Assembly: GCF_054482525.1 (NCBI RefSeq)
Contig: NZ_CM137006.1
Length of the DNA: 64,000 nt
Direction: 5' to 3' (one strand)
In this document: positions 1 through 64,000 of the stretch, piece by piece
How positions within the stretch are numbered: position 1 is the stretch's first letter
How the letters are laid out: each line of letters begins with the position of its first letter
Position numbers and translations under genes: made by a program
The notes under the pieces: model-generated
Database searches by the model: none
The model's input: the letters and a program-made list of their open reading frames with translations, nothing else
What the model was told of the DNA's origin: nothing

Positions 1-226
1 CGGGCAGAACGCGGTAAGCCAGGCCAAACTGTTCCATGAAGCCGTTGGCTTAACCGGCATCACGCTAACGAAACTGGACGGCACGGCGAAAGGCGGGGTA
101 ATTTTCTCGGTGGCTGACCAGTTTGGTATCCCTATCCGCTACATTGGTGTCGGCGAACGTATTGAGGATTTGCGTCCGTTTAAGGCGGACGACTTTATAG
201 AGGCACTTTTTGCCCGAGAGGATTAA
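1..226 (+). CDS. ftsY: SRP receptor FtsY, C-terminal end (partial, runs off window start)
   Basis: Frame from position 2 translates ...GVGERIEDLRPFKADDFIEALFARED, TAA at 224-226, 2 nt before the ftsE ATG. Confidence 0.85.
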   Translation, partial: GQNAVSQAKLFHEAVGLTGITLTKLDGTAKGGVIFSVADQFGIPIRYIGVGERIEDLRPFKADDFIEALFARED

Positions 227-228
227 CA

Positions 229-897
229 ATGATTCGCTTTGAACATGTCAGCAAGGCTTATCTCGGTGGGAGACAGGCGCTGCAGGGCGTTACGTTCCAT
301 ATGCAGCCGGGTGAGATGGCGTTTCTGACCGGTCATTCCGGCGCAGGGAAAAGTACCCTCCTGAAGCTGATCTGTGGGATTGAGCGGCCCAGCGCCGGGA
401 AAATCTGGTTTAGCGGCCATGACATCACGCGTCTGAAAAACCGTGAAGTTCCGTTTCTGCGCCGCCAGATTGGCATGATTTTCCAGGATCACCATCTCCT
501 GATGGACCGTACTGTCTACGATAATGTGGCGATCCCGCTGATTATCGCCGGTGCCAGCGGTGACGATATTCGTCGCCGGGTGTCGGCGGCACTGGATAAA
601 GTCGGGCTACTGGACAAAGCGAAGAACTTCCCTATTCAACTTTCGGGCGGTGAACAACAGCGTGTTGGCATTGCCCGCGCGGTGGTGAACAAGCCCGCGG
701 TACTGCTGGCGGACGAACCGACTGGTAACCTGGACGACGCGTTGTCGGAAGGCATTTTACGTCTGTTTGAAGAGTTTAACCGCGTTGGGGTAACCGTATT
801 GATGGCAACGCACGACATCAACCTGATTTCACGGCGTTCCTATCGCATGCTCACCCTGAGCGATGGTCACTTGCATGGAGGCGTGGGCCATGAATAA
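229..897 (+). CDS. ftsE: cell division ABC transporter ATP-binding protein FtsE
   Basis: 222-aa ORF with Walker [10 protein letters not shown] and ABC signature LSGGEQQR; canonical length. Confidence 0.96.
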
Positions 898-1948
898 GCG
901 CGATGCAATCAATCATATTCGGCAGTTTGGCGGGCGTCTGGATCGCTTCCGTAAATCGGTCGGCGGCTCAGGCGACGGCGGTCGTAACGCGCCGAAACGC
1001 GCGAAATCCTCGCCAAAACCGGTAAATCGCAAAACCAACGTTTTCAACGAACAGGTGCGCTATGCCTTCCACGGCGCATTGCAGGATCTGAAAAGCAAAC
1101 CGTTCGCCACGTTTTTAACGGTGATGGTTATCGCCATCTCTCTGACGCTGCCCAGCGTCTGTTATATGGTGTACAAAAACGTTAACCAGGCGGCGACGCA
1201 GTATTATCCGTCACCGCAAATCACTGTTTATCTGCAAAAAACGCTGGACGATGACGCTGCTGCGGGCGTGGTGGCACAGTTGCAGGCCGAGCAAGGCGTG
1301 GAGAAAGTGAACTATCTTTCTCGTGAAGACGCGCTGGGCGAGTTCCGTAACTGGTCTGGTTTTGGTGGTGCGCTGGATATGCTGGAAGAAAACCCGCTTC
1401 CGGCAGTGGCGGTGGTGATCCCGAAACTCGATTTTCAGGGGACAGAATCACTGAATACGCTGCGTGATCGTATCACCCAGATCAACGGCATTGACGAAGT
1501 GCGGATGGATGACAGCTGGTTTGCCCGTCTGGCGGCGTTAACCGGGCTGGTCGGGCGCGTTTCCGCGATGATCGGCGTGTTGATGGTGGCAGCAGTGTTT
1601 CTCGTCATCGGCAACAGTGTGCGTCTGAGCATCTTTGCTCGCCGTGACTCCATTAACGTGCAGAAACTGATTGGTGCGACGGATGGATTCATCCTGCGCC
1701 CGTTCCTGTACGGAGGCGCATTGCTGGGATTTTCTGGCGCATTGCTGTCATTAATTTTGTCAGAAATTCTGGTACTGCGTTTGTCATCGGCGGTTGCGGA
1801 AGTGGCACAGGTTTTCGGAACAAAGTTTGATATCAATGGCTTATCGTTCGATGAATGCCTGCTGTTGCTGCTGGTATGCTCGATGATTGGCTGGGTGGCA
1901 GCGTGGCTTGCCACGGTACAACATTTACGCCACTTTACGCCTGAATAA
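890..1948 (+). CDS. ftsX: cell division ABC transporter permease-like protein FtsX
   Basis: Track ORF 863..1948 trimmed to [15 protein letters not shown] (352 aa); 8-nt overlap with ftsE. Confidence 0.93.
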
Positions 1949-2072
1949 TAAAAGCGTGTTATACTCTTTCCCTGCAATGGGTTCCGTAGCAGGGAAAGAG
2001 ACCCCGTTGTCTCTTCCCGGTATTTCATCTCTATGTCACATTTTGTGCGTAATTTATTCACAGCGTTGCATT

Positions 2073-2099
2073 GAACTTGTGGATAAAATCACTGTCTGA
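2073..2099 (+). promoter_or_regulatory. sigmaE-type promoter (GAACTT-N16-TCTGA) upstream of rpoH, overlapping a DnaA-box-like TGTGGATAA at 2079-2087
   Basis: Motif read directly from sequence; matches the known rpoH P3 arrangement from memory. Confidence 0.6.
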
Positions 2100-2192
2100 T
2101 AAAACAGTGAATGATAACCTCGTTGCTCTTAAGCTCTGGCACAGTTGTTGCTGCCACTGAAGCGCCAGAAGATATCGATTGAGAGGATTTGA

Positions 2193-3047
2193 ATGACTGA
2201 CAAAATGCAAAGTTTAGCTTTAGCCCCTGTTGGCAACCTGGATTCCTACATCCGGGCAGCTAACGCGTGGCCGATGTTGTCGGCTGACGAGGAGCGGGCG
2301 CTGGCTGAAAAGCTGCATTACCATGGCGATCTGGAAGCAGCTAAAACGCTGATCCTGTCTCACCTGCGGTTTGTTGTTCATATTGCTCGTAATTATGCGG
2401 GCTATGGCCTGCCACAGGCGGATTTGATTCAGGAAGGTAACATCGGCCTGATGAAAGCAGTGCGCCGTTTTAACCCGGAAGTGGGTGTGCGCCTGGTCTC
2501 CTTCGCCGTCCACTGGATCAAAGCAGAGATCCACGAATACGTTCTGCGTAACTGGCGTATCGTCAAAGTTGCGACCACCAAAGCGCAGCGCAAACTGTTC
2601 TTCAACCTGCGTAAAACCAAGCAGCGTCTGGGCTGGTTTAACCAGGATGAAGTCGAAATGGTGGCCCGTGAACTGGGCGTAACCAGCAAAGACGTACGTG
2701 AGATGGAGTCGCGTATGGCGGCACAGGACATGACCTTTGACCTGTCTTCCGACGACGATTCCGATAGCCAGCCGATGGCTCCGGTGCTCTATCTGCAGGA
2801 TAAATCATCTAACTTTGCTGACGGCATCGAAGATGATAACTGGGAAGAGCAGGCGGCAAACCGTCTGACCGACGCGATGCAAGGTCTGGACGAGCGTAGC
2901 CAGGATATCATCCGCGCGCGCTGGCTGGATGAAGACAACAAGTCCACGTTGCAGGAACTGGCTGACCGTTACGGTGTTTCCGCTGAGCGTGTGCGCCAGC
3001 TGGAAAAGAACGCGATGAAAAAACTTCGCGCTGCCATTGAAGCGTAA
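2193..3047 (+). CDS. rpoH: RNA polymerase heat-shock sigma factor sigma-32
   Basis: 284-aa [54 protein letters not shown]; canonical length. Confidence 0.97.
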
Positions 3048-3066
3048 TTTCCGCTACTCAGCAGAG

Positions 3067-3100
3067 AACCCTGGATGAGAATCCGGGGTTTTTGTTTTTT
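3067..3100 (+). terminator. rho-independent terminator after rpoH
   Basis: Stem aaccctgg / ccggggtt followed by a T-run (tttttgtttttt). Confidence 0.7.
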
Positions 3101-3318
3101 GGACCTCTGCAATAATCAGTTTCCCCCTCCGGCAAAACGCCAATCCCCACGCAGATTGTTAATAAACTGTCAAAATAGCTATTCCAATATCATAAAAATG
3201 GGGTATGTTTTAGCAGAGTATGCTGCTAAAGCACGGGTAGTCATGCATAAAACGAAATAAAGTGCTGAATCACAACACCACAACACACGTAATAACCAGA
3301 AGAATGGGGATTCTCAGG

Positions 3319-4422
3319 ATGAATATAAAGGGTAAAGCGTTACTGGCAGGATGTATCGCGCTGGCATTCAGCAATATGGCTCTGGCAGAAGATATTAAAG
3401 TCGCGGTCGTGGGCGCGATGTCTGGTCCGGTGGCCCAGTACGGTGACCAGGAGTTCACTGGCGCAGAGCAGGCAGTAGCGGATATCAATGCTAAAGGTGG
3501 TATCAAAGGCAACAAACTGCAAATCGTAAAATATGACGATGCCTGTGACCCGAAACAGGCGGTTGCGGTGGCGAACAAAGTCGTTAACGACGGCATTAAA
3601 TATGTGATTGGTCACCTCTGTTCTTCATCAACGCAGCCAGCGTCAGACATCTATGAAGATGAAGGCATTTTAATGATCACCCCAGCGGCAACCGCGCCGG
3701 AGCTGACCGCCCGTGGCTATCAGCTGATCCTGCGCACTACCGGCCTGGACTCCGACCAGGGGCCGACGGCGGCGAAATATATTCTTGAGAAAGTGAAACC
3801 GCAGCGTATTGCTATCGTCCACGACAAACAGCAGTACGGCGAAGGTCTGGCGCGTGCGGTGCAGGACGGCCTGAAGAAAGGCAATGCTAACGTGGTGTTC
3901 TTTGATGGTATCACCGCTGGGGAAAAAGATTTCTCAACGCTGGTGGCGCGTCTGAAAAAAGAGAATATCGACTTCGTTTACTACGGCGGTTATCACCCGG
4001 AAATGGGGCAGATCCTGCGTCAGGCACGCGCGGCAGGGCTGAAAACTCAGTTTATGGGGCCGGAAGGCGTAGCTAACGTCTCGCTGTCTAACATTGCGGG
4101 CGAATCAGCGGAAGGGCTGCTGGTGACCAAGCCGAAGAACTACGATCAGGTTCCGGCGAACAAACCCATTGTTGATGCGATCAAAGCGAAAAAACAGGAC
4201 CCAAGCGGCGCATTCGTTTGGACCACCTACGCCGCGCTGCAATCTTTGCAGGCGGGCCTGAATCAGTCTGACGATCCGGCAGAAATCGCCAAATACCTGA
4301 AAGCGAACTCCGTGGATACCGTGATGGGACCGCTGACCTGGGATGAGAAAGGCGATCTGAAAGGCTTTGAGTTCGGCGTATTTGACTGGCACGCCAACGG
4401 CACGGCGACCGATGCGAAGTAA
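3319..4422 (+). CDS. livJ: Leu/Ile/Val periplasmic binding protein LivJ
   Basis: Track ORF 3262..4422 trimmed to [23 protein letters not shown] signal peptide (367 aa). Confidence 0.93.
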
Positions 4423-4481
4423 TCATTAATCGGCAACTTTGGGTTGCCGCCAAATTGCTAATATCGAGTACGTTGCTTCAT

Positions 4482-4580
4482 GCCGGATGCGGCGTAAATG
4501 CCTTATCCGGCCTACAAAATCCAAAGAAATCAGTAAATTGCAACACACGTTGTAGGCCTGATAAGCGTAGCGCATCAGGC
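4482..4580. repeat. BIME: two inverted REP/PU copies (gccggatgcggcgtaaatgccttatccggcctac ... gtaggcctgataagcgtagcgcatcaggc)
   Basis: REP palindromes read directly. Confidence 0.8.
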
Positions 4581-4621
4581 AATTTCTCGTTGGTCATCAC
4601 TTTTGAAATCAAACTTTACGA

Positions 4622-5005
4622 TTAACGCTTCTCCCAGCCGCCCTGTTGTGCCGTAAACCCCAGTGCCTGCATAAACGCCGTCATCACACCGCGATCTTCC
4701 ACGCCTGCATCCGCCATCCACCAGCATGAAACGCCAGGATTGTTACGCAAAACCTCTTCCAGCAGATATTGCCCCACACCGCGACGGCGGGTGACTTCCC
4801 TAACACGCAGGGAATCCAGTGCGCCCTCCGTGCCGCTTAAGGTTACCCGCACGGCCGCGAGAAGGCGCTCGTTAAAACGCGCGGCGTAGATACGGTGGTT
4901 ATCGTCAACCTGTAACGAGGAAGGGGAATACTCCGGCCAGATCTTTTGCAGGTCAATCCGGTCCTGGTCGCTAAAGTTTTCTAATCGAATGATGGTCAGC
5001 TTCAT
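4622..5005 (-). CDS. panM: PanD maturation factor PanM (GNAT fold)
   Basis: 127-aa ORF MKLTIIRLENFSDQDRIDLQKIWPEYSP; located between livJ and livK as in K-12 (yhhK). Confidence 0.88.
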   Translation of the reverse strand: MKLTIIRLENFSDQDRIDLQKIWPEYSPSSLQVDDNHRIYAARFNERLLAAVRVTLSGTEGALDSLRVREVTRRRGVGQYLLEEVLRNNPGVSCWWMADAGVEDRGVMTAFMQALGFTAQQGGWEKR

Positions 5006-5185
5006 GGGGAACCCGTGTAAATCACAAAAGTGGAACCAGTGTAGCGAAATAATTTAATCGGAGGCTTTCTCTTTTTTAATTCTTTTGGCAGGTGATTAAT
5101 TTTTTAACAGCAATAATTACAAAGTTAAAACATTAGAGAATGAAAAATACCCAGCATAATCCCCTGAATGGTAGTGAATTATTCC

Positions 5186-5230
5186 GCCCTTTGTGCCGTT
5201 ATTTTATGCTGACAAAGGCACTTTTTTCTG
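5186..5230 (+). terminator. candidate stem-loop plus T-run in the livK upstream leader (possible attenuator)
   Basis: cctttgt ... acaaagg stem with long loop, followed by cttttttctg; weak. Confidence 0.25.
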
Positions 5231-5428
5231 TTTATCTATCAATAAATTCAGAATATTATCTGTTCTTAATCGACTGAAAAATAGGGGTTTTAATCGCTAT
5301 TATCACAAAATACTGCGCTAAACCCTTAATCAGACAGGCAAAAACAGTGCAGTATAAAAAAAGAACAGTCTGATTTGTTAACACATAAAAACAAAGCAAC
5401 ACAACATCACGAATGGGGATTTTTGACT

Positions 5429-6538
5429 ATGAAACGGAATGCGAAACCTATCATCGCAGGGATGATTGCACTGGCAATTTCACACACCGCTATGGCTGAC
5501 GATATTAAAGTCGCCGTTGTCGGCGCGATGTCCGGCCCGATTGCCCAGTGGGGCGATATGGAATTTAACGGCGCGCGTCAGGCGATTAAAGACATTAATG
5601 CCAAAGGGGGAATTAAAGGCGATAAGCTGGTTGGCATGGAATATGACGACGCCTGCGACCCGAAACAAGCCGTTGCGGTCGCCAACAAAATCGTTAACGA
5701 CGGCATTAAATACGTTATTGGGCACCTGTGTTCCTCCTCTACCCAACCTGCATCAGATATCTACGAAGACGAAGGTATTCTGATGATTTCGCCGGGAGCG
5801 ACCAACCCGGAGCTGACCCAACGCGGTTATCAATACATCATGCGTACTGCCGGGCTGGACTCTTCCCAGGGGCCAACGGCGGCAAAATACATTCTTGAGA
5901 CGGTGAAGCCCCAGCGCATCGCCATCATTCACGACAAACAACAGTATGGCGAAGGGCTGGCACGTTCGGTGCAGGACGGGCTGAAAGCGGCTAACGCCAA
6001 CGTCGTCTTCTTCGACGGCATTACCGCTGGCGAGAAAGATTTCTCCGCACTGATCGCTCGTCTGAAAAAAGAAAACATCGACTTCGTTTACTACGGCGGT
6101 TACTACCCGGAAATGGGGCAGATGCTGCGCCAGGCCCGTTCCGTTGGCCTGAAAACCCAGTTTATGGGGCCGGAAGGTGTGGGTAACGCATCATTGTCGA
6201 ACATTGCCGGTGATGCTGCCGAAGGCATGTTGGTCACTATGCCAAAACGCTATGACCAGGACCCGGCAAACCAGGGCATCGTTGATGCGCTGAAAGCAGA
6301 CAAGAAAGATCCGTCCGGGCCTTATGTCTGGATCACTTATGCGGCGGTGCAATCTCTGGCAACTGCCCTTGAGCGTACCGGCAGCGATGAGCCGCTGGCG
6401 CTGGTGAAAGATTTAAAAGCTAACGGTGCAAACACCGTGATTGGGCCGCTGAACTGGGATGAAAAAGGCGATCTTAAGGGATTTGATTTTGGTGTCTTCC
6501 AGTGGCACGCCGACGGTTCATCCACGGCAGCCAAGTGA
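5429..6538 (+). CDS. livK: leucine-specific periplasmic binding protein LivK
   Basis: Track ORF trimmed to [23 protein letters not shown] (369 aa); clear paralogue of the upstream livJ product. Confidence 0.93.
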
Positions 6539-6585
6539 TCATCCCACCGCCCGTGAAAAACGGGCGGGTTTAGAAAGGTTACCTT

Positions 6586-7512
6586 ATGTCTGAGCAGTTT
6601 TTGTATTTCTTGCAGCAGATGTTTAACGGCGTCACGCTGGGCAGTACCTACGCGCTGATAGCCATCGGCTACACCATGGTTTACGGCATTATCGGCATGA
6701 TCAACTTCGCCCACGGCGAGGTTTATATGATTGGCAGCTATGTCTCATTTATGATCATCGCCGCGCTGATGATGATGGGCATTGATACCGGCTGGCTACT
6801 GGTGGCGGCTGGATTCGTCGGCGCAATCGTCATTGCCAGCGCCTACGGCTGGAGTATCGAACGGGTAGCCTATCGCCCGGTGCGTAACTCTAAGCGCCTG
6901 ATTGCGCTCATCTCGGCAATCGGTATGTCCATCTTCCTGCAAAACTACGTCAGCCTGACCGAAGGTTCGCGCGACGTGGCGCTGCCGAGCCTGTTTAACG
7001 GTCAGTGGGTGGTGGGTCATAGCGAAAACTTCTCTGCCTCTATTACCACCATGCAGGCGGTGATCTGGATTGTTACTTTCCTCGCCATGCTGGCGCTGAC
7101 GATTTTCATTCGTTATTCCCGTATGGGGCGCGCCTGCCGTGCCTGCGCGGAAGATCTGAAAATGGCGAGTCTGCTTGGCATTAACACCGACCGGGTGATT
7201 GCGCTGACCTTTGTGATTGGCGCGGCGATGGCGGCGGTGGCGGGTGTGCTGCTCGGTCAGTTCTACGGCGTCATTAACCCCTACATCGGCTTTATGGCCG
7301 GGATGAAAGCCTTTACCGCTGCGGTGCTCGGTGGGATTGGCAGCATTCCGGGAGCGATGATTGGCGGCCTGATTCTGGGGATTGCGGAGGCGCTCTCTTC
7401 TGCCTATCTGAGTACGGAATATAAAGATGTGGTCTCATTCGCCCTGCTGATTCTGGTGTTGCTGGTGATGCCGACCGGTATTCTGGGTCGCCCGGAGGTA
7501 GAGAAAGTATGA
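6586..7512 (+). CDS. livH: branched-chain amino acid ABC permease LivH
   Basis: 308-aa polytopic ORF; operon position. Confidence 0.94.
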
Positions 7513-8786
7513 AACCGATGCATATTGCAATGGCGCTGCTTTCTGCCGCGATGTTCTTTGTCCTCGCTGGCGTCTTTATGGGCGTGCAACTGGAGCTGGA
7601 TGGCACCAAACTGGTGGTCGATAGCGCTTCGGATGTCCGTTGGCAGTGGGTGTTTATCGGCACGGCGGTGGTCTTTTTCTTCCAGCTTTTGCGACCGGCT
7701 TTCCAGAAAGGGTTGAAAAGCATTTCCGGACCGAAGTTTATTCTGCCCGCCATTGATGGCTCCACGGTGAAGCAAAAGCTGTTTCTCGTGGCGCTGCTGG
7801 TGCTTGCGGTGGCGTGGCCGTTTATGGTCTCACGCGGGACGGTGGATATCGCCACTCTGACCATGATCTACATTATTCTTGGTCTCGGGCTGAACGTGGT
7901 GGTAGGGCTTTCTGGTCTGCTGGTGCTCGGTTACGGCGGCTTTTACGCCATCGGCGCTTACACCTTTGCGCTGCTCAATCACTATTACGGTCTGGGGTTC
8001 TGGACCTGTCTGCCCATTGCCGGGTTAATGGCAGCGGCGGCGGGCTTCCTGCTCGGCTTCCCGGTGTTGCGTTTACGTGGCGACTATCTGGCGATCGTTA
8101 CCCTCGGTTTCGGCGAAATTGTGCGCATATTGCTGCTCAATAACACTGAAATCACCGGCGGCCCGAACGGAATCAGTCAGATCCCGAAACCGACGCTCTT
8201 CGGACTCGAGTTCAGCCGTACCGCCCGTGAAGGCGGCTGGGACACGTTCAGTAATTTCTTTGGCCTGAAATACGATCCCTCCGATCGCGTCATTTTCCTC
8301 TACCTGGTGGCGTTGCTGCTGGTGGTGTTAAGCCTGTTTGTCATTAACCGCCTGCTGCGGATGCCGTTGGGTCGTGCGTGGGAAGCGTTGCGTGAAGACG
8401 AAATTGCCTGCCGTTCGCTGGGCTTAAGCCCGCGTCGTATCAAGCTGACCGCCTTTACCATCAGCGCCGCGTTTGCCGGTTTTGCCGGAACGCTGTTTGC
8501 TGCGCGTCAGGGCTTTGTCAGCCCGGAATCCTTCACCTTTGCCGAATCAGCCTTTGTGCTGGCAATAGTGGTGCTCGGCGGTATGGGTTCGCAATTTGCA
8601 GTGATTCTGGCGGCAGTTCTGCTGGTGGTGTCGCGCGAATTGATGCGCGACTTTAACGAATACAGCATGTTAATGCTCGGTGGTTTGATGGTGCTGATGA
8701 TGATCTGGCGTCCGCAGGGCTTGCTGCCCATGACGCGCCCGCAACTCAAGCTGAAAAACGGCGCAGCGAAAGGAGAGCAGGCATGA
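7509..8786 (+). CDS. livM: branched-chain amino acid ABC permease LivM
   Basis: 425-aa ORF, ATGA overlap with livH. Confidence 0.94.
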
Positions 8787-9550
8787 GTCAGCCATTATTA
8801 TCTGTTAACGGCCTGATGATGCGCTTCGGCGGCCTGCTGGCGGTGAACAACGTCAATCTTGAACTGTACCCGCAGGAGATCGTCTCGTTAATCGGCCCTA
8901 ACGGTGCCGGAAAAACCACGGTCTTCAACTGCCTGACCGGATTCTACAAACCTACCGGCGGCACCATTTTACTGCGCGATCAGCATCTGGAAGGTTTACC
9001 GGGGCAGCAAATCGCCCGCATGGGCGTGGTGCGCACCTTCCAGCATGTGCGTCTGTTCCGTGAAATGACGGTGATTGAAAACCTGCTGGTGGCACAGCAT
9101 CAGCAACTGAAAACCGGGCTGTTCTCCGGCCTGTTGAAAACACCCTCTTTCCGTCGCGCCCAGAGTGAAGCACTCGACCGCGCCGCCACCTGGCTTGAGC
9201 GTATTGGTTTGCTGGAACACGCCAACCGCCAGGCGAGCAACCTGGCCTATGGCGACCAGCGTCGTCTGGAGATCGCCCGCTGCATGGTGACGCAGCCGGA
9301 GATTTTAATGCTCGACGAACCGGCAGCAGGTCTTAACCCAAAAGAGACGAAAGAGCTGGATGAGCTGATTGCCGAACTGCGTAACCATCACAACACCACT
9401 ATCTTGTTGATTGAACACGATATGAAGCTGGTGATGGGGATTTCAGACAGAATTTACGTGGTCAACCAGGGGACGCCGCTGGCAAACGGTACGCCGGAGC
9501 AGATCCGTAATAACCCGGACGTGATCCGTGCCTATTTAGGTGAGGCATAA
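8783..9550 (+). CDS. livG: branched-chain amino acid ABC ATPase LivG
   Basis: 255 aa, Walker [10 protein letters not shown]; ATGA overlap with livM. Confidence 0.95.
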
Positions 9551-9551
9551 G

Positions 9552-10265
9552 ATGGAAAAAGTCATGTTGTCCTTTGACAAAGTCAGCGCCCACTACGGCA
9601 AAATCCAGGCGCTGCATGAGGTGAGCCTGCATATCAATCAGGGCGAGATTGTCACCCTCATTGGCGCGAACGGCGCGGGGAAAACCACCTTGCTCGGCAC
9701 GTTATGCGGCGACCCACGCGCCACCAGCGGGCGAATTGTGTTTGATGATAAAGACATTACCGACTGGCAGACGGCGAAAATCATGCGCGAAGCGGTGGCG
9801 ATTGTCCCGGAAGGGCGTCGTGTTTTCTCGCGGATGACGGTGGAAGAGAACCTGGCGATGGGCGGTTTTTTTGCTGAACGTGACCAGTTCCAGGAACGCA
9901 TAAAGTGGGTGTATGAACTGTTTCCGCGTCTCCATGAACGCCGTGTTCAGCGGGCGGGCACCATGTCCGGCGGTGAGCAGCAGATGCTGGCGATTGGTCG
10001 CGCGCTGATGAGCAACCCGCGTTTATTGTTGCTTGATGAGCCATCGCTCGGTCTTGCGCCGATTATCATCCAGCAGATTTTCGACACCATCGAGCAGCTG
10101 CGCGAGCAGGGGATGACCATCTTCCTCGTCGAGCAGAACGCCAACCAGGCGCTAAAGCTGGCGGATCGCGGCTACGTGCTGGAAAACGGCCATGTTGTGC
10201 TCTCCGATACCGGCGATACGCTGCTGGCGAATGAAGCGGTGAGAAGTGCGTATTTAGGCGGGTAA
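9552..10265 (+). CDS. livF: branched-chain amino acid ABC ATPase LivF
   Basis: Track ORF 9540..10265 trimmed to MEKVMLSFDKVSAHYGKIQ (237 aa); Walker A GANGAGKTT. Confidence 0.93.
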   Translation: MEKVMLSFDKVSAHYGKIQALHEVSLHINQGEIVTLIGANGAGKTTLLGTLCGDPRATSGRIVFDDKDITDWQTAKIMREAVAIVPEGRRVFSRMTVEENLAMGGFFAERDQFQERIKWVYELFPRLHERRVQRAGTMSGGEQQMLAIGRALMSNPRLLLLDEPSLGLAPIIIQQIFDTIEQLREQGMTIFLVEQNANQALKLADRGYVLENGHVVLSDTGDTLLANEAVRSAYLGG

Positions 10266-10326
10266 TAACACGTTGATTGATAAGGAGTCAAAAGACTCCT
10301 TTGAGACAGGTGACAAATGTAAAATT

Positions 10327-10355
10327 GCCTGATGCGCTGCGCTTATCAGGCCTAC
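10327..10355. repeat. REP/PU element downstream of livF
   Basis: gcctgatgcgctgcgcttatcaggcctac. Confidence 0.75.
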
Positions 10356-10388
10356 TGGGTGAGTTGCAATATATTGAATTTGCACGAT

Positions 10389-10413
10389 CTTGTAGGCCGG
10401 ATAAGGCGTTTAC
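10389..10413. repeat. left half of a REP/PU split by the IS insertion (ends in TAC target duplication)
   Basis: gtaggccggataaggcgtttac immediately before the IS left end; right half gccgcatccggc follows the IS. Confidence 0.8.
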
Positions 10414-11321
<908 letters not shown>

Positions 11322-11845
11322 TCCAGGAGATGCTCCTGCATGGCTTTCAGATATGCATTTTCTGCGCGAAGATAACGCAGCTCATTCTTCATCTCTTCCG
11401 GCGTCATGTTTGCCTCGTTTTCATGGGTATCATCAGAACGGGTCATGCTTTTCTCCTTCCTGCGCCTGATAAAGGCCTCATTACCAGATTTGCGGTAGCC
11501 TTTTATCCAGTTTTTAACCGTGTTGTGGCTGGGAATGTTAAACCGGGCAGCTACCCGGGGTAGAGACTCAGAATGCCCGAGAGCATAAAGAACCACGCAA
11601 AGTTTATCTTCAGGAGAATAGCTACGCTTGTGTCTGCAATCCAGTGCCCGAGGACCGTGAAGAAGAAAAAGATTAATCCAGTGTGAGAGGCTGGTGTGAG
11701 AAAGTTGAAAGAGTTTTGCCGTAGAAATGATGCCTGCATGACCAGCCAGGTAGTGATTTACAGCGGCAAGTTTTACTTCAAATGAATGTTTCATAAACTG
11801 CACCTTCAGATGTCAGATTATGTCCAACATTTGGGGTGCAGTTCA

Positions 11846-11868
11846 TACGCCGCATCCGGCATGAAACG
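11846..11868. repeat. right half of the REP/PU split by the IS (starts with TAC duplication)
   Basis: tacgccgcatccggcatgaaacg. Confidence 0.8.
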
Positions 11869-11950
11869 ATGAGCAATCTGTAGAGTTTGATTCAGACCTT
11901 CTATTTTTCCCGCTTATCCGTGCCCCATCTCCCATTTTCCCTCACACGTA

Positions 11951-11979
11951 CCGTCACCGCCTTGTCATCTTTCTGACAC
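11951..11979 (+). promoter_or_regulatory. Pho-box-like direct repeats upstream of ugpB (ccgtcac / ttgtcat / ctgacac)
   Basis: CTGTCAT-type repeats at 11-bp spacing; the ugp operon is known to be PhoB-regulated. Confidence 0.55.
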
Positions 11980-12097
11980 CTTACTATCTTACAAATGTAA
12001 CAAAAAAGTTATTTTTCTGTAATTCGAGCATGTCATGTTACCCCGCGAGCATAAAACGCGTGAATTCGCGCATTCGGTACAACAAGAGAGATAAACG

Positions 12098-13414
12098 ATG
12101 AAACCGTTACATTATACAGCTTCAGCACTGGCGCTCGGACTGGCGTTAATGGGGAATGCACAGGCAGTGACGACCATTCCGTTCTGGCATTCTATGGAAG
12201 GGGAACTGGGTAAAGAGGTGGATTCTCTGGCCCAACGTTTTAACGCCGAAAACCCGGATTACAAAATTGTACCGACCTATAAAGGCAACTACGAACAGAA
12301 TTTAAGCGCGGGGATTGCCGCATTTCGTACCGGCAACGCGCCTGCTATTTTGCAGGTTTATGAAGTTGGCACCGCCACCATGATGGCGTCGAAGGCCATT
12401 AAACCGGTGTATGACGTGTTTAAAGAGGCGGGGATTCAGTTCGATGAGTCGCAGTTTGTGCCGACGGTTTCAGGCTACTACTCCGACAGCAAAACCGGCC
12501 ACTTACTCTCCCAGCCGTTCAACAGCTCGACTCCCGTTCTCTATTACAACAAAGACGCCTTCAAGAAAGCCGGTTTAGACCCGGATCAGCCGCCGAAAAC
12601 CTGGCAGGATCTGGCGGACTATGCCGCAAAACTGAAAGCCTCCGGTATGAAGTGCGGCTACGCCAGCGGCTGGCAGGGCTGGATCCAACTGGAAAACTTT
12701 AGCGCCTGGAACGGTCTGCCGTTTGCCAGCAAAAACAACGGCTTTGACGGCACAGACGCGGTGCTGGAGTTCAACAAGCCGGAGCAGGTGAAACACATCG
12801 CTATGCTCGAAGAGATGAACAAGAAGGGCGATTTCAGCTACGTCGGGCGTAAGGATGAATCCACTGAGAAGTTCTATAACGGTGATTGCGCGATGACCAC
12901 CGCCTCTTCCGGTTCTCTCGCCAACATTCGCGAGTACGCCAAATTTAACTACGGCGTAGGCATGATGCCTTACGACGCCGATGCGAAAGATGCGCCACAA
13001 AACGCCATTATCGGCGGAGCCAGCTTGTGGGTAATGCAGGGTAAAGATAAAGAAACTTATACGGGTGTGGCGAAGTTCCTCGACTTCCTCGCGAAGCCAG
13101 AAAACGCTGCCGAGTGGCATCAGAAAACTGGTTATCTGCCAATCACCAAAGCGGCGTATGACCTGACCCGTGAGCAGGGTTTTTATGAGAAAAACCCAGG
13201 GGCGGATACCGCGACGCGTCAGATGCTGAATAAGCCGCCGTTACCGTTCACCAAAGGGCTGCGTCTGGGCAACATGCCGCAGATCCGCGTGATTGTGGAT
13301 GAAGAGCTGGAGAGCGTGTGGACCGGTAAGAAGACGCCACAGCAGGCGCTGGATACCGCCGTTGAGCGTGGGAATCAGTTACTGCGCCGCTTTGAGCAGT
13401 CTACGAAGTCTTAA
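12098..13414 (+). CDS. ugpB: sn-glycerol-3-phosphate periplasmic binding protein UgpB
   Basis: 438-aa ORF with signal peptide [23 protein letters not shown]. Confidence 0.95.
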
Positions 13415-13420
13415 TTCTCT

Positions 13421-13567
13421 TACCCTCACCCTAACCCTCTCCCAAAGGGAGAGGGGACCGATCGGCGTGGTATCCAGGTGCCGTGTCGGTTTGCAACTTC
13501 GCTCGGTGGGAAAGTATGCACCGCCTTTCTCCCTCGCCCCTCTGGGGAGAGGGCCGGGGTGAGGGGA
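13421..13567. repeat. GC-rich nested inverted-repeat element between ugpB and ugpA (boxC/RSA-like intergenic repeat)
   Basis: ccctcaccc-ccctctccc-aaa-gggagaggg at the left edge mirrored by cccctctggggagaggg-ggggtgaggg at the right edge. Confidence 0.5.
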
Positions 13568-13589
13568 ACACAACACGAAGAGTTTAACT

Positions 13590-14477
13590 ATGTCATCATC
13601 CCGTCCGGTGTTCCGCTCGCGCTGGCTGCCCTATTTGCTGGTCGCGCCGCAGCTCATCATCACCGTTATCTTTTTTATCTGGCCTGCGGGCGAAGCGTTG
13701 TGGTACTCGCTGCAAAGCGTCGATCCGTTTGGTTTCTCCAGCCAGTTTGTCGGCCTGGATAACTTCGTCACGCTGTTTCATGACAGCTACTATCTCGACT
13801 CCTTCTGGACGACGATAAAATTCAGCACCTTTGTCACCGTCAGTGGTTTGCTGGTGTCGCTGTTCTTTGCGGCGCTGGTGGAGTACATCGTGCGCGGCAG
13901 CCGTTTCTATCAAACCTTGATGCTGCTGCCGTATGCCGTGGCTCCCGCCGTTGCCGCCGTATTGTGGATCTTCCTGTTTAACCCTGGTCGCGGGCTGATC
14001 ACCCATTTTCTCGCTGAGTTCGGCTACGACTGGAACCACGCGCAAAACAGCGGTCAGGCGATGTTTCTGGTGGTGTTTGCCTCGGTGTGGAAGCAAATCA
14101 GCTACAACTTCCTGTTCTTCTATGCCGCGCTGCAATCCATTCCCCGTTCGTTGATCGAAGCCGCAGCCATCGACGGTGCAGGCCCGATTCGCCGCTTCTT
14201 TAAGATTGCGCTGCCGCTTATCGCTCCGGTGAGTTTCTTCCTGCTGGTGGTGAACCTGGTATACGCCTTCTTCGACACCTTCCCGGTGATCGACGCCGCC
14301 ACGTCCGGCGGGCCGGTTCAGGCCACCACGACGCTGATTTATAAGATTTACCGCGAAGGCTTTACCGGACTGGATCTGGCTTCGTCTGCCGCGCAGTCGG
14401 TGGTGTTGATGTTCCTCGTCATCGTGCTGACGGTGGTGCAGTTCCGCTATGTTGAAAGCAAGGTGCGTTACCAATGA
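13590..14477 (+). CDS. ugpA: sn-glycerol-3-phosphate ABC permease UgpA
   Basis: 295-aa polytopic ORF. Confidence 0.94.
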
Positions 14478-15319
14478 TTGAGAACCGTCCGTGGCTGACA
14501 ATATTCAGCCATACCATGTTGATCCTCGGGATCGCGGTGATCCTCTTCCCGCTGTACGTGGCGTTTGTCGCGGCGACGCTGGATAAACAGGCCGTCTATG
14601 CCGCGCCGATGACGCTCATCCCCGGCACACATCTGCTGGAAAATATCCACAACATCTGGGTGAACGGGGTAGGCACGAATAGTGCGCCTTTCTGGCGGAT
14701 GTTGCTTAACAGCTTTGTGATGGCGTTCAGCATTACGCTCGGCAAAATTACCGTCTCGATGCTCTCGGCATTTGCCATTGTCTGGTTTCGTTTTCCGCTG
14801 CGTAACCTCTTCTTCTGGATGATTTTTATCACTCTGATGTTGCCGGTTGAAGTGCGTATTTTCCCGACGGTGGAAGTCATCGCCAATCTGAAGATGCTCG
14901 ACAGCTACGCCGGCTTAACGCTGCCGCTGATGGCCTCGGCGACCGCCACCTTCCTGTTCCGCCAGTTCTTTATGACGCTGCCGGATGAGCTGGTGGAAGC
15001 TGCGCGGATCGACGGCGCGTCACCAATGCGTTTCTTTTGCGACATCGTTTTTCCGCTGTCCAAAACCAATCTGGCGGCGCTGTTTGTGATCACCTTTATC
15101 TACGGCTGGAACCAGTATTTGTGGCCGTTGTTGATTATTACCGATGTGGATCTCGGCACCACCGTAGCAGGGATTAAAGGGATGATCGCCACAGGCGAAG
15201 GCACCACGGAATGGAACTCGGTGATGGCGGCGATGTTGTTAACCCTGATCCCACCAGTAGTGATTGTTTTAGTGATGCAGCGTGCCTTCGTGCGCGGCCT
15301 GGTCGATAGTGAGAAATAA
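14474..15319 (+). CDS. ugpE: sn-glycerol-3-phosphate ABC permease UgpE
   Basis: 281 aa; ATGA overlap with ugpA. Confidence 0.94.
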
Positions 15320-15320
15320 G

Positions 15321-16391
15321 ATGGCAGGACTGAAATTACAGGCAGTAACCAAAAGCTGGGATGGCAAAACCCAGGTCATTAAACCGCTGACCCTTGATGT
15401 GGCGGATGGCGAATTTATCGTGATGGTCGGGCCGTCTGGCTGCGGGAAATCGACGTTATTGCGAATGGTGGCCGGACTGGAGCGGGTAACGACGGGCGAT
15501 ATCTGGATCGACCGCAAGCGTGTCACCGAAATGGAGCCGAAAGATCGCGGGATTGCGATGGTGTTTCAGAACTACGCGCTTTATCCGCATATGAGCGTCG
15601 AAGAAAACATGGCGTGGGGGCTGAAAATTCGCGGCATGGGCAAGCAGCAAATTGCCGAGCGCGTTAAAGAAGCGGCGCGCATTCTGGAGCTGGACGGCCT
15701 GCTTAAGCGCCGCCCGCGTGAGCTATCTGGCGGTCAGCGTCAGCGTGTGGCGATGGGGCGTGCGATTGTGCGTGAGCCGGCAGTGTTCCTGTTTGATGAG
15801 CCGCTCTCTAACCTCGATGCCAAGCTGCGCGTACAGATGCGTCTTGAACTGCAACAGCTGCACCGTCGCCTGAAAACGACTTCACTCTACGTTACTCACG
15901 ATCAGGTTGAGGCGATGACGCTCGCCCAGCGAGTAATGGTGATGAACGGCGGCGTTGCCGAACAGATTGGCACGCCAGTTGAAGTCTACGAAAAGCCCGC
16001 CAGCCTGTTTGTGGCGAGTTTTATTGGCAGTCCGGCGATGAATCTGCTGACAGGCCGCGTGAATAATGAAGGCACGCATTTTGAACTGGACGGCGGTATC
16101 GTGCTACCGCTAAACGGTGGCTACCGTCAGTATGCCGGGCGTAAAATGACTCTCGGCATTCGCCCGGAACATATTGCGCTAAGCTCGCAGGCAGAAGGCG
16201 GCGTACCGCTGGTGATGGACACGCTGGAGATCCTCGGCGCTGATAATCTGGCGCACGGACGCTGGGGCGAACAGAAGCTGGTGGTGCGACTGGCGCATCA
16301 GGAGCGCCCGACGGCAGGCAGCACGCTGTGGCTGCATCTGCCGGAAAATCAGCTGCATCTTTTTGATGGTGAAACAGGACAACGAGTATGA
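15321..16391 (+). CDS. ugpC: sn-glycerol-3-phosphate ABC ATPase UgpC
   Basis: Track ORF 15282..16391 trimmed to [15 protein letters not shown] (356 aa); Walker [10 protein letters not shown]. Confidence 0.93.
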
Positions 16392-17131
16392 GTAACTGGC
16401 CTTATCCCCGCATCGTCGCCCATCGTGGCGGCGGTAAACTGGCCCCGGAAAACACCCTGGCGGCAATCGACGTGGGGGCAAAATACGGTCATAAGATGAT
16501 CGAATTTGACGCGAAGTTATCGAAAGATGGCGAGATCTTCCTGCTCCATGACGACAATCTCGAACGTACCAGCAACGGCTGGGGCGTCGCGGGTGAACTG
16601 AACTGGCAGGATTTACTGCGCGTGGATGCGGGCAGTTGGTACAGCAAAGCGTTTAAAGGTGAGCCGCTGCCGTTGCTTTCGCAGGTGGCGGAACGCTGTC
16701 GTGAACACGGGATGATGGCGAATATCGAAATCAAGCCCACCACTGGCACCGGGCCATTAACGGGCAAAATGGTGGCGCTGGCGGCACGCGAACTGTGGGC
16801 CGATATGACGCCGCCGCTGCTGTCATCGTTTGAGATTGATGCTTTAGAAGCTGCACAACAGGCTGCACCGGAACTGCCGCGCGGTTTGTTGTTGGATGAG
16901 TGGCGCGACGACTGGCGAGAACTGACCGCGCGACTGGGCTGCGTCTCTATTCATCTCAATCATAAGTTGCTTGATAAAGCGCGAGTGATGCAGTTGAAAG
17001 ACGCCGGATTACGGATTCTGGTTTATACCGTCAATAAACCCCAGCGCGCGGCAGAGTTGCTGCGCTGGGGCGTGGATTGCATCTGCACCGATGCGATTGA
17101 CGTGATTGGTCCGAACTTTACGGCCCAATAG
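16388..17131 (+). CDS. ugpQ: glycerophosphodiester phosphodiesterase UgpQ
   Basis: 247 aa; HR..G..PENT motif of the GDPD family. Confidence 0.93.
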
Positions 17132-17558
17132 TTTTCAACGGAATGTCAGGCTGCGGCGTGCTGGGCTGATTCAGCATGTCGCCGTTTCTCCTCTCCGGCA
17201 GCATATGCTGCTGATTCAACGAACTATCCGGATTACGGTTGCTGTTTAACATCCCGCCGTTGGTGTTGGGCAGCATTTGCTGCCGGGCGGGATTTCGCTC
17301 CCCCGGCTGCGACTGCAACACCCGCTGGGAGTTGTTGTTTATCTGGTTTTCTAAATGCTGCTGTTGCAGCTGCGTTTGCGTTTTCAGTTGCTGGTTCAGC
17401 ATCCCTTTTTGCTGGATTTGCTGCGTCTGCATTTGAGTCTGCATCCGCTGCTGGCTGGGGATCTGATATCCCGGCTGGTTGGGGTTGTTCAGAGTATTAA
17501 TGGGCTGTGCAAAGCCGACAAACGGCAGGAGTGCCGTAAGAATCAGAAGTCGTTTCAT
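17118..17558 (-). CDS. yhhA: Gln-rich secreted low-complexity protein YhhA
   Basis: 146-aa ORF with signal peptide [17 protein letters not shown] followed by Q-rich repeats; convergent overlap with ugpQ. Confidence 0.85.
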
Positions 17559-17677
17559 CGCGTATCCTCCTCTGAAGATATCCTTTAAGTTTACTCGCTT
17601 CCCGGCAAAACGATGATTAATTCAGAGTTATATACCAGGCTTAGCTGGGGTTGCCCCTTAATCTCTGGAGAATAACG

Positions 17678-19420
17678 ATGATAAAACCGACGTTTTTACG
17701 CCGGGTGGCCATTGCTGCTCTGCTCTCAGGAAGTTGTTTTAGCGCCGCCGCCGCGCCTCCTCCGCCACCTGTTTCTTATGGCGTGGAGGAAGATGTCTTC
17801 CATCCGGTACGCGCGAAACAGGGGATGGTGGCGTCTGTAGATGCTACTGCCACTCAGGTGGGGGTGGATATCCTCAAGGAGGGCGGGAATGCCGTTGATG
17901 CCGCCGTGGCTGTGGGCTACGCGCTGGCGGTAACGCATCCGCAGGCAGGGAATCTGGGCGGTGGTGGTTTTATGCTGATCCGCTCGAAAAATGGCAATAC
18001 CACCGCTATCGATTTCCGCGAAATGGCACCCGCCAAAGCGACCCGCGATATGTTCCTCGATGACCAGGGCAACCCGGACAGCAAAAAATCACTCACTTCG
18101 CATCTGGCCTCCGGTACGCCAGGTACGGTCGCAGGTTTCTCGCAGGCGCTGGAGAAGTACGGCACCATGCCGTTAAATAAAGTGGTGCAGCCGGCGTTTA
18201 AACTGGCACGCGATGGTTTTATCGTTAATGACGCGCTGGCTGACGATCTCAAAACCTACGGTAGCGAAGTGTTGCCGAATCACGAAAACAGCAAGGCTAT
18301 CTTCTGGAAAGAGGGCGCGCCGCTGAAAAAGGGCGACAAGCTGGTGCAGGCGAACCTGGCAAAGAGCCTGGAGATGATTGCCGAAAACGGCCCGGACGAA
18401 TTCTACAAAGGCACAATAGCGGAGCAGATCGCTCAGGAGATGCAGAAAAACGGTGGCTTGATCACTAAAGAAGATTTAGCGGCGTATAAAGCGGTCGAAC
18501 GTACACCGATTAGCGGCGAATATCGCGGGTATCAGGTTTACTCGATGCCACCGCCATCTTCCGGTGGGATTCATATCGTGCAGATCCTCAATATCCTGGA
18601 AAACTTCGATATGCAGAAATACGGCTTTGGCAGCGCCGATGCGATGCAAATCATGGCAGAAGCGGAGAAATACGCCTACGCCGACCGCTCGGAATATCTT
18701 GGCGATCCGGATTTTGTGAAAGTCCCGTGGCAGGCGCTGACCAATAAAGCCTATGCCAAATCTATTGCCGATCAAATCGATATCAATAAAGCGAAGCCAT
18801 CCAGCGAAATTCGCCCCGGCAAGCTTGCGCCTTATGAGAGTAATCAAACTACCCATTACTCAGTGGTGGATAAAGACGGCAACGCGGTAGCGGTGACCTA
18901 TACGCTGAACACCACCTTCGGTACGGGCATTGTCGCGGGTGATAGCGGTATTCTGCTTAATAACCAAATGGATGATTTCTCCGCCAAACCTGGCGTACCG
19001 AACGTTTACGGGCTGGTGGGCGGTGACGCCAACGCGGTCGGGCCGAATAAACGCCCGCTGTCGTCGATGTCCCCAACCATTGTGGTGAAAGACGGTAAAA
19101 CCTGGCTGGTTACCGGTAGCCCTGGCGGGAGCCGGATTATCACCACCGTGCTGCAAATGGTAGTGAATAGTATCGATTATGGCATGAACGTCGCCGAAGC
19201 GACCAATGCGCCGCGTTTCCACCATCAGTGGTTGCCGGACGAGCTGCGTGTCGAAAAAGGGTTTAGCCCGGATACGATCAAGCTGCTGGAAGCAAAAGGT
19301 CAGAAAGTGGCGCTGAAAGAGGCGATGGGCAGTACACAAAGCATTATGGTTGGGCCTGACGGTGAGCTGTACGGTGCATCTGACCCGCGCTCGGTAGATG
19401 ATTTAACGGCGGGGTATTAA
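17678..19420 (+). CDS. ggt: gamma-glutamyltranspeptidase
   Basis: Track ORF 17651..19420 trimmed to MIKPTFLRRVAIAALLSGSCFSAAAA (580 aa); conserved Thr-containing TTHYSV autoprocessing region. Confidence 0.94.
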   Translation: MIKPTFLRRVAIAALLSGSCFSAAAAPPPPPVSYGVEEDVFHPVRAKQGMVASVDATATQVGVDILKEGGNAVDAAVAVGYALAVTHPQAGNLGGGGFMLIRSKNGNTTAIDFREMAPAKATRDMFLDDQGNPDSKKSLTSHLASGTPGTVAGFSQALEKYGTMPLNKVVQPAFKLARDGFIVNDALADDLKTYGSEVLPNHENSKAIFWKEGAPLKKGDKLVQANLAKSLEMIAENGPDEFYKGTIAEQIAQEMQKNGGLITKEDLAAYKAVERTPISGEYRGYQVYSMPPPSSGGIHIVQILNILENFDMQKYGFGSADAMQIMAEAEKYAYADRSEYLGDPDFVKVPWQALTNKAYAKSIADQIDINKAKPSSEIRPGKLAPYESNQTTHYSVVDKDGNAVAVTYTLNTTFGTGIVAGDSGILLNNQMDDFSAKPGVPNVYGLVGGDANAVGPNKRPLSSMSPTIVVKDGKTWLVTGSPGGSRIITTVLQMVVNSIDYGMNVAEATNAPRFHHQWLPDELRVEKGFSPDTIKLLEAKGQKVALKEAMGSTQSIMVGPDGELYGASDPRSVDDLTAGY

Positions 19421-19426
19421 TATCTT

Positions 19427-19453
19427 AAGCCCTCTCCCGATAGGCGAGGGCTT
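19427..19453. terminator. hairpin between convergent ggt and yhhY (candidate bidirectional terminator)
   Basis: aagccctc ... gagggctt stem. Confidence 0.5.
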
Positions 19454-19480
19454 AAATGACAAACTTAGATTGCAAATTCT

Positions 19481-19969
19481 CTATTTCACCCGCGCCATAT
19501 AATACGCATCGACATATTCACCATTACGTAATGCGTACTTCTTGCCAGTCCCTTCAATCTCAAATCCAAATTTTTTATAGACCTTAATTGCTGGCGCGTT
19601 ATCGACGAACACCGTTAGCTCAATACGATCTACCCGCAACCAGTTGTCGCACATTTCAATCATCTCTCGCATCAGGGCGCTGGCGACGCCGCGATTCTTC
19701 CAACGGGAGTCGACACAAATACCAAAATCGGCAACATGACTGCGGCGTGGGCGCTGTTGCACGTCAATGGTGAGGTGACCCACGACGGTTCCATCAATAC
19801 AGGCAACTAACTGTTTGATGCCGGGACGATCGGCGAGTCGCTCCTGCCACATATGATCGGAAGGATGAGGCACCTGTAGTGTGTTGCAATACACCTCCGG
19901 CTGGGCGTGAATCTGCCTGATGGCCTCGTAATCGCGCGTTTCAGCATGGCGTATCACTATCTCACTCAT
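19481..19969 (-). CDS. yhhY: GNAT-family N-acetyltransferase YhhY
   Basis: Track ORF 19481..20047 trimmed to MSEIVIRHAETRDYEAIRQIHAQ (162 aa). Confidence 0.85.
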   Translation of the reverse strand: MSEIVIRHAETRDYEAIRQIHAQPEVYCNTLQVPHPSDHMWQERLADRPGIKQLVACIDGTVVGHLTIDVQQRPRRSHVADFGICVDSRWKNRGVASALMREMIEMCDNWLRVDRIELTVFVDNAPAIKVYKKFGFEIEGTGKKYALRNGEYVDAYYMARVK

Positions 19970-20061
19970 TCCTTTGTCCTCTTTGGGGTAAATGTCCCTT
20001 TCAACATCATTGACTTTCCAATGCGAGTCAAATGCATTTTTTTGCAAAAAGTGTTGGACAA

Positions 20062-20090
20062 GTGCGAATGAGAATGATTATTATTGTCTC
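20062..20090 (+). promoter_or_regulatory. Fur box overlapping the ryhB promoter
   Basis: aatgagaatgattattatt resembles the GATAATGATAATCATTATC consensus, immediately 5-prime of ryhB. Confidence 0.65.
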
Positions 20091-20180
20091 GCGATCAGGA
20101 AGACCCTCGCGGAGAACCTGAAAGCACGACATTGCTCACATTGCTTCCAGTATTACTTAGCCAGCCGGGTGCTGGCTTTT
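20091..20180 (+). ncRNA. ryhB: iron-responsive small RNA RyhB
   Basis: Sequence matches RyhB as recalled (gcgatcaggaagaccctcgcggagaacctgaaagcacgacattgctcacattgcttccag...); ends in intrinsic terminator ccagccgggtgctggctttttttt. Confidence 0.92.
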
Positions 20181-20301
20181 TTTTGATCTTTCGTTTTCAA
20201 TTTATCCACGGGAAGTGCTTGTGTTCGTTATGCGCACTCCAGTAGGAACCACGTCCGCTTTGCGCTAAGGTGTAAATAATCACCTTAAAAAGGACGAAAT
20301 C

Positions 20302-21339
20302 ATGGTCATCAACTGCGCCTTTATTGGCTTCGGCAAAAGCACCACCCGTTACCATCTGCCGTATGTACTTAACCGCAAGGATAGCTGGCATGTCGCGCAT
20401 ATTTTTCGCCGCCATGCGAAGCCGGAAGAACAGGCCCCCATTTACTCTCATATCCATTTCACCAGCGATCTCGACGAAGTACTAAACGATCCCGATGTTA
20501 AGCTGGTTGTGGTCTGCACCCATGCAGACAGCCACTTCGAGTACGCGAAGCGCGCGCTGGAAGCCGGGAAAAATGTGCTGGTCGAAAAACCGTTCACCCC
20601 GACGCTTGCGCAGGCGAAAGAGCTGTTTGCTCTGGCGAAAAGTAAAGGGCTGACCGTCACGCCATATCAGAATCGTCGCTTTGATTCCTGCTTCCTGACG
20701 GCGAAAAAAGCGATTGAAAGCGGCAAGCTGGGAGAGATTGTCGAAGTGGAAAGCCATTTTGACTATTACCGCCCGGTGGCAGAAACCAAACCTGGGCTGC
20801 CGCAGGATGGCGCGTTCTATGGCCTTGGTGTGCATACGATGGACCAGATTATTTCTCTGTTCGGTCGCCCGGATCACGTCGCTTATGACATCCGCAGCCT
20901 GCGTAATAAAGCCAATCCTGACGACACCTTTGAAGCGCAGCTGTTTTATGGCGACCTGAAAGCCATCGTCAAAACCAGCCATCTGGTGAAAATCGATTAT
21001 CCGAAATTTATCGTTCACGGTAAGAAAGGTTCGTTTATTAAATACGGTATCGACCAGCAGGAAACCAGCCTCAAGGCTAATATTATGCCGGGCGAACCGG
21101 GATTCGCGGCGGATGATTCGGTCGGTGTGCTGGAGTATGTCAATGACGAGGGCGTGACGGTCAGAGAAGAGATAAAGCCGGAGATGGGCGATTACGGGCG
21201 CGTTTATGATGCGTTGTATCAAACCATCACTAACGGTGCGCCAAATTACGTCAAGGAATCTGAAGTTCTTACCAATCTGGAAATCCTTGAACGAGGATTT
21301 GAGCAAGCCTCTCCCTCCACAGTGACTCTCGCGAAGTAA
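20302..21339 (+). CDS. yhhX: NAD(P)-dependent oxidoreductase YhhX (Gfo/Idh/MocA family)
   Basis: 345-aa ORF MVINCAFIGFGKSTTRYHLPYV. Confidence 0.9.
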   Translation: MVINCAFIGFGKSTTRYHLPYVLNRKDSWHVAHIFRRHAKPEEQAPIYSHIHFTSDLDEVLNDPDVKLVVVCTHADSHFEYAKRALEAGKNVLVEKPFTPTLAQAKELFALAKSKGLTVTPYQNRRFDSCFLTAKKAIESGKLGEIVEVESHFDYYRPVAETKPGLPQDGAFYGLGVHTMDQIISLFGRPDHVAYDIRSLRNKANPDDTFEAQLFYGDLKAIVKTSHLVKIDYPKFIVHGKKGSFIKYGIDQQETSLKANIMPGEPGFAADDSVGVLEYVNDEGVTVREEIKPEMGDYGRVYDALYQTITNGAPNYVKESEVLTNLEILERGFEQASPSTVTLAK

Positions 21340-21461
21340 GTTTGATGGCCCCTCGAATAGTTCAATTTTTTTGAACAGAGGGGTCAATTTTCACCCTCTA
21401 TCATCCCAGGCAGATCGGGTCCACACTAAGCCCATCGAAATCATTCAGGGGGCGAATACAA

Positions 21462-22157
21462 ATGATCTACTTACGCAAAGCAAATGAACGTGGCCATGCA
21501 AATCATGGCTGGCTGGACTCCTGGCATACTTTCTCTTTTGCCAACTATTACGATCCGAACTTTATGGGCTTCTCCGCGCTGCGCGTGATTAACGACGACG
21601 TGATTGAAGCAGGGCAGGGCTTCGGCACTCACCCGCATAAAGATATGGAAATTTTGACCTACGTGCTGGAAGGTACTGTTGAGCATCAGGACAGCATGGG
21701 CAATAAAGAGCAGGTTCCGGCGGGTGAGTTCCAGATTATGAGTGCGGGTACGGGTATTCGTCACTCAGAGTACAACCCAAGCAGCACCGAGCGTCTGCAT
21801 CTGTATCAAATCTGGATCATGCCGGAAGAAAACGGTATTACGCCGCGTTATGAACAGTGTCGCTTCGATGCCGTACAGGGCAAACAGCTGGTGCTCTCGC
21901 CGGATGCGCGAGATGGTTCGCTGAAAGTGCATCAGGATATGGAACTGTATCGTTGGGCATTGCTGAAAGATGAGCAGTCGGTGCATCAGATTGCCGCTGA
22001 ACGCCGCGTCTGGATCCAGGTGGTGAAAGGCAATGTCACCATTAACGGCGTGAAAGCCTCGACCAGCGATGGTCTGGCAATCTGGGATGAGCAGGCAATC
22101 TCCATTCATGCGGATAGCGACAGCGAAGTGTTACTGTTCGATCTGCCGCCGGTTTAA
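21462..22157 (+). CDS. yhhW: pirin-like quercetin 2,3-dioxygenase YhhW
   Basis: 231-aa ORF with cupin His motif (HPHKDMEILTYVLEG). Confidence 0.9.
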   Translation: MIYLRKANERGHANHGWLDSWHTFSFANYYDPNFMGFSALRVINDDVIEAGQGFGTHPHKDMEILTYVLEGTVEHQDSMGNKEQVPAGEFQIMSAGTGIRHSEYNPSSTERLHLYQIWIMPEENGITPRYEQCRFDAVQGKQLVLSPDARDGSLKVHQDMELYRWALLKDEQSVHQIAAERRVWIQVVKGNVTINGVKASTSDGLAIWDEQAISIHADSDSEVLLFDLPPV

Positions 22158-22380
22158 AACTCAACGGCATCTTTGAAGCCTGCCTTTTTGCAGGCTTCCT
22201 CGCTCGCTCCGGTCGCGTGCTGATGTACGCTTCCGGGGTTTTGCCGCGTCGTTAGCACAATGCGATGCAATTGATTTAGTGTATATCTAATAATTGTAAA
22301 CAAGCACTGTTTTCCCCGGGAAGGTTCTGATGCGTCCGTGTTAAACTAAGAGAATCTATCTCTTTTGTACCTTCAGGACG

Positions 22381-23376
22381 ATGAAAAAGAAAAGACCCGT
22401 ACTTCAGGATGTGGCTGACCGTGTAGGCGTGACCAAAATGACGGTCAGCCGCTTTTTGCGTAACCCGGAGCAGGTTTCCGTCGCTCTACGCGGCAAGATT
22501 GCCGCCGCTCTTGATGAACTGGGTTATATTCCCAATCGCGCACCCGATATCCTCTCTAACGCCACCAGCCGGGCGATTGGCGTCCTGTTACCTTCTCTCA
22601 CCAACCAGGTTTTCGCGGAAGTATTACGCGGAATCGAAAGCGTCACCGACGCGCACGGTTATCAGACCATGCTGGCCCACTACGGTTATAAACCGGAAAT
22701 GGAGCAAGAACGCCTCGAATCAATGCTCTCATGGAATATCGACGGACTGATCCTCACCGAACGTACCCACACGCCGCGCACCTTAAAGATGATTGAAGTG
22801 GCGGGGATTCCGGTGGTGGAGTTGATGGACAGCAAGTCGCCGTGCCTCGATATTGCCGTCGGTTTTGATAACTTTGAAGCGGCACGCCAGATGACCACCG
22901 CCATTATTGCTCGCGGGCATCGCCACATTGCCTATCTCGGCGCACGTCTCGACGAACGTACTATCATCAAACAGAAGGGATACGAACAGGCGATGCTGGA
23001 TGCAGGCCTGGTGCCATATAGCGTGATGGTTGAGCAATCTTCTTCTTACTCTTCCGGTATTGAACTGATTCGCCAGGCGAGGCGGGAATATCCGCAGCTG
23101 GATGGCGTGTTCTGTACTAATGATGACCTGGCGGTCGGCGCGGCGTTTGAATGCCAGCGTCTGGGGTTAAAAGTTCCTGACGATATGGCGATTGCCGGTT
23201 TCCATGGTCATGACATTGGTCAGGTGATGGAACCACGGTTGGCGAGCGTACTGACGCCGCGTGAGCGGATGGGCAGTATTGGCGCTGAACGCCTGCTGGC
23301 GCGTATTCGTGGCGAATCTGTGACACCGAAAATGTTAGATTTAGGTTTCACCTTGTCACCGGGCGGATCTATTTAA
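22381..23376 (+). CDS. gntR: gluconate repressor GntR (LacI family)
   Basis: 331-aa ORF with N-terminal HTH VLQDVADRVGVTKMTVSRFL. Confidence 0.94.
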   Translation: MKKKRPVLQDVADRVGVTKMTVSRFLRNPEQVSVALRGKIAAALDELGYIPNRAPDILSNATSRAIGVLLPSLTNQVFAEVLRGIESVTDAHGYQTMLAHYGYKPEMEQERLESMLSWNIDGLILTERTHTPRTLKMIEVAGIPVVELMDSKSPCLDIAVGFDNFEAARQMTTAIIARGHRHIAYLGARLDERTIIKQKGYEQAMLDAGLVPYSVMVEQSSSYSSGIELIRQARREYPQLDGVFCTNDDLAVGAAFECQRLGLKVPDDMAIAGFHGHDIGQVMEPRLASVLTPRERMGSIGAERLLARIRGESVTPKMLDLGFTLSPGGSI

Positions 23377-23456
23377 GCCCACAAATTTGAAGTAGCTCAC
23401 ACTTATACACTTAAGGCACGGATGGATATTGCTTCTGATATTGTCCGGCTGGACAA

Positions 23457-23485
23457 TGTTACCGATAACAGTTACCCGTAACATT
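23457..23485 (+). promoter_or_regulatory. GntR operator palindromes in the gntK promoter
   Basis: atgttaccgataacagttacccgtaacat. Confidence 0.7.
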
Positions 23486-23514
23486 TTTATTTCTTGTATT
23501 GTGGGGGCACCACT

Positions 23515-24042
23515 TTGAGCACGACTAACCATGATCACCACATTTACGTTCTGATGGGCGTCTCAGGCAGCGGCAAATCTGCGGTCGCCAGTGAAGTGGC
23601 GCATCAACTTCATGCCGCGTTTCTTGATGGCGATTTCCTCCATCCGCGCTGCAATATCGAAAAAATGGCGTCTGGCGAACCGCTGAATGACGACGATCGC
23701 AAACCGTGGTTGCAGGCGCTGAACGACGCCGCGTTTGCTATGCAGCGCACTAATAAAGTGTCGCTGATTGTCTGTTCTGCACTGAAAAAACACTATCGCG
23801 ACCTGCTACGCGCGGGTAATCCGAATCTCTCGTTCATCTACCTGAAAGGCGATTTTGATGTGATTGAAAACCGCCTGAAAGCGCGCAAAGGCCATTTCTT
23901 TAAAACCCAAATGTTGGTGACGCAGTTTGAAACGCTGCAGGAGCCGGGTGCGGACGAAACCGATGTACTGGTGGTAGATATCGATCAACCGCTGGAAGGT
24001 GTTGTGGCAAGCACCATTGAGGTTATTAAAAAAGGCAAATAA
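23515..24042 (+). CDS. gntK: thermoresistant gluconokinase GntK
   Basis: 175 aa from a TTG start (LSTTNHDHHIYVLMGVSGSGKSAV); track ORF began at an upstream ATG. Confidence 0.88.
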   Translation: MSTTNHDHHIYVLMGVSGSGKSAVASEVAHQLHAAFLDGDFLHPRCNIEKMASGEPLNDDDRKPWLQALNDAAFAMQRTNKVSLIVCSALKKHYRDLLRAGNPNLSFIYLKGDFDVIENRLKARKGHFFKTQMLVTQFETLQEPGADETDVLVVDIDQPLEGVVASTIEVIKKGK

Positions 24043-24045
24043 GTA

Positions 24046-25386
24046 GTGACTACATTAACGCTTGTTTTAACAGCAGTAGGGTCTGTTTTACTGCTGCTGT
24101 TTTTAGTCATGAAGGCGCGTATGCACGCTTTCCTGGCTTTGATGGTGGTGTCCATGGGGGCTGGCCTTTTTTCCGGTATGCCGCTCGATAAAATCGCAGC
24201 GACGATGGAAAAAGGGATGGGAGGCACCCTCGGCTTCCTGGCGGTGGTTGTCGCCCTGGGAGCTATGTTTGGCAAGATCTTACATGAAACCGGCGCAGTC
24301 GATCAGATTGCCGTCAAAATGCTCAAATCCTTCGGTCACAGCCGCGCACATTATGCCATCGGCCTTGCGGGGCTGGTTTGTGCACTACCGCTGTTCTTTG
24401 AAGTGGCGATTGTTCTGCTGATTAGCGTTGCTTTCTCAATGGCGCGCCACACCGGTACGAACCTGGTGAAGCTGGTAATCCCATTATTCGCAGGCGTGGC
24501 GGCCGCGGCTGCGTTCCTGGTGCCTGGACCAGCGCCAATGCTGCTGGCATCGCAGATGAATGCCGACTTTGGCTGGATGATCCTGATTGGCCTGTGTGCG
24601 GCAATTCCGGGAATGATTATTGCCGGGCCGCTGTGGGGTAATTTCATCAGCCGCTACGTGGAGTTGCATATTCCTGACGACATCAGCGAACCACATCTCG
24701 GTGAAGGCAAAATGCCGTCCTTCGGATTCAGCCTGTCGCTGATCCTGTTGCCACTGGTGCTGGTGGGGCTGAAAACCATTGCCGCGCGTTTTGTGCCAGA
24801 AGGCTCTACCGCTTACGAATGGTTCGAGTTTATTGGTCATCCGTTTACCGCGATTCTGGTTGCTTGTCTGGTAGCGATTTATGGCCTGGCAATGCGTCAG
24901 GGCATGCCAAAAGACAAAGTGATGGAGATTTGCGGTCACGCGCTGCAACCGGCGGGGATCATTCTGCTGGTGATTGGTGCAGGCGGCGTGTTCAAACAGG
25001 TGCTGGTTGACTCTGGCGTAGGTCCGGCACTGGGCGAAGCGTTAACCGGCATGGGCCTGCCGATTGCCATCACCTGCTTCGTGCTGGCAGCTGCAGTGCG
25101 CATCATTCAGGGTTCTGCCACCGTTGCCTGTTTAACGGCGGTGGGACTGGTGATGCCGGTTATTGAACAACTGAACTATTCCGGAGCGCAAATGGCGGCG
25201 CTGTCGATTTGTATCGCCGGTGGTTCGATTGTTGTCAGCCACGTTAACGACGCCGGTTTCTGGTTGTTCGGTAAATTTACCGGCGCGACTGAAGCCGAAA
25301 CACTGAAAACCTGGACCATGATGGAAACCATCCTCGGCACTGTCGGTGCCATCGTTGGGATGATTGCGTTCCAGCTGTTGAGTTAA
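24046..25386 (+). CDS. gntU: low-affinity gluconate transporter GntU
   Basis: 446-aa polytopic ORF starting at GTG (MTTLTLVLTAVGSVLLLLF). Confidence 0.9.
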   Translation: MTTLTLVLTAVGSVLLLLFLVMKARMHAFLALMVVSMGAGLFSGMPLDKIAATMEKGMGGTLGFLAVVVALGAMFGKILHETGAVDQIAVKMLKSFGHSRAHYAIGLAGLVCALPLFFEVAIVLLISVAFSMARHTGTNLVKLVIPLFAGVAAAAAFLVPGPAPMLLASQMNADFGWMILIGLCAAIPGMIIAGPLWGNFISRYVELHIPDDISEPHLGEGKMPSFGFSLSLILLPLVLVGLKTIAARFVPEGSTAYEWFEFIGHPFTAILVACLVAIYGLAMRQGMPKDKVMEICGHALQPAGIILLVIGAGGVFKQVLVDSGVGPALGEALTGMGLPIAITCFVLAAAVRIIQGSATVACLTAVGLVMPVIEQLNYSGAQMAALSICIAGGSIVVSHVNDAGFWLFGKFTGATEAETLKTWTMMETILGTVGAIVGMIAFQLLS

Positions 25387-25394
25387 GTTTGTTC

Positions 25395-25427
25395 GCCCGG
25401 TAGTTGTGACGCTACCGGGCTCTTTTC
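25395..25427 (+). terminator. rho-independent terminator after gntU
   Basis: gcccggtag ... ctaccgggc stem followed by tcttttcg. Confidence 0.6.
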
Positions 25428-25442
25428 GAAAAACTCTCCTCG

Positions 25443-26036
25443 TTACCCCTTCATCCACATTCGAATGCCGTCGAGGAACATCTGAGTTGCCATCATCACC
25501 AGAATCAATCCCATCAGGCGTTCAAGTGCGTTCACCCCTTTCTCGCCCAGCAGACGTAAAAATAGCGAAGACTGTAGCAGGATGACAAAGGTGCCGCCCC
25601 AGGCCAGTAGCAGAGCAATTACCAGATGTCCCATCTGATTCGGGTACTGATGAGACAACAACATCAGCGTGGCGAGAATAGTCGGCCCGGCGACTAACGG
25701 AATTGCCAACGGCACGATAAACGGCTCTTCACCTGCCGGAAGCCCGCTGCTATTTCCTGAAGCACTGGGGAAAATCATCTTAATGGCGATCAGAAACAGA
25801 ATGATGCCGCCAGAAATGGAGACGGTTTCTGCCCGCAGGCTAAGAAATGCCAGAATTTTCTCACCCGCAAACAGGAACACCAGCATCACCAGGAGAGCAA
25901 TAAGCAACTCTCGCACCATGATTGCCCGCCGTCTTTTCGGTTCAGTATGTTTCAGTACGGACATGAAAATAGGTAGGTTTCCGAGCGGATCCATAATCAG
26001 GATCAATAAAACTGCTGCAGAAATGATTTCATTCAT
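25443..26036 (-). CDS. yhgN: MarC-family inner membrane protein YhgN
   Basis: 197-aa ORF MNEIISAAVLLILIMDPLGNLPIF. Confidence 0.88.
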   Translation of the reverse strand: MNEIISAAVLLILIMDPLGNLPIFMSVLKHTEPKRRRAIMVRELLIALLVMLVFLFAGEKILAFLSLRAETVSISGGIILFLIAIKMIFPSASGNSSGLPAGEEPFIVPLAIPLVAGPTILATLMLLSHQYPNQMGHLVIALLLAWGGTFVILLQSSLFLRLLGEKGVNALERLMGLILVMMATQMFLDGIRMWMKG

Positions 26037-26227
26037 AACTCAAATTCCCTGATAATTGCCGCGGACTTTCTGCGTGCTAACAAAGCAGGATAAGTCGCAT
26101 TACTGATGGCTTCGCTATCATTGATTAATTTCACTTGCGACTTTGGCTGCTTTTTGTATGGTGAAAGATGTGCCAAGAGGAGACCGGCACATTTATACAG
26201 CACACATCTTTGCAGGAAAAAACGCTT

Positions 26228-27331
26228 ATGAAAAATGTTGGTTTTATCGGCTGGCGCGGTATGGTCGGCTCCGTTCTCATGCAACGCATGGTTGAAGAGC
26301 GCGACTTCGACGCCATTCGCCCTGTCTTCTTTTCTACTTCTCAGCTTGGTCAGGCTGCGCCGTCTTTTGGCGGAACCACTGGCACACTTCAGGATGCCTT
26401 TGATCTGGAGGCGCTAAAGGCCCTCGATATCATTGTGACCTGTCAGGGCGGCGATTATACCAACGAAATCTATCCAAAGCTTCGTGAAAGCGGATGGCAA
26501 GGTTACTGGATTGACGCAGCATCATCTCTGCGCATGAAAGATGACGCCATCATCATTCTTGACCCCGTCAATCAGGACGTCATTACCGACGGATTAAATA
26601 ATGGCATCAGGACTTTTGTTGGCGGTAACTGTACCGTAAGCCTGATGTTGATGTCGTTGGGTGGTTTATTCGCCAATGATCTTGTTGATTGGGTGTCCGT
26701 TGCAACCTACCAGGCCGCTTCCGGCGGTGGTGCGCGACATATGCGTGAGTTATTAACCCAGATGGGCCATCTGTATAGCCATGTGGCAGATGAACTCGCG
26801 ACCCCGTCCTCTGCTATTCTCGATATCGAACGCAAAGTCACAACCTTAACCCGTAGCGGTGAGCTGCCGGTGGATAACTTTGGCGTGCCGCTGGCGGGTA
26901 GCCTGATTCCGTGGATCGACAAACAGCTTGATAACGGTCAGAGCCGCGAAGAGTGGAAAGGGCAGGCGGAAACCAACAAGATCCTCAACACATCTTCCGT
27001 AATTCCGGTAGATGGTTTATGTGTGCGTGTCGGGGCATTGCGCTGCCACAGCCAGGCATTCACTATTAAATTGAAAAAAGATGTGTCTATTCCGACCGTG
27101 GAAGAACTGCTGGCTGCGCACAATCCGTGGGCGAAAGTCGTTCCGAACGATCGGGAAATCACTATGCGTGAGCTAACCCCAGCTGCCGTTACCGGCACGC
27201 TGACCACGCCGGTAGGCCGCCTGCGTAAGCTGAATATGGGACCAGAGTTCCTGTCAGCCTTTACCGTGGGCGACCAGCTGCTGTGGGGGGCCGCGGAGCC
27301 GCTACGTCGGATGCTTCGTCAACTGGCGTAA
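26228..27331 (+). CDS. asd: aspartate-semialdehyde dehydrogenase
   Basis: Track ORF 26168..27331 trimmed to [17 protein letters not shown] (367 aa). Confidence 0.94.
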
Positions 27332-27603
27332 TCTTTATTCATTAAATCTGGGGCGCGATGCCGCCCCTGTTAGTGCGTAATACAGGAGTAAGCGCAGATG
27401 TTTCATGATTTACCGGGAGTTAAATAGAGCATTGGCTATTCTTTAAGGGTGGCTGAATACATGAGTATTCACAGCCTTACCTGAAGTGAGGACGACGCAG
27501 AGAGGATGCACAGAGTGCTGCGCCGTTCAGGTCAAAAAAATGTCACAACCAGAAGTCAAAAATCCAGTTGGATGGGGTGACACAATAAAACAGGAAGACA
27601 AGC

Positions 27604-29790
27604 ATGTCCGATCGTATCGATAGAGACGTGATTAACGCGCTAATTGCAGGCCATTTTGCGGATCCTTTTTCCGTACTGGGAATGCATAAAACCACCGCGG
27701 GACTGGAAGTCCGTGCCCTTTTACCCGACGCTACCGATGTGTGGGTGATTGAACCGAAAACCGGGCGCAAACTCGCAAAACTGGAGTGTCTCGACTCCCG
27801 TGGATTCTTTAGCGGTGTCATTCCGCGACGTAAGAATTTTTTCCGCTATCAACTGGCTGTTGTCTGGCATGGTCAGCAAAACCTGATAGATGATCCTTAC
27901 CGTTTTGGTCCGCTAATCCAGGAAATGGATGCCTGGCTATTATCTGAAGGTACTCACCTGCGCCCGTATGAAACCTTAGGCGCGCATGCAGATACTATGG
28001 ATGGCGTCACAGGTACGCGTTTTTCTGTCTGGGCTCCAAACGCCCGTCGGGTCTCGGTGGTTGGGCAATTCAACTACTGGGACGGTCGCCGTCATCCGAT
28101 GCGCCTGCGTAAAGAGAGCGGCATCTGGGAACTGTTTATCCCTGGTGCGCATAACGGTCAGCTCTATAAATATGAGATGATTGATGCTAATGGCAACTTG
28201 CGTCTGAAGTCCGACCCTTATGCCTTCGAAGCGCAAATGCGCCCGGAAACCGCGTCTCTTATTTGCGGGCTACCGGAAAAGGTTGTGCAGACTGAAGAGC
28301 GCAAAAAAGCGAATCAGTTTGATGCGCCAATCTCTATTTATGAAGTTCACCTGGGCTCCTGGCGTCGCCACACCGACAACAATTTCTGGTTAAGCTACCG
28401 CGAGCTGGCCGATCAACTGGTGCCTTATGCTAAATGGATGGGCTTTACCCACCTCGAACTGCTGCCCATTAACGAGCATCCGTTCGATGGCAGTTGGGGT
28501 TATCAGCCAACCGGCCTGTATGCACCGACCCGCCGTTTTGGTACCCGCGACGACTTCCGTTATTTCATTGATGCCGCACACGCAGCTGGTCTGAACGTGA
28601 TTCTCGACTGGGTGCCAGGCCACTTCCCGACCGATGACTTTGCGCTTGCCGAATTTGATGGCACGAACTTGTATGAACACAGCGATCCGCGCGAAGGCTA
28701 TCATCAGGACTGGAATACGCTGATCTACAACTATGGTCGCCGTGAAGTCAGTAACTTCCTTGTCGGTAACGCGCTTTACTGGATTGAACGTTTTGGTATT
28801 GATGCGCTGCGCGTCGATGCGGTGGCGTCAATGATTTATCGCGACTACAGCCGTAAAGAGGGGGAGTGGATCCCGAACGAATTTGGCGGGCGCGAGAATC
28901 TTGAAGCGATTGAATTCTTGCGTAATACCAACCGTATTCTTGGTGAGCAGGTTTCCGGTGCGGTGACAATGGCGGAGGAGTCTACCGATTTCCCTGGCGT
29001 TTCTCGTCCGCAGGACATGGGCGGTCTGGGCTTCTGGTACAAGTGGAACCTAGGCTGGATGCATGACACCCTGGACTACATGAAGCTCGACCCGGTTTAT
29101 CGTCAGTATCATCACGATAAACTGACCTTCGGGATGCTCTACAACTACACTGAAAACTTCGTCCTGCCGTTGTCGCATGATGAAGTGGTCCACGGTAAAA
29201 AATCGATTCTCGACCGGATGCCGGGCGACGCATGGCAGAAATTCGCTAACCTGCGCGCCTACTACGGCTGGATGTGGGCATTCCCGGGCAAGAAATTGCT
29301 GTTCATGGGGAACGAATTTGCCCAGGGCCGCGAGTGGAACCATGACGCCAGCCTCGACTGGCATCTGTTGGAAGGCGGCGATAACTGGCACCACGGTGTC
29401 CAGCGTCTGGTGCGCGATCTGAACCTCACCTACCGCCACCATAAAGCAATGCATGAACTGGATTTTGACCCGTACGGCTTTGAATGGCTGGTGGTGGATG
29501 ACAAAGAACGCTCGGTGCTGATCTTTGTGCGTCGCGATAAAGAGGGTAACGAAATCATCGTTGCCAGTAACTTTACTCCGGTGCCGCGTCATGATTATCG
29601 CTTCGGCATTAACCAGCCGGGCAAATGGCGTGAAATCCTCAATACCGATTCCATGCACTATCACGGCAGTAATGCCGGCAATGGCGGCACGGTACACAGC
29701 GATGAGATTGCCAGCCACGGTCGTCAGCATTCACTAAGCCTGACACTACCACCGCTGGCCACTATCTGGCTGGTTCGGGAGGCAGAATGA
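27604..29790 (+). CDS. glgB: 1,4-alpha-glucan branching enzyme GlgB
   Basis: 728-aa [31 protein letters not shown]. Confidence 0.96.
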
Positions 29791-31760
29791 CACAACTCGC
29801 CATTGGCAAACCCGCACCCCTCGGCGCGCATTACGACGGTCAGGGCGTCAACTTCACACTTTTCTCCGCTCATGCCGAGCGGGTAGAACTGTGTATCTTT
29901 GACGCCAATGGCCAGGAACATCGCTATGACTTGCCAGGGCACAGTGGCGACATTTGGCACGGTTATCTGCCGGATGCGCGTCCGGGTTTGCGTTATGGTT
30001 ATCGCGTTCATGGCCCCTGGCAACCCGCCGAGGGGCATCGCTTTAACCCGGCGAAGTTGTTGATTGATCCTTGCGCGCGGCAAATTGACGGGGAATTTAA
30101 AGATAACCCGCTGCTGCACGCCGGTCATAATGAACCTGACTATCGCGACAACGCCGCCATTGCGCCGAAATGCGTAGTGGTGGTTGATCACTATGACTGG
30201 GAGGATGATGCTCCGCCGCGCACGCCGTGGGGCAGTACCATCATTTATGAAGCCCATGTCAAAGGATTAACGTACCTGCACCCGGAGATCCCGGTCGAGA
30301 TCCGTGGCACTTATAAAGCCCTGGGGCATCCGGTGATGATCAACTATTTGAAACAGTTGGGCATTACCGCGCTGGAACTGCTGCCGGTGGCGCAGTTTGC
30401 CAGCGAACCACGCCTGCAACGTATGGGTCTAAGTAACTACTGGGGTTATAACCCGGTGGCGATGTTTGCGCTGCATCCGGCGTATGCCTGCTCCCCAGAA
30501 ACGGCGCTGGATGAGTTTCGCGATGCAATCAAAGCACTGCATAAAGCGGGTATCGAAGTCATTCTTGATATCGTGCTCAACCATAGTGCGGAACTGGACC
30601 TCGACGGCCCGTTATTCTCTCTGCGTGGGATCGACAACCGTAGCTATTATTGGATAAGAGAAGACGGCAATTATCACAACTGGACCGGTTGTGGCAACAC
30701 GCTCAATTTGAGTCATCCGGCGGTGGTGGATTATGCCAGCGCCTGCCTGCGTTATTGGGTAGAAACCTGCCACGTCGATGGTTTCCGCTTTGATCTGGCG
30801 GCAGTCATGGGCCGTACGCCAGAGTTCCGTCAGGATGCGCCGTTGTTTACCGCTATCCAGAACTGCCCGGTGCTCTCGCAGGTGAAGTTAATTGCTGAAC
30901 CGTGGGATATTGCTCCTGGTGGTTATCAGGTGGGAAATTTCCCGCCGCTGTTTGCCGAGTGGAACGATCATTTCCGCGATGCTGCCCGTCGTTTCTGGCT
31001 TCATTATGATTTGCCTCTGGGGGCGTTTGCCGGGCGTTTTGCTGCCTCCAGCGATGTTTTTAAACGTAATGGTCGTCTGCCGAGTGCCGCGATTAATCTC
31101 GTCACCGCGCATGACGGTTTTACGCTTCGCGACTGCGTTTGCTTCAACCATAAACATAATGAAGCAAACGGAGAAGAAAATCGCGACGGGACCAACAACA
31201 ATTACAGTAACAATCATGGTAAAGAAGGGTTAGGCGGTACTCTTGACCTGGTTGAACGGCGTCGCGACAGCATTCACGCCCTGTTAACAACGTTGTTGCT
31301 CTCCCAGGGTACGCCGATGTTACTGGCCGGTGACGAACATGGTCACAGCCAGCATGGCAATAACAATGCCTACTGTCAGGATAACCAATTAACCTGGTTG
31401 GACTGGTCGCAGGCAAGCAGTGGTTTAACCGCATTTACCGCCGCGTTAATCCATCTGCGCAAGCGCATTCCCGCTTTGGTGGAGAATCGCTGGTGGGAAG
31501 AAGGCGACGGCAATGTCCGTTGGCTAAATCGATATGCTCAACCTTTAAGCACGGATGAGTGGCAAAACGGGCCGAAACAGCTGCAAATTCTGCTCTCGGA
31601 TCGCTTTTTGATCGCAATTAACGCCACGCTTGAGGTAACAGAGATTGTTTTACCTGCTGGGGAGTGGCACGCCATTCCCCCATTCGCTGGAGAGGATAAC
31701 CCAGTGATTACGGCTGTCTGGCAGGGACCTGCACACGGATTGTGTGTGTTCCAGAGATGA
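29787..31760 (+). CDS. glgX: glycogen debranching enzyme GlgX
   Basis: 657 aa; ATGA overlap with glgB. Confidence 0.95.
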
Positions 31761-31777
31761 TAAAAAAGGAGTTAGTC

Positions 31778-33073
31778 ATGGTTAGTTTAGAGAAGAACGA
31801 TCACTTAATGTTGGCGCGCCAGCTGCCATTGAAATCTGTTGCCCTGATACTGGCGGGAGGACGTGGTACCCGCCTGAAGGATTTAACCAATAAGCGAGCA
31901 AAACCGGCCGTACACTTCGGCGGTAAGTTCCGCATTATCGACTTTGCGCTGTCTAACTGCATCAACTCCGGGATCCGTCGTATGGGCGTGATCACCCAGT
32001 ACCAGTCCCACACTCTGGTGCAGCACATTCAGCGCGGCTGGTCATTCTTCAATGAAGAAATGAACGAGTTTGTCGATCTGCTGCCAGCACAGCAGAGAAT
32101 GAAAGGGGAAAACTGGTATCGCGGCACCGCAGATGCAGTTACCCAAAACCTCGACATTATCCGCCGTTATAAAGCGGAATACGTGGTGATCCTGGCGGGC
32201 GACCATATCTACAAGCAAGACTACTCGCGTATGCTTATCGACCACGTCGAAAAAGGCGCACGTTGCACCGTTGCTTGTATGCCAGTACCGATTGAAGAAG
32301 CCTCCGCATTTGGCGTTATGGCGGTTGATGAGAACGATAAAATTATCGAATTCGTTGAAAAACCAGCTAACCCGCCGTCAATGCCGAACGATCCGAGCAA
32401 ATCTCTGGCGAGTATGGGTATCTACGTCTTTGACGCCGACTATCTGTATGAACTGCTGGAAGAAGACGATCGCGATGAGAACTCCAGCCACGACTTTGGC
32501 AAAGATTTGATTCCCAAGATCACCGAAGCCGGTCTGGCCTATGCGCACCCGTTCCCGCTCTCTTGCGTACAATCCGACCCGGATGCCGAGCCGTACTGGC
32601 GCGATGTGGGTACGCTGGAAGCTTACTGGAAAGCGAACCTCGATCTGGCCTCTGTGGTGCCAGAACTGGATATGTACGATCGCAATTGGCCAATTCGCAC
32701 CTACAATGAATCATTACCGCCAGCGAAATTCGTGCAGGATCGCTCCGGTAGCCACGGGATGACCCTTAACTCACTGGTATCCGGCGGTTGTGTGATCTCC
32801 GGTTCGGTGGTGGTGCAGTCCGTTCTGTTCTCGCGCGTTCGCGTGAATTCATTCTGCAACATTGATTCCGCCGTATTGTTACCGGAAGTATGGGTAGGTC
32901 GCTCGTGCCGTCTGCGCCGCTGCGTCATCGATCGTGCTTGTGTTATTCCGGAAGGCATGGTGATTGGTGAAAACGCAGAGGAAGATGCACGTCGTTTCTA
33001 TCGTTCAGAAGAAGGCATCGTGCTGGTAACGCGCGAAATGCTACGGAAGTTAGGGCATAAACAGGAGCGATAA
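31778..33073 (+). CDS. glgC: glucose-1-phosphate adenylyltransferase GlgC
   Basis: Track ORF 31742..33073 trimmed to [33 protein letters not shown] (431 aa). Confidence 0.94.
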
Positions 33074-34506
33074 TGCAGGTTTTACATGTATGTTCAGAGA
33101 TGTTCCCGCTGCTTAAAACCGGCGGTCTGGCTGATGTTATTGGGGCATTACCCGCAGCACAAATCGCAGACGGCGTTGACGCTCGCGTACTGTTGCCTGC
33201 ATTTCCCGATATTCGCCGTGGCGTGACCGATGCGCAGGTAGTATCCCGTCGTGATACCTTCGCCGGACATATCACGCTGTTGTTCGGTCATTACAACGGG
33301 GTTGGCATTTACCTGATTGACGCGCCGCATCTCTATGATCGTCCGGGAAGCCCGTATCACGATACCAACTTATTTGCCTATACCGACAACGTATTGCGTT
33401 TTGCGCTGCTGGGGTGGGTTGGGGCAGAAATGGCCAGCGGGCTTGACCCATTCTGGCGTCCTGATGTGGTGCATGCGCACGACTGGCATGCAGGCCTTGC
33501 GCCTGCGTATCTGGCGGCGCGCGGGCGTCCGGCGAAGTCGGTGTTTACTGTGCACAACCTGGCCTATCAAGGCATGTTTTATGCACATCACATGAATGAC
33601 ATCCAATTGCCATGGTCATTCTTTAATATTCATGGGCTGGAATTCAACGGACAAATCTCTTTTCTGAAGGCCGGTCTGTACTATGCCGATCACATTACGG
33701 CAGTCAGTCCAACCTACGCTCGCGAGATCACCGAACCGCAGTTTGCCTACGGTATGGAAGGTCTGTTGCAACAGCGTCACCGTGAAGGGCGTCTTTCCGG
33801 CGTACTGAACGGCGTGGACGAGAAAATCTGGAGTCCAGAGACGGACTTACTGTTGGCCTCGCGTTACACCCGCGATACGTTGGAAGATAAAGCGGAAAAT
33901 AAGCGCCAGTTACAAATCGCAATGGGGCTTAAGGTTGACGATAAAGTGCCGCTTTTTGCAGTGGTGAGCCGTCTGACCAGCCAGAAAGGTCTCGACCTGG
34001 TGCTGGAGGCCTTACCGGGTCTTCTGGAGCAGGGCGGGCAACTGGCGCTACTCGGCGCGGGCGATCCGGTGCTGCAGGAAGGTTTCCTTGCGGCGGCAGC
34101 GGAATACCCCGGCCAGGTGGGCGTTCAGATTGGCTATCACGAAGCATTTTCGCATCGCATTATGGGCGGCGCGGACGTCATTCTGGTGCCCAGCCGTTTT
34201 GAACCGTGCGGCTTAACGCAACTTTATGGATTGAAGTACGGTACGCTGCCGTTAGTGCGGCGCACCGGTGGGCTTGCTGATACGGTTTCTGACTGTTCTC
34301 TTGAGAACCTTGCAGATGGCGTCGCCAGTGGGTTTGTCTTTGAAGATAGTAATGCCTGGTCGCTGTTACGTGCTATTCGACGTGCTTTTGTACTGTGGTC
34401 CCGTCCTTCACTGTGGCGGTTTGTGCAACGTCAGGCTATGGCAATGGATTTTAGCTGGCAGGTCGCGGCGAAGTCGTACCGTGAGCTTTACTATCGCTTG
34501 AAATAG
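33073..34506 (+). CDS. glgA: glycogen synthase GlgA
   Basis: 477-aa [25 protein letters not shown]; 1-nt overlap with the glgC stop. Confidence 0.96.
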
Positions 34507-36972
<2,466 letters not shown>

Positions 36973-36988
36973 TTTTACTAATAAATAG

Positions 36989-37017
36989 AACGGGGCCAAA
37001 GGGTCCCGTTTTTTTCG
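36989..37017 (+). terminator. rho-independent terminator after glgP
   Basis: aacggggcc aaa gggtcccgtt followed by tttttttcg. Confidence 0.7.
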
Positions 37018-37087
37018 CCATCATTTCGGAAAAGTGTCCAGAAGGGGCAAGGGGACTCGGGGAGTATAATTTCGCCATTCAGAAAGA

Positions 37088-37381
37088 ATGGAAAGAATAA
37101 TGCAAAACAGAAAATGGATTTTGACCTCGCTGGTAATGACTTTTTTCGGCATCCCCATTCTGGCGCAGTTTTTGGCGGCGGTTATTGCCATGCTGGGGGC
37201 CGGGCTTGCCGCTATTCTTGAGTTTTGCAATTTACTCTTAACGCCAACAATTTATCTTCTACTCAACGTCTTTATGCTGACGCTGGGCGCATTACTGCTA
37301 TTTTTCTCTGGGCGAGTGGGTAATGTGTCTGAGTTTTGTTACGTTGGGAATAATGGCGTGGGCTTTGCGGTAATTCCCTGA
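37088..37381 (+). CDS. small hydrophobic hypothetical protein (yzgL-like position between glgP and glpD)
   Basis: 97-aa ORF MERIMQNRKWILTSLVMTFFGIPILAQFLAAVIAMLGAG; no motif recognised. Confidence 0.35.
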   Translation: MERIMQNRKWILTSLVMTFFGIPILAQFLAAVIAMLGAGLAAILEFCNLLLTPTIYLLLNVFMLTLGALLLFFSGRVGNVSEFCYVGNNGVGFAVIP

Positions 37382-37424
37382 ATTAAAAAGTAGGTTAGAT
37401 TTTTGACAAAGTGCGCTTTGTCCA

Positions 37425-37522
37425 TGCCGGATGCGACGTGAACGTCTTATTGGCCTACAAAATCATGCAAATTCAATACATTGCATAAGCCACGTAGGCC
37501 TGATAAGCGTAGCGCATCAGGC
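37425..37522. repeat. BIME: two inverted REP/PU copies
   Basis: gccggatgcgacgtgaacgtcttattggcctac ... gtaggcctgataagcgtagcgcatcaggc. Confidence 0.8.
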
Positions 37523-37585
37523 AATTTTGTATTTGTCATCAGTCTCAGACCAGATCGAAATCTGACCTGACCACCTTACGTTAAA

Positions 37586-39091
37586 TCACGACGCCAGCGA
37601 CAACTTCTGCTGCGTATACTCCACCAGCCACTGACTCACACGAGATTGTTGATCCGCATTCAGCCACATGCCTTGTTTTGTGCGACGCCACAGGGCATCG
37701 TCGGCGCGGCGGACCCATTCGTGATCCACCAGGTATTTCAGTTCCGCTTCGTAGAACTCATGACCGAAATCCTCCCCGAGGTCGCTTACCGTCCCCGCAT
37801 TGCCGAGCAGCAGCTCGCTGTTGCTGCCGTAAGTGCGTGCGTAATGACGCGCCAGCGATTCAGTCAGGAATGGATAGCGACGGCGCAGACGAGCTGCGTA
37901 ATCGTCGCGGTCGCCTTCAATGGCACCACCCGGCAGTACGCTCTCTTTCGTCCATGCCGGGCCAATGCCCTGATAATACGGCGTCAGTTTTTCCAGCGCA
38001 TGTTCCGCCAGTTTGCGGTAGGTGGTCAACTTACCGCCGAATACCGACAGCAGCGGTGCTTTGCCGTTTTCATCATGGATATCAAGGGTGTAATCACGGG
38101 TAATAGCCTGCGGCGAGTCGGACTCATCATCACACAGCGGACGCACACCGGAGTAGGTCCAGACGATATCATCACGGCTTAGCTGCTTTTTAAAGTGCGT
38201 GTTATACACTTTCAGCAGGTAATTGATTTCACTCTCTTCAATCTTCACTGCTTTTGGATCACCTTTGTATTCCACATCGGTGGTGCCGATGATGGAAAAC
38301 TCGTCCATCCACGGGATCACGAAGACAATACGTTTATCTTCGTTTTGCAGAATGTAGGCCTGCTTTTGTGTATGCACACGCGGCACCACAATATGGCTGC
38401 CTTTGATCAGGCGAATGCCATAAGGTGAGGGTAGATGCATCCCGTCGTCGAAGAACTGCTTCACCCACGGGCCGGTGGCGTTCACGAGGCCGCGCGCTTG
38501 CCAGCTATATTTTTTGCCGGTATCGATATCTTCCGCTTCCACAATCCACAGGCCGTTTTCGCGGCGAGCAGAAGTGGCACGAGTACGGGTAAGCACTTCA
38601 CCGCCTTTACGCACCACCATCTGGGCGTTGGCGAGTACCAGACGGGCGTCGTCTACCCAACAGTCGGAATATTCGAATCCGCGCTTAATTTCCGGTTTTA
38701 ACACTGAATTTGCGCCAAAACGCAAACCGGTTGATCCCGGTAGGCTGGTGCGTTTACCCAGATGATCGTACATAAACAGACCAATCCGAATCATCCACGC
38801 CGGGCGCAGATGCGGACGATGCGGCAGGCGAAAACGCATCGGGAAGGCGATATGCGGGGCCATTTTCAGTAGCACTTCACGTTCAGCCAGCGCCTCGCTG
38901 ACCAGGCGGAATTCATAGTGCTCAAGGTAGCGCAGGCCACCGTGAATGAGTTTTGAACTGGCGGAAGAGGTCGCGCAAGCGAGATCCTGCGCCTCCAGCA
39001 TCAGCACGGATAAACCGCGTCCAGCGGCGTCTGCCGCGATACCAGCACCATTGATGCCGCCACCTATCACAATCAGATCTTTGGTTTCCAT
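37586..39091 (-). CDS. glpD: aerobic glycerol-3-phosphate dehydrogenase GlpD
   Basis: Track ORF trimmed to METKDLIVIGGGINGAGIAADAAGRG (501 aa), FAD-binding GxGxxG. Confidence 0.94.
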   Translation of the reverse strand: METKDLIVIGGGINGAGIAADAAGRGLSVLMLEAQDLACATSSASSKLIHGGLRYLEHYEFRLVSEALAEREVLLKMAPHIAFPMRFRLPHRPHLRPAWMIRIGLFMYDHLGKRTSLPGSTGLRFGANSVLKPEIKRGFEYSDCWVDDARLVLANAQMVVRKGGEVLTRTRATSARRENGLWIVEAEDIDTGKKYSWQARGLVNATGPWVKQFFDDGMHLPSPYGIRLIKGSHIVVPRVHTQKQAYILQNEDKRIVFVIPWMDEFSIIGTTDVEYKGDPKAVKIEESEINYLLKVYNTHFKKQLSRDDIVWTYSGVRPLCDDESDSPQAITRDYTLDIHDENGKAPLLSVFGGKLTTYRKLAEHALEKLTPYYQGIGPAWTKESVLPGGAIEGDRDDYAARLRRRYPFLTESLARHYARTYGSNSELLLGNAGTVSDLGEDFGHEFYEAELKYLVDHEWVRRADDALWRRTKQGMWLNADQQSRVSQWLVEYTQQKLSLAS

Positions 39092-39124
39092 GCTGCCCTC
39101 ATTCACTTTCGTTAAAGCTCACAA

Positions 39125-39142
39125 ATGTTCGTTATCGAACAT
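39125..39142. promoter_or_regulatory. GlpR operator-like palindrome in the glpD/glpE divergent control region
   Basis: atgttcgttatcgaacat near-perfect palindrome. Confidence 0.55.
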
Positions 39143-39202
39143 ATTAGCAAAGAATCGCGCTTTAGGTAACATTGAAAAAACATTTTAGAGTGATATGTAT
39201 AA

Positions 39203-39607
<405 letters not shown>

Positions 39608-39639
39608 CGCTTTATACTGTCCCCTTTTGTGTGGAATAA

Positions 39640-40482
<843 letters not shown>

Positions 40483-40498
40483 TTCCAGGGATTTATAA

Positions 40499-41257
40499 AT
40501 GAAACAAACACAACGTCACAACGGTATTATCGAACTGGTTAAACAGCAGGGTTATGTCAGTACCGAGGAACTGGTGGAGCACTTCTCCGTCAGCCCGCAG
40601 ACTATTCGTCGCGACCTCAACGAGCTGGCAGAGCAAAACCTGATCCTGCGGCATCATGGCGGTGCGGCGCTGCCTTCCAGTTCGGTTAACACGCCTTGGC
40701 ACGATCGTAAAGCCACCCAGACCGAAGAAAAAGAGCGGATTGCCCGCAAAGTGGCGGAGCAAATCCCCAATGGCTCAACGCTGTTTATCGATATTGGCAC
40801 CACGCCGGAAGCGGTGGCGCACGCGCTGCTCAATCACAGCAATTTGCGCATTGTGACTAACAATCTCAACGTCGCTAACACGCTGATGGTAAAAGAGGAT
40901 TTCCGTATTATTCTCGCCGGTGGCGAATTACGCAGCCGCGATGGCGGGATCATTGGCGAAGCGACACTCGATTTTATCTCCCAGTTCCGCCTTGATTTCG
41001 GCATTCTGGGGATCAGCGGCATCGATAGCGACGGCTCGTTGCTGGAATTCGATTACCACGAAGTTCGCACCAAACGCGCTATTATTGAAAACTCGCGCCA
41101 CGTTATGCTGGTTGTCGATCACTCGAAATTTGGCCGTAACGCGATGGTCAATATGGGGAGCATCAGCATGGTTGATGCTGTCTACACCGACGCCCCGCCG
41201 CCAGTAAGCGTCATGCAGGTGCTGACGGACCATCATATTCAACTGGAGCTGTGCTGA
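40499..41257 (+). CDS. glpR: glycerol-3-phosphate regulon repressor GlpR (DeoR family)
   Basis: 252-aa ORF MKQTQRHNGIIELVKQQGYVSTEELVEHFSVSPQTIRRDL. Confidence 0.94.
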   Translation: MKQTQRHNGIIELVKQQGYVSTEELVEHFSVSPQTIRRDLNELAEQNLILRHHGGAALPSSSVNTPWHDRKATQTEEKERIARKVAEQIPNGSTLFIDIGTTPEAVAHALLNHSNLRIVTNNLNVANTLMVKEDFRIILAGGELRSRDGGIIGEATLDFISQFRLDFGILGISGIDSDGSLLEFDYHEVRTKRAIIENSRHVMLVVDHSKFGRNAMVNMGSISMVDAVYTDAPPPVSVMQVLTDHHIQLELC

Positions 41258-42837
41258 TCCTGCACGGCTTCCCACGTCAGACCAAAACGCGCCAGGTATT
41301 TGCGTAGCCGATCTGCGTCGTTGACGCTGGCTTTGCCCTGGCGCGAAACATCAAAAAGCTGGCGACCGGCAGCAGAAAGCGATTTTGCCTGGCGGCAGAT
41401 GGCTATTACGTGTTCCAGTTGCAGCCGATCAAAGAGGTCGATGTTTTCTGCCTCAGCGCCCAGCAGTTGCGTAATCGCGGAGGGGCGACTCTCCTGCCAG
41501 TTATAGCGCAGACGGTTTATCTCATCTTCTACGGTTTCCAGAGTAATGCACCCGCTATCGGCAAAGGTTGCCATCCGCGTGACGCTGGCAGAAAGTTCTC
41601 GAAAGTTACCGCGCCATGTTGCCTGGGGAGATGTCGCAAAAGCCAGCCAGGCGCGCCGTGCTTCGGTGTTAAAACGCACGCTGTCGCCGGTGAGTGAGGC
41701 GTGGCGCTCCACTTCATAATCCAGGTTAGGTTCAATATCTTCCTGGCGCTGGCGCAGTCCCGGCAGGGTGAAGGTCCAGAGATTGATCCGCGCGTACAGA
41801 TCTTCGCGAAATTTGCCTTCAGCAACCAGCTGGCGCAAATCGCGCACCGTTCCGGCGATCAGCTGAAAATCACTGCTCACCTGGCGATCGCTGCCAAATG
41901 GGTAAAAGGTTTTCTCTTCAATGGCTTTCAGCAACATCGCCTGTTCGTCTGCGCCCAGTTCGCCAATCTCATCAAGAAACAACATGCCACCGTTGGCGCT
42001 GCGTAATAATCCTTCACGAGATTCCCGCGCCCCGGTAAACGCGCCTTTCACATGACCAAACAGCGTCGACATGGCGGTATCGCCGCGCAGGGTGGCGCAG
42101 TTCACTTCCACAAACGCGCCGCTAAACTGATGCCGCGCCTGTTTTAATTCGAAGATGCGTCGTGCCAGAAACGACTTGCCCGCACCGGTCGGGCCGTTAA
42201 GCAGGATCGGTGCGCGGGATTTGATCGCCACTTTTTCGATCTGCTCAATCATGCGGTTGAAGTGGGGGTTGCGTGTGGCAATGCCGGATTTGAGGAAGTC
42301 GAGGGTTTGCTGGCGTTCCTCGGCAAAGCGGCTGGCGATGGCGTTATAACGGCTTAAATCGAGATCGATAATCGTCACTTCACCTGCGCCGCGCGGTTGT
42401 TCTTTTTTGCGCGGTGGTGAAGATTGTATCAACCGGGCGGGTAGATAACGCGCTTCTGCCAGCAGAAACCAGCAAATCTGCGCGACGTGGGTACCGGTGG
42501 TGATGTGAATTAAATAGTCTTCTTTTTCTGGCTGGAACGCGTAACCACGGGCGAAATCATGCAGGCAGGCGTAAACCTCTTCGAAATCCCACGGGTTATG
42601 CAGTTCTATCTCAACGCCCACCACTTCTGTTTCTGGCGAAACGCTGGCGATATCGCGTTTAAGCGTTTCGAATAGCGAGCGCGAGCGGGCGTCATGCAAC
42701 AATTCCAGCCGATCGATAACTAACGATTCTTGCTGGCATAGACAGAGTGTCGGACGCCATTTTGACCAGCGCTGACTGCCGCGCCCGGCATAATCCAGCA
42801 CCGTTCCGACAAAACCAAAAGCCACTGTTTTACGCAT
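41239..42837 (-). CDS. rtcR: sigma54-dependent transcriptional activator RtcR
   Basis: 532 aa; AAA+ core GPTGAGKSFLARRI and GAFTGA motif; convergent overlap with glpR. Confidence 0.94.
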   Translation of the reverse strand: MRKTVAFGFVGTVLDYAGRGSQRWSKWRPTLCLCQQESLVIDRLELLHDARSRSLFETLKRDIASVSPETEVVGVEIELHNPWDFEEVYACLHDFARGYAFQPEKEDYLIHITTGTHVAQICWFLLAEARYLPARLIQSSPPRKKEQPRGAGEVTIIDLDLSRYNAIASRFAEERQQTLDFLKSGIATRNPHFNRMIEQIEKVAIKSRAPILLNGPTGAGKSFLARRIFELKQARHQFSGAFVEVNCATLRGDTAMSTLFGHVKGAFTGARESREGLLRSANGGMLFLDEIGELGADEQAMLLKAIEEKTFYPFGSDRQVSSDFQLIAGTVRDLRQLVAEGKFREDLYARINLWTFTLPGLRQRQEDIEPNLDYEVERHASLTGDSVRFNTEARRAWLAFATSPQATWRGNFRELSASVTRMATFADSGCITLETVEDEINRLRYNWQESRPSAITQLLGAEAENIDLFDRLQLEHVIAICRQAKSLSAAGRQLFDVSRQGKASVNDADRLRKYLARFGLTWEAVQDQHSSS

Positions 42838-42970
42838 CTTAGATATCCTTATAAAAGACGATATTTCATTATCGGTAAATTGGCTTTGCGGGAAATCTCC
42901 GTTTACGGACGTAAAGATTTAATCTGTTAAAAACAATGAATTAAAAAATTAAGCTGCTTAATTAATTTTC

Positions 42971-42986
42971 TGGAACGACGGTTGCA
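42971..42986 (+). promoter_or_regulatory. sigma54 (-24/-12) promoter for rtcBA
   Basis: TGGAACGACGGTTGCA: GG and GC elements separated by 10 nt, about 40 nt upstream of rtcB. Confidence 0.75.
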
Positions 42987-43024
42987 ATTATCAGGACAGC
43001 AAACAACGAAAAGAGAAAAACAAA

Positions 43025-44251
43025 ATGAATTACGAATTACTGACCACTGAAAATGCCCCGGTAAAAATGTGGACCAAAGGCGTACCGGTAGAGGCCGATG
43101 CACGTCAGCAACTTATTAATACGGCGAAGATGCCGTTTATTTTCAAACATATTGCGGTAATGCCTGATGTACACCTGGGTAAAGGTTCCACCATTGGTAG
43201 CGTGATCCCGACCAAAGGGGCGATTATTCCGGCGGCGGTGGGCGTGGATATCGGTTGTGGAATGAACGCGCTGCGTACCGCGTTAACGGCGGCAGACCTG
43301 CCTGAAAACCTGGCGGAACTGCGTCAGGCGATTGAAACAGCCGTGCCGCACGGGCGTACTACCGGACGTTGTAAACGTGATAAAGGCGCATGGGAAAATC
43401 CGCCTGTTAACGTCGATGCGAAATGGGCTGAGCTGGAAGCCGGTTATCAGTGGTTAACGCAAAAATATCCCCGTTTCCTTAACACTAACAACTATAAACA
43501 CCTGGGAACGCTGGGAACGGGTAACCACTTTATTGAAATCTGCCTTGATGAATCGGACCAGGTGTGGATTATGCTGCACTCCGGTTCACGCGGAATCGGT
43601 AATGCCATCGGAACTTACTTTATCGATCTGGCGCAAAAAGAGATGCAGGAAACGCTTGAAACATTGCCGTCGCGTGATCTGGCGTACTTTATGGAAGGTA
43701 CGGAATACTTTGATGATTACCTGAAAGCCGTGGCCTGGGCGCAGCTTTTTGCCAGCCTTAACCGCGATGCGATGATGGAAAACGTGGTAACGGCGTTGCA
43801 GAGCATTACGCAGAAAACGGTCAGACAGCCACAAACGCTGGCGATGGAAGAGATCAACTGTCACCACAACTATGTGCAAAAAGAACAGCACTTTGGTGAA
43901 GAGATCTACGTGACGCGTAAAGGCGCGGTGTCTGCGCGTGCTGGTCAATATGGAATTATTCCCGGTTCGATGGGGGCGAAGAGCTTTATCGTCCGTGGGC
44001 TGGGAAATGAAGAGTCGTTCTGTTCGTGCAGCCACGGTGCCGGGCGGGTTATGAGCCGTACCAAAGCGAAAAAACTGTTCAGCGTGGAAGATCAAATTCG
44101 TGCCACCGCGCATGTGGAATGCCGTAAAGATGCCGAAGTGATCGACGAAATCCCGATGGCGTATAAAGATATTGATGCGGTGATGGCGGCACAAAGCGAT
44201 CTGGTGGAAGTTATCTACACCCTGCGTCAGGTGGTGTGCGTAAAAGGATAA
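43025..44251 (+). CDS. rtcB: RNA-splicing ligase RtcB
   Basis: 408-aa ORF MNYELLTTENAPVKMWTKGVPVEADARQQLINTAKMPFIFKHIAVMPDVHLGKGSTIG. Confidence 0.95.
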   Translation: MNYELLTTENAPVKMWTKGVPVEADARQQLINTAKMPFIFKHIAVMPDVHLGKGSTIGSVIPTKGAIIPAAVGVDIGCGMNALRTALTAADLPENLAELRQAIETAVPHGRTTGRCKRDKGAWENPPVNVDAKWAELEAGYQWLTQKYPRFLNTNNYKHLGTLGTGNHFIEICLDESDQVWIMLHSGSRGIGNAIGTYFIDLAQKEMQETLETLPSRDLAYFMEGTEYFDDYLKAVAWAQLFASLNRDAMMENVVTALQSITQKTVRQPQTLAMEEINCHHNYVQKEQHFGEEIYVTRKGAVSARAGQYGIIPGSMGAKSFIVRGLGNEESFCSCSHGAGRVMSRTKAKKLFSVEDQIRATAHVECRKDAEVIDEIPMAYKDIDAVMAAQSDLVEVIYTLRQVVCVKG

Positions 44252-45271
<1,020 letters not shown>

Positions 45272-45283
45272 TATAAAGATGTA

Positions 45284-45309
45284 AGCCGGATCCAATGCAT
45301 TATCCGGCT
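45284..45309. terminator. hairpin between convergent rtcA and malT
   Basis: agccggat ... atccggct stem. Confidence 0.4.
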
Positions 45310-45313
45310 AAAC

Positions 45314-48025
<2,712 letters not shown>

Positions 48026-48539
48026 TCACTTCACTGTGGAAAATGAGGAAATATTATTTTTTTTGCGCTTCGTAATTAATGGTTATAAGGTCGGCCAGAA
48101 ACCTTTCTAATGCAAGCGATGACGTTTTTTTATGTGTCTGAATTTGCACTCTGTCACAATTCCAAATCTTTATTAATGACTCACCTAAAACGACGCTGAT
48201 ACAGCGTGAATGCTGGGTTGTACGGTATTTCCCTTATGTTCATCAGATTCATTTAAGCAAGGGTTTCTTCTTCATTCCTGATGAAAGTGCTATCTAAAAA
48301 GATGATCTTAATAAATCTATTAAGAATGAGATGGAGCACACTGGATATTTTACTTATGAAACTGTTTCACTCCTTTACTTAATTTATAGAGTTACCTTCC
48401 GCTTTTTGAAAATACGCAACGGCCATTTTTTGCACTTAGATACAGATTTTCTGCGCTGTATGGCATTGATTTGCTGCTAATCCTGTGGTTTGCACTAGCT
48501 TTAAGTGGTCGAGATCACATTTCCTTGCTCATCCCCGCA

Positions 48540-48590
48540 ACTCCTCCCTGCCTAATCCCCCGCAGGATGAGGAAGGTCAACATCGAGCCT
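48540..48590 (+). promoter_or_regulatory. malPQ promoter region with MalT-box-like GGAGGA/GGATGA motifs
   Basis: tcctcc ... ggatgagg motifs about 60-100 nt upstream of malP. Confidence 0.4.
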
Positions 48591-48617
48591 GGCAAACTAG
48601 CGATAACGTTGTGTTGA

Positions 48618-51035
<2,418 letters not shown>

Positions 51036-51044
51036 GGAAGCTCG

Positions 51045-53126
51045 ATGGAAAGCAAACGTCTGGATAATGCCGCGCTGGCGGCGGGGATTAGCCCCAATTA
51101 CATCAATGCCCACGGTAAACCGCAGTCGATTAGCGCCGAAACCAAACGGCGTTTGCTTGACGCGATGCATCAACGTACCGCCACGAAAGTGGCGGTAACG
51201 CCAGTCCCGAATGTCATGGTTTATACCAGCGGCAAAAAAATGCCGATGGTGGTGGAGGGCAGCGGCGAATATAGCTGGCTGCTGACCACCGAAGAAGGAA
51301 CGCAGTACAAAGGCCATGTAACGGGGGGCAAAGCGTTCAATCTACCGACGAAGCTGCCGGAAGGTTATCACACGCTGACACTCACCCAGGACGACCAGCG
51401 CGCGCATTGCCGGGTGATTGTCGCCCCGAAACGCTGTTACGAACCGCAGGCGTTGCTGAACAAACAAAAGCTGTGGGGTGCCTGCGTTCAGCTTTATACG
51501 CTGCGATCGGAAAAAAACTGGGGTATTGGGGATTTTGGCGATCTCAAAGCGATGCTGGTGGATGTGGCAAAACGTGGCGGGTCGTTCATCGGTCTGAACC
51601 CGATTCATGCGCTCTATCCGGCAAATCCGGAAAGTGCCAGCCCGTATAGCCCGTCTTCTCGCCGTTGGCTGAATGTGATTTATATCGACGTTAACGCCGT
51701 TGAAGATTTCCATCTTAGCGAAGAGGCTCAGGCCTGGTGGAAGTTGCCGACCACGCAACAGACGCTGCAACAGGCGCGGGATGCCGACTGGGTCGATTAC
51801 TCCACGGTTACCGCCCTAAAAATGACAGCATTACGAATGGCGTGGAAAGGTTTCGCGCAACGTGATGATGAACAGATGGCCGCGTTTCGCCAGTTTGTTG
51901 CAGAGCAAGGCGACAGCCTGTTCTGGCAGGCGGCGTTTGACGCACTACATGCCCAGCAAGTGAAAGAGGACGAAATGCGCTGGGGCTGGCCTGCATGGCC
52001 AGAGATGTATCAGAACGTGGATTCACCAGAAGTGCGCCAGTTCTGCGAAGAACATCGTGATGACGTCGATTTTTATCTCTGGTTGCAGTGGCTGGCTTAC
52101 AGCCAGTTTGCCGCCTGCTGGGAGATAAGCCAGGGCTATGAAATGCCGATTGGCTTGTATCGTGACCTGGCCGTTGGTGTAGCAGAGGGTGGAGCAGAAA
52201 CCTGGTGCGACCGGGAGTTGTATTGTCTGAAAGCGTCGGTTGGCGCACCGCCGGATATCCTCGGCCCGTTGGGGCAGAACTGGGGATTGCCGCCAATGGA
52301 CCCGCATATCATCACCGCGCGTGCCTATGAACCGTTTATCGAGCTGTTGCGCGCCAATATGCAAAACTGCGGCGCATTACGAATTGACCATGTGATGTCG
52401 ATGCTGCGTTTGTGGTGGATACCGTATGGCGAGACGGCGGATCAGGGCGCGTATGTACACTATCCGGTGGATGATCTGCTCTCGATTCTGGCACTCGAAA
52501 GTAAACGTCATCGCTGCATGGTGATTGGTGAAGATCTCGGCACGGTACCGGTAGAGATTGTCGGTAAGCTGCGCAGCAGTGGTGTGTACTCCTACAAAGT
52601 GCTCTATTTCGAAAACGACCACGAGAAGACGTTCCGTGCACCGAAAGCGTATCCGGAGCAGTCGATGGCGGTTGCGGCGACACACGACCTGCCAACGCTG
52701 CGTGGTTACTGGGAGAGCGGGGATCTAACGCTGGGTAAAACCCTGGGGTTGTATCCGGATGAAGTGGTACTGCGCGGTCTGTATCAGGATCGCGAACTGG
52801 CGAAGCAAGGACTACTGGATGCACTGCATAAATATGGTTGTCTGCCAAAACGTGCCGGGCATAAGGCATCGTTGATGTCGATGACGCCGACGCTTAATCG
52901 TGGTTTGCAGCGCTACATTGCCGACAGTAACAGTGCTCTGTTAGGACTACAGCCGGAAGACTGGCTGGATATGGCGGAACCGGTGAATATTCCTGGCACC
53001 AGTTACCAGTATAAAAACTGGCGACGCAAGCTTTCCGCAACGCTTGAGTCGATGTTTGCCGATGATGGCGTGAACAAGTTGCTGAAGGATTTGGACAGAC
53101 GGCGCAGAGCGGCAGCGAAGAAGTAG
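51045..53126 (+). CDS. malQ: 4-alpha-glucanotransferase (amylomaltase) MalQ
   Basis: 693-aa ORF MESKRLDNAALAAGISPNYINAHGKPQS. Confidence 0.95.
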   Translation: MESKRLDNAALAAGISPNYINAHGKPQSISAETKRRLLDAMHQRTATKVAVTPVPNVMVYTSGKKMPMVVEGSGEYSWLLTTEEGTQYKGHVTGGKAFNLPTKLPEGYHTLTLTQDDQRAHCRVIVAPKRCYEPQALLNKQKLWGACVQLYTLRSEKNWGIGDFGDLKAMLVDVAKRGGSFIGLNPIHALYPANPESASPYSPSSRRWLNVIYIDVNAVEDFHLSEEAQAWWKLPTTQQTLQQARDADWVDYSTVTALKMTALRMAWKGFAQRDDEQMAAFRQFVAEQGDSLFWQAAFDALHAQQVKEDEMRWGWPAWPEMYQNVDSPEVRQFCEEHRDDVDFYLWLQWLAYSQFAACWEISQGYEMPIGLYRDLAVGVAEGGAETWCDRELYCLKASVGAPPDILGPLGQNWGLPPMDPHIITARAYEPFIELLRANMQNCGALRIDHVMSMLRLWWIPYGETADQGAYVHYPVDDLLSILALESKRHRCMVIGEDLGTVPVEIVGKLRSSGVYSYKVLYFENDHEKTFRAPKAYPEQSMAVAATHDLPTLRGYWESGDLTLGKTLGLYPDEVVLRGLYQDRELAKQGLLDALHKYGCLPKRAGHKASLMSMTPTLNRGLQRYIADSNSALLGLQPEDWLDMAEPVNIPGTSYQYKNWRRKLSATLESMFADDGVNKLLKDLDRRRRAAAKK

Positions 53127-53141
53127 TAGGGTGCGGTTGAT

Positions 53142-53162
53142 GCCGGATGCGATGCATCCGGC
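53142..53162. repeat. REP-like perfect palindrome between convergent malQ and gntT
   Basis: gccggatgcgatgcatccggc. Confidence 0.7.
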
Positions 53163-53173
53163 AGTCAGTGTTA

Positions 53174-54490
53174 TCAAATCACCATATTCAGCAGCAGACA
53201 GCCTACCAGACCGCACACCGAGATAATGGTTTCCAGCATCGACCAGGATTTGATGGTCTCGCCGATAGTCAGGTTAAAGTACTCTTTGAACAGCCAGAAG
53301 CCCGGATCGTTCACATGAGAGAAAATCACACTACCGGAACCAACCGCAATAACCATCAGCTCCGGGCTAACACCCGTCGTTGCAATCAGCGGTGCCGCGA
53401 TACCACCCGCAGTGATTGCCGCAACGGTTGCGGAACCCAGCGCGATACGCAGTACGGCAGCAATCGACCAGGCCATCAGCAGCGGAGAAATGTTGGTTTC
53501 GTGCATCATGGAAGCAATGTATTTGTCCACGCCGCTGTCTACCAGCACCTGCTTGAACGCACCGCCACCACCGATAATCAACAGCATCATCGCAATGATT
53601 TTGATGGAAGAAACCAGCGTGTCGTTAATCTGATCCATTGAACGACCACGGTTTAGACCAAAGGTGAACATCGCAATCAGCACGGCAATCAGCGTTGCCA
53701 TTACCGGGTCACCGAGGAACTCCGCTACCGGCAGGAAAGCGTGACCTTTCGGCAGGATCATTTCGGCAATCGCACGCATCGCCATCAGTACAACCGGCAC
53801 CAGAGAGGTCCAGACGCTGACGCCAAAGCTCGGCATCTCTTCTTCGCTGAAGGTTTTCGCGCTGTAGAGACCTTCCGGAATTGGCTTATCGATACCTTTC
53901 AACACGCGAGCGTAAACCGGACCGGCGAGAATCACGGTCGGGATTGCCAGAATAGTACCGTACAGCAGGGTTTTACCCATATCGGCATTGAAAATGGTGG
54001 CAATCGCAGTCGGACCCGGATGCGGTGGCAGGAAGCCGTGGGTTACAGACAGTGCAGCCGCCATTGGTACACCAACATACAGCAGTGGAATATTCGCGGA
54101 AGCCGCGATGGTAAACACCAGCGGCAGCATCAGCACGAAACCCACTTCATAGAACAGGGCAAAACCAACGGTAAAACCGGTCAGTACCACCGCCCACTGG
54201 ATGTGTTTTTTACCAAATTTAGCAATCAGCGTGGTGGCGATACGTTGTGCGCCACCGCAGTCTGCCAGCATTTTGCCCAGCATTGCGCCAAAACCCATGA
54301 TCAGGGCAAGGCTACCGAGCGTTCCGCCGACACCGGCTTTGATGGAGCCAATAACTTTATCCAGCGGCATTCCTTGCATTAATCCAACAGCAAGCGCCAC
54401 GAGGACGAGAGCGATGAAGCCGTTCATTTTGAAACGGATCATCAGGAGCAACAACAAGATTACACCGATAGCAACAATGACTAATGGCAT
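53174..54490 (-). CDS. gntT: high-affinity gluconate transporter GntT
   Basis: 438-aa polytopic ORF, paralogue of gntU in the same window. Confidence 0.93.
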   Translation of the reverse strand: MPLVIVAIGVILLLLLMIRFKMNGFIALVLVALAVGLMQGMPLDKVIGSIKAGVGGTLGSLALIMGFGAMLGKMLADCGGAQRIATTLIAKFGKKHIQWAVVLTGFTVGFALFYEVGFVLMLPLVFTIAASANIPLLYVGVPMAAALSVTHGFLPPHPGPTAIATIFNADMGKTLLYGTILAIPTVILAGPVYARVLKGIDKPIPEGLYSAKTFSEEEMPSFGVSVWTSLVPVVLMAMRAIAEMILPKGHAFLPVAEFLGDPVMATLIAVLIAMFTFGLNRGRSMDQINDTLVSSIKIIAMMLLIIGGGGAFKQVLVDSGVDKYIASMMHETNISPLLMAWSIAAVLRIALGSATVAAITAGGIAAPLIATTGVSPELMVIAVGSGSVIFSHVNDPGFWLFKEYFNLTIGETIKSWSMLETIISVCGLVGCLLLNMVI

Positions 54491-54644
54491 GATTTACCTG
54501 GCCTTTCATTTGTTATGGGTAACGTCAATTTTCTGACGACAAACTCTAATTATCCCAATCGGGAACAGAGATATTGCGGCACCACGACTGATACCCACTA
54601 AAACTAATTATTGTAGTCAGATGTCAGGAGTATGTTTGGTACCC

Positions 54645-54666
54645 ATGTGAATGATACGGGTAACAT
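54645..54666. promoter_or_regulatory. GntR operator in the gntT promoter
   Basis: atgtgaatgatacgggtaacat shares the ATGTTACCCGT half-site with the gntK operator. Confidence 0.65.
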
Positions 54667-54794
54667 CTGGCGTTTGAGAATCACCAGAGCGGGGTAAATT
54701 TAAATTATGAGAGGTTGGTCATATTATCGCGGGGAAACGAAGGGAGGGATTTGCCAAAGCAATGCTGCGCCAACGTCTGGCACATGTTCAACGT

Positions 54795-54849
<55 letters not shown>

Positions 54850-54850
54850 T

Positions 54851-55426
54851 TTAGTAGTAGGAGTGCTCGCCGCGCTGGTGTTCGGTGAGATCGCGCACAC
54901 CTTTCAGCTCCGGGAATTCGTTCAGCAGCTGCTTCTCGATCCCTTCTTTCAGCGTCACATCTACCATAGAACAACCGTTACAGCCGCCGCCAAATTGCAG
55001 AATGGCGTAACCGTCTTCGGTGATTTCCATCAGCGAAACGCGACCACCGTGACCAGCAAGCTGTGGGTTGATCTGCGACTGCAGCATATACTCCACGCGC
55101 TCCATCAGCGGTGCATCGTCTGCGACTTTACGCATTTTGGCGTTAGGCGCTTTCAGCGTTAACTGGGAACCCAACTGGTCTGTAACAAAGTCGATCTCTG
55201 CATCTTCCAGGTAAGGAGCGCTTAACTCATCAACATACGCGGTCAGCAGGTCAAATTTCAGGGCAGTGTCGGTGGCTTCCACAGCGTCCGGCGGACAATA
55301 AGAAACGCCACATTCAGCGTTAGGCGTGCCAGGGTTAATCACAAATACGCGGATTTGTGTCCCTTCTTCCTGATTTGCCAGCAGTTTGGCAAAGTGCGCT
55401 TGTGCAGCATCGGAAATACGGATCAT
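54851..55426 (-). CDS. nfuA: Fe-S cluster carrier protein NfuA
   Basis: 191 aa; C-terminal CxxC ([19 protein letters not shown]). Confidence 0.94.
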
Positions 55427-55484
55427 AGTAATGGCCTAATAGTTGACTATTTTAGTTGGTTATAATACGCCCATCATCGAGGCT

Positions 55485-56976
<1,492 letters not shown>

Positions 56977-57004
56977 GCAGCTTTTGAAATGGCGAGACAG
57001 AATT

Positions 57005-57178
57005 TTACTGACTCGCCGCAGCCAACTCTTCTTCTGACACCCCGGTAAAACGCATGATGTCCGCAAGAGGGACTCCGGATTACAGCATTCTTTTGGCGAT
57101 ATCCAGGGCTTCCAGGCGTCGACCCAATAAATAACCAATCAGGTAACTAATAAGATATTCTCTTTCTGCATCTGTCAT
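57005..57178 (-). pseudogene. duplicated Rpn C-terminal tail ORF (32 codons, in-frame TAA, then 24 more codons), own SD
   Basis: MTDAEREYLISYLIGYLLGRRLEALDIAKRML-stop-SGVPLADIMRFTGVSEEELAAASQ parallels the last 54 aa of the upstream rpnA product; AAAGGA 8 nt before its ATG; TAA at 57080-57082. Confidence 0.5.
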
Positions 57179-57195
57179 TAAAACCATCCTTTACG

Positions 57196-57360
57196 TTATT
57201 GATGATTTATTTCAGCAAGGTCTTCAACCGTCAGGCTGGTAAATCGCAGAACGTCCTCAAGAGAAACTCCGGCGTCCAGCATGGTTTTGGCAATATTTAG
57301 GGCGTTGGTACGTATACCTTTCTGAAACCCTTCCTGCCGCAATCTTTCCGCAATAGTCAT
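57196..57360 (-). CDS. candidate intragenic small protein (RpnS-like) from an internal in-frame start within rpnA
   Basis: Internal ATG at 57358-57360 preceded by a consensus AAGGAG SD (57367-57372) inside the coding sequence; would give [54 protein letters not shown] (54 aa). Confidence 0.45.
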
Positions 57361-58089
57361 TAAACTCTCCTTGTGTTTGGGTGAACGTTCGGCAACGCCG
57401 TCGATAAAATCGTTAAAACGTACCGCATCGCCGGTTTGCAAGATGTAATTAAACAGCCCTTTGATTTGTCTGTCATTAGCGTATCCACTACTTAATAAGC
57501 AGGCCATTTGCTCTACCAGCCCCATCAGATCGCGTTGACGGATATGTTTTTGAATTAACTCCAGCAGCGCCATGCGTCGGTGCTGCATGATTTCATCATC
57601 AGGCATGACGGTGACATCAATCAGCGGAAATGCAGAGGCATAAAGCTGCCTTGCCAGGTTGGGATCGGCAAAACAATCCAGCCAACACAGCGAATAGGGA
57701 TAGGGGCTTTCAATACCGTGGTAAAACAACAATGGTACCACCATCGGCAACGTTTTGTATCCGGCATCAAGGTGATTTTGCATTGCGGCAATGGCGTAAC
57801 GCATCATGCGAAATGCGATCAGTTTGTTTGAGGTGCTTTGATGTTCAATCAGACAATAGATATATCCTGGTCCTTGTTCCGTTTTCACCGACCACAGCAC
57901 GTCGGAATAGCTTTCACGCAGATCGTCATCAATAAAGCTGCTCGACTCCAGCTTGAGGGTTTTCATATCACAGAGCGCGTGAATGGGTGCCGGTAAATGA
58001 AACGCAAGAAAATCGCGTGCCGTCTCCGGTTGGCGTAAAAAGAGTTTGAACAGCGCATCGTGTGGGGTGGAACTCTGCTTTTTGCTCAT
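57196..58089 (-). CDS. rpnA: recombination-promoting nuclease RpnA (YhgA-like, PD-(D/E)xK transposase_31 family)
   Basis: 297-aa [36 protein letters not shown]; between bioH and feoC as yhgA is in K-12. Confidence 0.85.
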
Positions 58090-58238
58090 GGCGTTCCTTC
58101 ACCTGTTATTTGAATGCCGCGACTCTACGCGCCACTCCACACCTGTGCATTAGCCAGTTTTCATCCCTGCGAGACGCTTTCAGAGGAACTTACGTCGCGC
58201 TGCAAGAATTGCATTTTTATGGAAAGCCGAACGCAAAA

Positions 58239-58269
58239 AAGCCCGGATGCAAACGCATACCGGGCTTTT
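58239..58269. terminator. bidirectional rho-independent terminator between rpnA promoter side and feoC end
   Basis: aaaaaagcccgg ... ccgggcttttc stem flanked by A-run and T-run. Confidence 0.65.
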
Positions 58270-58291
58270 CAAAACAGGCGATGGAGTATGG

Positions 58292-58528
58292 TTAACGCAG
58301 CGCCCACCACTCGCGCAGACAGACTTTGCCTTCCGGGCAGCTTTTACAACTGCCAGAGAGGCAGCCGTCAGGTTCTTCCTGAATCCGCACGGCTTTGCCC
58401 ATGCTTTCCAGCTGTTGCAGCATGGCGTTAATCATTGGCTGCGGCGTGTTCAATGTCTGGCTTATCTGGGCCGCTTCCATACGGCCCCGTAACGCCAGCA
58501 AATCACGTACCTGAATAAGTGAAGCCAT
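58292..58528 (-). CDS. feoC: ferrous iron transport protein FeoC
   Basis: Track ORF trimmed to [24 protein letters not shown] (78 aa); C-terminal Cys cluster. Confidence 0.9.
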
Positions 58529-60849
58529 TAATGGCAATCACCGGTGGTGCTGGCTGCGCAGCAACTGCTTACCGATTTGCGCGTTGCCAGCAGTTCGATA
58601 TTCACCCGGCTACGCGCGCGGCGCAGCAGACCGATAACCACGATGTTAAACAGGATAACCGCCAGAATGCACACCAGGCTGTAAGTTGGATGCTGGCTGT
58701 AGCTGGCGACTTGATAGAACAATGTTGCCAGCGAGTAAGCGATATTCAGCCCCCACAGGATGGAGAAGCCCATCCAGCCACGGCTTGATTCACGGGCGAT
58801 AGCCCCCATCACCGAGATGCACGGTACGTACAGCAGGACGAAAATCAGGTAGCTGTATGCGGCAGCTGCGCTACCGAATTTCTGATCCATCACACCCATC
58901 GCCCCGGTACCCATTTCGCCGTCGCCTTTGCTCGCTTCAATGGGGTTCATCAGTACGCTAAGGCTGAAGGTGTCTTTCAGGCTCTGCCAGGTTTCATCTA
59001 CCGCACTGAACAGCTCTTCACCGAGGTTAAATTCCGCCGGATTGAACTCTTCGTCCTGAATATTTTCTGCGGTGTAGAGGGTGTTGAGCGTACCCACTAC
59101 CACTTCTTTCGCCATGGCACCTGTAAACAGGCCAACCGTTGCCTGCCAGTTATCTTCATGCACGCCAATTGGCTTGAAGACCGGGGTGATCACCCGGCTG
59201 ACGGACGCCAGCGCCGAGTCGTTGATGTTATCGACGATTCTCCCGCTCAGCGAGAAGCTGTTGAAAGCGCTCAGGAAAATGCTGACGATGATAATCACTT
59301 TACCAGCACGCAGAACGAAGCCTTTCAGACGCTGCCAGGTCTGGATAATCAGGCTTTTAACGTGTGGTACATGATAGACCGGCAACTCCATGACAAACGG
59401 CGTCGCTTCACCGCGCATGATGGTGTACTTGAGCATCAGGCCAGTCAGCACCGCCATCACGATACCCAGCATATACAGCGAGAAGACCGCCAGCGCACCG
59501 TTCTGCCCGAAGAAAGCAGCCGCAAATACTGCGAAGATAGCCAGACGCGCGCCGCAGGACATAAACGGTGCCATCATGATGGTCATCAGACGTTCACGCG
59601 GTGCATCAAGCGTACGTGCGCCCATTACCGACGGTACGTTACAACCGAAACCAACGATCAGCGGTACAAAGGATTTCCCCGGCAAGCCCAGCGCCTGCAT
59701 CAGACGGTCCATCACAAACGCCGCACGCGCCATATATCCGGAGTCCTCAAGGAAGGAGAGGAACAGGTACATCATGCCGATCTGCGGCACCAGTGGCAGC
59801 ACGGTGTTAATACCGCCGCCCAGGCCCTGGGCGAGGAAGATAGTCAGCCAGTCCGGGAAGTGGAGCGTGTAGCCAATCCACTGAATACCATGCACAAATA
59901 GCGCCACGGAGCCGACGTCAAACAGCGGCTGTAACGCCCCGCCGATGTTGATAGCCAGCAGGAACATCAGGTACATCACAAAGAGGAAAATCGGCAGACC
60001 GAGGAAACGGTTGAGCACGATTTTATCTACCGCAGTGGTGAAACGGCTGGGTTCTGCCGTCAGGGTGTTGCTTACCACATCACAGATGGCAGCAATGCAC
60101 TGGTAACGCGCATCGGCAATGTGCAGCGCCGGATCGTCCATCTCATTACGCAGACGGGCGAGGGCGGCATCAAGATGCTGCGACGCTTCACCGGCGTAGG
60201 CGCGGCTGTAGATATCGCCTTCCAGCATTTGCAGGCCCAGCCAGCGACGTTGTTTCAGCGGGATGTCGGAAGGCATCACTTTTGCCAGTGAATCTGCTTC
60301 GTTGAGCAGCGGCTGTGCGTAATGCACCAGTTCCACATTCTCGTTAGCTTTATAGCGATCAATCGCCAGCTTGAGCGCTTCAATACCGCGACCACGGGTT
60401 GAAACCAGCGGGATCACCGGGCAGCCAAGACGTGCCGACAGAGCATCAATTTCAATGCGAATATTTTGCTTCTCGGCAATGTCGAGCATGTTCAGCGCCA
60501 CGATGCAGGGAATGCCGAGCTCCAGCAGTTGTAGCGTCAGGTACAGGTTACGCTCAAGGTTAGACGCATCCACCACGTTAATCAGCAGGTCAGCGTCGCC
60601 ACTCAAAATGTAGTGACAGGCGATTTGCTCATCGAGCGAGGTCTGCGATGAGATGGTGGTCAGAGAATAGGTGCCGGGCAGGTCCACCAGCGTGACTTGA
60701 TGATCGGTGGTGGAGAATTGCCCTTCTTTACGTTCGACGGTAACGCCAGCCCAGTTACCTACACGCTGACGTGCGCCAGTGAGCTGGTTAAATAAGGTTG
60801 TCTTGCCAGAATTTGGATTACCAATTAAGCCAATGGTTAATTTTTTCAT
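58528..60849 (-). CDS. feoB: ferrous iron transporter FeoB (GTPase plus permease)
   Basis: Track ORF trimmed to [25 protein letters not shown] (773 aa). Confidence 0.95.
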
Positions 60850-60865
60850 TGTTGTTATCACCGTA

Positions 60866-61093
60866 TTAACAGGAAACCGCTTCCACTTCTAATAAGGCCA
60901 GATCTTTTTTGCGTAATACCAGGCTCACACGACGGGTTTCGATATGAATGGGGTCGCCGAGTGGAGCGACGCGCACCACATTAAAAGAGGAGCCAGGTAA
61001 CATGCCTAGAGAAAGCAGTTTTTGGCGATATGCCGGGCTGATTTCACGGGAAAAGCCAGTGATTTTCCACGCAGTATCTGGAGTGTATTGCAT
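60866..61093 (-). CDS. feoA: ferrous iron transport protein FeoA
   Basis: 75-aa [40 protein letters not shown]. Confidence 0.93.
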
Positions 61094-61179
61094 AGGTGCC
61101 TACTTGTTTCTCATTAACTGGATAACTACCTCATGGGGCGTTTGACAGCGACATGAGACCAGATGATTTGCCAACGAAG

Positions 61180-61300
61180 GAGAGATTAAATAATCAACAA
61201 CACAATGATAATGAGAATGGTTTCTATCAGCAATACTTAAAATGTGTGCGAATGTTGGTTTGAATAATAATCTGACTCAATGTTGATGTGGCTCAAGGTT
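61180..61300 (-). promoter_or_regulatory. feoABC control region with Fur-box-like and FNR-like motifs
   Basis: AT-rich region with aatgataatgagaatgg and TTGATgtggCTCAA upstream of feoA. Confidence 0.4.
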
Positions 61301-61423
61301 ATATCGCAGCGAAAATATAATTCGAATAGCGAATTACCAGGACTGGTTAATGTTTTATTAAGGTTTCAGTTGTTAATGAAGTGATAAATATTAACGGGAT
61401 ATATTGAGAGTTTGGTTGTGGAA

Positions 61424-61449
61424 TAAAAAGGCCGGAGATATTCTCCGGC
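61424..61449 (-). terminator. rho-independent terminator after tex
   Basis: gccggagatattctccggc hairpin followed on the minus strand by a T-run. Confidence 0.65.
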
Positions 61450-61477
61450 ACTTTTATGTCAGGCAAGGCGTTCGTTG

Positions 61478-61507
61478 CCAGATGCGGCGTGAACGCCTTA
61501 TCTGGCA
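61478..61507. repeat. REP/PU element downstream of tex
   Basis: gccagatgcggcgtgaacgccttatctggc. Confidence 0.7.
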
Positions 61508-61532
61508 GGTTTACGTTTGTCTATCAGGGCGT

Positions 61533-63854
61533 TTAACGTTTTTTGCCCATTGCCGCCGCCAGCGCATCCATCATCGCGCTGTTACCGGCAGGCTGCGCTT
61601 CACGCCCACGCGGTTTGGCTGCCGGGCGGTTGTTTTGCGGACGTTCATTCCCGCCGCCGCGACGAGCGTTGGTTTCGCCAGGCTGCTCGTCCAGACGCAT
61701 AGTCAGGGCGATACGTTTACGCTGAAGATCCACTTCCAGCACTTTCACCTTCACAATGTCGCCCGCTTTCACCACGGTATGCGGATCTTCCACAAACTTA
61801 TTCGACAATGAAGAGATGTGAACCAGGCCGTCCTGATGCACGCCAATATCGACAAACGCGCCAAAGTTGGTGACGTTGGTCACCGCGCCTTCGAGGATCA
61901 TACCCGGTTGCAGGTCGTTCATTGTCTCGACGCCATCAGCAAACTGAGCGGTTTTAAATTCCGGACGCGGATCGCGACCCGGTTTTTCCAGCTCTTTGAT
62001 GATGTCAGTTACTGTCGGCACACCGAATTTCTCATCAGTAAAGTCAGACGCTTTCAGGTTACGCAGCTCGCTGCTGTTACCCATCAGATCTTTCAGTGCC
62101 TGCTGTGTTGCTGCCAGAATGCGTTCCACCACCGGATAGGCTTCCGGGTGAACGGTAGAGGCGTCCAGCGGGTTATCGCCGTGGTTAATACGCAGGAAGC
62201 CCGCACACTGCTCGAAGGCTTTCGGCCCCAGACGGCTCACTTTCAGCAGTTGCTGACGGTTCTGGAACTGACCGTTCTCATCGCGCCAGGCCACGATGTT
62301 TTGCGCCATCATGCGCGTCAGGCCCGCCACGCGGGTTAACAGCGGAACAGAAGCGGTGTTGAGATCGACGCCAACAGCGTTTACGCAGTCTTCTACTACT
62401 GCATCCAGTTTGCGGGCCAGCTGCGTCTGGCTGACGTCATGCTGATACTGACCTACGCCGATAGATTTCGGATCGATTTTCACCAGCTCCGCCAGCGGAT
62501 CCTGCAAACGACGGGCGATAGATACCGCGCCACGCAGCGAAACGTCGAGATCCGGGAACTCCTGCGCTGCCAGCTCGGAAGCCGAGTAAACCGACGCGCC
62601 AGCTTCGCTGACGATCACTTTCTGCGCGGTCACTTTCGGGAACTGCTTCTGCACGTCGAGATAGAAACGCTCAGTTTCGCGGGAAGCTGTACCGTTACCG
62701 ATCGCCACCAGTTCAACATTATGCTTTTCACACAGGGCAGCAACGGTCATCGCTGCTTTTGCGGCTTGTCCGGTGTGCGGGTAAATGGTATCGGTCGCCA
62801 CCAGTTTGCCAGTGGCATCGACCACCGCTACTTTTACCCCGGTACGCAGGCCCGGATCGAGGCCCATCGTTGCACGCAGTCCGGCTGGGGCCGCCATCAG
62901 CAGATCGTGCAGGTTACGGGCAAAGACGTTGATTGCTTCATCTTCCGCGCGTTCGCGCACGGTGCCCATCAGTTCGGTTTCCAGATGCATCAGCACCTTG
63001 ATGCGCCACGTCCAGCTCACCACGCCTTTGCGCCAGCTATCCGCCGGGGCATTGTTCAGGCGCAGGCCGAGATGATCCATAATGATTTGCTCGCAATAGC
63101 TCTCTTTTGGCGGCTCATCGAACTGCGGATCGGCATTCAGCGAAAGCTGGAGTACGCCTTCGTTACGCCCACGGAACATCGCCAGCGCGCGGTGAGAAGG
63201 CACCGTTGACAGCGGTTCGTGATGATCGAAATAGTCGCGGAATTTCGCCCCTTCCTCTTCTTTACCACTCACCACCGTAGAAACTAAATGCGCATTCTTC
63301 CACAGATAATCACGTACTTTTGCCAGCAGCGCGGCATCTTCGGCAAACCGTTCCATCAGGATATAGCGCGCGCCGTCCAGCGCGGCTTTGGTATCTGCCA
63401 CGCCTTTATCGGCATCAACATATTGTGCAGCCGCGACTTCTGGCGTGTGTGACGGATCGCTCCACAGCAGGTCAGCCAACGGCTCAAGCCCTGCTTCAAT
63501 GGCGATTTGCCCGCGGGTGCGGCGTTTAGGTTTGTAGGGCAGGTAGAGGTCTTCGAGTTCGGTTTTGCTTAAGGTGGCGTTGATGGCATTCGCCAGATCA
63601 TCAGTGAGTTTGCCTTGCTCGGAAATGGATTTGAGGATCGCCTGACGTCTCTCTTCCAGCTCGCGCAGATAGCTCAGACGCGTTTCCAGATTACGCAGCT
63701 GCGTGTCATCCAGACCGCCGGTAATTTCCTTACGATAACGTGCGATAAACGGCACGGTATTCCCTTCGTCAAGCAGGCGAACGGCAGCGTCAACCTGTTC
63801 CGGGCGCGCCTGAATTTCACCCGCAATAATGCGGCAGAACGAATCATTCATCAT
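61533..63854 (-). CDS. tex: transcription accessory protein Tex (YhgF; S1 domain)
   Basis: 773-aa [46 protein letters not shown]. Confidence 0.94.
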
Positions 63855-63950
63855 GGTTTGAGTTCATCTTTTCGGATCAAAAATCAGGGGATAGTTATAC
63901 GGACTGGCTGGCAAAAATGCCAGCCATCGGCAGGAGGTTAAGACTCTTCC

Positions 63951-64000
63951 TTACGGTTTCACGTACTCGATAGCATTCACATACCAGCTCGCTTCCCCGG
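63951..64000 (-). CDS. greB: transcription elongation factor GreB, C-terminal end (partial, runs off window end)
   Basis: Minus-strand frame ends ...GEASWYVNAIEYVKP-stop at 63951-63953; position next to tex as in K-12. Confidence 0.55.
   Translation of the reverse strand, partial: GEASWYVNAIEYVKP

Follow-up and report, generated by a model that had tools for sequence, protein, structure and literature searches.

Two RpnS-like tail cassettes at an Escherichia coli rpnA locus, one probably working and one probably decayed

The locus considered here lies in the window, a 64,000-nt stretch of contig NZ_CM137006.1 (RefSeq assembly GCF_054482525.1), in which rpnA occupies positions 57196–58089 of the minus strand; all features described below are on that strand. 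The 297-aa ORF encodes full-length RpnA-L, a nuclease toxin of the PD-(D/E)XK type that ends in an HTH_Rpn_C tail. It matches the NCBIfam equivalog NF007361 over residues 1–296 with 675 bits against a cut-off of 583, which places it in the recombination-promoting nuclease A family (Pfam PF04754, Transposase_31). The sole differences between K-12 RpnA and the window protein in residues 1–254 are E22D and N144K, and the residues shown by mutation to be important (D11, D63, E82, Q84, R94, and D165, the PDDEI motif; PMC5350276) are all kept. The position of rpnA between feoC and bioH is conserved, as seen from the ORFs of the window and from the annotated loci of K-12 and PCN033. PADLOC-DB v2.0.0 returned no defence-model match for RpnA or for the restored product of the downstream ORF described below, a result of little weight given the 2023 library, and Rfam gave no match in the rpnA region. 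A consensus scan of 56900–58300 for promoters and terminators detected neither a sigma-70-like site nor a relevant terminator; the internal promoter described in K-12 was therefore not located by consensus.

Within rpnA, a Shine-Dalgarno sequence AAGGAG (57367–57372) lies 6 nt before an in-frame ATG (57358–57360), from which a 54-aa product running MTIAERL...INHQ could be translated (rpnA-S, 57196–57360; hereafter cassette 1). The sequence-only reading that preceded this analysis had pointed to this start at the same positions and had likened it to the organisation of an intragenic RpnS antitoxin, and both points hold: the internal translation start, from the Shine-Dalgarno sequence through the first 11 residues of cassette 1, is identical to that of K-12, with K240, E241, and M244 carrying the same numbers in both proteins. 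The main text of Zhong et al. (2023; PNAS 120:e2307382120; PMC10400941) describes the structure of K-12 RpnA-S (PDB 7TH0), in which helix 1 forms the dimer interface of the crystal. The same text reports that translation of RpnA-S and neutralisation of RpnL were demonstrated for K-12 RpnA by tagging, ribosome profiling, SOS assays, and nuclease assays, that the triple change K240R, E241D, and M244L abolished RpnA-S, and that mutation of the ribosome-binding site together with M244 eliminated it. The 54-aa product of the window aligns with residues 1–50 of 7TH0 with E=4e-11 and one 4-aa indel in helix 1, and the parent proteins of cassette 1 have precomputed matches to PF27070 (HTH_Rpn_C). To judge from its sequence, the internal start in the window is the RpnA-S antitoxin start. 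Because that start has been in the literature since 2023 (Zhong et al.), this part of the observation adds nothing new.

The internal AAGGAG and ATG would thus give a 54-aa RpnA-S, expected to keep the toxin inactive by binding the C-terminal domain of RpnA-L, which is identical to it. The RpnA-L/RpnA-S mechanism, translation from the internal start included, probably operates in this strain as it does in K-12. The two systems share the gene and the locus (feoC-rpnA-bioH), the internal Shine-Dalgarno sequence and ATG, a nuclease body that differs at 2 of 254 residues, and the three-helix HTH_Rpn_C fold. They part company at residue 255, where the window carries another module (that of the 54-aa RpnA-S) in place of the K-12 tail EQSKALHIAKIMLESGVPLADIMRFTGLSEEELAAASQ (49 aa), and the two differ in helix 1 by an indel of 4 aa; the distal tail of K-12 type is present in the window as a separate, interrupted ORF downstream.

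This second ORF begins just past the rpnA stop codon (57196–57198), as the sequence-only reading had proposed, and is separated from it by a spacer of 17 nt (57179–57195; GTAAAGGATGGTTTTA) that is unchanged across all two-cassette alleles examined, whether or not their downstream gene is intact. The spacer holds a Shine-Dalgarno-like AAGGA (57187–57191), 8 nt before the ATG (57176–57178). What follows is a stand-alone RpnS homologue of 57 codons (rpnA-Ss, or cassette 2; 57005–57178), in the +2 frame relative to rpnA. It reads MTDAEREYLISYLIGYLLGRRLEALDIAKRML, a TAA at codon 33 (57080–57082) with T as the next base, SGVPLADIMRFTGVSEEELAAASQ, and a final TAA (57005–57007). The residual ORF of 32 codons (57083–57178) covers helix 1 only, and an alternative in-frame ATG upstream (57185–57187) would yield 35 aa. 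Direct reading of helix 1 of cassette 2 reveals three tandem 12-nt units encoding YLIS, YLIG, and YLLG (57122–57157), which were not scored by Tandem Repeats Finder. E. albertii relatives differ in how many copies they have of a related YLISYLLDR unit.

In an AlphaFold2 model of cassette 2 with its frame restored, three helices are predicted, and codon 33 coincides with the end of helix 1 (residues 3–33). The top Foldseek match of this model is 7TH0 (probability 1.0, target-normalised TM 0.80), and the restored sequence aligns with residues 11–49 of the same structure with E=2e-13. A Pfam-A scan with a library that apparently lacks PF27070 gave no significant match for the restored product. 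The tails of the two cassettes are also related to each other. BLASTP aligns them with 20 of 39 residues identical and 28 of 39 positive (E=5e-13), and their Smith-Waterman score of 96 compares with 21 ± 4 (maximum 45) in 2000 shuffles, a z of about 19. Their DNA is identical at 114 of 174 positions, with a global score of 30 against −40 ± 6 in 500 shuffles, and the similarity extends over the Shine-Dalgarno and ATG region (AAGGAGAGTTTAATGAC and AAGGATGGTTTTAATGAC). The parallel between the downstream ORF and the rpnA tail that had been drawn from the letters alone is therefore borne out, and the self-alignment proposed as its check leaves no room for the objection that the two are dissimilar. 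The description of cassette 2 as a duplicated copy of the same tail is right as to homology and wrong as to identity, since at 51% over 39 residues it is not a copy of this allele's own tail. On alignment, the distal part of cassette 2 (its last 39 residues) and the canonical K-12 RpnA tail of 7TH0 are orthologous.

In E. ruysiae and the cryptic clades, the same position (feoC-rpnA-Ss-bioH) is occupied by intact 57-aa orthologues of cassette 2 with a PF27070 match. The equivalent of codon 33 is CAA (Gln) in E. ruysiae, the cryptic clades, and E. albertii, GAA (Glu) in the alleles L013 and L018 and in K-12, and TAT (Tyr) in the metagenome contig L017, which could be a revertant, hinting at residual selective value, or an assembly error. 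The search for a sense codon in place of the TAA, which had been suggested as a check, thus finds one in each of these orthologues. It also amends the statement that the TAA stands where an Asp codon should be: Asp is the residue of the paralogous upstream tail, and the orthologues carry Gln, Glu, or Tyr.

The tail of cassette 1 is present in E. ruysiae and in the two-cassette E. coli genomes, which number 853 of the 5,426 complete genomes (∼16%). An exact 28-mer spanning the TAA matches at least 827 of the 853. Probes for the CAA and TAT versions gave no match each in complete E. coli genomes, and 26 of the 853 lie outside the exact matches. Strain SW4848, one of the 26, has the TAA and, two codons on, a second stop. 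The TAA is present in each of the 11 two-cassette loci that were read individually in complete E. coli genomes. Intact versions of the downstream gene occur only outside this set, in E. ruysiae, in the cryptic clades, and in a few metagenome contigs. Several cassette-2 protein calls are frameshifted or rearranged (P0011, P0015, P0029, and P0037), and PGAP annotates the remnant in record JSWP006 as a pseudogene with an internal stop. Among eight alleles, substitutions after the stop number four nonsynonymous (one of them nonsense) to one synonymous and those before it two to two, nine variable sites in all, which are too few for a selection test. The Shine-Dalgarno sequence, the ATG, and the 32-codon residual ORF are intact across all TAA alleles examined.

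Comparison with K-12 places the second cassette in the history of the canonical gene. A segment of 206 nt (57122–57327), with GGG on both sides, has no counterpart in K-12-type rpnA. It comprises the rest of cassette 1, the stop codon, the spacer, the second Shine-Dalgarno sequence and ATG, and codons 1–19 of cassette 2. Because 206 is 2 modulo 3, its deletion corrects the +2 frame offset between the two cassettes. Subtracting the equivalent 206 nt from the two-cassette allele L013 leaves 919 nt, exactly the K-12 length, with 19 scattered SNPs (2%), and L013 has a K-12-type EQSKALHIAKIMLE segment within its stand-alone cassette 2. We propose that most E. coli, K-12 included, carry an allele in which an in-frame deletion of 206 nt between the two GGG sites joined the beginning of cassette 1 to what was left of a cassette 2. 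On the most plausible reading, the K-12 RpnA tail is a fusion in which a stand-alone cassette was captured, from which it would follow that the crystallised, canonical tail derives from cassette 2. That the event was a deletion and not an insertion is what parsimony favors. Such an origin calls for caution when specificity rules are generalised from structural and biochemical work on K-12.

The fused tails of K-12 type are found in E. whittamii as well, and neither allele class is therefore confined to one species. A scan of contigs with full-length RpnA returned mostly distant paralogues (Photorhabdus, Xenorhabdus, and Erwinia) and one true orthologue, that of E. whittamii; as E. coli, E. ruysiae, and E. 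albertii were absent from its results, the scan does not polarise the ancestral state. A full-length Rpn protein with a YLIS helix, whose displaced tail could have been the source of cassette 2, was not found among 48 candidates, a weak negative because these missed K-12 RpnA.

Taken together, these observations point to a two-cassette allele of the E. coli rpnA toxin–antitoxin (antiphage) locus, with a working cassette 1, a decayed stand-alone cassette 2, and a K-12 tail that is a fusion with cassette 2. We give this reading a probability of roughly 0.78. Cassette 2 would have arisen by tandem duplication of a unit made up of Shine-Dalgarno sequence, ATG, and tail. A single C-to-T change at codon 33 (CAA to TAA) would then have occurred in the E. 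coli lineage that kept it, truncating the product right after helix 1. Since the two helices that complete the fold are lost, cassette 2 appears to be a slowly decaying pseudogene and not a readthrough gene. Initiation at its ATG may occur in this strain, and its loss of function is what the interrupted frame predicts. The sequence-only reading had left the choice between decay and dependence on readthrough; the sense codon of the orthologues, the prevalence of the TAA, and the second stop of SW4848 favor decay, and the readthrough half of the proposal fares poorly.

An alternative that retains a role for the interrupted cassette is that it serves as a recombination donor, with tail modules swapped between an expressed and a stored slot. 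At the orphan C-terminal modules of Rhs and CdiA and the silent cassettes of pilE/pilS, related and often defective modules are stored downstream and recombine into the expressed gene. By analogy, rpnA has a variable C-terminal module that is expressed and a related, defective one adjoining it downstream. If such an array existed, toxin and antitoxin could change their pairing specificity together under phage pressure, and the canonical K-12 tail would be one outcome of such a switch. That tail is, after all, read here as a fusion of the two cassettes, and L013 and L018 have mosaic second cassettes. In the locus L098, the expressed slot holds the RRLEALDIA module, with 23 consecutive nt identical to cassette 2 of the window, and the stand-alone slot holds the FQKGIR.NALNIAK module behind a perfect copy of the internal Shine-Dalgarno sequence. 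The module next to bioH is always of the ESGVPLADIMRFTG...AAASQ type, and Zhong et al. (2023; PMC10400941) speculate in the main text that RpnL itself may start such recombination. The mosaics are rare, however, and mostly confined to single metagenome contigs, and occasional homologous or illegitimate recombination without a selected storage role explains them equally well. Neither a recombination signal nor a dedicated recombinase can be seen at the locus, which has two positions and gives no evidence of recurrent or programmed exchange. Unlike the toxic tips and antigens of the other systems, the variable module of rpnA is the toxin's own regulatory, antitoxin-binding domain. The sole high-frequency fusion, that of K-12 type, destroys the array rather than cycling it, and extra lesions build up in cassette 2, as in SW4848. 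We therefore regard a storage function as doubtful.

A second alternative is that the residual 32-aa (or 35-aa) helix-1 peptide is translated and modulates pairing between RpnA-L and RpnA-S, or acts on another Rpn paralogue. Every TAA allele examined retains the AAGGA at its 8-nt spacing, the ATG, and an unbroken run of 32 codons. Predicted helix 1 ends exactly where the stop lies, and two-cassette E. coli are nearly fixed for the TAA allele. Helix 1 is also the dimer interface of the RpnA-S crystal (PMC10400941, main text). An intact residual ORF is expected over so short a divergence, although it is compatible with a functional peptide, and the conservation is no higher than a young pseudogene should have. 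Moreover, the four polymorphisms that precede the stop include two nonsynonymous ones (S11I and G19D), and cassette 2 has a helix 1 (YLISYLIGYLLGRRLEALDIAKRML) very unlike that of the resident RpnA tail; for RpnC, the main text of PMC10400941 reports that a single 4-aa mismatch abolished pairing. A regulatory peptide is thus, in our estimate, improbable.

That readthrough or recoding of the stop in cassette 2 should yield the full 57-aa stand-alone antitoxin seems to us barely credible. Past the TAA the frame does run on uninterrupted to a natural stop, and its last 24 codons nearly match those of the functional K-12 tail, but recent common ancestry explains this conservation. The UAAU context is the strongest and most efficient termination signal in E. 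coli. There is no recoding signal and no Rfam match, four of five polymorphisms after the stop are nonsynonymous or nonsense, and in SW4848 a second stop follows two codons on. That the resemblance of the two tails is an artefact of chance or low complexity, and the downstream ORF meaningless intergenic sequence, has nothing more in its favor than the shortness of the sequences and is refuted by the pairwise E=5e-13 and shuffle z of about 19, by the annotated, intact orthologues with Pfam HTH_Rpn_C matches, and by the agreement of sequence and fold with 7TH0.

The closest known counterparts of the proposed pseudogene are the RpnSs genes. As described in the main text of Zhong et al. (2023; PMC10400941), these stand-alone homologues of RpnS lie downstream of rpnE (ypaA) and, in some strains, of rpnC; YpaA, or RpnE-Ss, is detectably expressed, and RpnSs genes have been lost by deletion or by fusion to the N-terminal region of rpn. 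An Ss linked to rpnA, or the term RpnASs, does not appear in that main text. Cassette 2 is likewise a small separate ORF directly 3′ of an rpn gene, with its own Shine-Dalgarno sequence and ATG, homologous to the upstream gene's own tail and variable in helix 1, and the K-12 rpnA allele resembles RpnSs loss by fusion. It differs in adjoining rpnA and not rpnC or rpnE, in containing a nonsense codon in no fewer than 827 of the 853 complete E. coli genomes with two cassettes, and in its hydrophobic helix-1 repeats (YLIS/YLIG/YLLG), those of RpnSs being mostly charged. An uninterrupted ORF for the complete domain, as expected of an RpnSs gene, is found in E. ruysiae, in the cryptic clades, and in L013, L017, and L018; in the window the ORF is broken by the TAA at codon 33, which makes cassette 2 a pseudogene of the RpnSs class and not a member of it.

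Like rpnC and rpnE, then, rpnA has a stand-alone RpnSs partner, which is intact in sister species. Tail swaps, fusions, toxin deletions, and IS hits form a natural series at the rpnA locus that could serve tests of RpnL/RpnS co-evolution, a question posed in the main text of Zhong et al. and in the accompanying commentary. In the products of annotation pipelines, the cassette-2 remnant is left unannotated or labelled as a "transposase" pseudogene.

The window carries the E. coli gene order feoB-feoC-rpnA-bioH-gntX, as judged from its ORFs and from the annotated K-12 and PCN033 loci, and PCN033 is 100% identical to a 471-nt probe spanning 56950-57420. The rpnA gene (57196-58089; all window features considered here lie on the minus strand) encodes a 297-aa product that scores 675 bits against the NCBIfam equivalog NF007361 (cut-off 583) and by its sequence is a full RpnA. 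Residues 1-254 differ from those of K-12 RpnA only by E22D and N144K. D11, D63, E82, Q84, R94, and D165, which matter by mutagenesis (PMC5350276), are all kept. Full-length RpnA, RpnA-L, has been demonstrated elsewhere to be a toxic nuclease, and the window allele would be expected to encode one as well.

The sequence-only reading of an internal Shine-Dalgarno (SD) sequence and start codon in rpnA is correct, and the site is already published. AAGGAG (57367-57372) lies 6 nt 5' of an in-frame ATG (57358-57360) that opens a 54-aa ORF, at the same site as the published K-12 start of RpnA-S; from the internal SD into the start of the tail, K-12 and the window have identical nucleotides and equal residue numbers. 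Zhong et al. (PMC10400941) report that K240R, E241D, and M244L together abolish RpnA-S, that RpnA-S stops RpnA-L from being toxic, inducing SOS, and cleaving DNA, and that in the crystal it forms a dimeric three-helix bundle. The window RpnA-S matches that structure (PDB 7TH0) with E=4e-11; helix 1 has a single indel of 4 aa, and four-residue variation of this kind is reported by Zhong et al. (PMC10400941). As demonstrated elsewhere, RpnA-S would pair through helix 1 with the identical domain of RpnA-L and inhibit the toxin, and the pairing would be sensitive to helix-1 length. In E. coli Z1323HEC0300 (L008) and in a metagenome contig (L018), the expressed tail has lost 12 nt at approximately window 57295-57306, which leaves IRAIAK and shortens RpnA to 293 aa and RpnA-S to 50 aa; this tail is a four-residue step variant of the window allele's own helix 1.

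Beyond the rpnA stop codon (57196-57198), a 17-nt spacer contains AAGGA 8 nt 5' of a second ATG (57176-57178), which is in the +2 frame relative to rpnA. The ORF that follows, cassette 2, reads MTDAEREYLISYLIGYLLGRRLEALDIAKRML, TAA (57080-57082), SGVPLADIMRFTGVSEEELAAASQ, TAA (57005-57007); every feature proposed for this interrupted ORF is found in the sequence. Its suggested parallel with the rpnA tail (cassette 1) emerges from formal alignment as clear homology, with 20 of 39 BLASTP identities (E=5e-13), a Smith-Waterman score of 96 versus 21 +/- 4 in shuffles, and 114 of 174 identical nucleotides, the DNA score exceeding that of shuffles by about 11.6 standard deviations. Chance similarity of the two tails is refuted. 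Because the DNA similarity also covers the SD/ATG region, the duplicated unit comprises SD, start, and tail. With the stop restored, cassette 2 aligns with 7TH0 residues 11-49 (E=2e-13), AlphaFold models it (pLDDT 85) with three helices, 3-33, 38-45, and 49-55, and the only strong Foldseek match to that model is 7TH0 (probability 1.0, target-normalised TM 0.80).

Helix 1 of cassette 2 includes three 12-nt units (57122-57157) encoding YLIS/YLIG/YLLG, for which Tandem Repeats Finder gave no score. These units have three hydrophobic residues and one small residue, a polarity opposite to that of RpnS repeats, described as "one hydrophobic, three charged or glycine". An in-frame ATG (57185-57187) three codons 5' of the homologous start would give a 35-aa residual ORF (MVLMTDAERE...); it overlaps the SD-like AAGGA and lacks a separate SD, and in the intact orthologues gene callers place the start at MTDAERE.

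A search of a large protein collection with stop-restored cassette 2 returned intact 57-aa proteins with Pfam PF27070 (HTH_Rpn_C). Their contigs are all laid out in the same way: feoC is followed by an rpnA that encodes 297 aa and ends in the same cassette-1 tail, and then, after a 17-nt spacer, by the 57-aa gene and bioH. The sources are E. ruysiae (L009, L010), isolates of cryptic clades that are labelled E. coli (L011, L012), and metagenomes (L013, L017, L018). The position of the window TAA indeed holds a sense codon elsewhere. E. ruysiae, the cryptic clades, and E. albertii have CAA (Gln), L013 and L018 have GAA (Glu), and L017 has TAT (Tyr). The simplest history would be a single C-to-T transition from CAA to TAA. 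The antitoxin unit has a tandem paralogue whose orthologues in sister species are intact genes; in E. coli it is cut short after helix 1. RpnSs are described as stand-alone RpnS homologues 3' of rpnE (ypaA) and, in some strains, of rpnC (Zhong et al., PMC10400941), and the main text of that paper makes no mention of rpnA-linked RpnSs. Cassette 2 is a new, inactivated representative of this class, here beside rpnA. An intact cassette 2 may not be cognate to the window RpnA-L, because its helix 1 differs strongly from the resident tail.

In L017 (metagenome scaffold, ENA ERZ28626391; 1501-1674), TAT gives an intact 57-aa ORF (P0003; P0004 is similar) in a background that otherwise resembles the TAA-bearing E. 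coli allele of GN06156; the codon may reflect either a reversion or an error in the assembly or consensus. In E. albertii (L019, 2501-2737), most of rpnA is deleted and residues 42-69 are fused in frame to the cassette-2 homologue. A 9-aa unit, YLISYLLDR, occurs three times in the E. albertii protein P0012 and once in P0014, so the stand-alone cassette also undergoes expansion of helix-1 repeats, here with a period of 27 nt instead of 12 nt.

Two further contigs, L098 and L099, have a third arrangement, an expressed tail (slot 1) followed by an intact stand-alone ORF (slot 2) that is preceded by a perfect copy of the internal SD. The RRLEALDIA segment is in slot 2 in the window and in slot 1 in L098/L099, with 23 consecutive identical nucleotides, and the FQKGIR.NALNIAK helix is in slot 1 in the window and in slot 2 in L098/L099. 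L018 is a further mosaic, and the bioH-adjacent module is of the ESGVPLADIMRFTG...AAASQ type in every allele. These segment positions show that modules have been transferred from one slot to the other, which implies nothing about the frequency or selection of movement. Cassette 2 could be imagined as a silent donor cassette for such movement, a role that we consider unlikely. An IS200/IS605-like element encoding a TnpB-type protein lies inside rpnA after about codon 215 in L020 (E. whittamii; ~2145-3527) and L098 (1-215). The insertion point is the same and the internal start and downstream tails are intact in both, with a fused single tail in L020 versus two intact cassettes in L098.

The truncated cassette 2 is probably non-functional. 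Because the TAA is codon 33, any translated product would be helix 1 alone, and that such a peptide is functional seems quite improbable. The two-cassette allele occurs in 853 of 5,426 complete E. coli genomes. A 41-nt probe was centred on codon 33 such that every megablast seed must span the codon; its TAA version matched 827 genomes, whereas neither the CAA nor the TAT version matched any complete E. coli genome, and in sensitive mode 853/853 were within two mismatches of the probe. All 11 two-cassette loci read from complete genomes have TAA. SW4848 (L100), outside the 827, has both the TAA and a second stop two codons on (GGA to TGA, codon 35, approximately window 57074-57076; ML*S*V), and the cassette 2 ORFs of P0011, P0015, P0029, and P0037 have frameshifts or rearrangements. 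Among eight E. coli alleles, polymorphisms number two nonsynonymous and two synonymous before the stop versus four nonsynonymous (one nonsense) and one synonymous after it, a contrast that is suggestive, although the number of sites is much too small for testing. The base after the premature TAA is T, and UAAU is the most efficient E. coli termination context; Rfam has no match in the region. Given these codon counts (TAA in at least 827 of 853), extra lesions, polymorphisms, termination context, and the Rfam result, decay is much better supported than readthrough. Of the two fates first proposed for the copy, decay stands, and a full-length product made by readthrough is highly implausible. 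The remnant is without an annotated feature in 29 of 30 sampled E. coli records; in JSWP006, a PGAP "transposase" pseudogene with an internal stop covers part of it (locus 427-531).

A corollary of the cassette 2 analysis concerns the origin of the K-12 RpnA tail. In most E. coli, including K-12, the 471-nt probe aligns as two pieces, and the aligned length falls short by 206 nt. K-12 RpnA ends with the cassette-1 start and then EQSKALHIAKIMLESGVPLADIMRFTGLSEEELAAASQ, and its tail DNA from ESGVPL on is near-identical to distal cassette 2 of the window, not to cassette 1. The stand-alone cassette 2 of L013 reads MTDAEREYLISYLIGYLLG and then EQSKALHIAKIMLESGV... A deletion was simulated in L013 by removing 206 nt between the GGG ending ...RQEG (cassette 1) and the GGG ending ...YLLG (cassette 2), and the resulting 919-nt product has the length of K-12 rpnA with its flank and differs from it by 19 scattered SNPs (2%). 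Since 206 is 2 mod 3, a deletion of this size exactly cancels the offset between the frames of cassette 2 and rpnA. On the DNA match and the simulated deletion, the best reading of the K-12 tail, crystallised as 7TH0, is that it joins cassette 1 to cassette 2 in a fusion, and parsimony favours deletion rather than insertion as the direction. E. whittamii also has a K-12-type fused tail, so both allele classes cross species boundaries.

In E. coli AF4 (L101) and S21EC (L003), rpnA lacks approximately codons 26-172 and is frameshifted (PGAP, "missing N-terminus"). What stays intact is the internal SD/ATG together with a K-12-type reading frame for RpnA-S. These loci are candidates for an orphan antitoxin left after toxin loss. 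Nissle 1917 and clone D i2 have the same match pattern. One of the ~5,400 rpnA tail-probe matches is on a plasmid, not a chromosome.

Follow-up and report, generated by a model that had tools for sequence, protein, structure and literature searches.

Fur, FNR, ArcA and OmpR/RstA sites in the feoABC control region of an Escherichia coli strain

The feoABC promoter of Escherichia coli K-12 is the closest described system, and its literature comprises Kammler, Schoen and Hantke 1993 (considered here as relayed by the papers that cite it), Chen 2007, Myers 2013, Park 2013, Beauchene 2015, Gerken 2020 and Gao 2023. With lacZ fusions, Fur was found to repress feo, and ArcA/FNR to activate it. FNR-dependent activation of feo in E. 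coli was reported by Kammler 1993, according to citing papers, and such activation in both E. coli and Shigella is cited in several papers. Expression of feoA was 7.4-fold up anaerobically (Myers 2013, Table S12). Repression of feo by Fur has been described chiefly for anaerobic conditions, since the promoter depends on anaerobic activators; in strain CFT073, a Fur ChIP-seq peak at feo was accompanied by about 10-fold derepression.

We analyzed a stretch of 64,000 nucleotides (64 kb) from contig NZ_CM137006.1 of RefSeq assembly GCF_054482525.1, hereafter the window, which carries this control region. An initial annotation, made from the letters of the sequence, had placed an AT-rich feoABC control region with a Fur-box-like motif and a TTGAT-N4-CTCAA FNR-like site at 61180-61300, had taken these as consistent with ferrous iron uptake regulated by iron and anaerobiosis, and had suggested Fur and FNR position weight matrix scans as the check. 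The control region is already known: every element has been described before, and the region is that of K-12 in another E. coli strain.

Gene neighborhood and core promoter

A BLAST search with the 801-bp stretch around the feoA upstream region returned E. coli PCN033 at 100% identity, and a match was present in 5425 of the 5426 complete E. coli genomes. The E. coli records identical at 100% carry RefSeq annotation of feoA, feoB and yhgF. Together with the list of open reading frames and the K-12 annotation, this placed the following genes and gene end, and the genes downstream of the control region were thus feoA, feoB and feoC, as initially annotated.

60866-61093, minus strand: feoA coding sequence, 75 amino acids (open reading frame list, RefSeq annotation of the identical E. 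coli records, K-12 annotation)
60849-58528, minus strand: feoB, downstream of feoA (open reading frame list and annotation)
58537-58292, minus strand: feoC, downstream of feoB (open reading frame list and annotation)
63854-61533, minus strand: yhgF/tex, the upstream neighbor of feoA (open reading frame list)
Same gene neighborhood as feoABC, minus strand: rpnA/yhgA (open reading frame list and K-12 annotation)
61431-61449, minus strand: intrinsic terminator hairpin of yhgF (tex), followed by a T run (terminator scan; the yhgF reading frame ends at 61533)

The intergenic region upstream of feoA spans 61094-61532 (439 bp, 40% G+C), and the feo control region is bounded on its upstream side by the yhgF terminator. 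The 121-bp interval 61180-61300 has 32% G+C, in line with its description as AT-rich. Between about 61325 and the feoA ATG, the promoter-proximal ~230 bp, K-12 MG1655 differs from the window by one mismatch; beyond about 61325 there are a few substitutions, and the REP-containing sequence 3′ of yhgF has indels. Because the proximal part is free of indels, K-12 coordinates (U00096.2) convert exactly to window positions as 3599278 minus the coordinate, which we verified on two published sites of known sequence. At 61500-61530, the yhgF 3′ flank with its REP-like element shows indels of 3 bp and 14 bp relative to K-12.

For comparison among species, we fetched 80 FeoA-encoding loci from other Enterobacteriaceae, of which 36, from about 20 genera, were aligned. 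In these 36 species, the only long invariant intergenic stretch was TTG...AACCATTCTCATTATCAT, which contains the -35 element, the Fur operator and the -10 element. The core promoter was assigned as follows.

61205-61210, minus strand: putative -10 hexamer TATCAT (sequence, conservation, position inside the Fur ChIP-exo peak)
61228-61233, minus strand: -35 hexamer TTGCTG, a weak match at 3/6, located 17 bp upstream of the -10 (sequence, conserved TTG)
61099-61105, minus strand: putative Shine-Dalgarno sequence AAGTAGG, 5 nt upstream of the feoA ATG (sequence, at least 90% conserved in the 36 species)

The -10 reads TATCAT in 32 of the 36 species and TACCAT or TATTAT in the remaining four, and the TTG of the -35 is at least 90% conserved or invariant. 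From the position of the -10, and from the ArcA site that Park et al. (2013) placed at -191 to -171 relative to the start, which implies a start at 61199 in the window, we infer that feoA transcription begins at about 61198. A scan of 61050-61560 for a strict sigma-70 consensus found no promoter, because the -35 matches the consensus at only three of six bases. The failed scan and the weak -35 fit an activator-dependent promoter rather than an absent one. Shimada (2014) gave an alternative hexamer pair for feoA, TTATCA-15-TTTAAT, which would shift the start by about 20 bp downstream. We set this pair aside: TTTAAT lacks the A at position 2 and varies by genus (TTTACT, TTTAAC, TTTATT, TTTTTT). 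TTGCTG-17-TATCAT was preferred because it is conserved, whereas the alternative -10 is not.

A side observation concerns E. coli PEC301 (NZ_CM168013.1), in which the transposase gene of ISApl1, an IS30-family element, lies at 2571-3779 between yhgF and feoA; this was seen in 1 of the 5426 genomes. The BLAST match of PEC301 to the control region stops at query base 70, from which we estimate an insertion point near window position 61231, about at the -35 hexamer. An insertion there would leave the core promoter cut off from the FNR site, the ArcA site and the distal Fur site.

Regulator sites upstream of feoA

Fur sites were scored with a 19-bp palindromic matrix built from 16 footprinted or gel-shifted K-12 sites at the coordinates of Chen et al. 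(2007). These training sites were aligned with MAFFT on their GATAAT-N-ATTATC core, and their own scores ranged from 12.9 to 28.4 bits. As a positive control, the strongest Fur match of the window was AATGAGAATGATTATTATT (26.1 bits, 20067-20085), which lies directly upstream of the RyhB gene. The FNR matrix, also palindromic, was derived from 62 ChIP-bound sites in Table S6 of Myers (2013), with the feoA site left out. For the control locus and the feoA upstream region, the scans and the published site data gave the features below.

20120-20184, plus strand: RyhB sRNA gene, the positive-control locus (Rfam RF00057, 83 bits)
61204-61228, unstranded: proximal Fur operator, a pair of 19-bp sites that overlap at an offset of 6 bp (own matrix, Chen 2007, ChIP-exo, conservation)
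61263-61281, unstranded: distal Fur-like site, center 61272, near -74 (own matrix at 12.81 bits, rank 4 in the window; Chen 2007)
61283-61296, unstranded: FNR site, TTGAGCCACATCAA in feoA orientation and TTGATGTGGCTCAA on the plus strand, center about -91.5 (own matrix, Table S6 and ChIP-seq peak of Myers 2013, conservation)
61370-61390, plus strand: ArcA direct-repeat site TTGTTAATGAAGTGATAAATA (supplement of Park 2013: ArcA ChIP peak and matrix site)
61387-61371, minus strand: OmpR-bound box TTATCActtcaTTAACA, overlapping the ArcA site (EMSA fragment of Gerken 2020)
61243-61258, minus strand: candidate OmpR/RstA-type box CCAACAttcgCACACA, -165 to -150 relative to the ATG (proposal of Gerken et al. 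2020)

The two proximal Fur sites, at 61204-61222 (14.69 bits, second in the window) and 61210-61228 (11.90 bits, sixth), reach from the -10 of the putative promoter through its spacer to the edge of its -35; a third, weak register at 61225 scored 4.9 bits. Overlapping Fur sites spaced by 6 bp are the architecture of footprinted operators (Chen 2007). The distal Fur-like site abuts the FNR site, ending 1 bp before it begins. Our Fur sites coincide with all three predictions of Chen et al. (2007), which map to centers 61213 (13.4 bits), 61219 (10.9 bits) and 61272 (10.5 bits); the same paper cites Kammler 1993 for two Fur boxes in the feo region. In shuffled versions of the intergenic region, the best Fur score was reached at P = 0.024, at least three Fur sites of at least 11.8 bits at P = 0.0004, and two such sites exactly 6 bp apart at P = 0.0022. 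By comparison, the classical 19-bp Fur box is matched here at 13/19 at best; since 17 positions in the window do as well, the consensus count alone is unconvincing.

Occupancy in vivo agrees with the proximal sites. In K-12, Gao et al. (2023) mapped a Fur ChIP-exo peak at feoA to 3538047-3538080, present in iron-replete cells only. This peak converts to window positions 61198-61231, covering the proximal pair and the core promoter, and K-12 is identical in sequence across it. Their table lists one feoA peak and no separate peak over the distal site at 61263-61281. The Fur architecture is one of three sites in two clusters, the proximal cluster alone being well supported; the distal Fur-like site has at most a putative role. 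Two further Fur-matrix matches were observed elsewhere in the window, AATGGTTAATTTTTTCATT (12.2 bits, 60832-60850), which lies across the feoA-feoB junction and the start of feoB, and ATTAACAATGATTCGCTTT (13.2 bits, 222-240), near the window start. Both could be chance matches, because shuffled windows give about 1.8 matches of at least 11.9 bits.

On the plus strand, 61283-61296 reads TTGAT-GTGG-CTCAA and retains nine of the ten half-site bases of TTGAT-N4-ATCAA; the FNR-like site of the initial annotation was exact to the base. It is also the feoA site of Myers et al. (2013), who list TTGAGCCACATCAA beneath an FNR ChIP-seq peak, scored by PatSer at 14.6 (ln p -13.13). With our matrix it reached 15.83 bits, on a par with the training median (15.7), and was the second-best match of the window. 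This score was reached in 0.5% of dinucleotide-shuffled 439-bp intergenic regions (P = 0.005) and in 0.67% of shuffled 121-bp intervals; matches at this score averaged 0.23 per shuffled 64 kb window, and two were observed. The predicted Fur-box-like motif was borne out as well, with Fur sites inside 61180-61300 on the Chen 2007 positions and ChIP-exo signal over the proximal pair, and both matrix scans ranked the sites high and above chance (FNR rank 2; Fur ranks 2, 4 and 6). The initial reading of the region as one for iron- and anaerobiosis-regulated uptake agrees with published ChIP data, the anaerobic rise in expression and repression by Fur.

Two matches outside the feo locus are recorded as observations in their own right. 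The top FNR-matrix match of the window, TTGAGTTGAATCAA (16.47 bits, 45666-45679), lies inside the malT coding sequence, a 901-amino-acid reading frame at 45314-48019 on the minus strand that matches the NCBIfam MalT equivalog. An Rfam match to the sRNA ES036 (CssrF) was found at 37459-37501 on the plus strand, with 46.8 bits, above the gathering score of 37.6.

The ArcA site and the OmpR box that overlaps it (61370-61390) lie outside 61180-61300. Park (2013) gives TTGTTAATGAAATGATAAATA as the feoA ArcA site and reports expression 3.7-fold lower in an arcA mutant. One base of this ArcA/OmpR box differs from K-12, at 61381, where the window has G and K-12 has A (plus strand); G is the allele of most other genera, and the box halves TTATCA and TTAACA are at least 90% conserved in the 36 species. 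Gerken (2020) proposed two OmpR/RstA-type boxes, and in EMSA OmpR bound a fragment carrying the upstream one. At the position of the downstream candidate box, Salmonella and Citrobacter read TACATTCCGTCACA, which fits the RstA motif quoted in that study.

Conservation, a model of control and its alternatives

Among the 36 aligned species, the proximal Fur cluster was found at -15, -21 and -27 in all 36. With +1 placed 7 nt downstream of the -10, FNR matched best at a center of -91.5 or -90.5 in 34 of the 36. These 34 species also keep the half-sites TTG..-N4-.TCAA, with scores mostly of 14-16 bits and of about 10-11 bits in five species, and spacers that vary (CCAC, CCAT, AAGG, GAAT and TCAT among them); within the 36, the site was absent in both Cedecea species. 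The distal Fur site reached at least 8 bits only in the window and in one other Escherichia genome, and a single base change abolishes it in E. albertii and E. whittamii.

The region is the E. coli feoABC promoter, very probably with Fur, FNR, ArcA and OmpR/RstA inputs arranged as follows. The weak sigma-70 promoter TTGCTG-17-TATCAT, with its start near 61198, would depend on activators. When iron is plentiful, Fur-Fe2+ dimers occupy 61204-61228 and would thereby keep RNA polymerase off. Without oxygen, an FNR dimer sits on TTGAGCCACATCAA at 61283-61296, about 91.5 bp upstream of the start, and most likely acts in class I mode through contact with the alpha C-terminal domain of RNA polymerase. 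Phosphorylated ArcA (61370-61390) and OmpR/RstA-type regulators would add activation, and the net effect would be ferrous iron uptake switched on when oxygen is low and iron scarce. The sites, their statistical excess, their conservation and the in vivo occupancy by Fur, FNR and ArcA that this model draws on were demonstrated here or in cited work on site-identical sequence. We consider class I rather than class II activation likely because the FNR site lies ~91 bp upstream of the start at a spacing fixed across genera. Class I positions of FNR in semi-synthetic promoters are about -61.5, -71.5, -82.5 and -92.5. Most natural FNR-activated promoters are class II, with FNR at -41.5, and -91.5 is far for FNR.

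This prevalence of class II promoters would favor another arrangement, in which FNR acts class II on a second, upstream promoter and the Fur-covered promoter is a separate, downstream one. It has been proposed for Yersinia pestis, where one study places a P1 spanning the FNR motif and a Fur-repressible P2, and Citrobacter and Salmonella do have a TACATT on the downstream side of the FNR site, at a distance of about 26-31 bp. In E. coli, however, FNR at -41.5 would put the -10 at 61260-61255, which reads AACCAA, and the class II promoter was rejected on this ground; the promoter scan found no promoter-like pair either. The spacing between the FNR site and TATCAT varies by no more than 1 bp in 34 species, an argument for FNR acting on the TATCAT promoter, and the Y. 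pestis authors themselves describe the promoter regions of the two species as not significantly similar. We therefore regard a second, FNR-dependent promoter as highly improbable. A more basic doubt, that the Fur- and FNR-like motifs arose by chance in AT-rich sequence between genes and regulate nothing, can appeal to the 32% G+C of the interval, to the frequency of Fur-like words in AT-rich DNA and to the commonplace 13/19 match to the classical Fur consensus. It is scarcely credible in view of the shuffled controls (P = 0.005 for FNR, 0.024 for the best Fur score, 0.0004 for three Fur sites), the ranks of 2, 2, 4 and 6 in 64 kb, the conservation over about 20 genera and the ChIP data that put FNR and Fur on the site-identical K-12 sequence. 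As an explanation of the FNR site and of the proximal Fur pair, chance is refuted; it could still account for the distal Fur-like site.

The proposed FNR input has also to be weighed against the view that anaerobic induction of feoABC comes mainly from ArcA and a greater availability of Fe2+, with bound FNR adding little. In Table S9 of Myers (2013), feoA is indeed an FNR peak without FNR-dependent expression change, in iron-replete glucose medium, and the 3.7-fold loss in the arcA mutant points the same way. Against this, Myers et al. ascribe the missing FNR effect to masking by Fur in that iron-replete medium, FNR-dependent activation is cited for E. coli and Shigella, and the FNR half-sites, like their position, have been kept in about 20 genera; we judge a minor role for FNR to be unlikely. 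As for the distal Fur-like site at 61263-61281, it might be a working second operator that blocks FNR binding or polymerase contact (anti-activation). Its 12.8 bits and rank 4, the Chen 2007 prediction at the same position, the two Fur boxes of Kammler 1993 as relayed by Chen 2007 and its end 1 bp before the FNR site speak for such a role. Its restriction, at 8 bits or more, to the window and one other Escherichia genome, its loss by one base change in E. albertii and E. whittamii, and the single K-12 ChIP-exo peak at feoA, over the proximal cluster only, speak against it, and we hold a second operator to be conceivable but doubtful. The preferred model, with Fur at the proximal operator and FNR acting from -91.5 on the TATCAT promoter, would join low oxygen and low iron at one promoter, and a gut bacterium would then take up Fe2+ only where it is present and needed.

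The feoA leader and comparison with known systems

Downstream of the start, the transcript would carry a leader with a predicted hairpin.

61094-61198, minus strand: feoA 5′ untranslated leader, ~105 nt (from the predicted start)
61130-61157, minus strand: leader stem-loop CUCAUG-N16-CAUGAG (folding)

The leader segment between the conserved flanks CGUUGGC and CAGUUAGCG differs by genus, yet in most genera refolds to a hairpin, with stems ACCGC/GCGGU in Kluyvera, GCGCCG/CGGCGC in Klebsiella and CAUGCGC/GCGCAUG in Phytobacter. The folding-energy z-score averaged -1.59 and was negative in 19 of 20 species; the E. coli leader as a whole was no more stable than its shuffles (z = 0.17). RNAalifold applied to a MAFFT alignment of the 20 leaders yielded no consensus structure, the recurrent hairpin being found by per-species folding alone, and Rfam gave no RNA family in the feoA upstream region. 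The group of Enterobacter, Leclercia, Lelliottia, Huaxiibacter and Silvania is without the hairpin segment; in Enterobacter, Leclercia and Lelliottia, the leader is 34-35 nt long. A literature search on the feoA leader element returned nothing relevant, and the effect of CsrA on feoABC has been described as indirect. Separately, the leader of Klebsiella indica contains an insertion of ~130 bp, giving 234 nt versus ~100 nt in other Klebsiella and a folding energy of -72 kcal/mol; the insertion may be a small palindromic mobile element.

It is a tentative proposal, and one to which we assign a low probability as a whole, that feoA is at once a natural example of fixed class I activation by FNR and the carrier of an undescribed control element in its leader stem-loop. 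If true, feoA would offer a natural, evolutionarily fixed case of long-range (class I) FNR activation over about 20 genera, with the Fur operator and OmpR/RstA boxes sitting between the FNR activator and the polymerase, and the stem-loop could govern ferrous iron uptake after transcription or through the stability of the mRNA. For work on feo regulation, the constant FNR position at -91.5 and the hairpin of the leader offer small leads. The feo sites can serve as positive controls, and current understanding is unchanged.

Compared with the E. coli K-12 feoABC promoter, the region is the same locus, with no change of sequence or position at the FNR site, the three Fur sites or the second OmpR/RstA-type box; the window strain differs by a G for A at 61381 and by the indels in the yhgF flank. 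With the fepA-fes, entC, fhuF and ryhB operators it shares Fur sites 6 bp apart, here over a putative core promoter, and occupancy in iron-replete cells only. Unlike that type, its proximal Fur scores are moderate, at 14.7 and 11.9 bits (training sites 12.9-28.4 bits, ryhB 26 bits), and feo repression is mainly anaerobic. The location of FNR at -91.5 or -90.5 with fixed spacing would be compatible with far-upstream class I activation of the FNR/CRP type and with helix-face dependence. Among the relatives, the RstA-activated feoABC of Salmonella shares the block of Fur box and promoter, has its FNR site likewise at -91.5 and carries a TACA-N6-CACA box in keeping with the RstA motif, and Citrobacter shares this architecture together with the TACA-N6-CACA box. 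The feoABC genes of Shigella are ArcA- and FNR-activated. In contrast, feoABC of Y. pestis, according to the Y. pestis study, has two proposed promoters, is not responsive to FNR or ArcA and bears no significant similarity to the E. coli promoter.
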